Of a stretch of DNA of 64,000 nucleotides, positions 1-64,000 are shown piece after piece (within the stretch, counting starts at the first letter, position 1; every line of letters starts with the position of its first letter). This DNA is from an uncultured Clostridia bacterium (GTDB lineage Bacteria; Acidobacteriota; Aminicenantia; JBFLYD01; JBBIMS01), in NCBI GenBank assembly GCA_964649495.1, contig CAZYPR010000007.1, forward strand, positions 7,330 to 71,329, given 5' to 3'. The notes below the pieces were generated by a model that saw only the letters and a list, made by a program, of their open reading frames with translations, was not told the DNA's origin and did no database searches. Both the position numbers and the translations under genes were made by a program.

Positions 1-1022
1 TTCAACTTCAGAAGAAAATTAATTCCAAAACCAGTAAATATTGCCATAAATAAATATACTGGAATGTAATTTACTTCTACATCAATTATTGAATATGAGG
101 CTGAGAAAAAAAGAAAGAGGAGAGGAGATAGAAGGAGCAAAATCAGTACTTTGAAATTTTTAAAAAGAGCAAAAATACCTGAAGCTAAAATTATAAGGGA
201 TGAGAATGTAAGATTTGACGGGATGCTGGAAAAAAATTTAGATAGACCGTAAAAAATAGAGTTAAGAGTTAGCGAGCTAAGTCTTTTCTTCCATACCCCT
301 CCTGAAACAAAATATATAAAATCCTTAATATTTTTTATGGAAAACTCCGAATAAACTGATTTGTTGGCTCTCCCCACTAAGAACAAATAAAGGCTAAACA
401 ATATCATAATGGAAATGACTGAGAATAAGATTGCTCTTTTTCCCAATAATGATTTTGGACTGATAAGGAGAATAAAGATAAAGATTGATGGAAAGAGGAT
501 TAGAATTGTCATGTGGTTTGAAAGACTAAAAATGGAAAAGAAAAGGGAAAAGGAAAGGAATCTCTCATCCATTTTATCTCTCCAGAGGATTAAAAAATAA
601 ACTATTAAAATTATAAAAAATGAATTCAGAGTGTAAACCTCTGCCTCTGTTGACTGAGACCAGAATATTTTTCCAAAGGCAAAGATTGATGTTGCAATCA
701 ATGAAGAAAAAATATTTGCTCCGATTTGCCTCATAACTTTGTAAAGAAAAAAAAGGGTTAAAATTGCAAAAAAGGTTGATATAAGATTTACTTTTGTGAA
801 TAGAGGTAGGGGAAGAGGGAGCCTTGAAAATATTGCTGAAAGAAGAATAAATAGAGGATATCCTGGTGGGTGAGGTGTTCCCAGGACTTTGCCGATGAAT
901 TGCCATTTCATAGAATCTCCCGCATTCACTCTTCCACCCGGACCAGGGAAAAGGGTAAGAAGATAAATAATGAAAATTGATAAGAGGAAGAAGTAAAGAA
1001 TTAGATTCTCTCTAAACTTCAA
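1..1022 (-). CDS. DUF2723 / TMEM260-like multi-pass membrane protein (putative GT-C glycosyltransferase), 3' end runs off the window
   Basis: Not in the ORF track (no stop in window). Manual translation from TTG at 1022 is open to base 1: MKFRENLILYFFLLS...NAGDSMKWQFIGKVLGTPHPPGYPLF...FWSQSTEAEVYTLN...SNHMT...DVEVNYIP. GDS/HPPGYP/FWSQ-AEVY motifs are typical of DUF2723. Confidence 0.85.
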   Translation of the reverse strand, partial: MKFRENLILYFFLLSIFIIYLLTLFPGPGGRVNAGDSMKWQFIGKVLGTPHPPGYPLFILLSAIFSRLPLPLPLFTKVNLISTFFAILTLFFLYKVMRQIGANIFSSLIATSIFAFGKIFWSQSTEAEVYTLNSFFIILIVYFLILWRDKMDERFLSFSLFFSIFSLSNHMTILILFPSIFIFILLISPKSLLGKRAILFSVISIMILFSLYLFLVGRANKSVYSEFSIKNIKDFIYFVSGGVWKKRLSSLTLNSIFYGLSKFFSSIPSNLTFSSLIILASGIFALFKNFKVLILLLLSPLLFLFFSASYSIIDVEVNYIPVYLFMAIFTGFGINFLLKL

Positions 1023-1026
1023 AGTT

Positions 1027-1722
1027 TTAATAGTAGAGGTTTAAACCCAGCGAAATATAATTCCCTGAAAACTTGTATTGGGCAGATTCGGAATATCTTG
1101 AATAGAAAAGGAAAAGATAAAATGGCTCCTTTGGTGAATAGATAAAGCCTATGGAGGCGGAGTAAGCATTAATATCTTCAGAATTTCTGTAAAAATAAAA
1201 ATTCGAATTGAGCTCGATATTCTTCATTAACTTTAATTTAAAACCACCCTTTAAAGAATATAGAAAAATGTCTCTTATATCCTCCTCAGGATACCAGAGA
1301 ATAGAACTCTCCCTGAGAAGGTAAAAACCAATTTCTGTTTTTAACCAATTGAGTAAAGGTTTTGAAAATCCACAGTCAAGGGCAAATGCTTTGTAAGAAT
1401 CGGTTCCTGTGAGAAAAGAGAGAGCTGAGTAAAGTTCTGTCCCAGGATTCTGAAAATAATAAACAAAAGAGAAATTAGAAATATTTGCATTTCTTTTCTT
1501 CTCAGTTTCTTCTATTATATATTCGAAGCTTATATTGTGATTGTAGTATTTAATGAGAAAGGAAGAGTTTTGAGAGACAGGATATCTCAATCCGAGCCAT
1601 GGAGTAAGGAGTAAAAGCTTGTTTGAGCCAGCTGTAGATTCAATTCCAAACTGGGGGTAGATAGCGGAAAATGAAAGTTTTGAGAGTAATATAATGAAAA
1701 ATGTAATCTTAAATATTTTCAT
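1027..1722 (-). CDS. Exported protein, probable outer-membrane beta-barrel
   Basis: Signal-peptide-like N-terminus (MKIFKITFFIILLSKLSFSA) from internal ATG 1722; alternating aromatic/hydrophobic strands; C-terminal ISLGLNLYY. ORF track starts at 1767. Confidence 0.6.
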   Translation of the reverse strand: MKIFKITFFIILLSKLSFSAIYPQFGIESTAGSNKLLLLTPWLGLRYPVSQNSSFLIKYYNHNISFEYIIEETEKKRNANISNFSFVYYFQNPGTELYSALSFLTGTDSYKAFALDCGFSKPLLNWLKTEIGFYLLRESSILWYPEEDIRDIFLYSLKGGFKLKLMKNIELNSNFYFYRNSEDINAYSASIGFIYSPKEPFYLFLFYSRYSESAQYKFSGNYISLGLNLYY

Positions 1723-1791
1723 ATCTTCCCTCATAACTATTTTAGCTATTATTTTTAATCTTTTCATTTCAAATTGTCAAGGGGTCTCCTA

Positions 1792-1820
1792 TTCAAAATT
1801 TTTTTTAAAGGTTGTATTAT
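1792..1820 (+). promoter_or_regulatory. sigma70-type promoter of fen (leaderless geometry)
   Basis: TTCAAA(1792-97)-17 nt-TATTAT(1815-20), ATG 6 nt downstream, no SD. Confidence 0.5.
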
Positions 1821-1826
1821 TTTATC

Positions 1827-2822
1827 ATGGGTGTAAATCTTACTCCTATTATTTTAAAAAAAGAGATTGAACTTTCAGAGTTAAGGGATAAAGTGATAGC
1901 GGTTGATGGAAATGGTGAGTTATATCAATTTCTTGCCCTTATAAGAATGCCCGACGGAACACCCCTTCGTGATCCTTATGGTAATATTACATCTCATCTT
2001 GTAGGACTTCTCTATCGAACAACAAGATTGATAGGTGAATATGGAATAAAACTTGTATTTGTTTTTGATGGAAAACCTCCAGAACTAAAGGAGAAGGAAC
2101 TTCAAAAAAGAAGGGAATTAAAAGAAAGGTATTTGATGGAGTATGAGATTGCCCTTGCGGAAGGAGATCTCAGGAAAGCTTTTTCAAAGGCAACAATGAC
2201 ATCTCGGCTGACAACTTCAATGATTGAGGATGCCAAAAAGCTTTTATCCCTTCTCGGAATTCCCTATGTTCAAGCGCCTTCTGAGGGTGAAGCTCAGGCA
2301 TCTTACATGGTTAAAAGGGGAGATGCTTGGGCTACAGGAAGTAAAGACTACGACTCCCTACTTTTTGGCACCCCACGTCTTGCAAGATTCATAACCCTTT
2401 CCGGAAAAGAATTTCTTCCGAGCAAGGGAAAATTCAGACCATTAAAACCTGAAATTATAGAAAGGGATGAAATTCTCCAAATTTATGAAATAACTTATGA
2501 ACAGCTCATAGATATATCAATTCTTGTGGGAACAGATTTCAATGAGGGTGTAAAAGGGATAGGTCCAAAGAAGGCTCTCACCTTGATAAAGGAGTATGGT
2601 TGTATTGAAAATTTACCAGATGAGATAAAAGATAAATTGGAAGAATATGAAGAGATAAGGAATATATACCTTCATCCAAATATTACAGACAATTATTCAA
2701 TATCCTATGGAAAGATTGAAGAGAGGGAGCTGATAAAATTTCTTTGTGAGGAAAAGGGTTTTTCCCAGAAAAGGGTGGAGATGGCAATAGAAAGAATGGT
2801 TTCTATGGGGAAACTTTTTTAG
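1827..2822 (+). CDS. fen: Archaeal-type flap endonuclease FEN1
   Basis: MGVNL start, AVDG..LYQFL..IR..DGTPL.D..G.ITSHL.GL.YR, VFDGKPP.LK, APSEGEAQA, S.DYDSLLFG, H3TH GTDFNEGVKGIGPKKAL; FEN1/XPG-type rather than bacterial PolA 5' nuclease domain. Confidence 0.93.
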   Translation: MGVNLTPIILKKEIELSELRDKVIAVDGNGELYQFLALIRMPDGTPLRDPYGNITSHLVGLLYRTTRLIGEYGIKLVFVFDGKPPELKEKELQKRRELKERYLMEYEIALAEGDLRKAFSKATMTSRLTTSMIEDAKKLLSLLGIPYVQAPSEGEAQASYMVKRGDAWATGSKDYDSLLFGTPRLARFITLSGKEFLPSKGKFRPLKPEIIERDEILQIYEITYEQLIDISILVGTDFNEGVKGIGPKKALTLIKEYGCIENLPDEIKDKLEEYEEIRNIYLHPNITDNYSISYGKIEERELIKFLCEEKGFSQKRVEMAIERMVSMGKLF

Positions 2823-4371
2823 ATATCCCAAAACCACCTCCTCCAGGGGTCTCTATTCTCAGCACATCTCCCGCCCTTGCTTTAAAATTTACCTTTGATG
2901 GCAAAAGAACTTTTCGCCTACCCCTTATCAGATAGTTTCTACCTGTCTTTCCAGACACCCCACCTTTAAGACCATAGGGAGGAACCCTCCTCCTTTCTGA
3001 TAAGATACTTACCTCAGTTTCGACATAAAATTTGTATTCTCTCACAATGCCATCTCCTCCAAAAAATTTCCCCTTACCTCCCGAGCCTTTCCTAAGGAGA
3101 TACTTATTAATCCTTATTGGAAGGTAATGTTCAAGGGCTTCAATGGGTGTATTTAATGAGTTTGTCATGTGGCAATGAACTCCAGATATTCCATGCCATC
3201 CAGGACCTGCTCCCGCCCCTCCTCCTATAGTCTCGTAATAAGCAAAATTTTCACCATTCAAATCTACTCCGCCGAAGGAAATGTTATTCATTGTTCCCTG
3301 ACTTGCAGAAGGAATCTTATCGGGCATGGCTTTTGAAAGTGCTCCGAGTAGAACATCCACAATCCGCTGGGAGGTCTCTACATTTCCACCCGCAACTGCA
3401 AATGGTTTTCCCGCATTCACTATACTCCTTTCAGGAAGAATTAAATCTATAGGTCTCATAATTCCTGAGTTTACAGGAATATCCTCTCCCATTATACTTT
3501 TCATAACATAAAGCACTGCTGAATAGGTTACTGCAAAGTTTGCATTTATTCCACCTTTTACCTGAGGGGAGCTGCCTGAAAAATCTATTAATATTTTTTC
3601 CTTTTCGACCTTTATCTTTACCTTTATTAGTATATTCTTTTTTTCAAATCCATCATCATCCATATAATCTAAGAATGTGTATGTTCCTGAAGGAATTTTC
3701 TTAATAAAAGCTTTGAAGAGCCTCTCACTGTAATCAATAAGATTCTTTGCATTTTCAAGGCTCTTTTCAATTCCGTATTTTTCAACTACTTCCTTTAATC
3801 TTTCCATTCCCCTCTTATTGGATGCAATCTGAGCAATTATGTCTCCTTCCCTTTCTTCTGGGGTTCTAACATTGGATAATATAATTTTCATAACATCCTC
3901 ACTTATCTCACCCCTTCTAACAATCTTAACAGGTGGGATTATCAAGCCTTCCTGATATATTTCACCGGCAAGGGGCATTGAGCCAGGTTTTATTCCACCA
4001 ACATCACTGTGATGAGCACGGTTAGCAACAATAAATATTAATTTTTTATCAAAATAAAAGGGAGAAATAAGGGTCAGATCTGGAAGATGGGTTCCACCTT
4101 TATAAGGGTCATTTAAAATAACCATATCCCCCTCTTCAAGGGCAACATCCTTAATAGCTTCCTTTACCGAAAGGGGCATTGCGCCAAGATGAACTGGAAT
4201 GTGAGAGCCAAAAGCAAAACTTTCACCATCAGATGTGAAAAGGGCACAGGAGTAATCCTGTCTTTCCTTAATATTTGGAGAGAATGCTGACTTTTTTAGA
4301 ACGCTCCCCATTTCATCACAAATTGATTGGTAAATATTCCTGAAAATCTCTATTTCAACTGGATCAAACAT
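2803..4371 (-). CDS. Hydantoinase B / 5-oxoprolinase subunit
   Basis: FSPNIKERQDYSCALF, HIPVHLGAM, NDPYKGGTHLPD, RAHHSDVGG, GGNVETSQRIVD, ETPGGGGFG motifs. Confidence 0.92.
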   Translation of the reverse strand: MFDPVEIEIFRNIYQSICDEMGSVLKKSAFSPNIKERQDYSCALFTSDGESFAFGSHIPVHLGAMPLSVKEAIKDVALEEGDMVILNDPYKGGTHLPDLTLISPFYFDKKLIFIVANRAHHSDVGGIKPGSMPLAGEIYQEGLIIPPVKIVRRGEISEDVMKIILSNVRTPEEREGDIIAQIASNKRGMERLKEVVEKYGIEKSLENAKNLIDYSERLFKAFIKKIPSGTYTFLDYMDDDGFEKKNILIKVKIKVEKEKILIDFSGSSPQVKGGINANFAVTYSAVLYVMKSIMGEDIPVNSGIMRPIDLILPERSIVNAGKPFAVAGGNVETSQRIVDVLLGALSKAMPDKIPSASQGTMNNISFGGVDLNGENFAYYETIGGGAGAGPGWHGISGVHCHMTNSLNTPIEALEHYLPIRINKYLLRKGSGGKGKFFGGDGIVREYKFYVETEVSILSERRRVPPYGLKGGVSGKTGRNYLIRGRRKVLLPSKVNFKARAGDVLRIETPGGGGFGISKKVSP

Positions 4372-6334
4372 TTCCCTTCCTTATTATAAGGTTAAAAAAT
4401 TCATCCACATAACATTCATAAAGTGGGGGAACAAAGGTGGTTCCATCATAAGATGAAACAATGGAAGGACCTTTTATTAGATTGCCAGGTTGCAATCTCT
4501 CCCTTATGTAAATCTTAGCATTTAAAAAATCTCCATTATAATAAATCTTCCTTTCTCTATCCAAAGCATTCTCAGGTGATTTATCCGTCAATCTGGCAGA
4601 GGGCAATTTCACCTTATCAACAATTCCTATACCTCTCAGCCTCAAATTTACTATCTCAACTTCCCTATCTATATAAGAGTGAGAATAAAGTTTCATATGA
4701 GTTTTATGAAATTCCTCTAAAAATCCCTCTTTATATGGAATATTTATTTCGTAGGATTGTCCTTTGTATCTCATATCAAGGGATCTTGAAAAAAAAATCC
4801 TTTCTCTTCCAATCTCTTCAATCTTGAATAATTCCATCGCTTCTTTTTCAAGTCCCTTGAATCTCTTCTCTATTTCTTCTCTGTTCATATCTTCAGCCTT
4901 TCTCATAAAAGAGATGGAAAGCTCCTTAACAGAATCAGAAAGAATCATACCCAATGCTGAAAAGACACCCTGAAAATTTGGAACTATTATGCTTTTCATC
5001 CCCAATCTTTCAGCAAGGATAACAGCGCAAATGCCACCCGCTCCTCCAAAAGCGAACAAAGAAAAATCTCTCGGGTCATGACCCCTCTCTACACTCACAA
5101 CCCTCAATGCTTTTTCCATGGTTACTGATGCAACTTTAACAATTCCATCCGCAATCTTATAAACATCCAATCCAATCTTCTTTGCTAATTTTTTTATTGC
5201 TTCAAAACTTTTTTCAGGAAATATTTTCATCTTTCCACCAAGAAAATGCTCTGGAACCATCCAGCCAAGAACCATGAAAGCATCCGTTACTGTTGGAAGG
5301 TCGGAGACCCCATAACATGCAGGACCTGGGTCTGCTCCAGCACTCTCAGGACCAACCTTCAATACCCCACCTCTGTCAATTCTTGCAATTGAGCCTCCTC
5401 CCGCTCCAACTGTTTGAATATCAATCATGGGAATTCTCAAGGGAAGACCTCCGAGAAAGTTCTCTTTGGTTATCTTGAATTCTCCATCTATCAAGCTAAC
5501 ATCAGTGGATGTCCCTCCCATGTCAAGGGTTATAAGCTTTTTTGAGCCTATTAAATTACTCAAATATGCAGCAGAAATCGTTCCACCCGCAGGACCTGAA
5601 AGTAAGGTGAAAACAGGTTTTTTTATGGCAATTTCAGGAGATATAAATCCTCCCTGAGATTGCATTATGAAAAGCCTTGAATGGGAAAGTTCCCCCCTCA
5701 ATTCTGATATATATTTCCCCATGACTGGAATAAGGGAGGCGTTCAGGGCAGTTACAACCCCTCTCTCATATTCTCTGTATTCAGGAAGGATTGAGTGGGA
5801 AGAGGTGCAATAGAAATTCATCTCCTTAAAAATTTCCTCAGCAATTCTTTCATTTTCAGGGTTTGCATAAGAATGGAGAAAAAGGATAGCAACACATTTA
5901 ACATTCTCCTTTTTAAGTCTTTCGCCTATTCTTATAAGCTCTTTTTTTTCAACGAATTTCTCAACTCTTCCGTCAAAAAGGGTTCTTTCACTAACACCAA
6001 AGGAGAGGGATAAAGGAATCAAAGAGTTGGGTTTCTCAGGCTTCAGAGAAAAAAGATTAAGTCTATTTTGTCTACCGATGTGAAGAATATGTTCAAACCC
6101 CTTTGTAACTATGAGCGCAGTTTTTGCAGTTTTGTTTTCAAGGAAAGCATTTGTTGCCACAGTTGTTCCGTGGACAATGATGGGAGAAAATGGAAGGTAA
6201 TCTTTCAATCCTTCAAAAACCGCATTTCCCGGATTTTCAGGTGTTGATGGTATTTTCTTTATGGTAATACTCTTTCCATCGGAAATTACAAAATCAGTAA
6301 AAGTTCCTCCAGTATCAACTCCTACTCTCCACAT
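4364..6334 (-). CDS. Hydantoinase A / 5-oxoprolinase subunit
   Basis: VGVDTGGTFTD, HGTTVATNA, LSGPAGG, DMGGTSTD, GAGGGSIA, FGGAGG; start moved to ATG 6334 on promoter geometry; overlaps the B subunit by 8 nt. Confidence 0.92.
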   Translation of the reverse strand: MWRVGVDTGGTFTDFVISDGKSITIKKIPSTPENPGNAVFEGLKDYLPFSPIIVHGTTVATNAFLENKTAKTALIVTKGFEHILHIGRQNRLNLFSLKPEKPNSLIPLSLSFGVSERTLFDGRVEKFVEKKELIRIGERLKKENVKCVAILFLHSYANPENERIAEEIFKEMNFYCTSSHSILPEYREYERGVVTALNASLIPVMGKYISELRGELSHSRLFIMQSQGGFISPEIAIKKPVFTLLSGPAGGTISAAYLSNLIGSKKLITLDMGGTSTDVSLIDGEFKITKENFLGGLPLRIPMIDIQTVGAGGGSIARIDRGGVLKVGPESAGADPGPACYGVSDLPTVTDAFMVLGWMVPEHFLGGKMKIFPEKSFEAIKKLAKKIGLDVYKIADGIVKVASVTMEKALRVVSVERGHDPRDFSLFAFGGAGGICAVILAERLGMKSIIVPNFQGVFSALGMILSDSVKELSISFMRKAEDMNREEIEKRFKGLEKEAMELFKIEEIGRERIFFSRSLDMRYKGQSYEINIPYKEGFLEEFHKTHMKLYSHSYIDREVEIVNLRLRGIGIVDKVKLPSARLTDKSPENALDRERKIYYNGDFLNAKIYIRERLQPGNLIKGPSIVSSYDGTTFVPPLYECYVDEFFNLIIRKGNV

Positions 6335-6340
6335 AGAGAA

Positions 6341-6369
6341 ATGATATTTCATAAAAATTTAAAGTTCAA
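6341..6369 (-). promoter_or_regulatory. sigma70-type promoter of hydantoinase operon (leaderless geometry)
   Basis: Minus strand TTGAAC-17 nt-TATCAT then 6 nt to ATG 6334. Confidence 0.55.
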
Positions 6370-6386
6370 CTTAAAAAAATTTTTTA

Positions 6387-6414
6387 TTGAAAATAAAATG
6401 ATTTACTGTATAAT
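6387..6414 (+). promoter_or_regulatory. sigma70-type promoter
   Basis: TTGAAA(6387-92)-16 nt-TATAAT(6409-14); AGGAGG SD before ATG 6448. Confidence 0.55.
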
Positions 6415-6447
6415 TAAATCTGAATAAATTAAATAGGAGGTTAAGAA

Positions 6448-6639
6448 ATGCCAAAAAAGAGCGGAGAAAAAAAGACCCTTTTAACAGCTGCTAAGATTGC
6501 TGAGCTTCTTGGGGTTTCAAAGGCAGAAGTTCAGAAAACAATAAAGGAGGCAAATCTCAAACCCGATGAGATAAAGTGCGGTTGCTCATATTTTTCTGAG
6601 GAAAGTGTAGAAAAGATAAAAAAACTTCTCAAAAAATAA
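6448..6639 (+). CDS. Small basic HTH-like protein
   Basis: Strong SD; LLTAAKIAELLGVSKAEVQKTIKE resembles a winged-HTH (MerR/excisionase-like) fold; KCGCSYF in the wing region. Confidence 0.7.
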   Translation: MPKKSGEKKTLLTAAKIAELLGVSKAEVQKTIKEANLKPDEIKCGCSYFSEESVEKIKKLLKK

Positions 6640-6640
6640 C

Positions 6641-7039
6641 TTGTTTACATATTTGCTAATTCTTCATCTTGAAAGATGTTTTTGTTTAAAAATAAAAAAG
6701 AAGTATAGAAAATTCAAAAGAGGATTTTATGTTTATGTGGGTAGTGGGAAAAGATACGGATTTCAAAGGATAATAAGACATTTAAAAAGATCTAAAAAAC
6801 TTAGGTGGCACATCGATTATCTACTTGAGAAAGGAAAAATTGAAAGGATATTGATAATTCTTGGGGAAGGAACAAATGAATGCCAGTTAAGCAGTATTCT
6901 TAATGAAAAAGGGATTGTTCTAATGAAAAAATTTGGCTCTTCGGATTGTAAATGTCTATCCCATCTTTTTTATTTTAAAAATAATCCCTATAGAATAATT
7001 GAATATTCAGTAATTCAATCAATTTCAAAAATTTATTGA
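6641..7039 (+). CDS. GIY-YIG (Uri superfamily, DUF123-type) endonuclease
   Basis: YLLILHL...YVYVGSG...RIIRHL...KKLRWHIDYLL...ECQL...FGSSDCKCLSHLFY. Confidence 0.85.
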   Translation: MFTYLLILHLERCFCLKIKKKYRKFKRGFYVYVGSGKRYGFQRIIRHLKRSKKLRWHIDYLLEKGKIERILIILGEGTNECQLSSILNEKGIVLMKKFGSSDCKCLSHLFYFKNNPYRIIEYSVIQSISKIY

Positions 7040-7106
7040 ATATTATTCATAATTGACTTGACAAATATATTTAAATGAATTTATATTTTATTTAGAGAGG
7101 TGAAAC

Positions 7107-7712
7107 ATGAGAAGAGCAAGGGAAAGAATAAGAATCGATAAAGAAGAAATAATTTTTAGTGCTGCTCTTAAAGTCTTTTGCTCAGAAGGAATTGATGGCG
7201 CAACAATGCAGGAAATTGCGAGGGAAGCGGGTCTTGGAAGAGCAACTGTTTACTATCATTTCCCTTCGAAAAAAGTTATACTTAGAGAAATCCTCATAAC
7301 CACTCTTGATATGTTCTTTAAAGATTTCTTGCAGAATGCAAAGGACATAAAATCAGAGAGCGCTCTTTACGAAAAGATCTTGGAGCATTTTATTAATTTT
7401 TTCAATAAGAATCCCCTCTTCACACAGCTTTACTTCATGGTCTACTCCTATTCAAGAACCACATGGCTGAAAGAGATTCTTAAAGAGTTCAATGAGAGAC
7501 ATATCAAGTGGTTAAATGATATTGAAGAAATGTTTAGAGGAAGGTTCAAAGTGAATCCTACCTATCTTGCTCTTCCAATGACCTTTAGCCATGGTCTGGG
7601 ACTCCTTTTCCTTTCTTCAAGAGATAAGGAGCGCTTGGAAAAGCTCTCTAAAGCATTTATCAATTTAATAAAAAGGGCCCTCAAAGAGGAGCATGAACAG
7701 GAGCAGAAATAA
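7107..7712 (+). CDS. TetR/AcrR family transcriptional regulator
   Basis: N-terminal HTH IIFSAALKVFCSEGIDGATMQEIAREAGLGRATVYYHFPSK. Confidence 0.9.
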   Translation: MRRARERIRIDKEEIIFSAALKVFCSEGIDGATMQEIAREAGLGRATVYYHFPSKKVILREILITTLDMFFKDFLQNAKDIKSESALYEKILEHFINFFNKNPLFTQLYFMVYSYSRTTWLKEILKEFNERHIKWLNDIEEMFRGRFKVNPTYLALPMTFSHGLGLLFLSSRDKERLEKLSKAFINLIKRALKEEHEQEQK

Positions 7713-7755
7713 TAATCAATCCAGTAAGGTCTTTTAGTAAGATTATTTTAAAAGT

Positions 7756-8850
7756 TTATAATTTTATAGGTGCAACAACATATATATAATTTATTTCTAA
7801 ATCCTCTGGTTTTATAAGAACGGGCTTTTCAAAATCCATAATTTCAAATCTTACTTTTTCGCATTGCAGTGAATTCAAAAAATCGACAATGAAAGATGAA
7901 TTGAAAATTATTTCTATGGGTTCTCCTTTATATTCAATTTCTATTTGATCAAGAGCTTCCCCAATTTCAGGATTGAAGGCTCTCATCTGTAAAATATTTT
8001 TCTGGAAAATAAATTTAATGGCTCTTCCCTTCTCAGTTGCAAGAATAGAAACTCTCTTTATTGAATCCCTCAGCTCTTCTCTATTTAAAATTGCTATATT
8101 CATATTTTGAGATGGGATTGCGCTTCTCCATGGTGGGAACCTTGTATCCAATTTCCTGGAAATAAGAAGTCTTCCACCAGTTTCGAAATACAAATTATTA
8201 ACATCGTGGGTAAATTTAAATGATTCGCTCTCTATTTTGCTCAATTCACTTAAAAATTTTTTAGGAAGAATTACCTCAAATTCTTCACTAACATTGAATT
8301 TTCCAGACTCTTTTGTATAAGAAAGTCTATTACCATCTGTTGCAACCATCTCAATAAATGATGGTGAAATCCTTAAAAGAGCTCCTCCAAAGCTAAAATG
8401 AGTCTCTTGGGTTAAAATATAGTCAACTCTTTCTATTAATGTATTTAATAAATTTTGAGGAATATCAAAAAATTTTTCAGAGAAAGGAACTGGTATTTCT
8501 GGAAAATCATCTGGAGGTGAACCAAATAAAATGAATTGAGTTGAATCACCTTTTATCCAGGTTTTTCCTTCTTCCTCCTTAGAAATTTCTATATCTACAC
8601 CTTCTTTGAATGACTTAATTATATCAAAAACTTTTTTGCCAGGAAGAGCAATTTTCCCTTCTGAAATCATATTAACTGGTAGACTCACTCTTATACTAAC
8701 TTCAAGGTCAGTAGCATACATATTTAATTGATGATTTTCACACTCAAAAAGAATTGATGAAAGTATTGGCATGGTATTTCTCTTTTCCACAATTCCTTGA
8801 AGTAAGGAAAGTTCTTTAACTATCAAATCTTTCTTCACTGTAAATTTCAT
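7756..8850 (-). CDS. dnaN: DNA polymerase III beta sliding clamp
   Basis: KRNTMPILS, ATDLEV, VATDGNRLS, FPPWR, FNSSFIVDFL, YVVAPIKL; directly downstream of dnaA. Confidence 0.96.
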   Translation of the reverse strand: MKFTVKKDLIVKELSLLQGIVEKRNTMPILSSILFECENHQLNMYATDLEVSIRVSLPVNMISEGKIALPGKKVFDIIKSFKEGVDIEISKEEEGKTWIKGDSTQFILFGSPPDDFPEIPVPFSEKFFDIPQNLLNTLIERVDYILTQETHFSFGGALLRISPSFIEMVATDGNRLSYTKESGKFNVSEEFEVILPKKFLSELSKIESESFKFTHDVNNLYFETGGRLLISRKLDTRFPPWRSAIPSQNMNIAILNREELRDSIKRVSILATEKGRAIKFIFQKNILQMRAFNPEIGEALDQIEIEYKGEPIEIIFNSSFIVDFLNSLQCEKVRFEIMDFEKPVLIKPEDLEINYIYVVAPIKL

Positions 8851-8997
8851 TTTCCACCTCTTTTTAAATTATTCTTTTATTATATTCAATTTAAAGAAAA
8901 TTAAATAGATTTCACAAATTTTTCTGAAAAAATTGATAAAATAAGTCATATAAATCCTTTTCATTCTCAAAATCCAGTGAAATTTTCTGTGGAAAAA
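8851..8997. other. Candidate oriC part (dnaA-dnaN intergenic, AT-rich, DnaA boxes)
   Basis: Very AT-rich; TGTGGAAAA at 8988-8996 (= TTTTCCACA, fits TT[A/T]TNCACA) and GATTTCACA at 8908-8916. Confidence 0.6.
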
Positions 8998-10299
8998 TTA
9001 ACCATATCTGAAAAAGTTTATATAACTTGTAATTAATTTGTCAAATTCTTCATCTTTTTTCCTCAAATCTCCGATTTTTTGAATTGAATAAAGAATTGTA
9101 GTATGATGCTTATTCCCAAATTCTTTTCCAATCTCAGATAAAGACAAATTTGTAAGTTCTTTAAGTAAATACATTGCAACCTGTCTTGGAAAAGCAATTT
9201 TTGGAGAGTTGTTTTTTGATTTTAAATCAACTATTTTAATGTTGAATTTCTCTGCTACAAATTTCATTATCATATCGGCAGAGACTTCCTTATCAACAAA
9301 GTCAAGAATGTCTTTTAGAGCCTCCTTCGTCAGTGCAAGATCAATATTTGTGTTTTTCAAAGATGCATAAGCTTTTAACCTTGTTAGCGCACCTTCGAGT
9401 TGTCGGATGTCAGATTTTACTTTTGAAGCAATAAACAAGGCAATATTATGGGGTAGAACCATATTATTTTCCTCACATTTTTTGTTGAGAATAGCAAGTT
9501 TTGTCTCAAGATCAGGAGGTTTTAAATCTGCTATAAGCCCCCACTCAAACCTTGAATGGAGTCTTTCTTCCAGATTTGGAATATACTTGGGATGACAATC
9601 AGATGTAATAACAATTTGTTTTTGAGCTTCGTAAAGATAATTAAATGTGTGGAAAAATTCCTCTTTTGTTCTTTCCTTTCCAGTTAAAAACTGTATGTCA
9701 TCGATCAAAAGAACATCTACTTCCCTGTATTTTTTTCTAAACTCAATTATTTTTCCATAACGGAGATGATGAATAAAATCATTCATAAAGTTTTCAGTTG
9801 TAACATATAGGACAAGGACATTCGATGATTTTGAATATATGTAATTTCCTATTGCATTCATAAGATGGGTCTTTCCCAGACCACTTCCACCATAAATGAA
9901 AAGAGGGTTGTAAGCTTTTCCAGGAGAATTTGCAACCGCTATAGATGCAGCATGAGCAAACTGATTACAGGAGCCTACAACAAAGGAATTAAATGTATAT
10001 CTTGAGTTAAGGTTTGTTTTTTGATAACTATCTGGAGATATTGTTGGAGTGTCTGAAAACTCCTCCTCTTGATAAATATATTTGACTTTTAAATTTTCGC
10101 CAGCAACTTTTTTTAAAATTAACCTTAGTCTCTCTCCCAATTTATTTTCAAGGGCTTCTTTAAAAAATCTATTGGGAACCTTAAGATAAATCGTTTCCTC
10201 ATCCCTTCCAATAAACTTTATCGGCGAAACCCATGTCTCGTAGGAATCATCTTCAATTTCGTTTTTAAGTAGGTCAAGAAATTTTTCCCAAAAACCCAT
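8998..10299 (-). CDS. dnaA: Chromosomal replication initiator DnaA
   Basis: YTFNSFVVG, YNPLFIYGGSGLGKTHL, LLIDDIQF, RLHSRFEWGL, IRQLEGAL, FPRQVAMYL, KHHTT; start placed at ATG 10299 (MGFWEKF) after GAGGGG, leaving DnaA boxes upstream. Confidence 0.97.
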   Translation of the reverse strand: MGFWEKFLDLLKNEIEDDSYETWVSPIKFIGRDEETIYLKVPNRFFKEALENKLGERLRLILKKVAGENLKVKYIYQEEEFSDTPTISPDSYQKTNLNSRYTFNSFVVGSCNQFAHAASIAVANSPGKAYNPLFIYGGSGLGKTHLMNAIGNYIYSKSSNVLVLYVTTENFMNDFIHHLRYGKIIEFRKKYREVDVLLIDDIQFLTGKERTKEEFFHTFNYLYEAQKQIVITSDCHPKYIPNLEERLHSRFEWGLIADLKPPDLETKLAILNKKCEENNMVLPHNIALFIASKVKSDIRQLEGALTRLKAYASLKNTNIDLALTKEALKDILDFVDKEVSADMIMKFVAEKFNIKIVDLKSKNNSPKIAFPRQVAMYLLKELTNLSLSEIGKEFGNKHHTTILYSIQKIGDLRKKDEEFDKLITSYINFFRYG

Positions 10300-10311
10300 T
10301 GAACCCCTCGA

Positions 10312-10345
10312 GATTTCCACAGAAATTTTCACAACTGTGGAAATC
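10312..10345. promoter_or_regulatory. Cluster of three variant DnaA boxes upstream of dnaA
   Basis: ATTTCCACA 10313-21, ATTTTCACA 10325-33 and TGTGGAAAT 10336-44; the outer two form an 11-bp inverted repeat GATTTCCACAG/CTGTGGAAATC. Confidence 0.65.
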
Positions 10346-10407
10346 TTTAAACATTTTCTATTTGGAAAAAAAATATACTAAACCTAAAATTTTTTAATTT
10401 CAAGTCC

Positions 10408-13293
10408 TCAAAAATCAAACCCAATCCAGATTCTTGTGCGAGTAGTGCCAGTGTATTTAAAATCAGTGGGTTTAACAAAATCTATGTGAACAGGGTAGCC
10501 AAAAATGAATATCTGAAGCCCCCATCCATAACTGGCTATTCCATCTATTAGCTGTATTCCATCCTCTTTGGAAACGAATTTATAAGGGAACCCTTTAACC
10601 TTCCAACTTGCTATATCAAAGAATAAAGTTCCCCTTAAAGGTCCAAGGTTAATAAATGATGGAAGATTTTTAAAGATAGGGAATCTAAACTCTGCGTTAA
10701 AGAAGAAACCTTGATTACCTATAAGGGTTCCATAATATACAGAACGAACCTGATTGTCCCCACCAAAATAGAAAAGATAAGGATCTTTTCCAGTACTGGA
10801 GAAGGCATCGAGTCTGAAGGCGAAAAGGGTTTCCGCCCCAACTCTTATGTATTTCCTTAAATCTGCTTCTAAGGTTGTGCTGGAGAGGAAATTGGAACCA
10901 AGGGGTAGAGCCTGGGAAACAGTGAATTTAAATGTTGACCCAGCAATTGGTCCAAAATACTTGAATCTTGTGGTCTCTCCCACTATAGAAGCAGAAACAT
11001 TAATAAGATTTCCGTTCCAGGCATAGGGAAAGTAATCTTCGAAATAAGGGTCAAGGTATCTGAACTTGTCTCTGTAATAATAGTATCCCAGACTTGCTTC
11101 AATACGATAGAATCTGTTTAGAGGATAAATACCAAAAGCATCGATTCCAAGTATTTCCCTCACTCTTATAGCATCCTGCCAAGTGGCATAGTAGTAGAGT
11201 TCGGGATAGAAATAGTAATAATCTGGATAGTAAAATAATGCAAAGTCAAATCCTCTTACCATGAACTGAAATCTGTTTTTCTGGTTAATATATCCGAGGA
11301 ATATAGACCTTAAATCACTTATTGAGAGAGCATCGAGATAGAATATGTGGTCTTCAAAAATGTCTGTTAAAGCAATAGATGTTCCCCCATAAATCGTTCC
11401 GTCAGTATAGATACCCGCACTAATCGGGGGTCTTGCCATCAAGAAAAGTTTTCCAATTCCTTTGTGTTGCTGTATTTTCTTATCGTCAACCGCCAACCTC
11501 CATTTGGAGGAAACAACTCCCTCAACTTTAACCTCTTCTTTCTCTTTTTTAGTAATTTCCTCGGGAGTGTTATCTTTTACTTCAAGGGGAGTTTTGAATT
11601 CTTTTCTGTAGAGGTTAAAATAACCCTTGTGGAAGGAGGAGAAGAACACAGTTTCTGGAGAATCTGGAAGGGGATTGGGGAAGAAATTACCTGTTCTAAC
11701 ATCAGTGTATCTTATCAGCTTGTTCTCCTTTAAATCAATAGCATAGATGTTGAAGGCTCCATTTTCATCAGAGCAGAAGTAAAGAGATTTCCCATCTTTT
11801 GTAAAGGATGGAGTTATATCATTTCCCTTGGTAAATGTGGCCTGTCTTCTTAAAGAAAGATCTTTGCTATCCGCAATAAAAATTTTATCCTTTCCATTTA
11901 TTACCACTGAAAAAGCTATCAATTTTCCATCGGGAGAGAAGGAGAGGGATTTCTCTCTTAGGTTATCATTGGTAAGGCGTTTAAATTTTTTGCTTTCAAT
12001 TTCCACGGAAAATATATCCCATTTTCCATCGCTGTAAGCTGTAAAAAGAATCTCTTTTCCATCAGGAGAGAAAACAGGTGAGGAGGGTTGGACATATGGA
12101 ATTTCAACTTTAAAAGTTTCTTTCCCCTCTATTGCGTCAATGGTAAAAAGATAGGTTTTATGACCCTTGTTGGCAAAGAAGGCGAGATTCTCGCCCTTTG
12201 AATCCCAGGAAATATCCTTACCATAAGAGGGATCGAAATTGGCTGATATATACTCATAACGGGATGTATAACCCTTTGTAAGATTTTTGATTATACTTCC
12301 ATCCTTTACAGAAAGTAAAAGAATATCTATGTCTTCATCCTTCATGTTGGCTGTAAGTATGGCAACAATCTCTCCTGAAGGAGAGAGTTCATGGGAGATA
12401 TCGTAGGCAAAGGGAAGTTCAGGACCAATTTTCACAGAGTAGTCCTCAGGGTTTTCCTTTGTAAAATATTCCTTAAATCTCTCCCTCATGAATTTCTTGA
12501 ACTCATAGTTGAACTCCTTTGAGCTCATTTTAAATGTCTGTTTAAAGGGGATGTTCTTGGCAAAGATTGATGCCTTTTTAGCTTCCCATAGAATCTGCCT
12601 TATCCCACTCTTTCCATATTTTGCATCTACAAAGTCAAAAATTGCATGGCCAAAATCATAGGGGGCCCGTGAGTAGGAAGAGCGAAAATCTCCACTTTCA
12701 TCGAGTTCAGGAATAATATCGTTTAAAGTAGCATCCCTTACTATCATAAGGCTAATAGGAGACCAATTTCCTGTGGCATATTCAGCAAGCCCTTCCATTA
12801 TCCATAGCGGAGGCTCCTTTATATTGTAAGTCCCTCCTTTTATATCTCCATATAAAATAGAATACTCAAAAATGTGGGTGAGCTCGTGAGTTACAAGATA
12901 GTACAATTCTTCATCAGGTATATTGGTGGGGAGGACTATCCTGTGAAGAATAGGTTCTGCAAAGGCAAGGATTCCCTCAGGCATTATCCCAGGGAAGAGA
13001 TTTGTTTGCTGAAAATCTCTCTGGTTGTCGTAGACTATTAAAGGAGTTTTTTCCTTTATGTCATGGAGAAAGAGGGACTGAAGTTTTTTGTATGCATCCT
13101 CTGCAATTCCCGCTATTAGCTCAAGTCTTTCCCTTTCAGCACCGTAAAAGTATATCTCAAAATGCTCTGTCTGATATGATTTCCAGTCGAATTTTTTTGT
13201 TATTATTTTGTTTTTTCCATGGTAAGGGAATTGGGAAAAGATTAAATTTGAAATTGTTAAAATCGAAAAAAATACAAAAAATATCTTTTTCAT
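10408..13293 (-). CDS. Omp85/BamA-family protein with N-terminal zincin-like peptidase domain and TolB-like PD40 beta-propeller
   Basis: Signal peptide; HELTH plus WIMEGLAEY; repeated P.FSPDG repeats; C-terminal barrel with GGDNQVRSV (VRGF/Y-like), NAEFRFP, and terminal IWIGFDF. Confidence 0.85.
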   Translation of the reverse strand: MKKIFFVFFSILTISNLIFSQFPYHGKNKIITKKFDWKSYQTEHFEIYFYGAERERLELIAGIAEDAYKKLQSLFLHDIKEKTPLIVYDNQRDFQQTNLFPGIMPEGILAFAEPILHRIVLPTNIPDEELYYLVTHELTHIFEYSILYGDIKGGTYNIKEPPLWIMEGLAEYATGNWSPISLMIVRDATLNDIIPELDESGDFRSSYSRAPYDFGHAIFDFVDAKYGKSGIRQILWEAKKASIFAKNIPFKQTFKMSSKEFNYEFKKFMRERFKEYFTKENPEDYSVKIGPELPFAYDISHELSPSGEIVAILTANMKDEDIDILLLSVKDGSIIKNLTKGYTSRYEYISANFDPSYGKDISWDSKGENLAFFANKGHKTYLFTIDAIEGKETFKVEIPYVQPSSPVFSPDGKEILFTAYSDGKWDIFSVEIESKKFKRLTNDNLREKSLSFSPDGKLIAFSVVINGKDKIFIADSKDLSLRRQATFTKGNDITPSFTKDGKSLYFCSDENGAFNIYAIDLKENKLIRYTDVRTGNFFPNPLPDSPETVFFSSFHKGYFNLYRKEFKTPLEVKDNTPEEITKKEKEEVKVEGVVSSKWRLAVDDKKIQQHKGIGKLFLMARPPISAGIYTDGTIYGGTSIALTDIFEDHIFYLDALSISDLRSIFLGYINQKNRFQFMVRGFDFALFYYPDYYYFYPELYYYATWQDAIRVREILGIDAFGIYPLNRFYRIEASLGYYYYRDKFRYLDPYFEDYFPYAWNGNLINVSASIVGETTRFKYFGPIAGSTFKFTVSQALPLGSNFLSSTTLEADLRKYIRVGAETLFAFRLDAFSSTGKDPYLFYFGGDNQVRSVYYGTLIGNQGFFFNAEFRFPIFKNLPSFINLGPLRGTLFFDIASWKVKGFPYKFVSKEDGIQLIDGIASYGWGLQIFIFGYPVHIDFVKPTDFKYTGTTRTRIWIGFDF

Positions 13294-13303
13294 ATCTCCC
13301 CCT

Positions 13304-13936
13304 TTATTGAATTATGTATCGTTCTTCTTCAATTTTTTTCTGGAATAAATCTTTCAGGTATTTATTCGAAATTCTTTGCATTATATCCATAAAGCCTCTC
13401 TCAATAGGTGCGTCAGGATCCTCATAACCTTTTTCCTCTTTGAATGTCTTTGATGATATTATAGAGCCATTGGAAGAGTCTATGAGAAAAATTTTTATAT
13501 TGAAAATGAAGAATTTCATTGGAACTATTCTTCTTCCAGGGAATGTTACATAAGGAGAGCCTTCCTGAACTACATTCCTCTTCTCTTCCTTAATTTCTGC
13601 TGTTCCAGTTATTATTAGATTTCTTCCTTCCTCCATGATGGACTTCCAAAACTCAGAATCTCCAAATATTTTATCTCCATTCTCAAATTTTATTTCTTTA
13701 TAATTGGCATTCATGGAGAGAGAGGCTCTGAAGTCATTTAAAAGAAAATTTGCTATCTCCTTTCCTGCGGAGAATTCACCTGGAGCTTCTCTCACAAAAA
13801 AGTTGGTCACAATAACCTCGTTAAAATCAGATATTTTAACTATGGATTCAACAGGTATCTCTATTTTTACCTTTATGGGCTCTGAACAGGAGAAAAACAA
13901 AATTATAAAGCCACTAAAAACAATTATTTTTTTCAT
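13304..13936 (-). CDS. Putative lipoprotein
   Basis: Internal ATG 13936 gives MKKIIVFSGFIILFFSC with lipobox-like FFSC. Confidence 0.65.
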   Translation of the reverse strand: MKKIIVFSGFIILFFSCSEPIKVKIEIPVESIVKISDFNEVIVTNFFVREAPGEFSAGKEIANFLLNDFRASLSMNANYKEIKFENGDKIFGDSEFWKSIMEEGRNLIITGTAEIKEEKRNVVQEGSPYVTFPGRRIVPMKFFIFNIKIFLIDSSNGSIISSKTFKEEKGYEDPDAPIERGFMDIMQRISNKYLKDLFQKKIEEERYIIQ

Positions 13937-13938
13937 TC

Positions 13939-14283
13939 TCACTTTTTCTCCTTTGTTTTTTCCAATATAGCAAGGCAAGACTCATAGTTCTTTTTCACAT
14001 AAATGTTATCTTTGGAATATTGAAGAGAAATTTGGTAAAGATTGAGAGCTTCGCTGAACATCCCCTCTCTTTCATAGGCTACAGCAAGGTTGTTATAAGC
14101 TTTCCAGTTGGTTGGATCAAGCTCTATTGCCCTTTTCCATCTGTAAATTGCTTCTTTCCATAGTCCTTTCTGGGAGGCTAAAATTCCAAATTTCAAGTTT
14201 TTTTCTGCAACCAATCTTTTATCTGATGAAATTAGAGTCTGAGCCAAGAGGAGAATTAATAAAAGGGAAATTAACTTCTTCAC
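13939..14283 (-). CDS. Exported TPR protein
   Basis: GTG 14283 gives signal-like VKKLISLLLILLLAQTLIS; TPR motifs GLWKEAIYRWKRAIELDP..WKAYNNLAVAYEREG. Confidence 0.8.
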   Translation of the reverse strand: MKKLISLLLILLLAQTLISSDKRLVAEKNLKFGILASQKGLWKEAIYRWKRAIELDPTNWKAYNNLAVAYEREGMFSEALNLYQISLQYSKDNIYVKKNYESCLAILEKTKEKK

Positions 14284-14344
14284 AAAGTAATTTTTGCAAA
14301 AGAGAATTTTAATGTCAAGCATCTTTAACCTCAGATTTATATAA

Positions 14345-14361
14345 TACAAAACCCATGCCAG
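14345..14361 (-). promoter_or_regulatory. Putative sigma54 promoter of TPR-lipoprotein-Omp85 operon
   Basis: Minus strand TGGCAT-GGGTT-TTGT (14360-14346), correct -24/-12 spacing, one deviation at -12. Confidence 0.5.
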
Positions 14362-14399
14362 TAAGAGAAGACTTCAGAAAAGGATGAAAAAATTTGTGT

Positions 14400-14429
14400 A
14401 TGTCCTCTTGAGTAAACAAATGTCCTCTT
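14400..14429. repeat. 10-bp direct repeat with 20-bp period
   Basis: ATGTCCTCTT at 14400-09 and 14420-29, about 40 and 60 bp upstream of the putative sigma54 promoter. Confidence 0.6.
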
Positions 14430-14435
14430 TGTTTC

Positions 14436-14936
14436 CTATCTTATCCAGCCTGGAAGAGCACCCTCTTTCCTTGCTCTTTCTCTAAATTCCTCTAGTTCCC
14501 TTTTTGCCTTTTCCAGCTCCTGTTCAGCTTCTTCAAGCTTTCTTGTGGATTCAACGATTTTTACCTGAATCTGGTCTCTTCTTGCGGGATCATCCATTGA
14601 ATAGAATTCTCTGTAAAGAGAATTGATCTCTTCTTTAAGATTTTCAACCTTTTTTGAAGCCTGTGCCATTCTTTCCTCAATCTCAATTTTTAAACCCCTC
14701 CAGTATTTTTCATCTTTCACTACATTTTCTTTTGTTTCTTGAGAAAACTCTTCTTTCCTTTCTTCCGTTGCTTCTTCTTCCCTGCCAACTATTGATATTT
14801 TTCCTTTTAACTCTTTCAAAGTCTGGTTTGTAATAACCTTTTCCTTTTTTACTTTATCCTTTTCTTCTTGTTTCTGGGAATAAACAAAACCAAAGAAGAA
14901 AGCAAACATTATAATTAAAATGAATATTTTTCTCAT
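14436..14936 (-). CDS. Exported coiled-coil protein
   Basis: Signal peptide MRKIFILIIMFAFFFGFVYS, Glu/Lys-rich heptad region, ends GALPGWIR; preceded by TTGACT-17-TAAATT 7 nt before ATG. Confidence 0.75.
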   Translation of the reverse strand: MRKIFILIIMFAFFFGFVYSQKQEEKDKVKKEKVITNQTLKELKGKISIVGREEEATEERKEEFSQETKENVVKDEKYWRGLKIEIEERMAQASKKVENLKEEINSLYREFYSMDDPARRDQIQVKIVESTRKLEEAEQELEKAKRELEEFRERARKEGALPGWIR

Positions 14937-15023
14937 CAATTTGAATTTAAATTAAAAATTTAGAAAAGTCAATAAAATTTCGGTTCTTGAGCTGATATAA
15001 ATAAGATGGTATAATTCTAAACT

Positions 15024-16394
15024 ATGTCTTCTATAAATCCAAATATATTTAGGGAGTATGATATAAGAGGGATAGTGGGAGAGGATCTCACTCCTGAAAC
15101 AGTTGAGATTATAGGGAAAGCGATTGGAACAATTTTCAGAGGTAAGGGGAAAAAGACCATTGCAATCGGAAGAGACGCAAGAATTTCATCAAAGCCCTTT
15201 TCGCAGGCTCTTATCAGTGGTTTACTCTCTACAGGGTGTAGTTGTGTGGACTTTGGAATGGTTCCAACCCCTGTTTTCTATTTCGGGGTTATCAGGAAAA
15301 AAATGGATGGGGGGGTAATGATAACAGGTTCCCATAATCCACCTGAATTCAATGGTTTTAAAATTATGATTGATGATGAAACCCTTTATGGAGAATGGAT
15401 AAAGGAGATTGAAAGAATAATACAGAAAGAGAGATTTTTCGAAGATAGCACAGGTTCTCTTTCCTCCTATCAGATTGTAAATGAATATATAGATTTTGTA
15501 ACCTCTAATATCAAAATTGAGCGAAAATTGAGAATAGTTATAGATGCGGGAAATGGTGTTGGCGGATTTGTTGCATCATCTATTTATAAAGAACTGGGAA
15601 ATGAAGTCTTTGAGCTTTACTGCGAACCTGACGGAAATTTTCCCAATCATCATCCCGACCCAACAATTCCTGAATATCTTAAAGATTTGATTGAGAAGGT
15701 AAAAATAGAAAAAGCTGATCTGGGGATTGCCTTTGACGGCGATGCTGACAGAATAGGTCTTATAGATGAGAAGGGGAATATTCTTTGGGGGGATCAAATC
15801 ATGATCATTCTCTCAAGGTCAATTTTAAAGGAGAATCCTGGTGCAAAGATAATAGGTGAGGTTAAATCCTCAAAACTCCTTTACGATGAGATAGCAAGGC
15901 TTGGCGGTATACCTATAATGTGGAAGACAGGACATTCTCTGATAAAAAAGAAGATCAAAGAGGAGATGGCTTTACTTGCGGGAGAAATGAGCGGACATAT
16001 ATTTTTTGCAGATAGATATTTTGGCTTTGACGATGCTATATATGCAGGAGCTCGAATTCTTGAGATAATTTCCAAGTCTGAAAAACCTCTTTCCAGAATG
16101 CTTGATGATATTCCAAAGACCTATTTTAGCCCTGAGATTAGAATTCCTTCCTCCGATGATTTAAAATTTCAGGTTGTTGAAGAGGTTAAAAAGCATTTCA
16201 AAGATTTTCCAATGTTTGATGTTGACGGTGTAAGAGTTGATTTTGGAGATGGATGGGCTCTTGTAAGAGCTTCCAACACTCAACCTGTTCTTGTGCTGAG
16301 ATTTGAAGGGTTCACACAGGAAGCTCTCAGAAGAATTAAGGATGAAGTAGAAAGAGTTGTTCAGGAATGTAAAAGGAGGGTGGGTGATCTTTGA
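15024..16394 (+). CDS. algC: Phosphomannomutase/phosphoglucomutase (AlgC-like)
   Basis: IFREYDIRG, MITGSHNP (phospho-Ser loop), FDGDADR, GEMSGH, VRASNTQP. Confidence 0.92.
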   Translation: MSSINPNIFREYDIRGIVGEDLTPETVEIIGKAIGTIFRGKGKKTIAIGRDARISSKPFSQALISGLLSTGCSCVDFGMVPTPVFYFGVIRKKMDGGVMITGSHNPPEFNGFKIMIDDETLYGEWIKEIERIIQKERFFEDSTGSLSSYQIVNEYIDFVTSNIKIERKLRIVIDAGNGVGGFVASSIYKELGNEVFELYCEPDGNFPNHHPDPTIPEYLKDLIEKVKIEKADLGIAFDGDADRIGLIDEKGNILWGDQIMIILSRSILKENPGAKIIGEVKSSKLLYDEIARLGGIPIMWKTGHSLIKKKIKEEMALLAGEMSGHIFFADRYFGFDDAIYAGARILEIISKSEKPLSRMLDDIPKTYFSPEIRIPSSDDLKFQVVEEVKKHFKDFPMFDVDGVRVDFGDGWALVRASNTQPVLVLRFEGFTQEALRRIKDEVERVVQECKRRVGDL

Positions 16395-17173
16395 GTATTC
16401 TTTTTCAGGTAATAATTCTTGGGATAGTTCAGGGATTAACTGAATTTTTCCCTATTTCTAGTTCAGCCCATCTTGTTATTCTTCAGCATCTTTTTGGCAT
16501 AAAAAGAGATGTTATCCTTCTTGATGTAGTTCTTCATGCAGGAACACTTTTGGCAATTATTTTTGTTTTCTGGAAAGAGATTCTTACAATTATAAAAGAA
16601 ATTCCATTTTTATTTAAAAAAGAAGGGATGGAAAGAGAAGGCTCAAGGTTATTTTATCTTATTTTGGCAGGAACAATACCAACTTTGCTAATGGGAGCTC
16701 TTTATAAAAAGGAAATTGAATCAGCATTCCTCTCACCAAAATTAGCGGGATCTTTACTCCTCTTCACTGCCTCGATCCTTTTTCTCACAAAATTCACAAG
16801 GGAAAAATCAGAAATTAAAATAGTCCATGCAATTATTATCGGTGTCTTTCAGGGGCTTGCCCTTCTTCCTGGAATTTCAAGATCTGGAGCTACAATTGCA
16901 TCAGCTCTTGCACTTGGATGGAAGAGGGAATACGCCTTCAAATTTTCCTTTCTTCTCTCAATACCCGCTGTTGTAGGAGCCAACATTCTCGAGCTTCTTG
17001 ATTTGAAGATGAGAATTATTAATCAATGGAATCTCTTAGCAGGGTTTATCTCCTCATTTGTTTTAGGATACCTTTCCCTCAATATACTATCTCCCATTGT
17101 AAGAAAAGGAAAATTTCATTTATTTTCAATATATTGCCTTATCGCTGGATTAGGTATATTAATATTATTGTAA
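16391..17173 (+). CDS. uppP: Undecaprenyl-diphosphatase
   Basis: LGIVQGLTEFFPISSSAH, QGLALLPGISRSGAT, AFKFSFLLSIP. Confidence 0.93.
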   Translation: MSILFQVIILGIVQGLTEFFPISSSAHLVILQHLFGIKRDVILLDVVLHAGTLLAIIFVFWKEILTIIKEIPFLFKKEGMEREGSRLFYLILAGTIPTLLMGALYKKEIESAFLSPKLAGSLLLFTASILFLTKFTREKSEIKIVHAIIIGVFQGLALLPGISRSGATIASALALGWKREYAFKFSFLLSIPAVVGANILELLDLKMRIINQWNLLAGFISSFVLGYLSLNILSPIVRKGKFHLFSIYCLIAGLGILILL

Positions 17174-17186
17174 ATAGGAGGGAAAA

Positions 17187-18263
17187 GTGGCTAAACTCTG
17201 GGCTATTATACTTGCTGGTGGATATGGCACAAGGTTCTGGCCCCTTTCAAGGATGAAAAGACCAAAGCAGTTCCTGCCTATAATTTCAGAAAAACTTATG
17301 ATTCAGGAAACGATAGAGAGGATTCTTCCCCTTGTAAGCACTGAGAGGATTGTTGCGGTAGCACCAAAGGATTTGATCCCTGTTCTAAAAAAAGAAACTT
17401 CCAGATATAAAGGAATAAGAATTGTTGAAGAGCCGAGCGGGAAAAATACCGCCCCATCAATAATATTGGCAAGTTCTTACATATCAAAATTGGATGAAGA
17501 CCCTGTGGTTATTGTTCTTCCCTCAGATCATTATATTGGGAAAAAAGAAGAATTCTTGAAAGCAGTTAGCGCCTCCTTTTATCTCTCTCAGGAGATTGAT
17601 TCCCTTTTCACTTTTGGTATAAAGCCATCCTCTCCTGAAACAGGATATGGATACATTCAGATAAACAGAGAGAAGCTCCGTTCATATGAAGGCCAGAGAT
17701 TTTTTGAGGTTATTAGATTTGTTGAGAAGCCCAATAAGGAGGTTGCGGAAGAATATGTAAAGAGTGGTGATTATTTCTGGAATAGTGGTATGTTTTTATG
17801 GAGAATTTCTGTTTTTAAGGAAGCTTTAAAAAAATTTTCACCGGAGTACTATGAAATTTATCAGGAAATTGAAAAACTCTCTTTAAATCAAAAAGGGAAG
17901 GTTATGGAGATATGGGATAAAATAAAACCCCTATCCATTGACTATGCTTTGATGGAGCGAGCTTCCTCAATAATCATGGTAAGAGCGGATTTTGACTGGT
18001 CTGATGTTGGCTCCTGGAGCTCTCTTTATCAGATATGGGGAATTGATAATCAGGAAAACTCTTTCAAAGGAGAGGTTTACTCCATTGATTCTTCAGGCTG
18101 TCTTGTATTCTCCCAGGAAGAGGTAGTATCCTTAATAGGAGTAAAGGATATTGTTGTTATAAATACAAAGGATGCGATCCTTGTTTGCCACAAGGATCAG
18201 GTTCAGAAGGTTAAAGATCTTGTGGAGACTTTAAAGAAAAAGGGAAAAATGTTATACTTATAA
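17187..18263 (+). CDS. manC: Mannose-1-phosphate guanylyltransferase
   Basis: ILAGGYGTRFWPLSR..RPKQF, EPSGKNTAP, PSDH, ETGYGYI, FVEKP, WNSGMF, SIDYALME, WSDVGSW. Confidence 0.93.
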   Translation: MAKLWAIILAGGYGTRFWPLSRMKRPKQFLPIISEKLMIQETIERILPLVSTERIVAVAPKDLIPVLKKETSRYKGIRIVEEPSGKNTAPSIILASSYISKLDEDPVVIVLPSDHYIGKKEEFLKAVSASFYLSQEIDSLFTFGIKPSSPETGYGYIQINREKLRSYEGQRFFEVIRFVEKPNKEVAEEYVKSGDYFWNSGMFLWRISVFKEALKKFSPEYYEIYQEIEKLSLNQKGKVMEIWDKIKPLSIDYALMERASSIIMVRADFDWSDVGSWSSLYQIWGIDNQENSFKGEVYSIDSSGCLVFSQEEVVSLIGVKDIVVINTKDAILVCHKDQVQKVKDLVETLKKKGKMLYL

Positions 18264-18322
18264 TGATAATTTTTTAAAAAGAGGATGAAATTTCCTCTAA
18301 ATTTTGAACAGGAGCGAAAAAA

Positions 18323-20914
18323 ATGAGGATGGATAGATTTACTATAAAAGCGCAGGAGGCTCTTGCAGAATCGCAAAAACTTTGTCAGAATCTCTCTCAT
18401 CAGGAAATACTTCCTGAGCATGTTCTTCATGTGTTCATGGAGGATAACCAATCTATCCCCTCTCTTATTTTGGAAAAAATAGGAATCGACCCATCCATAA
18501 TCCTTCAAAAAACAAAAAAATATCTTGAAAGAGTCCCAAAGGTTCATGGTGGGGATATATATATTTCAAAAAGATTGGCGAATGTTCTAAATAATGCTGA
18601 AGGTATAGCTGAATCCCTGAAAGATGATTATATTTCAACTGAACATATACTTATTTCAATTTACAAAGAAGATAGTAATGCGAGCAGAATTCTAAGAGAG
18701 AGTGGAGTGACTGAAGAGAATCTTCTTGCAAGTTTAAGGTCTATAAGAGGGACACAGAGGGTAACTGATCAGAGTCCTGAGGAAAAGTATCAGGCTCTAC
18801 AGAGATTTGGGAGAGATTTGACAGAACTTGCAAGGAAAGGGAAGCTTGACCCTGTAATTGGAAGGGATGATGAGATTAGAAGAGTTATGCAGGTTCTTTC
18901 AAGGAGGACAAAGAACAATCCTGTTTTAATCGGAGAGCCTGGTGTTGGAAAAACAGCTATTGTTGAAGGACTTGCTCAAAGGATTGCAAAGGGAGATGTT
19001 CCAGAAATACTCAAGAACAAAAGGATCATTGCCCTGGATATAGGAGCCATTGTGGCAGGGACAAAGTACAGGGGAGAATTTGAGGACAGATTGAAAGCAG
19101 TGATAAAGGAGGTGGTCGAATCCAACGGTGAAATAATTCTTTTCATAGATGAGCTCCACACAATTGTTGGAGCGGGTGCTGCTGAAGGTGCTGTGGATGC
19201 ATCAAACATGTTGAAACCCCCCCTCGCAAGGGGTGAGTTAAGGGCAATTGGAGCAACCACATTAACAGAATATAAAAAACATATTGAGAAAGACCCTGCT
19301 CTTGAAAGGCGGTTCCAGCCTGTTTATGTAGGTGAACCATCTGTTGAGGATACAATTTCTATTTTAAGAGGTTTAAAGGAAAAGTATGAAGTTCACCATG
19401 GTGTTAAGATAAAGGATTCCGCTCTTGTAACTGCAGCAGTTCTTTCCCATAGATATATTTCTGATAGGTTTCTTCCCGATAAAGCCATAGACCTTATAGA
19501 TGAAGCATCAGCAAGACTTAGAATGGAGATAGACTCAGTCCCTGTTGAGATTGATGAGGTAGAAAGAAAGATTCTTCAACTGGAGATAGAAAGATCCGCA
19601 TTGAAAAAGGAAAATGATCCCGCATCTGCTGAAAGACTTTCCAAAATCGAGAGTGAAATAAAGGAGCTTTATTCAAAAAGGGATGAGCTTAGAGCTCACT
19701 GGATGAAAGAGAAGGATTTAATAAAGAAGATTAGAGAGATAAAGGAAAAGATTGACAATGCAAAAGTTGAAGAGGAAATATACGAAAGGAAAGGAGAGCT
19801 GGAGAAGGTTGCTGAGATAAGGTATGGGAGACTTATTGAGCTTCAAAAGGAGCTTGAAAAGGTCTCAAAGGAACTTGTAGTTGTTCAGCAGAAGGGTAAA
19901 ATGCTTAAAGAAGAGGTTGATGATGAGGATGTGGCTGAAATTGTATCAAAATGGACCGGAATACCTGTTACAAAACTTATGGAGGGAGAGAGGGAGAAGC
20001 TTCTCCACATGGAGGAAAAACTCTCTGAAAGGGTCGTTGGTCAGGATGAAGCAGTTCGTTCCGTATCATCTGCTATAAGAAGGGCAAGGTCAGGACTTCA
20101 AGATCCGAGAAGACCCCTTGGTTCCTTCATATTCCTCGGTCCAACAGGTGTTGGAAAAACTGAACTTGCAAAGACCCTCACAGAATTCCTCTTCGATGAT
20201 GAAAGGGCAATGGTGAGGATTGATATGTCTGAATACATGGAGAAACATTCTGTAGCAAAGTTAATTGGCGCACCTCCAGGATATGTTGGATACGAAGAGG
20301 GTGGACAACTTACTGAGGCAATAAGGAGAAGACCATACTCTGTTATTCTTCTTGACGAGATTGAAAAGGCTCACCCTGAAGTTTTCGACATACTTCTTCA
20401 GATTCTTGATGACGGAAGGTTGACAGACTCAAAAGGTAGGACAGTTGATTTTAGAAATACAGTTATAATTATGACATCCAACCTTGGTTCTCAACTAATT
20501 CAGTCTCTTATTTCCAATCCTGAACTCATGAAACAGAAGGTTATGGAAACAGTTCGTGCCTATTTTAAACCCGAATTTTTAAATAGAATAGATGACATAA
20601 TAATATTTAAGCCTCTTTCAAGGGAAGTATTCTCAAAGATTGTTGATTTGAGACTTTCGGAGGTCCAGAAAATCTTGCTTTCCAGGGATATAAGGCTTGA
20701 GTTCACCCCTGAGTTAAAGGAAAAAATTGCAGAGATGGGATACGATTCTCATTATGGAGCAAGACCTCTCAAAAGAGTTATTCAGAAAACAATTCAGGAT
20801 CCCCTTGCAATGGAGATAATATCGGGAAGAATAAGGGATGGGAATTCAGTCAAGGTAGGATGGAATCCTTTTAAACAGGAAGCAACATTTGAGGTGATCG
20901 ATGGAAAAGATTGA
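18323..20914 (+). CDS. clpB: Chaperone ClpB
   Basis: Two AAA+ modules ([16 protein letters not shown]), long coiled-coil middle domain, [13 protein letters not shown]. Confidence 0.97.
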
Positions 20915-21911
20915 GGAAATTCTTATCAATGAGTTAAAAACTATGATTTCTGGGATTAGAAGTGAACCTACTTCCCTTTACCTTCTTCCTGAACTTGTTC
21001 TTTCAATAATTCATAAAGTTAACAATAAAATGACCCCTCTTATCGGGTATACCCAGCTCCTTATGAAGGATTCAGAAGGAGCGGTTCAGGAAAAATTGAA
21101 AAAGATTTACAACAGCAGTTCAGTTGCTGCCTCAATTTTAAGCTCCCTCTTTGAATATTTAAAAACTTTTCCATATCCAAAAAGGGTGTGCGACCTTGGA
21201 GAATTTGTAAGAGAGATTGTGGAGGCTGATCAAAGATTGAAAGAGATAAATTTTAAACTCCTGGTCGATAAAACAGTTACCCTTCCTATAAATAAATTCC
21301 AGATGAAGGAAGTAATTAAGAAAGTAATTGAAAATTCCCTTGAGGCTCTCGACAAGACCGAAAAAAGGCTTGAAATAAATATTTCTGAGGAAGAAAACAA
21401 TGCGGTTATAGAATTCTGGGATAATGGAGAAGGAATAGATAGCGAGAATTTAAATAATGTATTTGAACCATTTTTTACTACTAAGGAGGGAAGGTCAGGT
21501 CTTGGCTTATCCTTTGTTCACGGAGTCGTGAGGAATCATGGAGGAGATGTAAGAGCGGAGAGTGAAAAGGGGAAATGGACAAAAATTACAATCTCTTTAC
21601 CCCTAAAACCATTTGATTGGAAGGAACAGAGAATTGCTCTCCTTGCTCCTGAAAATAATTTCTATGAAATTCTCTTTAAAATCTTAGAATCTGAATCAAT
21701 AAATGTAGATTGGAAAAAAGAGGAAAAAAACCTTGAATATTACACTCATTTAATTGTTGATGAGGATTATAAAAATGCAGAAGATACTCTTAAACTTGCA
21801 GAAAAGCTGAATAAAAAGATAATCTTTATTGGGAGCAAAGATAGAAAAGGCGTTATTTTTATAAGAAAACCAGCCACTCTGGTAAATATAATATCAAAAT
21901 TATATTTGTAG
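20901..21911 (+). CDS. Cytoplasmic histidine kinase with degenerate C-terminal receiver-like domain
   Basis: H-box [31 protein letters not shown]; C-terminal LIVD...FIRKP; no transmembrane or sensor domain. Confidence 0.8.
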
Positions 21912-21919
21912 GAGGACTT

Positions 21920-24640
21920 ATGAAGTACATTTACTTTTTTGCCAATGGAAAAGCTGATGGGAACAAGGACATGAAGGATATCCTTGGAGGGAAGGGAGCG
22001 GGTCTTGCTGAAATGACAAATGCGGGTCTTCCTGTTCCTCCTGGTTTTACAATATCCACCCAAGCTTGCACAGAATTCTATGAAAATGGAGAAAAAATAA
22101 GGGAAGAACTTATGAATCAAGTTAAAGAAGCAGTTAAAAAACTGGAAGAGGTTACATCCAAGGAGTTCGGCGGAAAAGATAATCCACTTCTTGTATCTGT
22201 TCGTTCAGGAGCAAAATTTTCAATGCCAGGAATGATGGACACAATACTTAATCTTGGACTGAATGATGAAACTGTTGAGGGGCTTTCAAAAAAGGCTCAG
22301 AATAGAAGATTTGCCCTCGACTGCTATAGAAGATTCATCCACATGTTTTCAGATGTTGTCCTTGGAATTCCTAAGAGATATTTTGAGGAGATTCTTGATG
22401 AGATTAAAAAAAGGGAGGGGCTTAAATATGATTATGAGCTGGACCAGAAAAACCTTGAGGAGTTAATTTCAAAGTATAAATTCCTTGTAAGAAAGATGAC
22501 GGGATTTGAATTCCCCCAGGATGTTTATCTGCAATTAAAAATGGCAATTGAAGCTGTTTTTAAATCATGGAACAATCCGAGGGCAATAACATATAGAAAG
22601 CTTTACAAGATACCCCATAATTTAGGAACAGCGGTGAATGTGCAAACAATGGTCTTCGGAAATTTTGGTGAGAATTCTGGAACTGGAGTTGGCTTCACAA
22701 GGAATCCTGCTACAGGAGAAAAAGAATTTTATGGTGAATTTCTCGAGAATGCCCAGGGTGAGGATGTTGTCGCTGGAATAAGAACTCCAAAACCGATATC
22801 AAAGCTTAAGGAGATAATGCCTGAAGCATTTGAGCAACTTAGGGAAATCGCTCAAAAACTTGAGATTCATTACAGGGATATGCAGGATTTCGAGTTCACG
22901 ATAGAGAATGGAAAAGTTTACATGCTTCAGACAAGGTCAGGGAAAAGAACAGGACTTGCCAGTGTGAAAATTGCTGTTGATATGGTTGAGGAGGGACTGA
23001 TAGATGAAGAGGAGGCGCTTATTATGGTTGAACCATCATCATTAAACCAACTCCTCCATCCAATCTTTGACCCAAAGGAGAAATCCCAGTATTCTCCTTC
23101 TGCAAGAGGTCTTCCAGCATCTCCAGGGGCAGCATCGGGAAGGATTGCTTTTGATGCTGACAGAGCAGTGGAAATGGCGAAAGAGGGTCCTGTTATCCTT
23201 GTAAGAAGCGAAACCTCTCCTGACGACATTCACGGAATGAGTGCCTCTGTTGGTTTCTTAACTGCAAGGGGTGGACTTACATCCCATGCAGCAGTTGTTG
23301 GAAGGCAGATGGGAAAACCTGCGGTTGTCGGATGTTCAGCCCTTATAATAAATGATAAACAGGGAACCCTTGAAGTTGATGGAAAGGTATTGAAGGAAAA
23401 AGATTGGATCTCCATAGATGGAAATACAGGAGAAGTTTTTCTTGCTAAAATTTCAACCCGTCCCTCTGAAATAATACAGGTCATAAACGGAGAAATGAAA
23501 AAGGAGGACTCAGAAATCTACAAATATTTTGAAAAAATACTTAACTGGGCGGATAAATACAGAAGACTTGGGGTTAGGGCAAATGCTGACATTCCAAAGG
23601 ATGCAAGAACAGCGAGAGCCTTTGGTGCGGAAGGGATAGGACTTTGCAGGACAGAGCACATGTTTTTTGCTAAGGATAGACTCCCTATAATGCAAAAAAT
23701 GATAATGGCTAAGGGTGAAAAGGAGAGGAGAGAGGCCCTCGAAAAACTTCTTCCCCTTCAAAGGGAGGATTTTTACGGACTATTTAAAGAAATGGAAGGT
23801 TTCCCTGTAACAATCAGGACTCTTGATCCCCCCCTTCACGAGTTTCTTCCGAAAAGAGAAGAACTGATGGTTAAAATAGCACTTTTAAAGGCAAAGGACA
23901 GAAAAAAACATGCAAAGAAAATAAAGGAGTTGGAGAAGATCCTCGAGAGGGTAGAGGAACTCCACGAGTTCAATCCAATGCTCGGTCATAGAGGATGCAG
24001 GCTTGGAATAACATATCCTGAGATAACAGAGATGCAGGCAAGAGCAATTTTTGAGGCTGCTGCAAGGATAAAGAAAGAGGGCAAAAATGTGATTCCAGAA
24101 ATAATGATACCTCTTACTGCCTCTAAATCAGAGCTTCAGAATCAGAAAGAGATAATTGATAGAGTTGCTGAAGAGGTTATGAAAAAAGAAAATGTGAAAA
24201 TACAGTATTCAGTAGGAACAATGGTGGAAGTTCCAAGAGCAGCAATAACTGCTGATGAGATAGCAGAAGTTGCTGAATTCTTCTCTTTCGGGACAAATGA
24301 CCTAACTCAGACCGTTTATGGTATATCAAGGGATGATTCAGGAAGATTTACAAAAGTCTATCTCGAAAGAGGGATATGGGAGTTTGACCCATTCCAGTCC
24401 CTTGATCCAAAGGGTGTTGGGAAAATAATGGAATGGGCAGTAAAAGAAGGAAGAAGGAAGAGACCAGATCTGAAAGTGGGAATATGTGGTGAGCATGGAG
24501 GAGATCCTGATTCAATAAAAATTTGCCATGAGATTGGCTTGAACTATGTGAGCGCCTCTCCCTTCAGAATTCCTGTAGCAAGACTCTCAGCGGGAAGATC
24601 TGCAATAATGGAGAAAAAGAAGATAGAGGAGGAAAAGTAG
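21920..24640 (+). CDS. ppdK: Pyruvate phosphate dikinase
   Basis: LGGKGAGLAEM, SVRSGA..SMPGMMDT, GGLTSHAAVV, GIGLCRTEHMF, NPMLGHRGCR, GICGEHGG. Confidence 0.97.
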   Translation: MKYIYFFANGKADGNKDMKDILGGKGAGLAEMTNAGLPVPPGFTISTQACTEFYENGEKIREELMNQVKEAVKKLEEVTSKEFGGKDNPLLVSVRSGAKFSMPGMMDTILNLGLNDETVEGLSKKAQNRRFALDCYRRFIHMFSDVVLGIPKRYFEEILDEIKKREGLKYDYELDQKNLEELISKYKFLVRKMTGFEFPQDVYLQLKMAIEAVFKSWNNPRAITYRKLYKIPHNLGTAVNVQTMVFGNFGENSGTGVGFTRNPATGEKEFYGEFLENAQGEDVVAGIRTPKPISKLKEIMPEAFEQLREIAQKLEIHYRDMQDFEFTIENGKVYMLQTRSGKRTGLASVKIAVDMVEEGLIDEEEALIMVEPSSLNQLLHPIFDPKEKSQYSPSARGLPASPGAASGRIAFDADRAVEMAKEGPVILVRSETSPDDIHGMSASVGFLTARGGLTSHAAVVGRQMGKPAVVGCSALIINDKQGTLEVDGKVLKEKDWISIDGNTGEVFLAKISTRPSEIIQVINGEMKKEDSEIYKYFEKILNWADKYRRLGVRANADIPKDARTARAFGAEGIGLCRTEHMFFAKDRLPIMQKMIMAKGEKERREALEKLLPLQREDFYGLFKEMEGFPVTIRTLDPPLHEFLPKREELMVKIALLKAKDRKKHAKKIKELEKILERVEELHEFNPMLGHRGCRLGITYPEITEMQARAIFEAAARIKKEGKNVIPEIMIPLTASKSELQNQKEIIDRVAEEVMKKENVKIQYSVGTMVEVPRAAITADEIAEVAEFFSFGTNDLTQTVYGISRDDSGRFTKVYLERGIWEFDPFQSLDPKGVGKIMEWAVKEGRRKRPDLKVGICGEHGGDPDSIKICHEIGLNYVSASPFRIPVARLSAGRSAIMEKKKIEEEK

Positions 24641-24807
24641 TTCCTAACTGTCAAAGGAAGAGAAACCGAGTTCTTTTCACTTTTCAGAAAGGAGCTGTTC
24701 TTGTTACAAGAGCTTCCTCAGAGGCTTTACAAAAAGACTGAGAGAATTCGATAGGAAAAGGACAGAATCCATAGCTAAAAGTTAACAGCTGAAAGCTTTA
24801 TTAAAAC

Positions 24808-25470
24808 TCAGTACCAGATTGAAATTCCAGCTAAGATGTGGAGTCCGCTGAGATCGAACTTTTCAAAACCTTGAAATTCATGGGATAGGTTGTCTTTCAG
24901 GAAAACATACTTCGCTTCTCCAAATAAGCCAATTGACCTGCTTATTCTCCAGGAGATTCCTCCTCGAATGTTGGCACCTATTCCAGATGTGCTGGTTTCA
25001 TAACTCCCCGAAAAAACTTCCCAGGTTGTAAAGTCAACGAAATCCCCTTCCTGAACATATTTCCAGAAATATATGCCGAGCCCTCCACCAATGTATGGTG
25101 CAATAGGTCTGTGAGCTCCACCAGGATAAATCTTAAAGGAACCTTCTATCGGAACAATGCTGAGGGAGAGGAACTGATATATAGGAGAACCGTCCTCATA
25201 TTCCCAATCCCTATAAGATGTCGTAATTTCCCTTGAATAGGAACCAACTTCAAGAGAAAAAGAGATATTCCTCTTTACAAAAACCTCCCATTCCACAGAT
25301 AAAAAACTTCCTTCAAAATCCTTTTTTTCAAGATACAAATTCTCCCTGTTTATTTTCCAGAGGTCACTCTCCTGAGAAGGACTGAATTGACCAAATTTTA
25401 ACTTTAGGGAGTCCGAAAAAACAGGAGTTATAACTAAAATAATCGAAGTTAAAATTAAAAACTTTTTCAT
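24808..25470 (-). CDS. Outer-membrane beta-barrel protein (OmpW/OmpA-like 8-stranded type)
   Basis: Signal peptide, PYIGGGLGIY, GLFGEAKY, C-terminal ILAGISIWY. Confidence 0.8.
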   Translation of the reverse strand: MKKFLILTSIILVITPVFSDSLKLKFGQFSPSQESDLWKINRENLYLEKKDFEGSFLSVEWEVFVKRNISFSLEVGSYSREITTSYRDWEYEDGSPIYQFLSLSIVPIEGSFKIYPGGAHRPIAPYIGGGLGIYFWKYVQEGDFVDFTTWEVFSGSYETSTSGIGANIRGGISWRISRSIGLFGEAKYVFLKDNLSHEFQGFEKFDLSGLHILAGISIWY

Positions 25471-25494
25471 GTTTCCTCCTCATATGAAATTTCT

Positions 25495-25511
25495 ATCAAA
25501 TTTGATGCCAG
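25495..25511 (-). promoter_or_regulatory. Putative sigma54 promoter of the barrel gene
   Basis: Minus strand TGGCAT-CAAAT-TTGA (25510-25496), about 25 nt upstream of AGGAGG SD and ATG 25470. Confidence 0.5.
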
Positions 25512-25612
25512 ATTAAATCCCTTATAAATAAATGTTTTGCAATCGTTAATGTGTCATTTTTTAAGGTCAACTGTCCTTATTTTTAATTTTGCAATAAATT
25601 ATTATTTGATAA

Positions 25613-25924
25613 ACTAAGCGAGAAAGGAGGAGGTGGGAGGTAAAAAGAACAATTGAAAACATGTTTTTAGCTGGAATATCTACGAGGAGGGTGAAGGAGG
25701 TTTTAGAACCTCTTATAGGCTCCTCTCCATCAGCTCAGACGGTTTCCAAGTAGCGGGATTAGACAAGCAAGTAAGGAGATTTCACAGCAGGAGGATAGAG
25801 GAATCCTTCAGTTTTTATGATTTTCCTGAGAAGCATCGGAGCAAGATAAGGACAACGAACAGCATAGAGAGGGTATTTGTAGCTGCCTTTGTCAATGAAT
25901 TTACACAAAAATTTTGACATTACC
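25613..25924 (+). mobile_element. IS256-family transposase remnant with internal deletions
   Basis: RRWEVKRTIENMFLAGISTRRVKEVLEPLIG..SAQTVSK* (ATG 25661), then a shifted frame LDKQVRRFHSRRI / FYDFPEKHRSKIRTTNSIER; terminal ATTTACACAAAAATTTTGACATTACC (25899-25924) resembles an IS256 end. Confidence 0.8.
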
Positions 25925-25945
25925 AGCCTGGAATAACTGTCCTTT

Positions 25946-26323
25946 TTATTTTATCTTCTCAATAAAGGCCTTTACTGCCTTCAAATAGTCTTTAACAGCA
26001 TCTGTGTTATAAATCAGCCCCCTGTAATAACCTGCTATGTGTAAAGCATCATAAAGACTATCAAACTCCCTCATGAGTTTTCCATCATGAACCGTTAAGT
26101 GTTTCCGCAATGCCTCCCTGTAGGCATCCACTGATTTTGGAAGCTCTTTTTTGGTGAAACCTTTTTTAGTGATAAGATATTCATTTATTGCCTCTAAGAT
26201 AGCAAGATAGGCTGTTCCAAGTGCTTCTCTTACACGCTTTACATCTGTATAGGTGTTACCCTCTACAGGAACAGATTTTAATATCTCCCTTGCATTATTT
26301 AGATATCTCAATGCCTCTCTCAT
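25946..26323 (-). CDS. DUF5618-like (HEPN/PaREP1-like fold) protein
   Basis: EALRYLNNAREIL...YTDVKRVREALGTAYLAILEAINEYL...LHIAGYYRG; SD AAGGAG. Confidence 0.65.
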   Translation of the reverse strand: MREALRYLNNAREILKSVPVEGNTYTDVKRVREALGTAYLAILEAINEYLITKKGFTKKELPKSVDAYREALRKHLTVHDGKLMREFDSLYDALHIAGYYRGLIYNTDAVKDYLKAVKAFIEKIK

Positions 26324-26463
26324 TTAAGCTCGCTCTCCTTATATAAAAAATAGCATTATCTTCTCAAAATTACAAGATTTTTTACCCCGAATATTTTTGT
26401 CCTCTGTAAGAACAAAAACCATTCCCTTCCACCCATTATTATTGATTTATGGTAAAATTCATT

Positions 26464-26823
26464 ATGAAGATTATATGTCCAACTTGCAAGGCTGTCACCA
26501 TATGGAATGAAAATCCCCGGAGGCCCTTCTGTTCCGAGAGGTGCAAGCTTATTGACCTTGGCAGAAGGGCATTGGAGGAATACAGGATATCTGTTCCTCA
26601 GCAGAGTTCTGACAACAGAGGTCAGGTCTCTAAGGAAGGGATCTGGCTTCTGAGTCATGATTTTATTTATGAGAAAGGAGGATTTTATGAGATATGGAAG
26701 AAGGGATTTTGTAAAAAAATTAACAGGCATTGGAGGTTTGATAACTGCAACCGCAATATTTTCAAGGGCAAACATCCAGAAAGTAAAAGAAATTTCTCAG
26801 AAAGTCAAAGAGAAAACCCCTGA
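26464..26823 (+). CDS. yacG: YacG-like Zn-finger (DNA gyrase inhibitor), possibly degenerate, abnormally long C-terminus
   Basis: CPTC...[26 protein letters not shown]; frame lacks a stop near 60-65 aa and overlaps the next gene by 137 nt. Confidence 0.75.
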
Positions 26824-27991
26824 AGAAGTAGCCATGGATGAGGATTTCTGGTTTGAGGTTCAGAATGCCTTTACAATTGATAGAAGTATAATAAATCTCA
26901 ACAATGGAGGAGTCCATCCATCTCCAAAAATTGTTCAGGATGCAGTAAAAGAATATATGGACTTTGGAGAAAAATCACCCACTTATACTATGTGGGAGGT
27001 TTTAAAACCATTGATGGAAGTTACAAGAACAAAACTTGCAAGGCTTTTTGGATGTTCTCCTGAAGAGATTGCAATTACAAGAAATGCCACTGAATCACTC
27101 CACAACATTCTTCTTGGATTCCCTATGAACCCTGGTGATGAAATCCTCACAACCACCCAGGATTATCCCTCAATGCAGAATGCCCTAAATCAGAGAGCAA
27201 TGAGGGAAGGGATTGTTGTAAAAAGAGTAAAACTTCCTGTTCCTGTGAAAGACCCTATGGAGGTTGTTGATATAATAAGTAAAGGAATAACTCTGAAAAC
27301 TAAGCTAATACTTATATCTCACATTGTTTTTCTAACAGGTCAGATTATTCCAGTTAGTGAAATATGCAAAGTTGCCCACGAAAAGGGGGTTGAGGTTGTT
27401 GTTGATGGAGCTCATGCATTTGCCCATCTCGATTTCAAAATTACTGACCTCGATTGCGACTATTATGCCACTTCCCTTCATAAATGGCTCATGGCTCCAA
27501 AGGGAACAGGTTTTCTTTATGTTAGGAAAGAAAAAATATCAAAAATTTGGCCTCTCTTTCCCTATGTTGACCCTCTCAGCTCTGACATAAGGAAGTTTGA
27601 GGCAATCGGAACCCACCAGAATGCAATTGAACTTGGAATTGACGAGGCAATTGCCTTTCACAATGGAATCGGTTCAAAGAGAAAGGAAGCAAGATTTAGG
27701 TATCTAAAGGATTACTGGGCTAAAAGAATTTCAGAGCTCACCAATGTGGAATTCAGAGTCCAGCTTGATCCAAAAAATTCATGCGGACTTGCCAATTTTT
27801 ATATTGAGGGAGTAGACCCAACAAAACTTGCAAACCTTCTATTTCAGAAGCATAGAATTGTTGTAACTCCCATAACCCATGAAGAGGTTCCAGGAATACG
27901 AGTCACTCCCAGTCTTTACACAAGACTTGAAGAACTTGACATTTTTGTCGAGACTGTAAGTAAGTACATAAGGGAAGGACTCTCGAGCTAA
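26687..27991 (+). CDS. Class V PLP aminotransferase (isopenicillin-N epimerase/desulfurase-like) with Tat signal
   Basis: ATG 26687 after AGGAGG; GRRDFVKK Tat motif; [30 protein letters not shown]. Confidence 0.85.
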
Positions 27992-28053
27992 TGAATCGAT
28001 AGCGGAGGATTATAAAGCAGTGAGGGAGGCGGGGCGTTTGTATTGTGATTTCT

Positions 28054-28082
28054 TTGACATTTTTAGAAACTATTTGTATATT
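28054..28082 (+). promoter_or_regulatory. sigma70-type promoter of corrinoid gene pair
   Basis: TTGACA(28054-59)-17 nt-TATATT(28077-82); ATG 11 nt downstream, no SD. Confidence 0.7.
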
Positions 28083-28093
28083 AAAAATTAGCC

Positions 28094-28738
28094 ATGAGAA
28101 AAGAAGAATTGTTTGAATTGATGGTAAAGGCAATTGTTGAAGGGAACAGGGAAGAGAGTGCAAGATTGGCGAAGCTCTCCCTTGAATTGAAGATCAATCC
28201 TCAGGAGTCCATTGATCAAGGGTTTTCAAAAGGGATAAGAGAAGTTGGTGCCATGTGGGAGAGGGGAGAGTATTTTCTTCCTGAGCTTCTTATGGGTGCA
28301 GAAGCTATGAAGAGCGCAATGGATGTCCTTACTCCTCATATTATTTCAGACAAATCAATAAGTTTGGGGAAAAAGGTTGTTATAGGGACAGTTGAGGGTG
28401 ATATTCATGACATCGGAAAAAATCTTGTTGCATCAATGCTTGTTGCCAATGGATTTGAGGTGGTTGACCTTGGTGCAGATGTTCCCCTTGAAAAATTCAT
28501 TGTTACTGCAGAGGAAATAAATGCAGATTTTATTTGCATGTCCGCATTACTGACAACAACAATGATAGGTCAGAAGAAGGTCATAGAGATGCTTAAGGAA
28601 AAGGGGGTAAGGGAGAAATATAGGGTTCTTGTTGGAGGAGCACCTGTCAATGAGGAGTGGGCAAAAAGGATTGGAGCAGATGGGACAGCATCCAATGCAG
28701 CTCAGGCAGTCTCTTTAGCCCTTTCTCTATTGAAGTAA
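28094..28738 (+). CDS. Corrinoid (B12-binding) protein, cap plus B12-binding domains
   Basis: GEYFLPELLMGAEAMK cap; GTVEGDIHDIGKNLV (DxHxxG), DLGADVP, SALLTTTM, LVGGAPV. Confidence 0.93.
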   Translation: MRKEELFELMVKAIVEGNREESARLAKLSLELKINPQESIDQGFSKGIREVGAMWERGEYFLPELLMGAEAMKSAMDVLTPHIISDKSISLGKKVVIGTVEGDIHDIGKNLVASMLVANGFEVVDLGADVPLEKFIVTAEEINADFICMSALLTTTMIGQKKVIEMLKEKGVREKYRVLVGGAPVNEEWAKRIGADGTASNAAQAVSLALSLLK

Positions 28739-29379
28739 TGGAAGAGCCATTTAAAAAAGGGGAACCCCCCGAGCTTCCTAAGGTTGAGGAAAAGGTTATT
28801 CTAAAACTTTTAAAATATAAGAAAAGTGATTTTTCCAAGATTCGTCCTGCGATTGAGGAAAGCTATGGAATCGCCAATTCTCTTTCAAAGCCAAAATATG
28901 TCTATAAAATATTTCGTGTAGAAGATATTCCTCATCATCCCGTTTTTGAAAGAGCAAGCCATGTGGCACTTGCTCTATGCACAATAGGGAATGGGCTTGA
29001 GACGGAAGCATCAAGGCTTACAAAGGAAGGAGAACTTCTGCGAGGTCTTATTTTGGACATTTTAGGTTCTGAAATGGTTGAGATGGTCGCAGACTACACA
29101 AATAGTCTAATATGTAGAGAAGCAATGGAAAATGGTTTAATTGCAGGGAAAAGGTTCAGCCCTGGTTATGGAATTTTTGAATTGGGATGGCAGAAGAACT
29201 TTTTTTCTCTTTTGCCCGCAGACACAATAGGAATTGAACTCCTTCCATCAATGATGATGTTTCCAAGAAAATCCATATCCTTTGCAGTAAATATTTTTAA
29301 AGGGAAAAAGGGAGAAAGTAGCTCCCTGGTTTGCAGATTTTGCGATAAAATTGATTGCAAGGAGAGGAAAGAAAAATGA
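28738..29379 (+). CDS. Stand-alone MetH-type AdoMet-dependent reactivation domain
   Basis: ATG overlaps upstream TAA (TAATG); CTIG..LE, ILDILGSEMVE, RFSPGYG, MMFPRKSIS, C-terminal CxxCxxxxC. Confidence 0.85.
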   Translation: MEEPFKKGEPPELPKVEEKVILKLLKYKKSDFSKIRPAIEESYGIANSLSKPKYVYKIFRVEDIPHHPVFERASHVALALCTIGNGLETEASRLTKEGELLRGLILDILGSEMVEMVADYTNSLICREAMENGLIAGKRFSPGYGIFELGWQKNFFSLLPADTIGIELLPSMMMFPRKSISFAVNIFKGKKGESSSLVCRFCDKIDCKERKEK

Positions 29380-29541
29380 GAAAGTGGGGATTTTTATTTT
29401 TGATTATTGTCTTTGTTCTTTCTTTTTTGTTTTATTAACTCAATAATCTTAAATTGTTTTCCCATTTTATTTTGCTTTCTTACTCTTCATAAATTGCCAT
29501 AAATTCTTTAAAATTATAAAATTGATTTTCAGGAGGTAATT

Positions 29542-30339
29542 ATGGATTGGGGAATGAAAAATAGAATGGCAAGAATTTTTAAACCTGAAACTGGTAGAAC
29601 AGTTATGCTTGCAGTTGATCATGGATATTTTCTCGGTCCCGTCTCAAAACTTGAGAATCCAAGAAAAACAATAGAGCCTCTGATCCCATATACAGATGCA
29701 ATTATGCTTACAAGAGGAATACTTAGAAATTGTGTTAATCCCGAGTTTAATATCCCTGTTGTTTTGAGAGTTTCGGGAGGGAACAGTATAGTGGGCGAAG
29801 AACTCTCCAATGAGGAAATTGTAACATCTGTGAGAGAAGCTGTTAGATTGAATGTTTGTGCAGTTGCCTTTTCTATTTATGTGGGTGCAAAATTTGAGCA
29901 TCAGACTCTTGTCTCTCTTTCAAAATTGATTGATGAGTGCGAAGATTATGGAATTCCTGTTCTTGCGGTTACAGCGGTTGGAAAGGAGCTTGAGAAAAGG
30001 GATGCAAGATACCTCTCTCTTGCATGTAGAATTGCCAGTGAGCTTGGAGCAAGATTCATAAAAACATACTATTGTGAGGATTTTGAGAAAGTTGCTGAGT
30101 CCAGTCCTGTTCCTCTTGTAATTGCTGGAGGTCCAAAGATGGATTCAGAAGAAGAAGTTTTTAACATCGCCTACTCCGCAATGTCTAAGGGTGCAAAAGG
30201 AGTTGATTTTGGAAGGAATATATGGCAGTCCGCCCATCCAGTTGCAATGATAAATGCAATAAGGGCAATTGTTCATGAAGGAGCGGATGTTAAAGGAGCT
30301 CTTGAAATATTTAAAAAAATCAAGGAAAGATCAGTTTAA
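29542..30339 (+). CDS. lsrF: LsrF-like class I aldolase/thiolase
   Basis: MDWGMKNRMARIF..TGRTVMLAVDHGYF.GP, LAVTAVGKEL, RIASELGA..IKTYY, VIAGGPK, GRNIWQS. Confidence 0.85.
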   Translation: MDWGMKNRMARIFKPETGRTVMLAVDHGYFLGPVSKLENPRKTIEPLIPYTDAIMLTRGILRNCVNPEFNIPVVLRVSGGNSIVGEELSNEEIVTSVREAVRLNVCAVAFSIYVGAKFEHQTLVSLSKLIDECEDYGIPVLAVTAVGKELEKRDARYLSLACRIASELGARFIKTYYCEDFEKVAESSPVPLVIAGGPKMDSEEEVFNIAYSAMSKGAKGVDFGRNIWQSAHPVAMINAIRAIVHEGADVKGALEIFKKIKERSV

Positions 30340-30345
30340 AAAAGA

Positions 30346-31536
30346 ATGATAAGGAAATCCTTTCTCTTGAGATTGTTTGATGCTGCAAATATGCAGAGAT
30401 GGAATGATAAAATCCGTCCTGTTGAGATGAGGGAGCTTGACAAACAAGCCCATAAGATGATCTTCGCTTATGTCCTTGGGAAAATGAATCAAGAAGAGAA
30501 GGGATTTGACTGGATAAAAATAATTGAGGGTGGTATATTTGAATTTCTTCAGAGACTGGTTGTAACTGATATAAAACCCCAGATTTTCCACAAAATTAAG
30601 GGTGATCCTGAAAAACTAAAACAGCTGAATGAATGGGTTTATAGACAGCTGAAGCCAGTTATTTCTCCAATAGGAAACAATTTTCCAGAAAGATTTAAGG
30701 AATATTTTTCATCGGTTGAGGAAGACATAAACAAGAAAATTCTTGGAGCGTCCCATTCTCTCTCTACAAAATGGGAGTTCGGAATTATAGAGTGGGCAAA
30801 TCCAGGAGGATATGAGATTGAAAGTATAAAAAGGGAGCTTGAGGAAAGGAGTGAGAAATATAAAAATTTGAGGGGGTTCAATTCAGTTTTAAGTTCTTCA
30901 TCCAATTTAAAAAATTTCATTGACATATGTGGTCAGCTTAGATTTCAGGTTAGATGGAGTCATCTTCCAATGATTCCAAGAACCTCTGTCCTTGGGCACA
31001 CCCTTATTGTTGCCATACTTTCCTATCTTTTTTCCCTTGAACTAAAAGCTTGCAAGCGTCGCCTTGTGAACAATTTCTTTACAGGTCTTTTCCATGACCT
31101 TCCAGAAGTTTTGACAAGGGATATTATCTCACCGGTAAAAAAATCTATAGTGGGTCTTGAGGAGATTTTGAAGGAGTATGAGAGAAAGGAGATGAGAGAG
31201 AAGATATATAATCTCATTCCTGAAGATTGGCACGAGGAAATGAGAATTTATGCGGAGGATGAGTTCTCAACTGTTGTGAAAATTAATGGAGAGATAGTTA
31301 AGACAACATCAAAGGAGATACAGGAAAAATACAATAAAGACGAGTTCAATCCAAAGGATGGAGAACTTGTAAAGGCAATGGATGATCTTTCAGCATTTGT
31401 TGAGGCATTTCTGGCAAAGAGGAATGGGGTTGTTAATGAAAAGCTCGATGAGGCAATAGTTTCTCTCAAAAAAGAGTATAAAGATAAATACATTGGAGAT
31501 ATAAGTCTTGGCGAAATCTATGCTGATTTTGATTAA
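30346..31536 (+). CDS. Tandem HD-domain protein (YfbR/5'-nucleotidase-like)
   Basis: MQRWND..RP..ELDKQAHK, LRFQVRWSH, TSVLGHT, LFHDLPEVLTRDIISPVK, DDLSAFVEA. Confidence 0.8.
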   Translation: MIRKSFLLRLFDAANMQRWNDKIRPVEMRELDKQAHKMIFAYVLGKMNQEEKGFDWIKIIEGGIFEFLQRLVVTDIKPQIFHKIKGDPEKLKQLNEWVYRQLKPVISPIGNNFPERFKEYFSSVEEDINKKILGASHSLSTKWEFGIIEWANPGGYEIESIKRELEERSEKYKNLRGFNSVLSSSSNLKNFIDICGQLRFQVRWSHLPMIPRTSVLGHTLIVAILSYLFSLELKACKRRLVNNFFTGLFHDLPEVLTRDIISPVKKSIVGLEEILKEYERKEMREKIYNLIPEDWHEEMRIYAEDEFSTVVKINGEIVKTTSKEIQEKYNKDEFNPKDGELVKAMDDLSAFVEAFLAKRNGVVNEKLDEAIVSLKKEYKDKYIGDISLGEIYADFD

Positions 31537-31539
31537 AAA

Positions 31540-32589
31540 ATGAAAGTAGCATTATATTACAGTAATTCGGACCTTAGAATTTCTGAGATTCCATATCCTG
31601 AGATTTCGGATAGGGAAGTTGTTGTAAAGATTGAAGCTTGTGGTATTTGTGGTTCGGATCTGATGGAATGGTATAGGAAAGATAGGATACCTCTTGTTCT
31701 TGGACACGAAATAGCAGGAATCGTCCATAAGGTTGGAAGGGAAGTTGAGGATTTTAAAGAAGGGGATAGAGTGGTTGTTGCCCACCATGTTCCATGTGGT
31801 AAATGTCATTATTGCATAAAAGGGAATGAGACTGTTTGTGAAACATTGAGAAAAACAAACATTTATCCTGGTGGGTTTTCTCAGTTCGCAAGAATTCCAG
31901 AAATAAATGTGAAGAAGGGATTGTTTAAAATTCCCGAAGAGGTTTCTTTTGAGTCAGCTACATTTGCTGAGCCATTAGGGTGTGTTTTGAGAGCCCAAAG
32001 AAAGCTCGGGATAATGCCTGGAAATAGTGTAGTTGTAATTGGAAGTGGAATATCAGGAATACTCCACATCCAGATGGCAAAACTTTTCGGTGCGGGTCCT
32101 ATAATTGCATCAGATATAAATGAAAGGAGAATGGAGCAAGCTTTAAAATTCGGAGCGGATCAAGTTTTTTATCCCCATGAACTTGAAAAGGGAGTTAGAT
32201 CGACTTTAAAAAATGAACTCGCAGATGTTGTAATTCTTTGTGCATCTTCGATCTCAGCTATTGAGCTTTCTTTTAAAATAATAAATAGGGCGGGAAAAAT
32301 CCTTTTCTTTGCTCCTTCAGAGCCAGAAGCGAAAATATCCATTTCAATAAATGAAGTTTTCTGGAGGAATGACACACTCCTTACAACATCCTATGCAGCG
32401 TCTCCTTCTGACTATTTCATTGCACTGAGATTGATACATCTTGAAAAAGTCAATGTGAAAGATATGATCACCCATGTTTTAGGAATAGATGAGATTCAGA
32501 GGGGATTTGACCTCATGAGTAAACCAGAAGGTTCTCTAAAAGTAATTATAAAACCAAATGAAGGGATAAACACTCAAGCGAAATATTAA
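31540..32589 (+). CDS. Zn-dependent medium-chain dehydrogenase (sugar-alcohol dehydrogenase-like)
   Basis: CGICGSD, GHE, CGKCHYC..C, EPLGC, GSGISG. Confidence 0.9.
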   Translation: MKVALYYSNSDLRISEIPYPEISDREVVVKIEACGICGSDLMEWYRKDRIPLVLGHEIAGIVHKVGREVEDFKEGDRVVVAHHVPCGKCHYCIKGNETVCETLRKTNIYPGGFSQFARIPEINVKKGLFKIPEEVSFESATFAEPLGCVLRAQRKLGIMPGNSVVVIGSGISGILHIQMAKLFGAGPIIASDINERRMEQALKFGADQVFYPHELEKGVRSTLKNELADVVILCASSISAIELSFKIINRAGKILFFAPSEPEAKISISINEVFWRNDTLLTTSYAASPSDYFIALRLIHLEKVNVKDMITHVLGIDEIQRGFDLMSKPEGSLKVIIKPNEGINTQAKY

Positions 32590-32676
32590 AACACCAGAAT
32601 AATAACTTGACTTAACTTTCATATCATTATATAAATTTCAAGTGCTAAAAAATGGAATTTTTTAAAGGAGGGAATT

Positions 32677-35600
32677 GTGTTTAATTTGAAAAGATTTTTA
32701 ATTTTTGTTTTGTTCTTTCAGTTTATTTATCATTCCCTTCATTCTGAAGAGCTTGAAGTTACTGTTGTTCCAAAGGGAGTTATAGAAAGATTGGACATTG
32801 TAAGCGAGATTTCCATTACCTTTAGTAAGCCAATGGTTCCAATTGGAGAAATAAAAAAAGAGTTTTTGCCTGATTTTGTGACAATCAATCCACCTGTAAA
32901 AGGGAAGTTCTATTGGGCGGGAGATAGAATATTAATTTTCCATCCTGAAGAAAGATTACCATACTCAACATTGTTCGAAATAAAGATAAAAAAAGGAATA
33001 AAGAGTGTCACAGGTGAGGTTTTAAATAAAGAATTTGTCTCAACTTTTGAAACGCCAACTCCCACTGTCGTCCGAACCATTCCATATCAGGGTTCAACCA
33101 TTGGTAGGAAAGAGGATATTCTTATTTTTTTTAACCAACCTGTTTCCCTTGAAGAGGTCCGTTCAAAAGTAAAGTTAAATATATATCCCTCCTTTTACAC
33201 TGTTCCAGAAGGTTTCCAAACACATTCAACCGAGGCAATGGGAAAATTGAGGAGTGTTAGAGAGATTTTGTCTTCCAAGAAAACAATCTCCTTAGATGTG
33301 GAGGCTGAATATGATCCTGGTTCAGTAAATAAGGTTCGTTTAAAACCTGTTTTGCCCATACCTTTAAATTCCCTCATAAAAATTTTAATACCAAAAGGTT
33401 TCAGAGGTAAGGAAGGTAATTTAGGCTCAAAAAAGGATTATGAGATAAGCTTCCAGACACCCAAGACCCTACTCTACGGTGGGATTTCTTGCTTTGATTG
33501 TAATCCCTATTCAACTGTTTCCATAATATTTTCTAATCCAATTTTCCCTGAGGAAGCAAAAAAGGGAATAAAAGTCTTTGACTTAACAGAAAATAAGGAA
33601 GTTGAGGTAAAGAAAGAGGGTTATGAATATTGGAGGGGATATAGCAGTAACAATGTTTATATTTCTGATTTGTTTAATTTAAAAGCGGGTCATTCTTACA
33701 AGTTGGAAGTTCAAAGGAATCTAAAGGATGCATATGGACTAAACTTGAATTACCTTGTGTCAGAATATTTTTCCTTAAAGAGCTACCCCTATTCAATTGA
33801 ACTCATTAACAGATGGGGAGTTATAGAGTCCAAAGGTCCAAAATATCTATCTCTGAGGGTTGTAAATGTAGATTCAGTTTTAAGGGAGATAAAGGAGATT
33901 GATGATAATGAAATAGGAAAATTCCTTTCTTATCTTAACACTCGAAAAGGAATAATTTTGAAGCCCACCTCTCCTGAGGTAAGGTTTAAAACGGAAAAGG
34001 ACAGGTTCACAATCGTTAACATGGATGTTGGTAAAATATTGGGGAAGGAATCAGCGATTATATACACAGAGATCTCTGCTAAGGATGTAAAGCAGGGAAC
34101 CGATTATGAAAGAGAGCCGAGTTTTGTAAATGGTATTCTCCAGATAACAGATATAGGTATCTCCCTCAAATATTCACCTCAAAACATTCTAATCTATACA
34201 ACATTTCTTTCCAGTGGAGAACCTATTTCCAACTGTGAGATAAAAGTATTGAATATGAAGGGAGAACTTCTCTGGAAAGGAGAGACTGACGAAAATGGAA
34301 TCTGTCTTGGACCTGGGACAGAAGATCTGGGAATAAAGGATGATTGGGAAACGAATTTTATTGTTGTGGCAAAGAAAGATAATGATAGAGCATTTGTCAC
34401 AGAGGAGTGGAGTGATGGAATTGAAGGGTGGCAGTTTAATTTAAGAACAGATTGGGAGCCAAGCAAGAGAAGGGTTATGGGATATTTATTTACAGACAGG
34501 GGGGCTTATCGACCTGGGGAGGATGTTTATTTAAAGGGAATATTCCGTGTTGATGAACTGAAAAACTTAACAATTCCAGAGGGAAAAGAGATAGAATTTA
34601 AGATTTACGATTCAAGAAACAAAGAATTTCTAACAAAGAAGGTTTTCCTAAACAACTATGGTTCAACCTCTTTTTCATTTAAAATCCCTGAAGATTCTCC
34701 TACTGGATATTATAGAATCGAGGCGAAAGCCCCAAAAGAGCTAAAAATAGAGGATAGGGATAGATTGTTCTCCTATTCAATTCTTATATCTGAGTTCAGG
34801 AAGCCTGACTTTAGAGTGGATGTCTCTGTCAAAAAGAAGGATTATCTTCCTGATGAAAAAATAGAGGGTTTAATAAAAGGAACCTACCTCTACGGTGCAC
34901 CCATGAAGGATTGCAAGGTTAAATGGACTCTGAGAAAGTCTCCAACATCATTCTCTCCTCCTTTAAAAGGAGAACTCTCTTCAAAGTATTATGTTTTTGA
35001 AGATTGGACAGAGGAGGAAGATGAGTATTATGGAAGTGAGGTTGTAGCAAGTGGAGAAGGGGTTTTATCAAAAGATGGAGAATATATTGTTGAAGAAAAG
35101 CTTTCGCACAGCAAAAAACCGATGGGTTATCTTCTTGAGGGAGAGGTTACAGATATAACAGAGCAAGCTATATCCAATAGAGTATCCTTTCTCCTTCACC
35201 CTTCTGACTATTATGTAGGGATTGAGTATAAATCATATTTTGTGGATAAAGGGAAGACCTTAAAGACAACAGTTGTTGCCCTTGATAAGGATGGAAATTT
35301 TGTAAAGGGAAGACCGATAAAATTAGAGCTCATAAAAAGAGAATGGCACTCTGTTCAGGAGAAGGAAGAAGGAACATATTACAGATACAGAAGTGAGCCT
35401 GTTGATACAACAGTGAAAACTTTGGACCTGACAAGTTCCGACATTCCATTGGAGGTAGAATTTGTCCTTGATAGTGTGGGATATTATATTTTGAAAGCAT
35501 CCTCAAAAGATGGCAAAGGTCATATCCAAACTTCAGGATTCGGATTTTACTGCATAGGTGAAGGGTTTACAGCATGGGAAAGATATGACCACAACAGAAT

Positions 35601-38298
35601 TGATATTGTCCCTGAGAAAAAAGAGTTAAAGCCGGGAGAGGTCGCAAGAATTCTTGTTAAATCTCCATGGCAAGAAGCAAGAGGGATTTTGACAGTTGAA
35701 AGGAGTGGAATTATAGAGTATTTTCCAGTATTCCTTAAAGGCTCTAATCAGGTATTAGAGATTCCAATAAAAAAAGAGTATATACCCACAATTTATGTTT
35801 CGGTTCTCCTTGTTAAAGGAAGAACCTCTGAGAAACTGGAAGAGGGGGTTGATGTTGGGAAACCATCTTTCAGGCTGGGATACTCAAAGATAGATGTTTT
35901 ACCTGATGAGATTTATTTAAAACTGGAAATAAATACTGAAAAGGAGGAATTTAGACCGAGAGAAAGAGTAAAGGTAAATATTAAGGTGAGGGATTTTGAA
36001 GGTAGAGGGAGAAAGGCGGAGGTCACCCTTTATGCTGTTGATTATGGGGTGCTATCCCTCACTGGATACAAGCTCCCAGACCCGATTTTGTATTTTTACA
36101 AAGATAGATTTTTGGGAGTAAGGAACTCAGAGCTCAGGAATGTTCTCATAAGCAGAGAATATTTAAAAGGAAAACTTGCAGAGTCAGCTGGAGGGGGAGG
36201 AGTTGAGGAATCTTTATTCCAGATAAGAACTGATTTCAGAATAACCCCATTCTGGAAAGGGGAGGTAATTACCGATGAGAATGGATTTGCAGAAGAGTCC
36301 TTTGAATTGCCCGATTCCCTTACCTCCTTTGTTATAATGGCTGTAGCTCAGACCCTTGACTCCCGGTTCGGCTCCACCAAAAGGGAGATAAGGGTTTCAA
36401 AACCATTGATGCTATTTCCGTCCCTTCCAAGATTCCTGATCACAGGAGACAAATTCGAAGGAGGTATAAGGGTTCAGAATAATACAAAGGAGAAGGGAGA
36501 ATTATCTATAAAGGTCAGAGCCCTTTCATCAAATTTGAAGATTTTAAAAGATGAGGAAAAGATAACTTTATCTCCTGAAGGCTCTCATCTCTTTAGATTT
36601 CCAATGGAAGCTTTATCCCATGGTCTCTCCAGGCTTCAATTCTTTGCTACATTTAAGAGCCCTTCAAAAGAAGAAAGAGATGCTGTGGAAGTGAAAATCC
36701 CTGTAAAGATTCCAAAACTAAGAGTAGATTCTGCAAGTTATGGTAGCACAGATGGGAAAGAAACCATAAATATTTCAGTTCCCGAGAATATTTATACTGA
36801 TGCGGGAGGTCTCAGGATATCCCTCTCTTCATCTGCCCTTTCTGGTTTAGAAAAAAGTGCGGAATTCCTTCTTGAATACCCTTATGGTTGTACTGAACAA
36901 CTTTCTTCAATGCTTACTCCCTTTATTGCCCTCCAAAATCTTTCGGGAGCATTCAAATTCAAAAATATTGATAAAAAAGAGATGGAAAGGATCGTTTGTG
37001 AAACCCTTTTAAAAATTTATAAGAATCAGAGGGAAGATGGTGGATTCGGTTTCTGGAGCGATTCTCCAACATCATACCCTTATGTCTCTTCCTATGTTCT
37101 TTTCATTTTCAAAATGGCTGAAGAAAGGGGATTTCAGATTGACAAAAGTGTAAAAGAAAAACTTATCGAGTATCTAAAAAATGTTCTCAAAGGAAAGATA
37201 AGAACTGACCTGATAACAAAAACCTTTGCCCTTTATACCCTTTCCCTTTATGGAAGCCATGATGAAAGCTACCAAACCCTTATATATGAAAAAAGGGATT
37301 CTCTTCCATTATTCTCAAAGGCTTTTCTACTCTCTTCAATTTCAAGGACAAAGAAAAGCTCTACCATGAAGAGCACTCTTTTGAATGAGATTATGAACAG
37401 GGTGAGAGTTGAACCTGCGGAAGCTCACTTTGAAGAGGGGAGATTCGAAGGCTCAGGAATTTATATGCACTCAAACCTGCGAACAAACGCCATAATTCTT
37501 CTTTCCCTTCTTGATGCTGATCCCAGCTCTCCAATTATTGAGAAACTTGTATCATACATTCTTGGAAAAAGAGAAAATGGTGCATGGATGAACACCCAAG
37601 AGAATTCTTATGCGCTTCTGAGTCTTAGTGAGTATTTCCTGAAAAAGGAAAGCAAAGAGATCAATTTTAATTTCAACGGAAAAATCGATGGAAAAAAACT
37701 TCCCACAATAAAATTTGCTGAAATCAAGAAAGAAGTTATAAATATTGCCATGGAAGAAATTTTAAGTCTTGGCAGGGCTCTAACTCTCACTTTTGAGAAA
37801 TCAGGTAAAGGGAAATTATACTGGATTTCTAATTTATCGTTCTATCCAAATGGTATAGATTTTCCAGAGTTTAATCAGGGATTTTCTATTCAAAGAATTT
37901 ATGAAGATTTAAATACAGGTGAGAAAAAAACAACTTTTAAGCTTGGAGATTTAATCAGGGTTAGAATAAAAATAAATGTTAGTGCAGAGAGAAACTATGT
38001 GGCAGTAGTTGATCCGATACCTGCGGGAGCAGAAATAGAGGACTCATATCTAAAAACGACAAGCCTTGAAAATCAGAGAAAATTGGGAAAAATTTCATGG
38101 TATTTTAATCATGTGGAGAAATACGATGACAGGATGCAAGTTTTTGCAGATGTCCTTCCTCAGGGAGAACACGAGTTTTCATATATTATAAGACTAACAA
38201 CAAAGGGAACATTCCTTGTTCCTTCAGCAAAAGCTGAAGAAATGTATAATCCTGAAGTATTCGGAACAACAAAGGGAGAGATTGTAAGAGTTGAGTAG
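32677..38298 (+). CDS. Bacterial alpha-2-macroglobulin with N-terminal Ig-like (Big_5) domains
   Basis: FTDRGAYRPGE, EFRKPDF, AVDYGVL, RTDF..TPFW, LPDSLT, thioester YPYGCTEQ, QREDGGF, PAG.E, AEEMY.PEVFG. Confidence 0.93.
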   Translation: MFNLKRFLIFVLFFQFIYHSLHSEELEVTVVPKGVIERLDIVSEISITFSKPMVPIGEIKKEFLPDFVTINPPVKGKFYWAGDRILIFHPEERLPYSTLFEIKIKKGIKSVTGEVLNKEFVSTFETPTPTVVRTIPYQGSTIGRKEDILIFFNQPVSLEEVRSKVKLNIYPSFYTVPEGFQTHSTEAMGKLRSVREILSSKKTISLDVEAEYDPGSVNKVRLKPVLPIPLNSLIKILIPKGFRGKEGNLGSKKDYEISFQTPKTLLYGGISCFDCNPYSTVSIIFSNPIFPEEAKKGIKVFDLTENKEVEVKKEGYEYWRGYSSNNVYISDLFNLKAGHSYKLEVQRNLKDAYGLNLNYLVSEYFSLKSYPYSIELINRWGVIESKGPKYLSLRVVNVDSVLREIKEIDDNEIGKFLSYLNTRKGIILKPTSPEVRFKTEKDRFTIVNMDVGKILGKESAIIYTEISAKDVKQGTDYEREPSFVNGILQITDIGISLKYSPQNILIYTTFLSSGEPISNCEIKVLNMKGELLWKGETDENGICLGPGTEDLGIKDDWETNFIVVAKKDNDRAFVTEEWSDGIEGWQFNLRTDWEPSKRRVMGYLFTDRGAYRPGEDVYLKGIFRVDELKNLTIPEGKEIEFKIYDSRNKEFLTKKVFLNNYGSTSFSFKIPEDSPTGYYRIEAKAPKELKIEDRDRLFSYSILISEFRKPDFRVDVSVKKKDYLPDEKIEGLIKGTYLYGAPMKDCKVKWTLRKSPTSFSPPLKGELSSKYYVFEDWTEEEDEYYGSEVVASGEGVLSKDGEYIVEEKLSHSKKPMGYLLEGEVTDITEQAISNRVSFLLHPSDYYVGIEYKSYFVDKGKTLKTTVVALDKDGNFVKGRPIKLELIKREWHSVQEKEEGTYYRYRSEPVDTTVKTLDLTSSDIPLEVEFVLDSVGYYILKASSKDGKGHIQTSGFGFYCIGEGFTAWERYDHNRIDIVPEKKELKPGEVARILVKSPWQEARGILTVERSGIIEYFPVFLKGSNQVLEIPIKKEYIPTIYVSVLLVKGRTSEKLEEGVDVGKPSFRLGYSKIDVLPDEIYLKLEINTEKEEFRPRERVKVNIKVRDFEGRGRKAEVTLYAVDYGVLSLTGYKLPDPILYFYKDRFLGVRNSELRNVLISREYLKGKLAESAGGGGVEESLFQIRTDFRITPFWKGEVITDENGFAEESFELPDSLTSFVIMAVAQTLDSRFGSTKREIRVSKPLMLFPSLPRFLITGDKFEGGIRVQNNTKEKGELSIKVRALSSNLKILKDEEKITLSPEGSHLFRFPMEALSHGLSRLQFFATFKSPSKEERDAVEVKIPVKIPKLRVDSASYGSTDGKETINISVPENIYTDAGGLRISLSSSALSGLEKSAEFLLEYPYGCTEQLSSMLTPFIALQNLSGAFKFKNIDKKEMERIVCETLLKIYKNQREDGGFGFWSDSPTSYPYVSSYVLFIFKMAEERGFQIDKSVKEKLIEYLKNVLKGKIRTDLITKTFALYTLSLYGSHDESYQTLIYEKRDSLPLFSKAFLLSSISRTKKSSTMKSTLLNEIMNRVRVEPAEAHFEEGRFEGSGIYMHSNLRTNAIILLSLLDADPSSPIIEKLVSYILGKRENGAWMNTQENSYALLSLSEYFLKKESKEINFNFNGKIDGKKLPTIKFAEIKKEVINIAMEEILSLGRALTLTFEKSGKGKLYWISNLSFYPNGIDFPEFNQGFSIQRIYEDLNTGEKKTTFKLGDLIRVRIKINVSAERNYVAVVDPIPAGAEIEDSYLKTTSLENQRKLGKISWYFNHVEKYDDRMQVFADVLPQGEHEFSYIIRLTTKGTFLVPSAKAEEMYNPEVFGTTKGEIVRVE

Positions 38299-38332
38299 AA
38301 TTTCAACGGAAAGTGATTGTTTTTCGAATTAA

Positions 38333-38557
38333 CTTTTTAAAGGCCTGGGAAAGTTCGAAATAGAAATTATCAAACTTTATAATCCTGAGATTCTGACGGT
38401 CGAGAAGGTTAAAGGGGTGGAGAGAATATTCGATATAGCTCAATCCTCTATTGCAGGGACATTCCCCTTCCCAGAGGAAATCCTTAGAATAAAGATCAGA
38501 AGACTTGCCTTCTTCGAGGAGGAGAGAAGAAAGATTGAAGAGATTGTGGAGTTATAA
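38333..38557 (+). pseudogene. Start-less 74-codon open frame, probable gene remnant of unknown family
   Basis: Purine-rich, protein-like frame LFKGLGKFEIEIIKLYNPE...RRKIEEIVEL* without an in-frame start or SD; family not recognised. Confidence 0.3.
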
Positions 38558-38614
38558 TTTATATATCCTCTAAAAAATTCAAAAAGTTTCAAATTTTAAA
38601 AATTTTTCTTTCAA

Positions 38615-39511
38615 TTAAATCTTCCTTGTTCCAAACTTTGAAATCATGACAATTCCTATCCCTGCAATATCAACAAATACTCTCATAAGAAATGAGAGGA
38701 AAGGAATAAATGAAACAATAAAGAAGAGTAAAAATCCTAAAAGAACTGCAATAGTATTTGAGAATTCACTTCTCTTGAACAAATTCAATAGAATTGAGCC
38801 GAGCCAATGAAATATAACTGTCCTACCAAAAAGAAGTGAAATAAATAAAACTATTAAAACGATGAGTAAAAATGGAATTCCGATTAAAAAAAGACTCAAA
38901 AAACCAAAAAATACTAAGAAGACGAAAATTATTATAAGGGATAATAGACCTACCAGTAACTCTTTCCAGACATTTTTTGCCATTAATCGAGAGGCTTCCA
39001 AAACATTTTTGGGAAAGATAAAATTTACAATCAATACCAGTAAAAACCAGCTAAGAAGAGCAATTATCTTCAAAAGAAGCTCGTAGGGTTTTGATGGGAA
39101 AGAAATTGCTCCCTTCCATAATGATTTTAAAAAAGCAGGAAAGTTCTTACCTGGTTTAAAATAGAACATATCTCCTTCAATGCAAGTTTCCCTATCCTTT
39201 CTTAGTTTTCCACCTATTACAAGAAGGTCTCCATTTATTTTGGCTCCTTTAATGACTGAAACTTTTGAACCTATACCAACAACATCTTCATTGACTGTTC
39301 CATAAACAGTTATTGAACCACTTATTACAATTACAGACTTTTTGGCTGTTCCTTTAATTGTTACATCAGTCCCGAGGGCAATTATATCCTTTCTGTATTC
39401 CTCATCCTTTTCAATTATAATATCCCTTTTCCCTTCTCCATTTTCAGAAGGGAAGAAAAAAGGTTTTGGAATAAGCAAGAAAAGTGATAGGAAAATGCTA
39501 ACTATTTTCAT
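38615..39511 (-). CDS. Membrane protein with N-terminal beta-helical (bactofilin-like) region, third gene of ECF operon
   Basis: Repeats GTDVTIKG..VVISGSITVYG.VNEDVVGIG...INGDLLVIGG, then several TM helices. Confidence 0.75.
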   Translation of the reverse strand: MKIVSIFLSLFLLIPKPFFFPSENGEGKRDIIIEKDEEYRKDIIALGTDVTIKGTAKKSVIVISGSITVYGTVNEDVVGIGSKVSVIKGAKINGDLLVIGGKLRKDRETCIEGDMFYFKPGKNFPAFLKSLWKGAISFPSKPYELLLKIIALLSWFLLVLIVNFIFPKNVLEASRLMAKNVWKELLVGLLSLIIIFVFLVFFGFLSLFLIGIPFLLIVLIVLFISLLFGRTVIFHWLGSILLNLFKRSEFSNTIAVLLGFLLFFIVSFIPFLSFLMRVFVDIAGIGIVMISKFGTRKI

Positions 39512-40064
39512 CTCTCATACCTCTCAAAGGGAAATGATTCAATAAAATAAAAAATAATATGGTTGAAAAAATGAAAAGAAGAAAGATGGCAAAAATAGGA
39601 ACTGCAAGGCTCGAAGAGGCAGAAGAAAATTTTTGCAATATTTCGAAGGAACTTGAAATAAGTTTGTTAACTCCCATAGCAACTTTTATTAATAATTTGA
39701 AGAGTTTCAAAGAGAGAGTCACATATTGATTGGCAAGGAGTAAAAGCTCTTCCTCTCGAAAACCAGAAATTGAAACTAAGATTAGCAAAAGGGAAGAAAT
39801 AAAAATTGGAATTGAAGTAAGAGCTATTGATATCTTTTTCAAGAGACTTGTTCTCTTCTCAATCTCAAAAAGGGTCTGGGAGGAAAAGTCTGAAGGAGTG
39901 GAAAGCTTTTCAATCTTTCTAATTGAGTTGACAAATTTTTCCCTTATTTCAAAGGATTCTCTGCATTTCGGACAATCTTTAATGTGCTCCATCAAAATTC
40001 CCTTTCTTTCAGATGATCCATTCAAAAGTTCATATATATCTTCTACTTTAAGGTGCATCTTCAT
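39498..40064 (-). CDS. Zinc-finger anti-sigma factor (HxxxCxxC) with TM helices
   Basis: HIKDCPKC; overlaps the ECF sigma stop. Confidence 0.85.
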   Translation of the reverse strand: MKMHLKVEDIYELLNGSSERKGILMEHIKDCPKCRESFEIREKFVNSIRKIEKLSTPSDFSSQTLFEIEKRTSLLKKISIALTSIPIFISSLLLILVSISGFREEELLLLANQYVTLSLKLFKLLIKVAMGVNKLISSSFEILQKFSSASSSLAVPIFAIFLLFIFSTILFFILLNHFPLRGMRDENS

Positions 40065-40614
40065 CCTCCATTAATTTTCTTAAAATTTCTCTCCCCCTGA
40101 ATATTTTATTTTTAACTGTCCCAAGAGGGAGATTCTTTATCTCTGCAATTTCGTTATATGTAAGCTCATTAATATCTCTAAGAATTATAAATTCTCTTAA
40201 AGATTCAGGAAGCATATTTAGTGCTTTTTCAAGTTTGTTATAAAACATTTCTCTATCAAGATTCTTAACAGGACTCATACTCTGGTCTGGGATTTCAATT
40301 TCTTTACTTTTTTGACTCAAACTCTCTGTATTGTAGTCTTTCCTTTTCTTCTTTCTCAAATAGTCAATTGTCAGATTGGAAGCAATCTTATAAATCCATG
40401 TACTAAAGGAATAGCGAGGATTATATGTGCTCAGAGAAAAATATGCTTTAATGAAAACCTCCTGAGTAAGATCCATTGCCTCCTCCTTGTCAAGAATCAT
40501 CCTGTATATATAGTTAATAATTCCATTCTGATATCTGATAATGAGAGCCTCGAAGGCACTCTTTTCTCCCTTGAGGGCAATCTCAACCAGCTCTCTATCA
40601 GATTTTTCAAACAT
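40048..40614 (-). CDS. ECF sigma factor (SigW/RpoE-like)
   Basis: AFEALIIRYQ, AMDLTQEVFIKAY, FSTWIYKIASN, LTYNEIAEI..LPLGTVKNKIFRGR. Confidence 0.93.
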   Translation of the reverse strand: MFEKSDRELVEIALKGEKSAFEALIIRYQNGIINYIYRMILDKEEAMDLTQEVFIKAYFSLSTYNPRYSFSTWIYKIASNLTIDYLRKKKRKDYNTESLSQKSKEIEIPDQSMSPVKNLDREMFYNKLEKALNMLPESLREFIILRDINELTYNEIAEIKNLPLGTVKNKIFRGREILRKLMEDEDAP

Positions 40615-40645
40615 ATCTTTATCATCATTTACCCTTTCAACTCAT

Positions 40646-40673
40646 TATACGAGATGAAAGGGAAATAGTTTTA
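40646..40673 (-). promoter_or_regulatory. Putative autoregulatory ECF promoter
   Basis: Minus strand TAAAAC-16 nt-CGTA(TA), matching the SigW-type TGAAAC-N16-CGTA layout; overlaps the lolA stop. Confidence 0.55.
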
Positions 40674-41213
40674 TATACCCTCAATAGTGAAAATTTTTAC
40701 GGGAATTTTTATGTTTTTCAAAAACTTTTTTAAAATTATCTTATTCTCAGAGTAATCAAATTTAATTGTTATCTCCTTTATTCGATTTTTTGAGTATTTA
40801 ATTTCTACGGAGTTAAAATCTCTCCTTTCTTTTGGAAAAAGAACTATGCACTGGCCTGGCGAACATTCCTTCTCCTTAAAGTTAAAAAAATCAGAGAGCC
40901 TTCCTTCTGTTAGAATCGAGAATATGTCCATCATTTCATCTGGTATTCTCTCTCTTTGAATCAATTCCTCATCAGGTATGTATGTGAGGATTTCCAAACC
41001 GTTTAAAATAAATATTTTCCTTTCAGGCTCAATGTATTCCCATCGGAAAAGGGATGGTTTTTTAAAGTAAACAATCCCCTTCTCCCTTATCTCTTCCTTG
41101 TTTCCCTTATATAAATAAATCTGCTCAAACTCAGCTTTAAAGGACTGAATTGAAGCGAAATCTTTTTCTATCAATTGAAATTGAAAAAGAAGTGTTAGAA
41201 ATAATATTATCAT
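40671..41213 (-). CDS. lolA: Outer-membrane lipoprotein carrier LolA
   Basis: SFKAEFEQ, G.VYFKKP.LFRWEY..PE...FILNG..ILTY.P. Confidence 0.85.
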   Translation of the reverse strand: MIILFLTLLFQFQLIEKDFASIQSFKAEFEQIYLYKGNKEEIREKGIVYFKKPSLFRWEYIEPERKIFILNGLEILTYIPDEELIQRERIPDEMMDIFSILTEGRLSDFFNFKEKECSPGQCIVLFPKERRDFNSVEIKYSKNRIKEITIKFDYSENKIILKKFLKNIKIPVKIFTIEGI

Positions 41214-41292
41214 TAGTTAATCTCGTGAACCATGAAATTATAATTATAATACTTTCAAACAGGAATTAAAAAATTGGTTCTTGTATGGGTAA

Positions 41293-42213
41293 TCAGAAGG
41301 AAAATACTATCCCCGCTCTAATATAAGTGGAATTAAGATTAAAACGAAAGGGTTTAACCCCTTCTAATAAAGAAGGTTTTTCACTGGAGAAAATTGCTCT
41401 TTCGAACTTATTCCCATCCACTTTAATGGAGCCAAACCACAAAGTCTGATTCTTCTCGATAGCAGAATTTTCACTCTTATAACCACTCCATTCAACAATC
41501 TCATTCCATTTCAGCTCTCCTTTAACATCATTCAATACTACACTTCTGAAAATAGCATCGATAGATAAGGATAGATGAGAGATAATCTTAACTTCCAGCC
41601 CAATCCCTCCATGAAAGCCTATTCCTCCTGTTCGGGTAGTTAAATTGGATTTGTAATGATGCCTGTAATTTTCCTTACCGGGAAAATTTTGCCAGAAATA
41701 TTTACTTTCATTGTTAAATTTCAGGTTGGAAAAATAATACCCTCCTCCTGCAAAAATACTCCCTCTAAAAAATTTATAAGGAACAGAAAATATTAATGAA
41801 AGAGTTACAGGGAAAGCATTGAGCTCTTCTTTTGAAGAAAGTTCAATTTTTTCAGATCCGAGATTCCCTCCATAGTTATAATTTATCTCCGCTGAAGAAT
41901 TCCAGCTTCTTTTCATGTATCCGAGACCGAGGCTTATCCCTACATAGTTCAAGGGTTTGAAAATAATCTCAAAATTACCTTCAGGCTCATCCTGTTTAAA
42001 AGGATAACTACTTTTTGTTGTATAATTTTGCTGGGTTCCAAGCCAGTCAAAATAAGCTTTTTCCTCCTGAAACCATTTTTTTAAATCTCCTCCATCATAA
42101 AGTTTGCTCATCCCTCCTGAAAGTTTAATGGAAAAAAAACCATCATCTGGAAATAAAATCCCTTCACTTGAAATAATCGTTAAAAGAGTCAATGCTAAAA
42201 TTACTTTTTTCAT
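41293..42213 (-). CDS. Outer-membrane beta-barrel protein
   Basis: Signal peptide, GISLGLGY, FAGGGYY, GFHGGIGLE, C-terminal YIRAGIVFSF. Confidence 0.8.
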   Translation of the reverse strand: MKKVILALTLLTIISSEGILFPDDGFFSIKLSGGMSKLYDGGDLKKWFQEEKAYFDWLGTQQNYTTKSSYPFKQDEPEGNFEIIFKPLNYVGISLGLGYMKRSWNSSAEINYNYGGNLGSEKIELSSKEELNAFPVTLSLIFSVPYKFFRGSIFAGGGYYFSNLKFNNESKYFWQNFPGKENYRHHYKSNLTTRTGGIGFHGGIGLEVKIISHLSLSIDAIFRSVVLNDVKGELKWNEIVEWSGYKSENSAIEKNQTLWFGSIKVDGNKFERAIFSSEKPSLLEGVKPFRFNLNSTYIRAGIVFSF

Positions 42214-42229
42214 TGATCCTCCAAAGAGA

Positions 42230-43666
42230 TTAAAATATTATAGAAATGGTTATTTTATTTGTCTGGAAAGGATCGGTCTCATTAGAGTCTATCTCTGCAT
42301 AATTCTGAATCTTAGTTCCTATGGGAGTTCCAACTTTCACCCTTGCTGTAAAACTAACTGAACCACCCTGTTCAGAACCTACATCACCGATGTTCCAGAT
42401 TATTGTATTTCCAGAAACATTCCCTCCGCTACTCGGCTTAACATTTTCAAAAAATGAACTCAGAACATCCCTTATAACAACACCAGTGGCAGATGCTCCT
42501 GTATTTTTGTAATTAATTATAAATGTGAGTGTCTGTCCTCCAACAGCAGTAAATTTGTCAGCACTTAAATAGTTAAATTTTGGGTCAGTAAAATTCGGTG
42601 AAATCAGTGGAGTTTTTTTGACATGCCAGTTTTTGGGATAGGAGCCAAAAATAGATTTATAAACCTCTGCTCCCGCATCAACCACCCAGTAAGATTTTGT
42701 GTGGTCGAGGGTCGTCAGGTCAACTCCCCATCTTCTTGAAAAAGCTTCCTGATAAAGTCCTACTATTTCATCTTCATTGTGCTGGGTTATTACAGCCCAA
42801 ACCTTTGTGGGATCTCCATCTCCATCGGAACTTAAAATTTTTGGTCGTGGGATTCCTTCGAGATATCTGAGAACAGTCATCCCCCCCTCTTCACGGTAGA
42901 GGGCAGACCTACCCCAGATAAAATGGGCATCAAAGATGTCACAGTATATGTGGAAGAGCCCAGGAGCCTCTGTAGATAGGACAATTGTTTTTCCTGGGAA
43001 TTCTTGTCGAATAAGGTCATACTCCCATGCAAGAAATTTCCTATACACCTCCATATTTCCTGTATTATCGGGATAACCTTCGTTTAACATTTCTATGAGT
43101 AAATTGTCATAGGCTCTAAGTTTTTCTGCCAGCCATTTTATATAGATTTCAAAGTATTTTCTGTCAACATTCCATGGAAGACCCGCATAACTTCCATTGA
43201 AACCCTGAATGTTGTTGTTGGGATTGAAGGGATGATAATACCAGGTGTTGTCAAATCTGAAAGCAACTGTATCAAATATGCATAAATCAACAGTTATCTC
43301 ATAATATTTTGCCGCATCCATAAACCATTTTAGTCTTTCTTCATATTCTGAAGAGAACTGGGTTAAATCGAATATTTTTCTATTGTTCCCAGCATCAGAA
43401 ACAACTTTCCATGGAACATATGTGTTTGGAAATCCGCCAAAAGGAGAGCCTCCATAATCAAAGGGTCCATAAAAATAACTGTAAACCCTTGTAAAGTTGG
43501 CACCCCTGTAAGCATTCTCTCTGAAGAAATTATCTATTTTCTCCTTGGTGTAATTCTTGTTAATTAGAAGATCATACCTTGAGACACCAAAATAAACCTG
43601 ATCAATGTTCGTGATTAAAATGGGAAATAAAATCGAAGGAATTAACAAAAGAAGCAATCCCTTCAT
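42230..43666 (-). CDS. Secreted TIM-barrel glycoside-hydrolase-like protein with C-terminal DUF11 domain
   Basis: ATG 43666 after GGAGG with signal peptide; GANFTRVY...FDLTQF...RLKWF...WYYHPFNPNNN...EMLNE (clan GH-A-like acid/base); C-terminal GQTLTFIINYKNTG..ATGVVIRDVL (DUF11). Confidence 0.7.
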   Translation of the reverse strand: MKGLLLLLIPSILFPILITNIDQVYFGVSRYDLLINKNYTKEKIDNFFRENAYRGANFTRVYSYFYGPFDYGGSPFGGFPNTYVPWKVVSDAGNNRKIFDLTQFSSEYEERLKWFMDAAKYYEITVDLCIFDTVAFRFDNTWYYHPFNPNNNIQGFNGSYAGLPWNVDRKYFEIYIKWLAEKLRAYDNLLIEMLNEGYPDNTGNMEVYRKFLAWEYDLIRQEFPGKTIVLSTEAPGLFHIYCDIFDAHFIWGRSALYREEGGMTVLRYLEGIPRPKILSSDGDGDPTKVWAVITQHNEDEIVGLYQEAFSRRWGVDLTTLDHTKSYWVVDAGAEVYKSIFGSYPKNWHVKKTPLISPNFTDPKFNYLSADKFTAVGGQTLTFIINYKNTGASATGVVIRDVLSSFFENVKPSSGGNVSGNTIIWNIGDVGSEQGGSVSFTARVKVGTPIGTKIQNYAEIDSNETDPFQTNKITISIIF

Positions 43667-43859
43667 TTCTCCTCCTTCATTGATTTTATCTTGCAAATTT
43701 CTTTCGAACAAATGACCATCATCACACTTTAATTATAAATCAATGAGAAAAGATTACAAATAAAATGCAAGCATGCAATCATAGCTAAAACTATTGCTTT
43801 TCACTTTTTATCGAAAATAATGTTTGAAAAATTCATTCCAATGATTTAATATTTCTTTT

Positions 43860-45035
43860 ATGGAAAAGGTCGAACTTTCCCTCTCCCCTTCAATCACATC
43901 TTCTTTGAGCTGGGTTGAGATTGACTCAGAGGCATTGAGGAATAATGTCAAACAATTCAGAAATTTAGTTGGTAATAAGAAAATCCTTTGTGGTGTCGTA
44001 AAATCAAATGCCTACGGACACGGAATTCTTGAAATATCCAATCTAATATTATCCTTTGGGGTCGATTGGCTTGGAGTAAATTCTGTGGAAGAAGGGATCC
44101 TTTTAAGGAAAAGTGGAATTAAAGCTCCTGTTATAGTTCTTGGCTATGTTCCTTTAGGTCAATTAAAAGAATTAATCGATTTTGGATTAAGAATGGTTGT
44201 ATATAATTTTGAAACTATCAAAGAACTTGGGGAGATTTCAAAAAGGAAAGAAAAAGAGGTCTTTTTGCACATAAAACTTGAGACCGGAACCCACAGACAG
44301 GGAATATATCCTGAGAGAATTCTTGATTTTATAAATGAGATAAAAAAATTCCCATTTTTAAGATTAGAGGGACTTTCAACCCATTTTGCAAATATTGAGG
44401 ATACAACAGACCATTCCTATGCAGAGGCTCAACTTAAGATTTTCAAGAAAACAATTGAGATGCTTGAAAAAAATGGAATAAATATTCCAATAAAGCACAC
44501 AGCGTGCACAGCAGCAACAATCCTATTCCCTGAAACCTACTTTGATATGGTGAGGGTAGGTATAGGACTTTATGGTCTTTGGCCATCAAGAGAGACTTTC
44601 CTTTCTTCAATGACAAATGGGAAAACTCCTGTTGAGTTAAAACCAGTTCTTACATGGAAGACAAGGGTTGCTCAGATTAAGGATGTTAAAAAAGGTTCAT
44701 TTATTGGATATGGATGCACTTACAAGACAGGAAGAGATAGCAGAATAGCTGTCCTACCGGTTGGATACAACGAAGGTTATGACAGAAGACTCTCCAATAT
44801 TTCCCATGTTCTTATAAAAGGTCACAGAGCTCCTGTAAGGGGGAGGGTCGCTATGAATATGACAATGGTTGATATAACAGATATAGAAGATGTAAAACTT
44901 GAGGATGAGGTTGTATTAATCGGCTCCCAGGGAAAAGAAAGAATTTCTGCAGAATATCTTGCCTCTCTGTGCGGAACAATAAATTATGAAATAGTAACAA
45001 GAATAAATCCTTTGATACCGAGGGTTGTTGTTTAG
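43860..45035 (+). CDS. alr: Alanine racemase
   Basis: VVKSNAYGHG, HIKLETG..RQG, STHFA, VRVGIGLYG, GYGCTY, VGYNEGY, GRVAMNM, GTINYEI. Confidence 0.95.
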   Translation: MEKVELSLSPSITSSLSWVEIDSEALRNNVKQFRNLVGNKKILCGVVKSNAYGHGILEISNLILSFGVDWLGVNSVEEGILLRKSGIKAPVIVLGYVPLGQLKELIDFGLRMVVYNFETIKELGEISKRKEKEVFLHIKLETGTHRQGIYPERILDFINEIKKFPFLRLEGLSTHFANIEDTTDHSYAEAQLKIFKKTIEMLEKNGINIPIKHTACTAATILFPETYFDMVRVGIGLYGLWPSRETFLSSMTNGKTPVELKPVLTWKTRVAQIKDVKKGSFIGYGCTYKTGRDSRIAVLPVGYNEGYDRRLSNISHVLIKGHRAPVRGRVAMNMTMVDITDIEDVKLEDEVVLIGSQGKERISAEYLASLCGTINYEIVTRINPLIPRVVV

Positions 45036-45039
45036 CTTT

Positions 45040-46185
45040 CTAAATTTCTCCTAAAAGTTTTAGATAAAGTTCCTCTTGAGATTTCACCATAAATTTTGCA
45101 TCAAATTCACCAAGCTTTTTCCTTCCCACCTCCACAAATTTTTCTTTTAAATCTATTCTATCAACCAATTTGAGAATTTTTTCAGAAGCTGATTTTAGAT
45201 CATGGGGTTTGAAGGTGAAACCATTTATTCCTTCTTCTACGAATTCTTTGTTACCATCAACATCAGTTACAACCATTGGAACTCCTGAGGCATATGCTTG
45301 AGGAATTACCTGAGGAAGACCTTCCCAAAGAGATGTTAAAACAAAAACATCAGCAATCCTGAATATCTCTTCCACATCCTTCCTCCATCCCAAAAGGGAA
45401 AAATCTTCCTTTAATCCCAATTTTTCAATCTCCTCCTCTACTTTCCCCCTCAACTCTCCATCTCCAATCATTATAAAATGCAAATCATTCCTTGAGTCCC
45501 TTAAAATTCTTGCAATTTTTACAAAATCAAGGGGGGCTTTCTGAGGCTTGAAACAGGCAACCATTCCAATTATTTTTTTATTAAGGGGAATTCCAAGTTC
45601 TCTCTTTTTCTTTTCAATTTCTACATTTGAGTTTAGAAATTTCTCTATCTCCACTCCACTCCTTATGATTGTTCCTTTACCCTCCTTTATAATTCCCAAT
45701 CTAATTCCGTCTTTGAGATTGTTTTCTGAAACAAATATGAAATGGGTTGTGACAGAAGAAGTGATTCTTTCAAGAAATATAAAAAGTAACCTTAATGGTA
45801 AAGGGTGAAAGGGACTGAAGCCAAAACCGTGAACTGTGTGAATTCTTATCTTTACTCCCGCAAAAAATCCCGCCCACCTTCCAAGTATACCTGCTTTTGA
45901 ACTGTGGGTATGAATTATCTGTGGCCTTATTTTTCTCAAGATAATTGTTAATTTTATAAGGGCGATTAAATCAAAAAATGGATTTATATCTCTTTTCATC
46001 TCCCTTACAAAAATTGCCCTCTCCCCAAGTTTTTCAGAAGCAGAAAAATCAAGAATTCCCTCTTCTCCTGATATTAAATATGTCTCAAATTTTGAAGGAT
46101 CGAGATGGCTAACTGTAAAAAGGGTGTTTTTCTGAGCTCCTCCAAGCTCCAGTTTTGTTATTATGTGGCAAACTTTAATTTTCAT
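45040..46185 (-). CDS. GT4 glycosyltransferase
   Basis: GGAQKN, HTHSSKAG, HTVHG, SLWEGLPQVIPQAYASG.P.V.TDVDG. Confidence 0.9.
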   Translation of the reverse strand: MKIKVCHIITKLELGGAQKNTLFTVSHLDPSKFETYLISGEEGILDFSASEKLGERAIFVREMKRDINPFFDLIALIKLTIILRKIRPQIIHTHSSKAGILGRWAGFFAGVKIRIHTVHGFGFSPFHPLPLRLLFIFLERITSSVTTHFIFVSENNLKDGIRLGIIKEGKGTIIRSGVEIEKFLNSNVEIEKKKRELGIPLNKKIIGMVACFKPQKAPLDFVKIARILRDSRNDLHFIMIGDGELRGKVEEEIEKLGLKEDFSLLGWRKDVEEIFRIADVFVLTSLWEGLPQVIPQAYASGVPMVVTDVDGNKEFVEEGINGFTFKPHDLKSASEKILKLVDRIDLKEKFVEVGRKKLGEFDAKFMVKSQEELYLKLLGEI

Positions 46186-46202
46186 AAATCGAGCTTTTCA
46201 AT

Positions 46203-46277
46203 TCATGGCTGTTTAGGTATAAACTGGAATTCACACAGTGCTTCTACAACTGGTGGATTTTTGTATTTTCTTCCCAT
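46203..46277 (-). pseudogene. N-terminal remnant of a TIGR04255-family protein
   Basis: GGAGG SD then MGRKYKNPPVVEALCEFQFIPKQP* (TGA where TGG/Trp would be expected). Confidence 0.65.
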
Positions 46278-46507
46278 TATTTACCTCCAATTTTAAATTT
46301 TATCACCATATTCGTATCATTCCCAAAAAATCCACAGGTTTAGGAATAAGTAGCGAGTAGCGGTTACGAGTATATAGGGAATAAGTCATTTCTTGCCTCC
46401 TGTTGATTTTATCAAACACATCATCAGCTTCACCATTATCTAAATTTTCCCTCATTTATATCCAATTTCCAATAACATTTAAACTCCTTTCCGCTCTAAG
46501 TATTATA

Positions 46508-47797
46508 TCAGGAATATTTTTCTCCCCATCTATTTTCAATTCTCTCAGCAATTTCTTTTCCCAGGAGGAAAGCCTTCTCCATGGAGAGATAATCCCAGCT
46601 TCCATACCTTCCTGTTGAGATAATATTATTTTTTTCAAAGAAAGATAAAATATAGTTCAAATTTCTTTTTCTGTATTTGTCAAAAATTACATAGGCATAT
46701 GGAATTTTTATTGTTTCAAAATATTCTATATCCTCTTTTTTCTCAATGAGGTTCAACTTCCTTAGGAGAGCATATAATTCAAGATGAATCGAATTTTCTT
46801 GAATTTTTGAATCGGGTAGAACTGATATTTCAGAAAATATTGGAATTATGGAATCTTTCCTTTTGGGATAAAAACCGATTCTGTAAAAGGGTGTCCACTT
46901 TTCAGGAATGTATATCCAGTCAATATTTTCAAAATTTCTTCCCTGCAAAATCGCATTTGCTACAACAACTGATATGAATCTTAATCGTGAAGATTTTTTT
47001 ACTATTGAAGAGGGGAGCCCTTTGGTTATCCTTACAAGTTCAATTAATGGAATGGTTGATACGAGGATGTCAAATTCATAATCCTTCCCATCCTTAAAAA
47101 TCAAAACTTTTTTATTTATATCAATACTTTTTATTTCATTATTGAAAACAACTTTATCCTTAAAACTTTCCATGATTTTTAAAGGGAATTCACCGATTCC
47201 TCCCTCCGGATAATAAATAACTGGATTATAGCCAAGACCTTTAATAATCTCACCAAGAGAAGACCTGAGAACATCCTCCCACGAAGGAACTGGAATACCC
47301 CACTCACACCATTCATAGCTCAATGACTCCAGAGGATAAATCCAGAACTTTGAATTGTAGGGGAAAAGGAAAGAATTACAGATCCCCTCTCCGAAATTTG
47401 CTTCCAGCCATTCTTTGAAGTTGGAAGGTTTTCTTTTCTTTCTAAATGTGCTTTCTATAAAATCTCTCACACATTTGAATTTTTCATGTTGGGGAAGAAG
47501 GGAAAGATTTGCCTGAAAGGGATATGGTATAAGTTTACCATCTTTTAATATGAAAGCCTTCCTCTCCCATTTTCTTAGACTTTCTCCGAAAAAGCTTCTA
47601 AGAATCCCAAGAAAATACTGATCTTTACCATGAATGAAATGTCCACCAAAATCAAGATTGAAATCCCCAACTTTTTTTGACCTTGCCAAACCACCCGCTC
47701 CCCCTTCCTTCTCAAATATCTCAAATTCTATTCCTCTCAAATGATAACCAACGCTTAGACCAGTGATTCCCGCTCCTACTATTAATATTTTTTTCAT
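46508..47797 (-). CDS. FAD-dependent oxidoreductase, eukaryote-type UDP-galactopyranose-mutase-like
   Basis: GAGITG, EKEGGAGGLARS...DFGGH, YPFQANL, FLFPYN.KFW, GRYGSWDY.SME; within a glycan locus. Confidence 0.7.
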   Translation of the reverse strand: MKKILIVGAGITGLSVGYHLRGIEFEIFEKEGGAGGLARSKKVGDFNLDFGGHFIHGKDQYFLGILRSFFGESLRKWERKAFILKDGKLIPYPFQANLSLLPQHEKFKCVRDFIESTFRKKRKPSNFKEWLEANFGEGICNSFLFPYNSKFWIYPLESLSYEWCEWGIPVPSWEDVLRSSLGEIIKGLGYNPVIYYPEGGIGEFPLKIMESFKDKVVFNNEIKSIDINKKVLIFKDGKDYEFDILVSTIPLIELVRITKGLPSSIVKKSSRLRFISVVVANAILQGRNFENIDWIYIPEKWTPFYRIGFYPKRKDSIIPIFSEISVLPDSKIQENSIHLELYALLRKLNLIEKKEDIEYFETIKIPYAYVIFDKYRKRNLNYILSFFEKNNIISTGRYGSWDYLSMEKAFLLGKEIAERIENRWGEKYS

Positions 47798-47800
47798 GAC

Positions 47801-48802
47801 TCAAACCCTTGCCTTCAAAAGAATTATCCAGGCAGTGGCTGAAAAAATAATAAGGAATAAAAATGAGATTCCTGAAAAGTAAAATGAGAAGAGGATGTTT
47901 AAAATACCAAAGATTCCAGAGATAAGGGTAAGAGAATAGAAGACCCAAACAGTTTTCCTTACTGAAAAATTATAGAGAGCTTTCAATCTGAGGGAAGTAT
48001 GATCTCTACTCCCTTTGAATGGAGAGGCACCCTTTGAGAGTCTTGTAAAGAAAAGAAAAGATGTTTCAAATATTGGAACCCATAAGACAAAAATAGGAGC
48101 GATAAATCCAAATTTATTCAGCTTTGTGTAATCCAGCATTATTGAAATGGATGATAGAATAAAACCAAGGAAGAGGGAGCCTGAATCTCCCATAAATATT
48201 GAAGCGGGATTATAATTATAATTTAGAAATCCAAGGCAGGCACCTGATAGAGCCATTGAAATTATCGCAACAGTTTGATTTTCTGTTAGAATTGCAATGA
48301 TAAAAAATATGCTGGAGACAACAAATGCCACACCTGCTGAAAGCCCATCCATCACATCTATAAGATTAAAAGCATTTATAATTCCTATCATCCAAAGAAA
48401 GGTTAAAGGAATAGAAAGATATTCAGGAAGAAACCATAGTTTTATGTAAACTCCACTCTTTATAAGAATATAAACAGCAAGGGACTCGCCAACAAATTTT
48501 ATTCTTGGAGAAAGCTTGCCTATATCATCTATAAGTCCGAGAGTTGAGATAATGCTCCCTCCAAAAAGAATTCCAAGGGTTTCTTTATTGAACTGGAATA
48601 CAATTGAGAGGGCAACAAGGAATGATAGGAAAATACTCAATCCACCAAGATAGGGAATAGGCTCTTGGTGAAGTTTAAGAACCCCATTAGGTTTATCAAC
48701 TATACCAAATTTAATTCCCGCATTTCTTGCCACAGGAGTTCCGTAGAGTGAAAAAAGGAGAGAGAGAATGAAAACAAGTGGGTAAATTATGACTTCCATC
48801 AT
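47801..48802 (-). CDS. wecA: MraY/WecA-family polyprenyl-phosphate N-acetylhexosamine-1-phosphate transferase
   Basis: IPYLGG, GLIDD, NAFNLIDVMDGL, NYNPASIFMGDSGS. Confidence 0.85.
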   Translation of the reverse strand: MMEVIIYPLVFILSLLFSLYGTPVARNAGIKFGIVDKPNGVLKLHQEPIPYLGGLSIFLSFLVALSIVFQFNKETLGILFGGSIISTLGLIDDIGKLSPRIKFVGESLAVYILIKSGVYIKLWFLPEYLSIPLTFLWMIGIINAFNLIDVMDGLSAGVAFVVSSIFFIIAILTENQTVAIISMALSGACLGFLNYNYNPASIFMGDSGSLFLGFILSSISIMLDYTKLNKFGFIAPIFVLWVPIFETSFLFFTRLSKGASPFKGSRDHTSLRLKALYNFSVRKTVWVFYSLTLISGIFGILNILFSFYFSGISFLFLIIFSATAWIILLKARV

Positions 48803-50001
48803 CTTTCTAAAAATTTCTCAAGAAAATTTGAAAGTTCTGATATTCTATTTTTATATGAATAATTTTCCCAGTCAAAAAGATTTCCAATACCCACATTTCC
48901 CTTTTCCTTAAATTCAATATACCATTTTTCAATCGTCTTCTTTACCTCCTCTTCGTTTCTGCAAATTTTTCCAACTCCTATCTTTTCAAGGAATATTCCA
49001 CCATCGTCCTCACCCACAACAAGAACAGGTTTCCTTGCTCCAATATAGGAAAATAACTTACCTTTAATCGGATTTTCACGGTCTTTCACATCTTTTCCTA
49101 TTGAAAAAAACAGAAGAGCTGATGAGCTTATCTGAGCCTTTATACTTTCAAGATAAGGAATCTGAGGATTTATCTCAATTGGCAAGTCTGAAAACTCTTT
49201 GAACCATTCTTTAATCTCAAAATGATTATAGGAAAAGAATTTAATTTTTATGTCTTCAATTGAACCCTCTTCTTTTATTAACCTTAGAGCATTAAGGAAA
49301 GTTTTAAAATTCTGGTAAGGATAGAGATGGCCTGTGTAGCTAAGTGTGAAATTCTCCTGAGGAGGAACATTTATTTTATAGTCCTCATCATCAAATAAAT
49401 GAGGGAAAAGGAAAATCTCTTTTTTATGGATTTTTTCCAATCTTTTAGATATGTTTTTAGAAACAGAAATTAATGAGGAAGCCCTTTTTATAAAAACCTT
49501 TTCCAAAAACTTCTCCAAAATTGAAAGGGGGAATATTCTTTTCAAATAATAATTTTCACTCCACAAATCTCCAAACTCCCCAATCCATGGAAGGTTAAAC
49601 TCCTTAGATAGTTTCGATGCAAGAATGTGGGATGGATAAGGAGGTGAAAAACTCAGGATTAAAGAAATTTTTTCTCTATTTAAAATTTTTCTACCCACAT
49701 TTAATGCTCTGAAACACCACTTTAAGAACCTATCCTGATAATTAAAAAATCTCCTCAAAATTTTTGATTTTTTCAACTTTAATGGAAACAAAGAAACATT
49801 CTTATCATCAAAGGAAACTCTTATTATTCTTTTTTCATCAGCTTCAACAGGAAGTGCTCTATCAAGATTGAGTCTATCCGCTGTAAGGACAAAAACTTCC
49901 CAACCTTCCCTCTCAAGATATTTCGCAATTTTTGATGCCCTTATAGACCTCATGTTTAAAAAGGGGGGAAAATAGAAGCTTACGAGTAAAATTTTTTTCA
50001 T
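48799..50001 (-). CDS. GT4-like glycosyltransferase
   Basis: ATG 50001: MKKILLVSFYFPP, FSPPYPSH, DLWSEN, YTG.LY, GKLFSYIGARKP. Confidence 0.85.
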   Translation of the reverse strand: MKKILLVSFYFPPFLNMRSIRASKIAKYLEREGWEVFVLTADRLNLDRALPVEADEKRIIRVSFDDKNVSLFPLKLKKSKILRRFFNYQDRFLKWCFRALNVGRKILNREKISLILSFSPPYPSHILASKLSKEFNLPWIGEFGDLWSENYYLKRIFPLSILEKFLEKVFIKRASSLISVSKNISKRLEKIHKKEIFLFPHLFDDEDYKINVPPQENFTLSYTGHLYPYQNFKTFLNALRLIKEEGSIEDIKIKFFSYNHFEIKEWFKEFSDLPIEINPQIPYLESIKAQISSSALLFFSIGKDVKDRENPIKGKLFSYIGARKPVLVVGEDDGGIFLEKIGVGKICRNEEEVKKTIEKWYIEFKEKGNVGIGNLFDWENYSYKNRISELSNFLEKFLER

Positions 50002-50002
50002 T

Positions 50003-51034
50003 TTATCCCATAACTTTTTTGTAAACTTCAATTGTTTTTTCTGCAATACTCTCCCATTTCATATCATTGGGTATTCTCCAATCTCCTCTTTCAGTCCTTG
50101 CCCATTCAACTGCTTCTAATAAAATTTGAGGAGTTAGCTCTTGAAAGGTTTTAACCCATTTTTCACTAAGTTTTTTCCTTATTTCTCCACCTGTTAATTT
50201 TTCGGGAATAAGAACAGGAAGATTGTAAGAGAGGGCAAGGATTATACTTGATGAGTTAAAAATCTCTTTCTGGGGCAGAACAAAAATGTCAGATGCTTTC
50301 ATGTATATCTCAATTTCATTATCAGGGACAAATTTTAGAATCAATTTTATCCTTGGGTCTTGAAAAGATGAATTTTCAACCTCCTTTTTTATTCTTTGGT
50401 TGAAAGGTTTTCCAACAATAAGCAAATTAATTTTTTTATCTTCAATTTTTCGGAAGGAATTTATTAGGGATAAAACATTCTTGTAGGTTCTTATCAATCC
50501 AAAGTAAAGAATTAATTTGTTTTCCAGTGGAATTCCGATTTTCTCCCTTGCCTCTTTCTTTTCTAAAGTATCAGGGTATAAATTTCTGTAATGACCTATT
50601 GGAATTACAAATCCTTTTTTATCTCCAAGTTGAGGGAATCTTTTTTTAGCAAGGGAATCTGCTTTTTCTGATAGGCTTATATAGGAGTCAACCAATGGAA
50701 GAAAAAATTTCCAGAAAAGCTCTTCAAATAAAGGATAATAGTTTTCGTGACTTTTCAAATTATGAATCGTCCAGACGATTTTTGTCCCTTTAATTTTTGA
50801 AATCATAAGAATTAATAGGAAATGTAAGCTTTTTATAAGGGCTTTTAAAAAATTTGGATTACAAAGAAATTTCTCTGGCCAGTGAATATGAAAAATATCA
50901 TATCTTTTTTTTATAATTTTCCATGCAGAATAATCATCCACTGCAATACCCATTTTCATTATTTGAGTGCAAAGTAGCCAGTTATAAGGGTTCTCATTTT
51001 TATTGGAGAATGCCGGCATAGAAATTACTTTAAT
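50003..51034 (-). CDS. GT4 glycosyltransferase (GumI-like), possible ATT start
   Basis: PAF.NK..NPYN, HIHWPE, VWTIHNL..HE, FGLIRTYKN, NSSSIILALS; AGGAGG SD is 7 nt before in-frame ATT 51034; track start is ATG 51019. Confidence 0.85.
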   Translation of the reverse strand: MKVISMPAFSNKNENPYNWLLCTQIMKMGIAVDDYSAWKIIKKRYDIFHIHWPEKFLCNPNFLKALIKSLHFLLILMISKIKGTKIVWTIHNLKSHENYYPLFEELFWKFFLPLVDSYISLSEKADSLAKKRFPQLGDKKGFVIPIGHYRNLYPDTLEKKEAREKIGIPLENKLILYFGLIRTYKNVLSLINSFRKIEDKKINLLIVGKPFNQRIKKEVENSSFQDPRIKLILKFVPDNEIEIYMKASDIFVLPQKEIFNSSSIILALSYNLPVLIPEKLTGGEIRKKLSEKWVKTFQELTPQILLEAVEWARTERGDWRIPNDMKWESIAEKTIEVYKKVMG

Positions 51035-51069
51035 TTTTAATCCTCCTTTTCAAAAAAATTTTTAAAATC

Positions 51070-51192
51070 CATGCAACAGCTATTATCTCCTTTTTCTCAT
51101 AACTGTTGTTCCAGCGCACTTTTGATGGATTCTTTTAAAAATTTATCGTAATTATAATTGTTTTTAACAACACTCACGAAAGGTTCGGTCAT
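51070..51192 (-). pseudogene. GT2 glycosyltransferase N-terminal remnant
   Basis: AGGAG SD, MTEPFVSVVKNNYNYDKFLKESIKSALEQ then frameshift to SYEKKEIIAV; typical GT2 start, truncated before the DDGS motif. Confidence 0.75.
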
Positions 51193-51228
51193 TGCAAACT
51201 CCTATAATTATTATATTCCACCCTGAAA

Positions 51229-52683
51229 TTAAAAAATAGCCTCATCTTTTCTTTTTATGGAATTCAATCTTTCAAATATTAATTCTTTGAGAGTTATTGA
51301 ATATTTAACCAATTCTTTTCTGCTCTTAGGAAAAACAAAAATTAAAAGAATTGAAAGATATATTAAATTTCCAAAGTTTTCTTGAAATAGAGGTAATGAA
51401 AGGGAGATAAACCATAAAAACGGAATGGAATAATCAATCTTTCCTAAATTTTTGGTCAGGAAAAAATGAATTAAAACATAACTTATAAAAGCAAGCACCT
51501 CTCCAAATCCATAACCAATCAAATCAAGAAACTGAACAAAAACAAAAGAGCCACCAGCAAAGAGAATTATATGAACGGCATGAAAAATGGCAACCTCTTT
51601 GTTTTTCCCAATTGTATAAAGGGCTGATGAGTGCATTGAAAACATTGAATTTACAATGTAACTAAGGGCAATAAATGGAAATATTTGAAGAACTGGAATC
51701 CATTTAATTCCAAAGAACATAGGAATAATCCATTTAGCAAAGATTGAAAATGGAAGGACAAGGGAAAATATTGCAAGGAGCTGAATCCTCATCCCTTCAT
51801 TTATAACTTCTAAAAGGCGAGTTCTCTCCCTTTGCAAACGCCCCATAACAGCTCTGGAGATTCTCCCCACAACACTTCTTGCAAAGGTAAGTATTTCAAC
51901 AATTCTAATGGTAAGCGCTACATATCCAACTGAAGATGCTCCCAGAAACCTTCCCACAATCAATGGAGTCACAAGATTTCTAAATTGCCAAATCCAGAAG
52001 GAGATTGAATAACTTAAACCATAACTGAGCATATTTTTTAGAAATTTTCTATTGAAATGAAACTTGGGTAAATAGTTTGCTGAAATAGAAGAAAAGACAG
52101 CCACCAGAAGTTGCTGAAACCACCATCCTGCTACAGGAGCCCAGACTCCAAAACCTAAAAAGGCAAGGGGCAAACCAACTGCATAGTAAATTATTTGAGC
52201 AAAGAGCTCGATAAGAGCAACTTTCTTATAATTTAGTTCCCTTTCAAGCTTTGAAATTGGGATTAAATTTGCAAGGGATATGGGATAACAAAGGAAAATT
52301 ATCATTGCTACTCTGTTGAATCCATTCAATCTCGTCCATTTCCCCAGAAGAGGGATCATAGCTTCTGAAAAAATTATTGCTAAAAAACTGACAATCATTA
52401 GAAATGAAAAAGCTGTGTTATATTCCTCCTCTTCAATTTCCCCATCTTTTCTTATAAGATAAACATTTATCCCAAACTGAGCAAGATAATAAATGAATAG
52501 ATAGATTCCCATCCCCGCATTAAATAAACCGTAATTTGAAGGTCCAATTAGACGGGTTAAAAGGATAACTCCAAAAAGACTGATTATTATGCTCAATCCC
52601 TGCCGAAAAAGCATGAAAGAACCACCGACAAAAACTTTCCTTTTTAGTTCCCTTTTCTCAAATTCTTGAAGATCTTGCTCCAT
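51229..52683 (-). CDS. wzx: Wzx-like oligosaccharide flippase
   Basis: About 12 TM helices; LTRLIGPSNYGL, LERELNYKK, IVGRFLGASSVGY. Confidence 0.85.
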   Translation of the reverse strand: MEQDLQEFEKRELKRKVFVGGSFMLFRQGLSIIISLFGVILLTRLIGPSNYGLFNAGMGIYLFIYYLAQFGINVYLIRKDGEIEEEEYNTAFSFLMIVSFLAIIFSEAMIPLLGKWTRLNGFNRVAMIIFLCYPISLANLIPISKLERELNYKKVALIELFAQIIYYAVGLPLAFLGFGVWAPVAGWWFQQLLVAVFSSISANYLPKFHFNRKFLKNMLSYGLSYSISFWIWQFRNLVTPLIVGRFLGASSVGYVALTIRIVEILTFARSVVGRISRAVMGRLQRERTRLLEVINEGMRIQLLAIFSLVLPFSIFAKWIIPMFFGIKWIPVLQIFPFIALSYIVNSMFSMHSSALYTIGKNKEVAIFHAVHIILFAGGSFVFVQFLDLIGYGFGEVLAFISYVLIHFFLTKNLGKIDYSIPFLWFISLSLPLFQENFGNLIYLSILLIFVFPKSRKELVKYSITLKELIFERLNSIKRKDEAIF

Positions 52684-52780
52684 AGTTAGTTTTTATTTTA
52701 TTTGATTAATCCAATAATAGCAATTCACGGATTAGACACAAGTCTAATTTTTTAATATGATATAATTTAGGAGCGAAAAC

Positions 52781-54346
52781 ATGAAAAGGATATTCATTAT
52801 AATAGCATTCTTTTTGGGGTTTTCGATTTTCTCTGAGAGATACGATATTTTGATAAAAAATGGGAGAATAATTGATGGAACGGGAAATCCATGGTTCATT
52901 GCAGACATAGGGATAAATGGTAAGTTCATAAAAAAGATTGGTTTTATTGATGAAAGATTGGGTAAGAGGGTTATAAATGCAAAGGACCTTGTAGTTTCAC
53001 CAGGCTTCATAGATGTCCACACCCATGCTGAAGGAATAGAGAAGAATCCAAAAATTGAGAATTATTCCTTCCAAGGCGTGACAACTGTGATTGCTGGAAA
53101 TTGTGGTAATCACTCTTACCCCCTAAAAGAGCACTTTAAAAAACTGAAATCCAATGGAATATCAATAAATTATGGCTCTCTTGTGGGGCACAACACAATT
53201 AGAGATATTGTGATGGGAAAGAAACAAGCTCTCCCCAATGAAGAAGAGATGAAAAAAATGAGAAAGCTCCTCGAACAGGAGTTAAAAGCGGGAGGTATTG
53301 GTCTTTCAACAGGTCTTGCTTATATGCCAGGGATTTACTCCAACACTGATGAGCTTGTTGAGCTGGGAAAGGTTGTTGCAAAGTATCACGGAATTTACAC
53401 TTCCCACATAAGGAATCAGGGGAAAGGAATAAAGGAGGCAATTGAGGAGGCTATCCAAGTTGGGGAGAAGAACAGAATCCCGGTTCTCATCTCCCACATA
53501 AAACTTGCTGAGGAGAGTGTATGGAACGAAATATGGAGGATAAGAAAGCCTGTTGAGGAGGCAAGGGAAAGAGGAGTTGAAGTATTTCTTGACCAGTATC
53601 CATACACCGCAACAAGCTCAGGTTTTGAAAGTTCTCTTCCTGCATGGAGCAGGGAAGGAGGGATTGAAAAGTTTAAAGAGAGACTTTTAGACAGGGAGCA
53701 ATACGAAAAAATTAAAAATCATGTAATACAGGCAAGACTAACTTCAGTAAAAGGAATAAACAAGCTCCAGAGCATATTTATTGCATCATGCCATTGGAAA
53801 AAGGAATATGAAGGAAAGAATCTTGAAGAGATACTTGAGATGGAAGGAAAGGAGCCTACAGTTGGCAATGGAGCTGACCTTATAATTGAAATTGTTAAGA
53901 ATGGGGATGCTCAGGGAATTTTCTTCCAGATGGATGAATCTGATGTAAAGGAATTAATGAAGCTTCCATACTTAATGATAGGCTCAGATGGTGCCATGCA
54001 AATTCTCAAGCAGGGATTTCCCCATCCAAGGTCTTACGGAACATACCCAAGGATTCTCGGAAAATATGTAAGGGAGGAGAAAGTTCTTACGCTGGAGGAT
54101 GCTGTAAGGAAAATGACATCTTTACCTGCGAATACATTTAGAATAAGAAAAAGAGGAATTTTGAAAGAGAATTTTTATGCTGACATTGTTATCTTCTCAC
54201 CTGAGAATATAGCAGACAAGGCAACATTTGGGAATCCTCACCAGTATCCAGAGGGGATTGAATATGTAATTGTAAACGGTGAGATCGTTGTTGAGAAGAA
54301 CCGTCATACGGGAAAGCTTCCTGGAATGATTATAAAAAGAGATTAA
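52781..54346 (+). CDS. N-acyl-D-amino-acid deacylase (amidohydrolase)
   Basis: PGFIDVHTH, GNCG, GLSTGL.Y.PG, SHIR, ISHIK, YPYTA, GSDG, PHPRSYGTYPR; N-terminal signal-like peptide. Confidence 0.9.
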   Translation: MKRIFIIIAFFLGFSIFSERYDILIKNGRIIDGTGNPWFIADIGINGKFIKKIGFIDERLGKRVINAKDLVVSPGFIDVHTHAEGIEKNPKIENYSFQGVTTVIAGNCGNHSYPLKEHFKKLKSNGISINYGSLVGHNTIRDIVMGKKQALPNEEEMKKMRKLLEQELKAGGIGLSTGLAYMPGIYSNTDELVELGKVVAKYHGIYTSHIRNQGKGIKEAIEEAIQVGEKNRIPVLISHIKLAEESVWNEIWRIRKPVEEARERGVEVFLDQYPYTATSSGFESSLPAWSREGGIEKFKERLLDREQYEKIKNHVIQARLTSVKGINKLQSIFIASCHWKKEYEGKNLEEILEMEGKEPTVGNGADLIIEIVKNGDAQGIFFQMDESDVKELMKLPYLMIGSDGAMQILKQGFPHPRSYGTYPRILGKYVREEKVLTLEDAVRKMTSLPANTFRIRKRGILKENFYADIVIFSPENIADKATFGNPHQYPEGIEYVIVNGEIVVEKNRHTGKLPGMIIKRD

Positions 54347-54348
54347 AA

Positions 54349-55182
54349 ATGGAAGAAAAAATAGATAGGCTTATTAGCTTTTTTAAAAAAGAGCCTTCGG
54401 TTCTTCTCGCTTTTTTGTTCGGTTCAAGAACAAAGGGAAGAGAAAGTAATATATCTGACTGGGATGTTGCAGTATACCTTAAATCTGAAGAATATATGGA
54501 AATTGAAACAGAAAAGGACTATCCAGAAGAAAGAAAAATATGGGCAAACATCACTGAGATTCTAAAAACTGACAATGTGGATTTTGTTATACTTAACAGA
54601 GCTCGACCAGTTATTGTCTATAATGTCTTAAGAACTGGAAGACCTCTTGTAATAAAAGATAGGAAACTTTACCTTGATCTTCTTTGCAAAGTCAGTTACG
54701 AGGCAATCGACTGGTGGGATTTTGTATCAGATTATTACAAAATATCTGAAAGAGCGGGCTCTCTTTCTCCAGAGGATAGGGCAAGGGTTTTAGAGTATTT
54801 AAGGTTCTTAGAAAATGAATTTAACGAAATCGAACTGATTAAAAAATTCACCTATGATGACTATCTCAAAGATAGTTTTAAGAGGAAGATTATTGAGAGA
54901 TGGATAGAGAATTTAGTCATGAGTGCTCTTGATATTTCTAAGGTAATTCTTGCCTCAGAAAGAAGAGAAATACCTCAAACATACCGAGAGACCCTGAAAA
55001 TATTTTGCTCATTTTATATAGATAACGAATTTGGTGAAAAATTCTCATGGTTTGCATCCATGAGAAATATCTTTGTCCATGAATATCTGGATATTAAATG
55101 GAAAAAAATTCATAAATTTGTCAATGAGGCAGAAAAACTGTTCCCTTTATTTATAAATAGAGTCAAAGAAATTTTGGTCTGA
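54349..55182 (+). CDS. Fused MNT (minimal nucleotidyltransferase) and HEPN/DUF86 protein
   Basis: GS-X10-DXD (GSRTKGRESNISDWD) at the N-terminus; R-X4-H-X-Y (RNIFVHEY) in the C-terminal domain; one uninterrupted 277-aa frame. Confidence 0.88.
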   Translation: MEEKIDRLISFFKKEPSVLLAFLFGSRTKGRESNISDWDVAVYLKSEEYMEIETEKDYPEERKIWANITEILKTDNVDFVILNRARPVIVYNVLRTGRPLVIKDRKLYLDLLCKVSYEAIDWWDFVSDYYKISERAGSLSPEDRARVLEYLRFLENEFNEIELIKKFTYDDYLKDSFKRKIIERWIENLVMSALDISKVILASERREIPQTYRETLKIFCSFYIDNEFGEKFSWFASMRNIFVHEYLDIKWKKIHKFVNEAEKLFPLFINRVKEILV

Positions 55183-55788
55183 AAAAATAAAAAGATGCCA
55201 GAACCAGAGAAATTAAAGTAATCGCTAAACCTAATTTAAAGTAAGGTGAATCGAATTTCATACTTAAAATGGTTGCATCCTTTGGAATTTTCAAAGAGAC
55301 ATTCCCATTGTGGGGTTGAGAATTTATTTCCTCAAACTTCCCATTTCTATATATTTTAAATTTAAGAACATTTCTGTATAATTTCCAGTCAAGTTCCTCA
55401 AAAACTGCTCCCACATCATCTTTTAACTTTAACTTCCAAATCCTGAGATTTGGATTGGAAAATTTCTGAGTGCATTCTCCAGAAGGGTGGATTTTGGGGG
55501 TGTAATTGAAAAAAATGGGGTCTTCAGAAAATTCCAATGGATTACAATCTTTCTGAAATAAATTGAAAACACGGTTCAGGTCTAAATAAATGTAAGAGAT
55601 TATCCGAGAACAAAATTAGGAAAAGAATGGTATTGCAAGATTGATTTTTTCGCAAAATGAAAATAGCTGAGCATTCTTTCCGCTTCCGCTGGTGTGCAGA
55701 AAAAAAATTTTCTCCAAGAAAAGAGAACCAAAAAGATTGTGATAACAACTAATAAGTAATCAATCCATTTTTTTTGAAAAATCTTCAC
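55163..55788 (-). pseudogene. Collapsed remnant of a YfhO-like GT-C membrane protein
   Basis: N-terminal TM piece (GTG 55788, 62 aa then stop) plus a C-terminal piece in another frame ending ..FDSPYFKLGLAITLISLVL..; total span far shorter than a full protein. Confidence 0.45.
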
Positions 55789-57616
55789 TACCTTTCCCCC
55801 TTATCTCAGAAATTATTGTGAAAATAATGTCAAAATTTTGTGAGGGAGAAATCAAGTATATTCCTGGGACCTCTCCCCTTATTTTTTTTATAAAATCCAA
55901 AGCAATTTCCATTCCAATTTTTGACTGTTCTTCCTGACTTACCCCCTTCAATTTTTCTCTTATCTCCTCTGGAATTGTAATTCCAGGGACCTCATTATGG
56001 AGGAATTCAGCATGCTTTGCACTTTTTAATGGCATAACACCAACTATTATAGGTATTTTAAATTTTTCTATTCTCCTCAGAAAATTCTCAATGGTTGAAA
56101 TATCATACTGAGGTTGAGTTAAAGCAAAATCTGCACCCGCCTCAATTTTCTCCTCAAGCCTTTTTAACTCTGCATTTAAATCAGGAGAGGATGGATTCAC
56201 TGCAACTCCCACAAGGAATGATGTTGGGGTTCCTATCGGGTTTCCTGCCATATCTTTCCCTTTGTTAAACTCCTTTACAAGTCGGACAAGCCCAACTGTA
56301 TCAATATCATAAACAGAGGTAGCCTTTGGAAAATCTCCAATCTCTGCGGGGTCACCTCTTAAAGCAAGTATGTTTTTTATGCCAAGAACAGAGGCTCCAA
56401 GAAGCTCGGATTGAATTCCAAGAAGATTACGGTCTCTGCAAGTGAAATGTAATATTGTCTCTATCCCAATTTTCTCCTGAATTAAATGAGCTAAAGCGAC
56501 TGAACTCATCCTCATTCTCGCCATAGGATTTTCTGCAACATTTAAAGCATCAACTCCTGCGGACATCAATTTTTTCGAAATATTTAGAACCTCACTACAG
56601 TTATGCCCTTTTGGAGGATCGATCTCTACAGTTATAACAAACTCCTTTCCAAGTTTTTCTCTAAATCGGGAAATTACTTCAACTTTCTCCTCTTTTCTTT
56701 TTTCCTCAATAATTTCGACATAGGGAAACCTCTTTCTCTTTCTTGGTTTCTCTCCCCTCACAACCTCTGCAATCGCTTTTGTATGAGTAGGATTTGTTCC
56801 GCAGCAACTTCCAATTATATTTGCTCCATTTTCAAGAAAAATTATTGCATACTCTTTAAAATACGCAGGGGAGGAAAGATAGATTGTCTTTCCCCTCACC
56901 ACTGTTGGATAACCAGCATTGGGCATAACAGAGAAAAGATTTTCACTCTCTTTAAGATAAGGGATTACAATTTCCGCTGTTTCCTGAGGACCAACAGTGC
57001 AATTTGCCCCTACTATCTCAGCTCCAATCTCTTTGAGTTCATTCAGTGAGCGGGATATATCATCACCGAATTTTGTCTTTCCATCCGAAAGAAATGTCAT
57101 TGAAACAACTACAGGGAGATCTGAAACACTCTTTGATGCAAGAAGAGCAGCCCTTGCTTCAAGAAGGCTCGAAATTGTCTCTATAATGATCAAATCTACG
57201 CCTGCTGAAACAAGGATTGAAATTTGTTCTTTAAAAACCTTTACCATATCGTTAAAGGTAAAGATTCCATAAGGTCTTAGCATAACTCCCAGAGGACCCA
57301 CAGAACCCGCAACAAAAACATCTTCTCCTCCCGCCTCTCTTGCTATTCTTACTGCCTCATAATTTATTTCTTTTATTTTGTTCTCAAGGTTAAATTTTGA
57401 AAGTTTCACAGAATTGGCTGCGAAGGTATTCGTCTCTATTATTTCTGCCCCCGCGGAAACATACTCTTTGTGAATGGAAAGAACTAAATCAGGATTATTC
57501 AAGTTTTGCAACTCTTTACATTCATCAGGTGCGAGCCCCTTCTCAAGAAGATAAGTTCCCATTGCACCATCTGCAACTAGAACCCTTTTTTTTAATAATT
57601 CAATCAAATTTTTCAT
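55760..57616 (-). CDS. yitJ: Bifunctional homocysteine S-methyltransferase / methylenetetrahydrofolate reductase (YitJ-like)
   Basis: DGAMGT, ETNTF, GANC, PNAGYP, GSCCGT (Zn ligands); then VEIDPPK, HFTCRDRN, LRGDP, ALTQP. Confidence 0.92.
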   Translation of the reverse strand: MKNLIELLKKRVLVADGAMGTYLLEKGLAPDECKELQNLNNPDLVLSIHKEYVSAGAEIIETNTFAANSVKLSKFNLENKIKEINYEAVRIAREAGGEDVFVAGSVGPLGVMLRPYGIFTFNDMVKVFKEQISILVSAGVDLIIIETISSLLEARAALLASKSVSDLPVVVSMTFLSDGKTKFGDDISRSLNELKEIGAEIVGANCTVGPQETAEIVIPYLKESENLFSVMPNAGYPTVVRGKTIYLSSPAYFKEYAIIFLENGANIIGSCCGTNPTHTKAIAEVVRGEKPRKRKRFPYVEIIEEKRKEEKVEVISRFREKLGKEFVITVEIDPPKGHNCSEVLNISKKLMSAGVDALNVAENPMARMRMSSVALAHLIQEKIGIETILHFTCRDRNLLGIQSELLGASVLGIKNILALRGDPAEIGDFPKATSVYDIDTVGLVRLVKEFNKGKDMAGNPIGTPTSFLVGVAVNPSSPDLNAELKRLEEKIEAGADFALTQPQYDISTIENFLRRIEKFKIPIIVGVMPLKSAKHAEFLHNEVPGITIPEEIREKLKGVSQEEQSKIGMEIALDFIKKIRGEVPGIYLISPSQNFDIIFTIISEIRGKGSEDFSKKMD

Positions 57617-57744
57617 AATTTTAAATTTAACATATAAATTTCAAAAGGACAAATACTGAATTTTATCCTCAAACCTTTGAAATCATATGTATTAACATAC
57701 AAAGCACTGGGAGAACGAAATGGGTCGTCAAGATTCCCCATCCA

Positions 57745-57918
57745 TCATGAATTTCTATAAGATAAAAAGAAAATGGAAGAGTTGTGATGGAGAAACCTTG
57801 AATCCTGAGGAAAATGTAGATAGGAGAAGTATGGATTGGAACCGATAAATTTTAATCTTGATTGTAGGGGCAAAATTGAAAAGAACAAAGATATCAAAAA
57901 TAAGGTTATTTTTTTCAT
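57745..57918 (-). pseudogene. Short signal-peptide-bearing ORF (57 aa), probable remnant of an exported protein
   Basis: AGGAG SD, MKKITLFLISLFFSILPLQS... then early TGA. Confidence 0.35.
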
Positions 57919-58002
57919 AATCTTTTTCTCCTTCTCATTTGTTTTAATGTTTTCCTTTGCGGATTAAAATGATGAATATCACATTTGTAATACCTTTTAC
58001 CA

Positions 58003-58031
58003 TTGACAAAAATTCTCTAAAGCTTTATATT
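58003..58031 (+). promoter_or_regulatory. sigma70-type promoter of ftsK
   Basis: TTGACA(58003-08)-17 nt-TATATT(58026-31). Confidence 0.65.
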
Positions 58032-58042
58032 TTTAAAAGGTT

Positions 58043-60220
58043 ATGTGGAAAATAAGAGTTGGCTCAGAGTCCTCATCTTTATGGGAAGGGATAGGAGCGG
58101 TTATTTTCATTGGTTTTTCAATAATTATTCTTTTAAGTCTCCTTTCCTATGACCCTCTTGATCCCTCATTTTTCACTCAAACTGAGTCCCAGAAGATAAA
58201 TAATCTTGTTGGAATTGTGGGAGCTTATTTCTCCGACCTTTTATATCAGGTTTTAGGAATATCATCCTTTTTTATCGTTCTCGCTCTATTCCTCATAGGT
58301 ATAGACCTTCTAAAAAGCAGGGTTGAATCTTATACAACAAAATTTTTTGGCTTTTTTCTTTTTATTTTAAGTTTTTCCTCCCTTCTACAGTTTATATATT
58401 TTAAAATTCAGATAAAGGGGATTTCCATTTTTACAGGGGGTGTTTTGGGAAAACTTTTTTCAGATTTATTGAAAAAACTTGCTGGAAATGTCGGTTCTTT
58501 ATTGATTTTTTCAATTATTTCAATTGTTTCATTTTCACTTTTTACAGGGATTACTGTTAAGAACGCTTACAAAAGCACTATTTCCTTTGTGAAATTTATT
58601 ACATCGAAAATATCACTAATTCTATCAAGAAAAAAAGAAGCAAAAGAGAGGAAAGGTATTGGGAGAGGGAGCAAGGAAGAAAAGAGAGGTAAAGTTCCTC
58701 CTACCCCTCCTGAAGCCCCTTCCCTTTTCCCTGAATATAAAGAAGCTGTATTTACCCAACCGCCATTTTCTCTTCTTGATAAAGCTCCTATCTTTGAGGA
58801 AATAAACAAGAAAGAGTTAAATGAAAAAATGAAAAGAATTGAGGAGAAGCTAAGGGAGTTTAACATCGAGGGTTCTGTTGTAGAATTTCATCCAGGACCT
58901 GTTATAACAACCTTTGAATTCAGACCCGAGCCAGGGATAAAGATTTCTCAGATTCTCTCCCTCTCTGACGATTTGGCTCTTGCATTAAAAGCTGAATCAA
59001 TAATGATAGAGAGAATCCCTGCCAAGGCATCCCTTGGAATAGAAGTTCCCAATGATAGGAGGGAAAGAATTTATTTGAGGGATGTAATTGAATCTGAAGA
59101 ATTTCAAAAATCTCCATCAAAACTTACAATTGCTCTTGGAAAAATGGTTAGAGGCGAAAGATTTATATCAGACCTTTCAATCATGCCCCATCTCCTCATT
59201 GCGGGAGCAACAGGTTCAGGAAAAAGTGTTTGTTTGAACTGCATAATAACAAGCCTTTTTTATAAAGCATCTCCAGATGAGCTCAAATTAATTTTAATTG
59301 ATCCAAAAAGAGTTGAATTTGCTATTTACAATGATATTCCATACCTTTTAACACCTGTAATTGTTGAGCCAAGAGTAGCTATAAATGCACTAAAATGGGC
59401 AGTTAAAGAGATGAAGGAAAGGAATAGAAAGCTCTCCGAGCTGCGGGCTAAAAATATAGAGCAATACAACATGAAGATTAACCAGATGGCTCAAGAGGCA
59501 AACAGCAATGTCAACACTCCAGGCCAACTTAAGCCTCTTCCTTATATTGTCATTGTAATAGATGAGCTTGCAGATTTGATGATTGGGAAAGGGAATCAGG
59601 CTCTTGATGTTGAAAATTGTATAACCTCTTTGTCGCAAATGGCAAGGGCTGTTGGAATTCACCTAATAATCTCAACCCAGAGACCTTCAATTGATATTTT
59701 AACAGGAACAATCAAGAACAATCTGCCCTGCAGAATCGCTCTCAGAGTTCCTACGAAGGTAGATTCAAGAGTTATTATTGATAGTATGGGTGCAGAGAAA
59801 CTTCTCGGAAATGGAGATATGCTTTTTATGCCTCCAAACTCTTCACAATTAATTAGAATTCATGGTGCTTATATTTCGGAAACTGAAATTGCAAGAATTG
59901 TAAAATTCTTAAAAGAACAAGGAAAGCCAAGATATGATACTTCAATTTTAAGGGAAGAGAAAAGAGAAGAGTTTGCTGAAATTGAAGAAGAGGAAGAGGA
60001 GATCAAAGATGATCTATGGTGGAGAGCTGTAGAACTTGTTATAATGCATAAAAAGGCTTCCGCTTCATTTCTTCAGACAAAAATGAAGATTGGATTTCCA
60101 AAAGCCCGAAGACTTGTGGACAGAATGGAAGCTGAAGGAATTGTCGGACCTGAAGAGGGTCAAAAGCCGAGAGAGGTTCTTGTTGGAATGGAATATCTTG
60201 AAAGAAGAAGAAAAAGATAA
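58043..60220 (+). CDS. ftsK: DNA translocase FtsK
   Basis: N-terminal TM domain (NLVGIVGAYFSD), GPVIT, GIEVPN, PHLLIAGATGSGKS, IDPK, IDELAD, TQRPS, gamma domain LQTKMKIGFPKARRLVD. Confidence 0.96.
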   Translation: MWKIRVGSESSSLWEGIGAVIFIGFSIIILLSLLSYDPLDPSFFTQTESQKINNLVGIVGAYFSDLLYQVLGISSFFIVLALFLIGIDLLKSRVESYTTKFFGFFLFILSFSSLLQFIYFKIQIKGISIFTGGVLGKLFSDLLKKLAGNVGSLLIFSIISIVSFSLFTGITVKNAYKSTISFVKFITSKISLILSRKKEAKERKGIGRGSKEEKRGKVPPTPPEAPSLFPEYKEAVFTQPPFSLLDKAPIFEEINKKELNEKMKRIEEKLREFNIEGSVVEFHPGPVITTFEFRPEPGIKISQILSLSDDLALALKAESIMIERIPAKASLGIEVPNDRRERIYLRDVIESEEFQKSPSKLTIALGKMVRGERFISDLSIMPHLLIAGATGSGKSVCLNCIITSLFYKASPDELKLILIDPKRVEFAIYNDIPYLLTPVIVEPRVAINALKWAVKEMKERNRKLSELRAKNIEQYNMKINQMAQEANSNVNTPGQLKPLPYIVIVIDELADLMIGKGNQALDVENCITSLSQMARAVGIHLIISTQRPSIDILTGTIKNNLPCRIALRVPTKVDSRVIIDSMGAEKLLGNGDMLFMPPNSSQLIRIHGAYISETEIARIVKFLKEQGKPRYDTSILREEKREEFAEIEEEEEEIKDDLWWRAVELVIMHKKASASFLQTKMKIGFPKARRLVDRMEAEGIVGPEEGQKPREVLVGMEYLERRRKR

Positions 60221-60246
60221 TCACAGATTTTATTCTTTTAGAATCT

Positions 60247-62496
60247 ATGGAAAGAGAAGAAATGAAATTAGAAGAAAAAATTAAAACAAATTTTTTTGTA
60301 TTTCTCTCCTTTTTTTCCATTTCTCTTTTCTTTTCAACTTTAATTAATCTCGAGAAAATGAATTTTTCCAATAGATTCCAACCTCTCCTTATCACTTTTT
60401 TAATTTTATTTTTTTCATTATCCTTCCTCTACTCTCTTTTCTTTAGACATTCTTCTACAATAAAATTATTTCTGAACTTCTCACCCCCAGTTTTTCTTTT
60501 TCTATTGGTAATTCCAATGCTTTTTCTCTATATTAACAGAGAGGATTTTAAGGGAAGATTTCTAAATCTTACTTTTCTATTTTTAATTTTGGAGGTTTTT
60601 ATTTTTCTAAAAAATCATAGAAAAATTTTGCAATATATTTTCGAATTTTATTCAAATTTGAGTCAATATTCTCTCTTTTTTATTTCTATTCCGATTATTT
60701 TATTTTTGATTTTGCTCTTTTCTCTAAGAAACCCATATCTTTCCGGAGATGAGCCTCACTATTACACAATTTCAGCAAGTATTTTTCAGGATGGAGATTT
60801 TGAGCTAAAAAACAATTATTCTACCATGGACTATAAATATGTTAACCCAACTTTTATAATGCCCCACTGCCATGAGGGAAGGGATGGTGGCTGGTTCTCG
60901 TTTCATCTTCCGGGAATTTCTTTTCTTATCCTCCCTATTTTCCCATTGACAAAAATTTTACCATCTCCTTGGAATGTCTTCATTTTAAGGCTTTTTCTAT
61001 CCATTTCTGGTATAATTTTTTCTTTCCAGATTTTTAGATTCCTTAGAAGGGAGGGTTTTGAGAGAAAAATTTATGTTCAAATTTACTTTATCTCACTCCT
61101 CTTGTCTCCATTTTTCTTTCACTCCTTTCATTTTTATCCTGAAATGCTCTGCGCCTTCATCATAATATTTATGATAAATGAGATCATCGAAGGAAAGATT
61201 CAAAGAATAAGAGGTTTTTTAGATGGTGTTCTTTTTGGTTTCATTTTATTTTTAAATCAGAAGTATTATCCAATATTTGCATTGATTTTTTTATTCTATT
61301 TTTACACTCTTTTTAGGAAAAAGAATTCTTTAAAAGGGCTCCCAATTTTCATCTTTCCCATTCTTTTTATTTCGGGACTTTTGATTTTCTATGTATGGAG
61401 CACATTTGGGGTTATCTCACCTTTTTCAGTAAGAAAAGAAGTTTCAACCCTTTCAAGTTTTTCAGCTTTTTTCAAAGGGTTCGAACCCCTTTATTTCCTC
61501 GAATCTTTTCTCGACTACTTTTTTGACCAGAGGGATGGTCTTCTTCCATATGCTCCTTTCCTCATTTTTTCCTTTTTCGGCATGATTGAAATGGTAAAGA
61601 AAAACAGAAAATTACTGTTAATCCTTAGTTCTGTATCCCTTCCCTATATTATCCTTTACGCCTGGAATCTGACAAGGGGAGGATACTCTCCATTTGCAAG
61701 ACCCCTCATCGCAATATCATGGATTTTTTTAGTTGCTCTCGCTTATTTCCTCGAATCTAATAGGAGTGGCTTTTTAAAAGATTTATTCTCGCTTTTTTTA
61801 GCTATAACCATTTTCCTTGAATTTTTTCTCATAAAATACCCACAATTTCTTTATCAGCCTACAACAAGCGGAATCTTCCAAAGAGCGGGAGATTTATTTA
61901 TCCATCTGAGTAATCTCTATTTAACTCTACCCTCATTTCTTCCTTCCTTCATAAAAATTTCCAACATTGGCTATATTCCAAATTATTTCTGGCTATTTTT
62001 CCTTTTTTTTATTTTAATATTTTATAAGAAATTTAAAAACTTAAAAGGGGTAAAAGGAATTCCACCAATTGTTTTTTCTATTTTTTTCATTTTTACCCTC
62101 GTCTTATTTCCAAGAATTAGATATATCAGAATTCAAGAGTTACCAATAGGCTCTGAAAAAGGAATCTTATTCAGCCTGAGCAGAAATATTCATTCAAATA
62201 ACACTGAATTTTTTGTATTTAAGGACGACAGATATTACCTCCCATTTATGACTAAAGAAAAAATGAAAAGGATTGTTTTTAGTTTCCACTCCCAGGACTA
62301 CTTTGATATATCTCTTGAAATCTTTGACTTGCCCTTTTTTATGGGAACTTACATTAGAGGCTCTGCATTTTACGAGGACCCACCCTTTTATAATTATAGA
62401 GGGAAAAAGTTGTATCTCCTTGTTCTGGAGATCAAAAATAAAAGAAGAATTAGCCAGAAATACTCCACATTTTACTGGAGAATAGAGGGGAAGTAA
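60247..62496 (+). CDS. Large GT-C-fold-like membrane protein
   Basis: Many TM helices; loop SGDEPHYY..S...DGDFEL.NNY, FYPE, DQRDGLLPYAP, PFARPL. Confidence 0.65.
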   Translation: MEREEMKLEEKIKTNFFVFLSFFSISLFFSTLINLEKMNFSNRFQPLLITFLILFFSLSFLYSLFFRHSSTIKLFLNFSPPVFLFLLVIPMLFLYINREDFKGRFLNLTFLFLILEVFIFLKNHRKILQYIFEFYSNLSQYSLFFISIPIILFLILLFSLRNPYLSGDEPHYYTISASIFQDGDFELKNNYSTMDYKYVNPTFIMPHCHEGRDGGWFSFHLPGISFLILPIFPLTKILPSPWNVFILRLFLSISGIIFSFQIFRFLRREGFERKIYVQIYFISLLLSPFFFHSFHFYPEMLCAFIIIFMINEIIEGKIQRIRGFLDGVLFGFILFLNQKYYPIFALIFLFYFYTLFRKKNSLKGLPIFIFPILFISGLLIFYVWSTFGVISPFSVRKEVSTLSSFSAFFKGFEPLYFLESFLDYFFDQRDGLLPYAPFLIFSFFGMIEMVKKNRKLLLILSSVSLPYIILYAWNLTRGGYSPFARPLIAISWIFLVALAYFLESNRSGFLKDLFSLFLAITIFLEFFLIKYPQFLYQPTTSGIFQRAGDLFIHLSNLYLTLPSFLPSFIKISNIGYIPNYFWLFFLFFILIFYKKFKNLKGVKGIPPIVFSIFFIFTLVLFPRIRYIRIQELPIGSEKGILFSLSRNIHSNNTEFFVFKDDRYYLPFMTKEKMKRIVFSFHSQDYFDISLEIFDLPFFMGTYIRGSAFYEDPPFYNYRGKKLYLLVLEIKNKRRISQKYSTFYWRIEGK

Positions 62497-62586
62497 ATTT
62501 ATTTATATCCAACGGAGGTGTTTACGATTATGGGATTATACTAAATAATTTTAATTTAATTTAATTCTTGTTCTACTGTAAAAAAT

Positions 62587-63093
62587 TTAAAGAATTACCA
62601 ATTCTCCTGAATCCAAATTTTTAAATTCATATCCACAAATCTTCTCAGAAGAGATAATGTAAAGAGAAGAGTTTTGTGAAGATAAGAGTGAATAATATTC
62701 AGGGTTTGTTTCAAAGTAGCAAAGGACATAAATATTCTTTTTATCACAAAGCCCAATGTTTATGGCGAAAACATTTTTTGAATTTTTTAAAATTTCATTC
62801 TTCAAAAGAATCAGTGATTCTTTAGTGGGATTCCTTTCTAAAAACTTCAAAAGTAGATTCCATATTTTTTGAGAACCTATTTCTCCTTTTATAAATCCAT
62901 TAAAAACAAAAGAGAATTTCCCTGAAATAAATGGTTGATTGTATTCAATTTTATTCTTATGATTCGGAAATGAAGAGCTTCGAGCATGGATAAGGAAAAA
63001 TTTACTGTCAGGAATCGATTTAAGAATATCAATATCCTCCCAGATGGGACTTATGGACTTTTTGACAATCCAATTATTTTCTTGGAGATATGT
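62587..63093 (-). pseudogene. Class II glutamine amidotransferase fragment lacking the N-terminal catalytic Cys
   Basis: YLQENNWIVKKSISPIWED...IHARSSSF...NQPF...FVFNG...SSEK; no MC start. Confidence 0.75.
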
Positions 63094-63206
63094 ATGAATG
63101 GTTATGTCCAAAAATATTTACTCCATAATTCGTCATTAAATCAAGATATTTCTCGCCAGAATCGTCAAAAAGATAACACCCTTCACCCTTTAAGAATGGC
63201 AACTTT
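63088..63206 (-). pseudogene. N-terminal fragment of a class III aminotransferase (LysJ/ArgD-like)
   Basis: AKLPFLKGEGCYLFDDSGEKYLDLMTNYGVNIFGHNHSYI, then joins the GATase sequence out of frame and stops. Confidence 0.8.
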
Positions 63207-63337
63207 GCACAAAAGCGGATAAAAGGGAAATCCCTATCTTCTGAAAGGCGGGGAAGAGTTCTTCTAATTGCCTATTGTCTGTGCCAGTGGCACGGCTGAA
63301 ATACTTGCAACTTCTTTTATCCGCAAAACATTCTTGC
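63207..63337 (+). other. Degenerate attC-like imperfect palindrome (~130 bp)
   Basis: Perfect 11-bp arms GCGGATAAAAG (63215-25) / CTTTTATCCGC (63314-24), flanked by GCACAAA (degenerate RYYYAAC) and AAAACATT (degenerate GTT); internal hairpin GTGCCA-G-TGGCAC (63281-93). Confidence 0.55.
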
Positions 63338-63383
63338 TAAAAATTCTTGCTTGACTTTTTAAAAAATAATATATAGTTAAACC

Positions 63384-64000
63384 ATGATAAACAAAATGAT
63401 TCAGATTAGAAAGGAAGGCGGGTTTATTAAAGTTACATTTCCATACAATCCTGATTTTGCGGAAAAGATAAAAAGTATCAAAAGACACCGCTGGAATCTG
63501 GAAGAGAAATACTGGAGTTTTCCTAATACTAATGGAACTTTAGATGATATTTTAAAGGTCTTTGAGGGAGAGAAAATTTATTTAGACCCGGATTTAAAAC
63601 AAGAGTTCTTTGGTGTTATTACAAAGAAATATAGTTTTAAAGACCTAAAAAGAGAACTTATTTCAAGGAAATATCCCTATAAGACGATAAAATGTTATCT
63701 TTATTTCAACAGAGATTTCTTGAATTTTACAGGCAAAGAGCCATCTAACATTACGGATGAAGACATTAAAAATTACCTTGTATATCTTACAGAAAAGAAG
63801 CAATCGGCGACATCTACCCAGAATCAGGCAATCAATGCCCTGAAATTCTATTATGGCACAATGCTCAAGAGAAAATTTGTTTATGAAGTCAGAAGACCAA
63901 GAAAGGATGAAAAACTCCCAGTTGTTTTAAGCAAAGAAGAAGTTGCAAAAATCCTCTCATCAGTTAGCAATGTAAAACACAAAGCAATCCTGATGCTTAT
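63384..64000 (+). CDS. Integron-integrase-like tyrosine recombinase with N-terminal HARP-like extension (partial, runs off window)
   Basis: Not in the ORF track. Open from ATG 63384: IKVTFPYNPDFAEKIKSIKRHRWNLEEKYWSFP, then SAM-like domain RKYPYKTIKCY...ITDEDIKNYL...STQNQAINALKFYY and RPRKDEKLPVVLSKEEVAKIL...KHKAILML; catalytic residues lie beyond the window. Confidence 0.88.
   Translation, partial: MINKMIQIRKEGGFIKVTFPYNPDFAEKIKSIKRHRWNLEEKYWSFPNTNGTLDDILKVFEGEKIYLDPDLKQEFFGVITKKYSFKDLKRELISRKYPYKTIKCYLYFNRDFLNFTGKEPSNITDEDIKNYLVYLTEKKQSATSTQNQAINALKFYYGTMLKRKFVYEVRRPRKDEKLPVVLSKEEVAKILSSVSNVKHKAILML

Follow-up and report, generated by a model that had tools for sequence, protein, structure and literature searches.

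The window analysed here, a stretch of 64,000 nucleotides, carries on its forward strand (1827..2822; 331 amino acids plus stop codon) the coding sequence of an archaeal-type flap endonuclease 1 (FEN1) from which the PIP box is absent. To our knowledge, FEN1 genes are otherwise found in archaea and eukaryotes. We consider it reasonably probable that the product is an old archaeal FEN1 that, without its PIP box, acts as a clamp-free accessory repair nuclease and not as a substitute for the PolA 5′ nuclease. Most likely, it is a dispensable DNA-repair nuclease outside the replication machinery; its substrates, its clamp independence and its repair pathway are points that we infer.

The open reading frame (1812..2822, forward strand) has its start ATG at 1827, and the N-terminus of the resulting 331-residue product (MGVNLTPI) is the start seen in homologues as well. 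The NCBIfam model TIGR03674 (fen_arch) matches residues 1-326 with 430 bits (cut-off 352), and the Pfam domains XPG_N (PF00752) and XPG_I (PF00867) are recognized with 63 and 84 bits, respectively. Among solved structures, the best sequence matches are archaeal FEN1s in the PDB, with E values of about 1e-96 to 1e-91. All seven catalytic acidic residues are kept. Their codons, as read from the translation, span 1905..2537 of the forward strand and encode D27 (1905-1907), D81 (2067-2069), E153 (2283-2285), E155 (2289-2291), D174 (2346-2348), D176 (2352-2354) and D237 (2535-2537). An alignment of 70 bacterial and archaeal sequences shows no variation at D27, E153, E155, D174 or D237; for D81 and D176, conservation is 90% or higher. 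The helical arch or gateway (residues 86-123; 2082..2195, forward strand), modeled by AF2 as helices 86-112 and 115-123, retains K88 and R95; both are invariant in the FEN1 alignments and correspond to K93 and R100 of the human enzyme. The helix-3-turn-helix (H3TH) DNA-binding motif GVKGIGPKKALTLIKEY (residues 241-257; 2547..2597, forward strand) lies within a match to the Pfam 5_3_exonuc SAM fold (residues 223-272), and its residues G244, G246 and P247 are invariant in the 70-sequence alignment.

The AF2 model of the protein has a pLDDT of 91.9 and a pTM of 0.89, and every top Foldseek match to it is a FEN1. A. fulgidus FEN-1 (1rxv_A) aligns with the model at TM scores of 0.89/0.96 and an rmsd of 1.5 Å. 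The dN/dS values against the relatives L001 and L002 (0.05-0.075) indicate strong purifying selection. The window gene is thus predicted to encode a working 5′-flap endonuclease of the archaeal/eukaryotic FEN1 family, in agreement with the preliminary description, which had noted a complete motif set and intact acidic residues. That description had also named a grouping with the PolA/ExoIX nucleases as a result that would refute it, and no such grouping was found. The PolA, ExoIX and Xni models score at most 35 bits, and the 5_3_exonuc_N domain (PF02739) gives no match. In comparisons with the PolA, Xni and 5′-3′ exonuclease models, the H3TH part alone matches, with 22-35 bits against cut-offs of 261-720.

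The window gene is one member of a large, old bacterial group. The PIP-less FEN1s comprise at least 134 non-redundant sequences from Acidobacteriota, Brocadiales and Desulfobacca, with Terriglobia, Brocadia, Loosdrechtia, Aminicenantes and Desulfobacca among the named members, and a metagenome scan gave at least 586 FEN1 relatives, PIP-less and PIP-bearing forms combined. In a neighbor-joining (NJ) tree of 310 FEN1 cores, evaluated with a fast NJ bootstrap, all 124 PIP-less sequences fall into one clade, sister to 92 PIP-bearing ones. The residues G30, E31 and Y102 are diagnostic of this clade: 90% or more of its sequences carry them, compared with 1% or fewer of the sequences outside it. Because of the full-tree topology, the three diagnostic residues and the common loss of the tail, we regard the bacterial group as probably of single origin. 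Branch support for this origin is not strong (the bootstrap for joining the two bacterial subclades is about 21%; each subclade is stable by itself), and two separate transfers are also conceivable. The nearest PIP-bearing sequences are 60-65% identical to the window FEN1 and carry the labels Bathyarchaeia, Bathyarchaeales or Bathyarchaeota. This relationship supports an acquisition from archaea, as the preliminary description had supposed, with a donor near Bathyarchaeia. One PIP-bearing sequence, P0060, is labelled Krumholzibacteriaceae and was probably mis-binned. The strong purifying selection and the host-like base composition of the gene (GC 0.371 and GC3 0.292, in line with host genes) mark the transfer as old, and with so large a bacterial group it is not a lone recent event.

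We propose that FEN1 passed long ago from an archaeon close to Bathyarchaeia into a bacterium ancestral to several lineages, and that a C-terminal linker with the PIP box, about 20 residues in all, was then lost because bacteria have no PCNA. The window protein ends in ERMVSMGKLF and does not contain the PIP box Q..[LIM]..[FWY][FWY]; its PIP-bearing relatives are about 20 residues longer and end in the form ..K.FYS...Q..L..WF, so that the PCNA-binding tail is indeed missing, as first described. The PIP box serves recruitment and is not among the features by which the catalytic family is defined. The codons of the tail G328-K-L-F331 (2808..2819, forward strand, from the translation) stand at the site where archaeal FEN1 runs on into the PIP box, and positions 2803-2822 overlap the 3′ end of a convergent hydantoinase B gene. 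In the AF2 model, the last helix comprises residues 314-328, and just K-L-F, with low pLDDT, lies beyond it.

The terminal Leu-Phe recurs in the bacterial group. An L[FW] or [LM][FW] pair lies at most two residues from the C-terminus in 42 of the 134 non-redundant sequences (31%), in both deep subclades and in 9 of 36 clusters. In an earlier count over the 124-sequence clade, 29 members had a terminal LF, whereas shuffled tails gave 2.7 on average and never more than 8. The ending is therefore commoner than chance across the group, which suggests some bound partner; a strict stand-alone model leaves it unexplained. The motif is missing from about 69% of the bacterial forms, among them all four FEN1s linked to a ligase (P0016, P0022, P0033 and P0090) and 5 of the 10 sequences closest to the window FEN1.

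A possible partner is the beta clamp. In such a scheme, a short LF-ending peptide would have replaced the PIP box and would dock in the hydrophobic cleft of DnaN, and the tethered FEN1 would be recruited to clamps left on the DNA where Okazaki fragments meet or repair patches end, much as archaeal FEN1 is brought in by PCNA. We consider this possible but rather unlikely. The clamp motif of bacterial polymerases and repair proteins, Q-phi-x-L-F (QL[SD]LF), shares with the window FEN1 its C-terminal place and the final Leu-Phe. In this motif, L4 and F5 insert into clamp subsite I, and positions 1, 4 and 5, the Gln at position 1 included, are critical for binding (bioRxiv 10.64898/2026.05.27.728225). 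The window protein has Leu-Phe at positions 4-5 at its extreme C-terminus, L4 and F5 are likewise found in tails such as ERTLF, QRSLF, QTTLF and ESRLF, and the motif sits where the PIP box used to be; together with the excess over shuffled tails, these features speak for tethering. Against it, positions 1-2 of the clamp motif hold Gln and an aliphatic residue, whereas the window tail M-G-K-L-F has Met and Gly. Gln is found at position -5 in just 3 of the 31 tails ending in L[FW], and across the bacterial FEN1 group Glu is commoner than Gln at this position. The absence of the motif from most bacterial forms also counts against tethering, and because only three residues extend past the last helix in the AF2 model, the tail would have little reach.

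The position of dnaN also counts against tethering, its adjacency to FEN1 not being conserved. This gene (7756..8850, reverse strand) lies 4.9 kb downstream of FEN1, and the preliminary description had noted the proximity. It is common to very close relatives only (L001, L007 and L022), dnaN is absent from the vicinity of FEN1 in the ten other bacterial contexts for which gene tables were read, and no DnaN relative was found in the short-form metagenome FEN1 loci. Because the adjacency is restricted in this way, we rejected a functional linkage; that the two genes lie 5 kb apart is an accident of how the genes are arranged here.

The indication of a repair role comes from the relatives. In a neighbouring, Desulfobacca-like subclade, FEN1 is directly preceded by a Lig1-type three-domain ATP ligase in all four contexts (those of the ligase-linked FEN1s listed above), and in three of them a Hel308-type helicase follows downstream. 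This subclade also has an ExoIII-type AP endonuclease (L018) or PolX (L011) nearby. The reconstituted archaeal Mth212 repair pathway consists of an ExoIII-type endonuclease, a polymerase, a 5′ flap endonuclease and a ligase (PMC8307549). Because of the ligase-FEN1-Hel308 operon and its AP endonuclease or PolX, the linkage points to DNA repair. On a Terriglobia contig, a LigC-like ligase and a LigD-type Prim-Pol are located 1-3 kb from FEN1. Most FEN1 contexts of the Terriglobia type and of Brocadia have no repair neighbours, and no ligase linkage was seen in the available flanks of the Terriglobia-type metagenome loci, many of whose contigs are short. A more elaborate proposal, which we regard as quite unlikely, joins this gene order to the LF ending: the PIP box would have been converted to a minimal LF-ending beta-clamp peptide, and the ligase-FEN1-Hel308 operons would constitute an archaeal-style toolkit for Okazaki processing and long-patch repair on the bacterial clamp.

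The window FEN1 itself adjoins no ligase, helicase or polymerase, and a ligase next to FEN1 was sought in the window and in close relatives and was not found. Because no repair genes adjoin it, its proposed repair role is borrowed from relatives that are about 62-65% identical. Upstream of FEN1, L001 has nadC, nadA and nadB, and L022 has a TMEM260-like gene and one unknown gene. The Aminicenantia FEN1 is a single, probably monocistronic gene. A promoter-like site (TTCAAA, a 17-nt spacer and TATTAT; 1792..1820, forward strand) was found by consensus scan only, a match that does not by itself imply function. Because this site ends 6 nt ahead of the ATG and a Shine-Dalgarno sequence is absent, the mRNA may be leaderless. 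Under the accessory-nuclease reading that we prefer, the protein would most likely be a clamp-independent, structure-specific 5′ nuclease that may also back up Okazaki-fragment processing, and it would not substitute for the 5′ nuclease of PolA.

This last point bears on another suggestion of the preliminary description, that FEN1 may replace the PolA 5′ nuclease. FEN1 would then be the main nuclease for Okazaki flaps and primer removal, the 5′-3′ exonuclease domain of polA being lost or polA being absent. The strong purifying selection is in favor of such a role, as is the proximity of FEN1 to dnaA and dnaN, which probably places it near the origin; archaeal FEN1, moreover, performs this very job on Okazaki flaps (PMC3914693). 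However, the close relative L007, whose DnaA is 92.8% identical to that of the window and whose gene order is alike, carries a decayed FEN1 only. The first ~21 codons of this gene are gone, a frameshift follows R67, and there are a D174Y change and a deletion of ~50 codons across the H3TH motif. FEN1 is therefore dispensable in the L007 lineage, which makes a replacement of the PolA 5′ nuclease unlikely. In addition, FEN1 relatives of more than 80% identity form 9 clusters, against hundreds of clusters of Aminicenantia DnaA at 54-63%, so that FEN1 looks confined to one narrow lineage, and the next FEN1 relatives sit in other phyla. Taken together, we hold the replacement to be very improbable.

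The FEN1 gene lies on a non-chimeric contig of bacterial (Aminicenantia) origin. Apart from FEN1, every window gene scanned is bacterial; among them are dnaA (8998..10332, reverse strand) and the genes for ClpB, FtsK, alanine racemase and an alpha-2-macroglobulin of bacterial type. The named top matches of DnaA are all Aminicenantia/Aminicenantes, Saccharicenans or Acidobacteria(ota). In L001 and in the independently assembled contig L022, the FEN1 protein and its neighbours are as in the window. These findings, together with the host-like composition, rule out an archaeal or chimeric contig, the assembly error against which the preliminary description had cautioned. A scan of the window gave no tRNA and no Rfam match. 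PADLOC returned nothing for FEN1 or its neighbours except a weak generic HTH match (mad1) to a 63-residue protein, and no integrase or transposase was found near FEN1; a cargo of a defence system or mobile element was accordingly rejected. Hence, although a 2017 survey listed merely two bacterial XPG_I proteins (PMC5499597) in a family otherwise at home in archaea and eukaryotes, and although the PIP-bearing P0060 bears a bacterial label, a mis-assembled archaeal fragment or a passenger with no chromosomal role is hardly credible, because the bacterial gene order is conserved across three to four independent assemblies (L001, L007, L022 and the window), quite apart from the base composition and the dN/dS values of the gene.

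The textbook division of 5′-flap processing assigns PolA-type nucleases to bacteria and PCNA-bound FEN1 to archaea and eukaryotes. The branch described here indicates that FEN1 crossed this domain line and that selection has maintained it in several phyla of bacteria, in every case lacking the tail that binds PCNA; it is a natural experiment on FEN1 function without a clamp. We found no paper on this large bacterial branch, or on archaeal-type FEN1 in bacteria in general, in the literature searched, from which most subscription journals are excluded. The ligase-FEN1-Hel308 operon with its nearby AP endonuclease or PolX is a candidate for an archaeal-style long-patch repair module in bacteria. 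The LF tail allows a re-targeting of a PCNA client to the beta clamp to be tested; if it binds the clamp, it would be a natural case of a client re-wired from PCNA to DnaN. For metagenome binning, a FEN1 gene on a contig is an unsafe marker of archaeal origin.

Several known systems resemble the bacterial FEN1 in part. LigB/LigC/LigD, Prim-Pol, Ku and PolX are repair enzymes of archaeal/eukaryotic type that are patchy among bacteria as accessory modules, as FEN1 is, and genes of just this kind (Lig1-type and LigC-like ligases, Prim-Pol and PolX) are physically linked to FEN1 in its relatives. The ligase-FEN1-Hel308 order of the relatives differs from the Ku-LigD and LigC-Prim-Pol arrangements, and we found no paper that places FEN1 within these modules in the same searched literature. 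The PolA-type nucleases (the N-terminal domain of PolA, E. coli ExoIX/Xni, mycobacterial FenA and B. subtilis YpcP/ExoR) presumably do the same job of removing 5′ flaps and RNA primers, and they have the H3TH motif in common with the window FEN1, to which the fold of the FEN superfamily relates them distantly; however, they constitute another family, the window FEN1 being of the XPG/Rad2 type. The closest counterparts are the archaeal FEN1s (TIGR03674/HAMAP; 1rxv, P. furiosus 1b43 and D. amylolyticus 3ory), which have in common with it the XPG_N/XPG_I core, the carboxylates, the arch and the H3TH motif. The solved archaeal enzymes are 46-50% identical to the window protein, compared with the 60-65% of the Bathyarchaeia sequences. 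In contrast to these enzymes, which have a PIP extension and a PCNA, the window FEN1 is tail-less, resides in a host with DnaN instead of PCNA, and bears the bacterial-group markers G30, E31 and Y102 that are rare in PIP-bearing FEN1s.

The open reading frame of the flap endonuclease spans 1812..2822 on the forward strand, and its start is placed at the ATG at 1827, giving a protein of 331 residues with the N-terminus MGVNLTPI that is common to all homologues. It contains the Pfam domains XPG_N and XPG_I and scores 430 bits over residues 1-326 against TIGR03674, the NCBIfam equivalog model of archaeal flap endonuclease-1 (cut-off 352). All seven catalytic carboxylates (D27, D81, E153, E155, D174, D176 and D237) are kept, as are K88 and R95 of the arch. 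The closest solved structures in a sequence search are archaeal FEN1s (E 4e-96 to 9e-91). An AlphaFold2 model built from a 70-sequence alignment (pLDDT 91.9, pTM 0.89) superimposes on DNA-bound A. fulgidus FEN-1 with TM-scores of 0.89/0.96 and an rmsd of 1.5 Å, and the top matches of a structure search with this model are all FEN1, followed by Rad2/XPG. A PolA/Xni/FenA-type identity was considered and rejected; models of PolA, Xni and stand-alone 5'-3' exonucleases give 22-35 bits, and their cross-match is confined to the helix-3-turn-helix part, so that the protein does not group with PolA/ExoIX-type nucleases.

The C-terminus of the protein reads ...AIERMVSMGKLF; the last helix of the model reaches residue 328, beyond which only K-L-F follows. 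PIP-bearing relatives extend approximately 20 residues past this end with the pattern ..K.FYS...Q..L..WF, which is the PCNA-binding PIP box. The PIP box, which concerns recruitment and not catalysis, is the only tested feature of an archaeal FEN1 that the protein lacks; every catalytic and structural one is present. Judged from sequence and model, it is close to certain that the protein belongs to the archaeal FEN1 family by enzymatic identity. The preliminary description, which had reported intact FEN1/XPG motifs and acidic residues with the PIP tail missing, was correct on this point. A promoter-like site by consensus match only (window 1792-1827; TTCAAA, 17 nt spacer, TATTAT) ends 6 nt 5' of the ATG, no Shine-Dalgarno sequence was seen in the same interval, and the mRNA may lack a leader. 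The SMGKLF-encoding end of FEN1 (six codons and the stop) runs for 20 nt (2803-2822) into the 3' end of the hydantoinase B gene, which is transcribed convergently; in the relative contig L001 the two genes do not overlap.

The host of the gene is bacterial. The other genes of the window encode DnaA, DnaN, ClpB, FtsK, alanine racemase, polysaccharide-synthesis proteins and a bacterial alpha-2-macroglobulin of 1873 residues (32677-38298, forward strand), the largest gene of the window and an ordinary one. The named top matches of DnaA are all Candidatus Aminicenantia/Aminicenantes, Saccharicenans or Acidobacteria(ota). A 12-kb contig from an independent assembly (L022) encodes an identical FEN1 in the same gene neighbourhood (hydantoinase B and A, a 63-residue helix-turn-helix protein, DUF123, TetR, dnaN and dnaA), and the gene order around FEN1 is repeated in L001 and in a second relative contig, L007. 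The GC content of the gene (0.371; GC3 0.292) is inside the host-gene range. A chimeric or archaeal contig is ruled out by this bacterial gene content, the Aminicenantia-like DnaA, the gene order in the independent assembly and the host-like GC. The dN/dS against the orthologues of L001 and L002 is 0.05-0.075, with synonymous sites saturated. FEN1 is old in this lineage and maintained by selection.

In the region 8998-14000, the cumulative GC skew has its minimum at about 12-14 kb, just past dnaA and dnaN. The replication origin probably lies near these genes, which would place FEN1 in an origin-proximal region. The helix-turn-helix protein (6448-6639, forward strand) has a weak PADLOC match to mad1 (E 4e-7), which is probably generic helix-turn-helix similarity. 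The DUF123 gene (PF01986; 6641-7039, forward strand), located after the hydantoinase pair and before the TetR gene, keeps its position in relatives (L001:14824-15222; L007:14799-15179). Since the decay of FEN1 in L007 has left this gene intact, it probably has no connection with FEN1.

A protein search with the window FEN1 found nine clusters at 80-87% identity, including one contig labelled Aminicenantes and one labelled "uncultured Clostridia"; the next relatives (327-337 residues, 60-68% identity) are interspersed with PIP-bearing sequences of 341-356 residues. A profile built from 22 short forms retrieved 120 proteins, all but one of 320-343 residues, with named members from Terriglobia, Brocadia and Loosdrechtia. 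One FEN1 cluster includes a UniRef entry assigned to Desulfobacca acetoxidans, with contigs of up to 645 kb. At least 586 relatives, PIP-bearing and PIP-less combined, were found in a metagenome scan. In a tree of 310 FEN1 cores, calculated by neighbour-joining with corrected p-distances only, all 124 PIP-less sequences form one clade with the window protein. Its sister group comprises 92 sequences with a PIP box; nearly all of those with a taxon label, taken from MAG records that may be wrong, are assigned to Bathyarchaeia, Bathyarchaeales or Bathyarchaeota. This topology supports the suggested movement of the gene from archaea to a bacterium, as an old event within a large group. The FEN1 of a 14.5-kb contig labelled Krumholzibacteriaceae bacterium (protein P0060) has a complete PIP box, QVRLEKWF, and falls among the Bathyarchaeia sequences; the bacterial label is probably a binning error.

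We read these results as a single ancient transfer, with a Bathyarchaeia-like donor, after which the gene spread among bacteria. Two transfers, from donors closely related to each other, are possible, since the clade stem is short and the union of its two subclades has only ~21% bootstrap with thinned data, where each subclade is stable alone (the window protein shares one with Desulfobacca-like and Brocadia-like members; the other is Terriglobia-like). However, all PIP-less sequences fall in one clade, and the common tail loss and the diagnostic residues G30, E31 and Y102 (at least 90% of members, at most 1% of other FEN1s) point toward one bacterial group.

The C-terminal LF was compared with the beta-clamp-binding motif Q-phi-x-L-F, whose L4 and F5 occupy subsite I of the clamp and whose Q1 occupies subsite II, the critical positions being 1, 4 and 5 (bioRxiv 10.64898/2026.05.27.728225). 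An exact L[FW] ending occurs in 31 of 134 non-redundant PIP-less FEN1s, and in 11 more one or two residues come after [LM][FW] (31% combined). The earlier caveat that the LF could be chance does not hold across the group; the motif was present in 29 of 124 sequences, against 2.7 on average and 8 at most when each tail was shuffled 2000 times, and in nine of 36 sequence clusters from both deep subclades. Shared ancestry inflates these counts. The usual tails are RAFRERTLF, RAFPQRSLF, RAFGQTTLF, SSSQGESRLF, GSGPRGLF and GSGGKLF, with SMGKLF, STGKLFS, SPTLF and SKKLLF in the window's own subclade. Part of the family is probably under some selection for this ending, and the beta clamp is the obvious candidate partner. 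Nevertheless, tethering of FEN1 to DnaN through this tail appears unlikely. The tails always fit positions 4-5 and rarely position 1 (Q in 3/31, E in 10/31), and the window tail M-G-K-L-F fits positions 4-5 only, so that it matches the motif poorly. Approximately 69% of the group lack the motif, including the Brocadia-like and all four ligase-linked members, and five of the ten nearest relatives of the window protein end in GSL, SSL, GSLWNL or KIL. The nearness of dnaN (7756..8850, reverse strand), correctly described as about 5 kb (4.9 kb), is limited to one local gene order, and no dnaN was found in the other bacterial contexts, in either the gene tables or the metagenome loci listed.

In L007 (CAZHEF010000001.1, 370 kb), which has the same gene order and a DnaA 92.8% identical to that of the window, FEN1 is only a pseudogene (L007:9990-10800) with ~21 N-terminal codons lost, a frameshift after R67, the catalytic substitution D174Y and a deletion of ~50 codons over the H3TH. 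Because such a near-identical relative can lose it, the cell does not depend on FEN1 alone for flap or primer removal, and this weighs against the proposal that it replaces the PolA 5' nuclease.

Gene neighbourhoods were compared in about a dozen bacterial contexts with Pfam-annotated gene tables, and metagenome loci were screened with a small query set of our own. In all four contexts of the subclade beside the window's in the tree (P0016, P0022, P0033 and P0090), the gene immediately upstream of FEN1 encodes a three-domain ATP-dependent ligase of 554-557 residues, which scores 345 bits with the dnl1 superfamily model (cut-off 218); the spacing ranges from a 4-nt overlap to 61 nt. A Hel308-type helicase follows in three of them (PRK02362, 837 bits, just below the cut-off of 887). 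The conserved co-directional cluster of Lig1-type ligase, PIP-less FEN1 and Hel308-type helicase is located at L011:8340-13983, L018:835-7305, L021:76-5090 and L013:5253-7929, sometimes with a 5-formyl-THF cyclo-ligase gene, and one member belongs to a protein cluster labelled Desulfobacca acetoxidans. L018 has additional upstream genes for an ExoIII-type (Exo_endo_phos) nuclease and a NUDIX protein, and L011 has PolX 4 kb away (536 bits, cut-off 426). On a Terriglobia contig, FEN1 lies 1-3 kb from genes for a LigC-like ligase and a LigD-type Prim-Pol. Neither the window nor its close relatives showed a ligase, helicase or polymerase beside FEN1, and the same holds for L012, L015, L016, L017 and the short-form metagenome loci listed; L012 has just a LigD_N (PE-domain) gene 1.5 kb upstream. 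The contig of L016, which looks bacterial and carries a Terriglobia-type FEN1, also encodes, at a distance of 7 kb, a 684-residue protein with HATPase_c and Topo-VIb transducer domains (L016:1-1050) that may be a further DNA enzyme of archaeal type.

In archaea and eukaryotes, long-patch excision repair uses an AP endonuclease, a gap-filling polymerase, a flap endonuclease and a ligase. The reconstituted Mth212 pathway falls within this enzyme set (PMC8307549). The ligase-FEN1-Hel308 cluster resembles a bacterial module for long-patch repair in archaeal style. In several presumably archaeal metagenome loci with PIP or PIP-like tails (among L075, L080, L096, L097 and L099), the gene for a Lig1-type ligase begins 4-36 nt after FEN1, the reverse of the bacterial order; the FEN1-ligase linkage thus occurs on both sides of the domain boundary. 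Given the dispensability in L007 and the repair-gene neighbourhoods elsewhere, the best explanation is an accessory, clamp-independent enzyme, with predicted 5'-flap endonuclease and 5'-3' exonuclease activities, that would act in excision or gap repair and perhaps as a backup in Okazaki-fragment maturation; we infer the pathway from these neighbourhoods.

A full-text literature search, covering few subscription journals, found no papers on PIP-less archaeal-type FEN1 in bacteria, and in the literature searched we found no description of this branch, which is what is new here. A 2017 survey of the PIN-like superfamily listed only two bacterial XPG_I proteins (PMC5499597), and the NCBI and JGI pipelines already label many proteins of the group "flap endonuclease-1". 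Transfer of a repair gene alone is unsurprising; what makes this lead worthwhile for comparative genomics, and easy to test, is how large and old the group is, together with its ligase-FEN1-Hel308 operon and the LF tail that recurs in it. The window protein is like archaeal FEN1 on every catalytic and structural criterion tested, differs in the missing PIP box, and is not of the PolA/Xni/FenA kind. Bacterial ATP-dependent ligases, Prim-Pol, Ku and PolX show a similar scatter of archaeal/eukaryotic-type repair enzymes among bacteria, and in some lineages FEN1 is physically joined to genes for such ligases, Prim-Pol or PolX.
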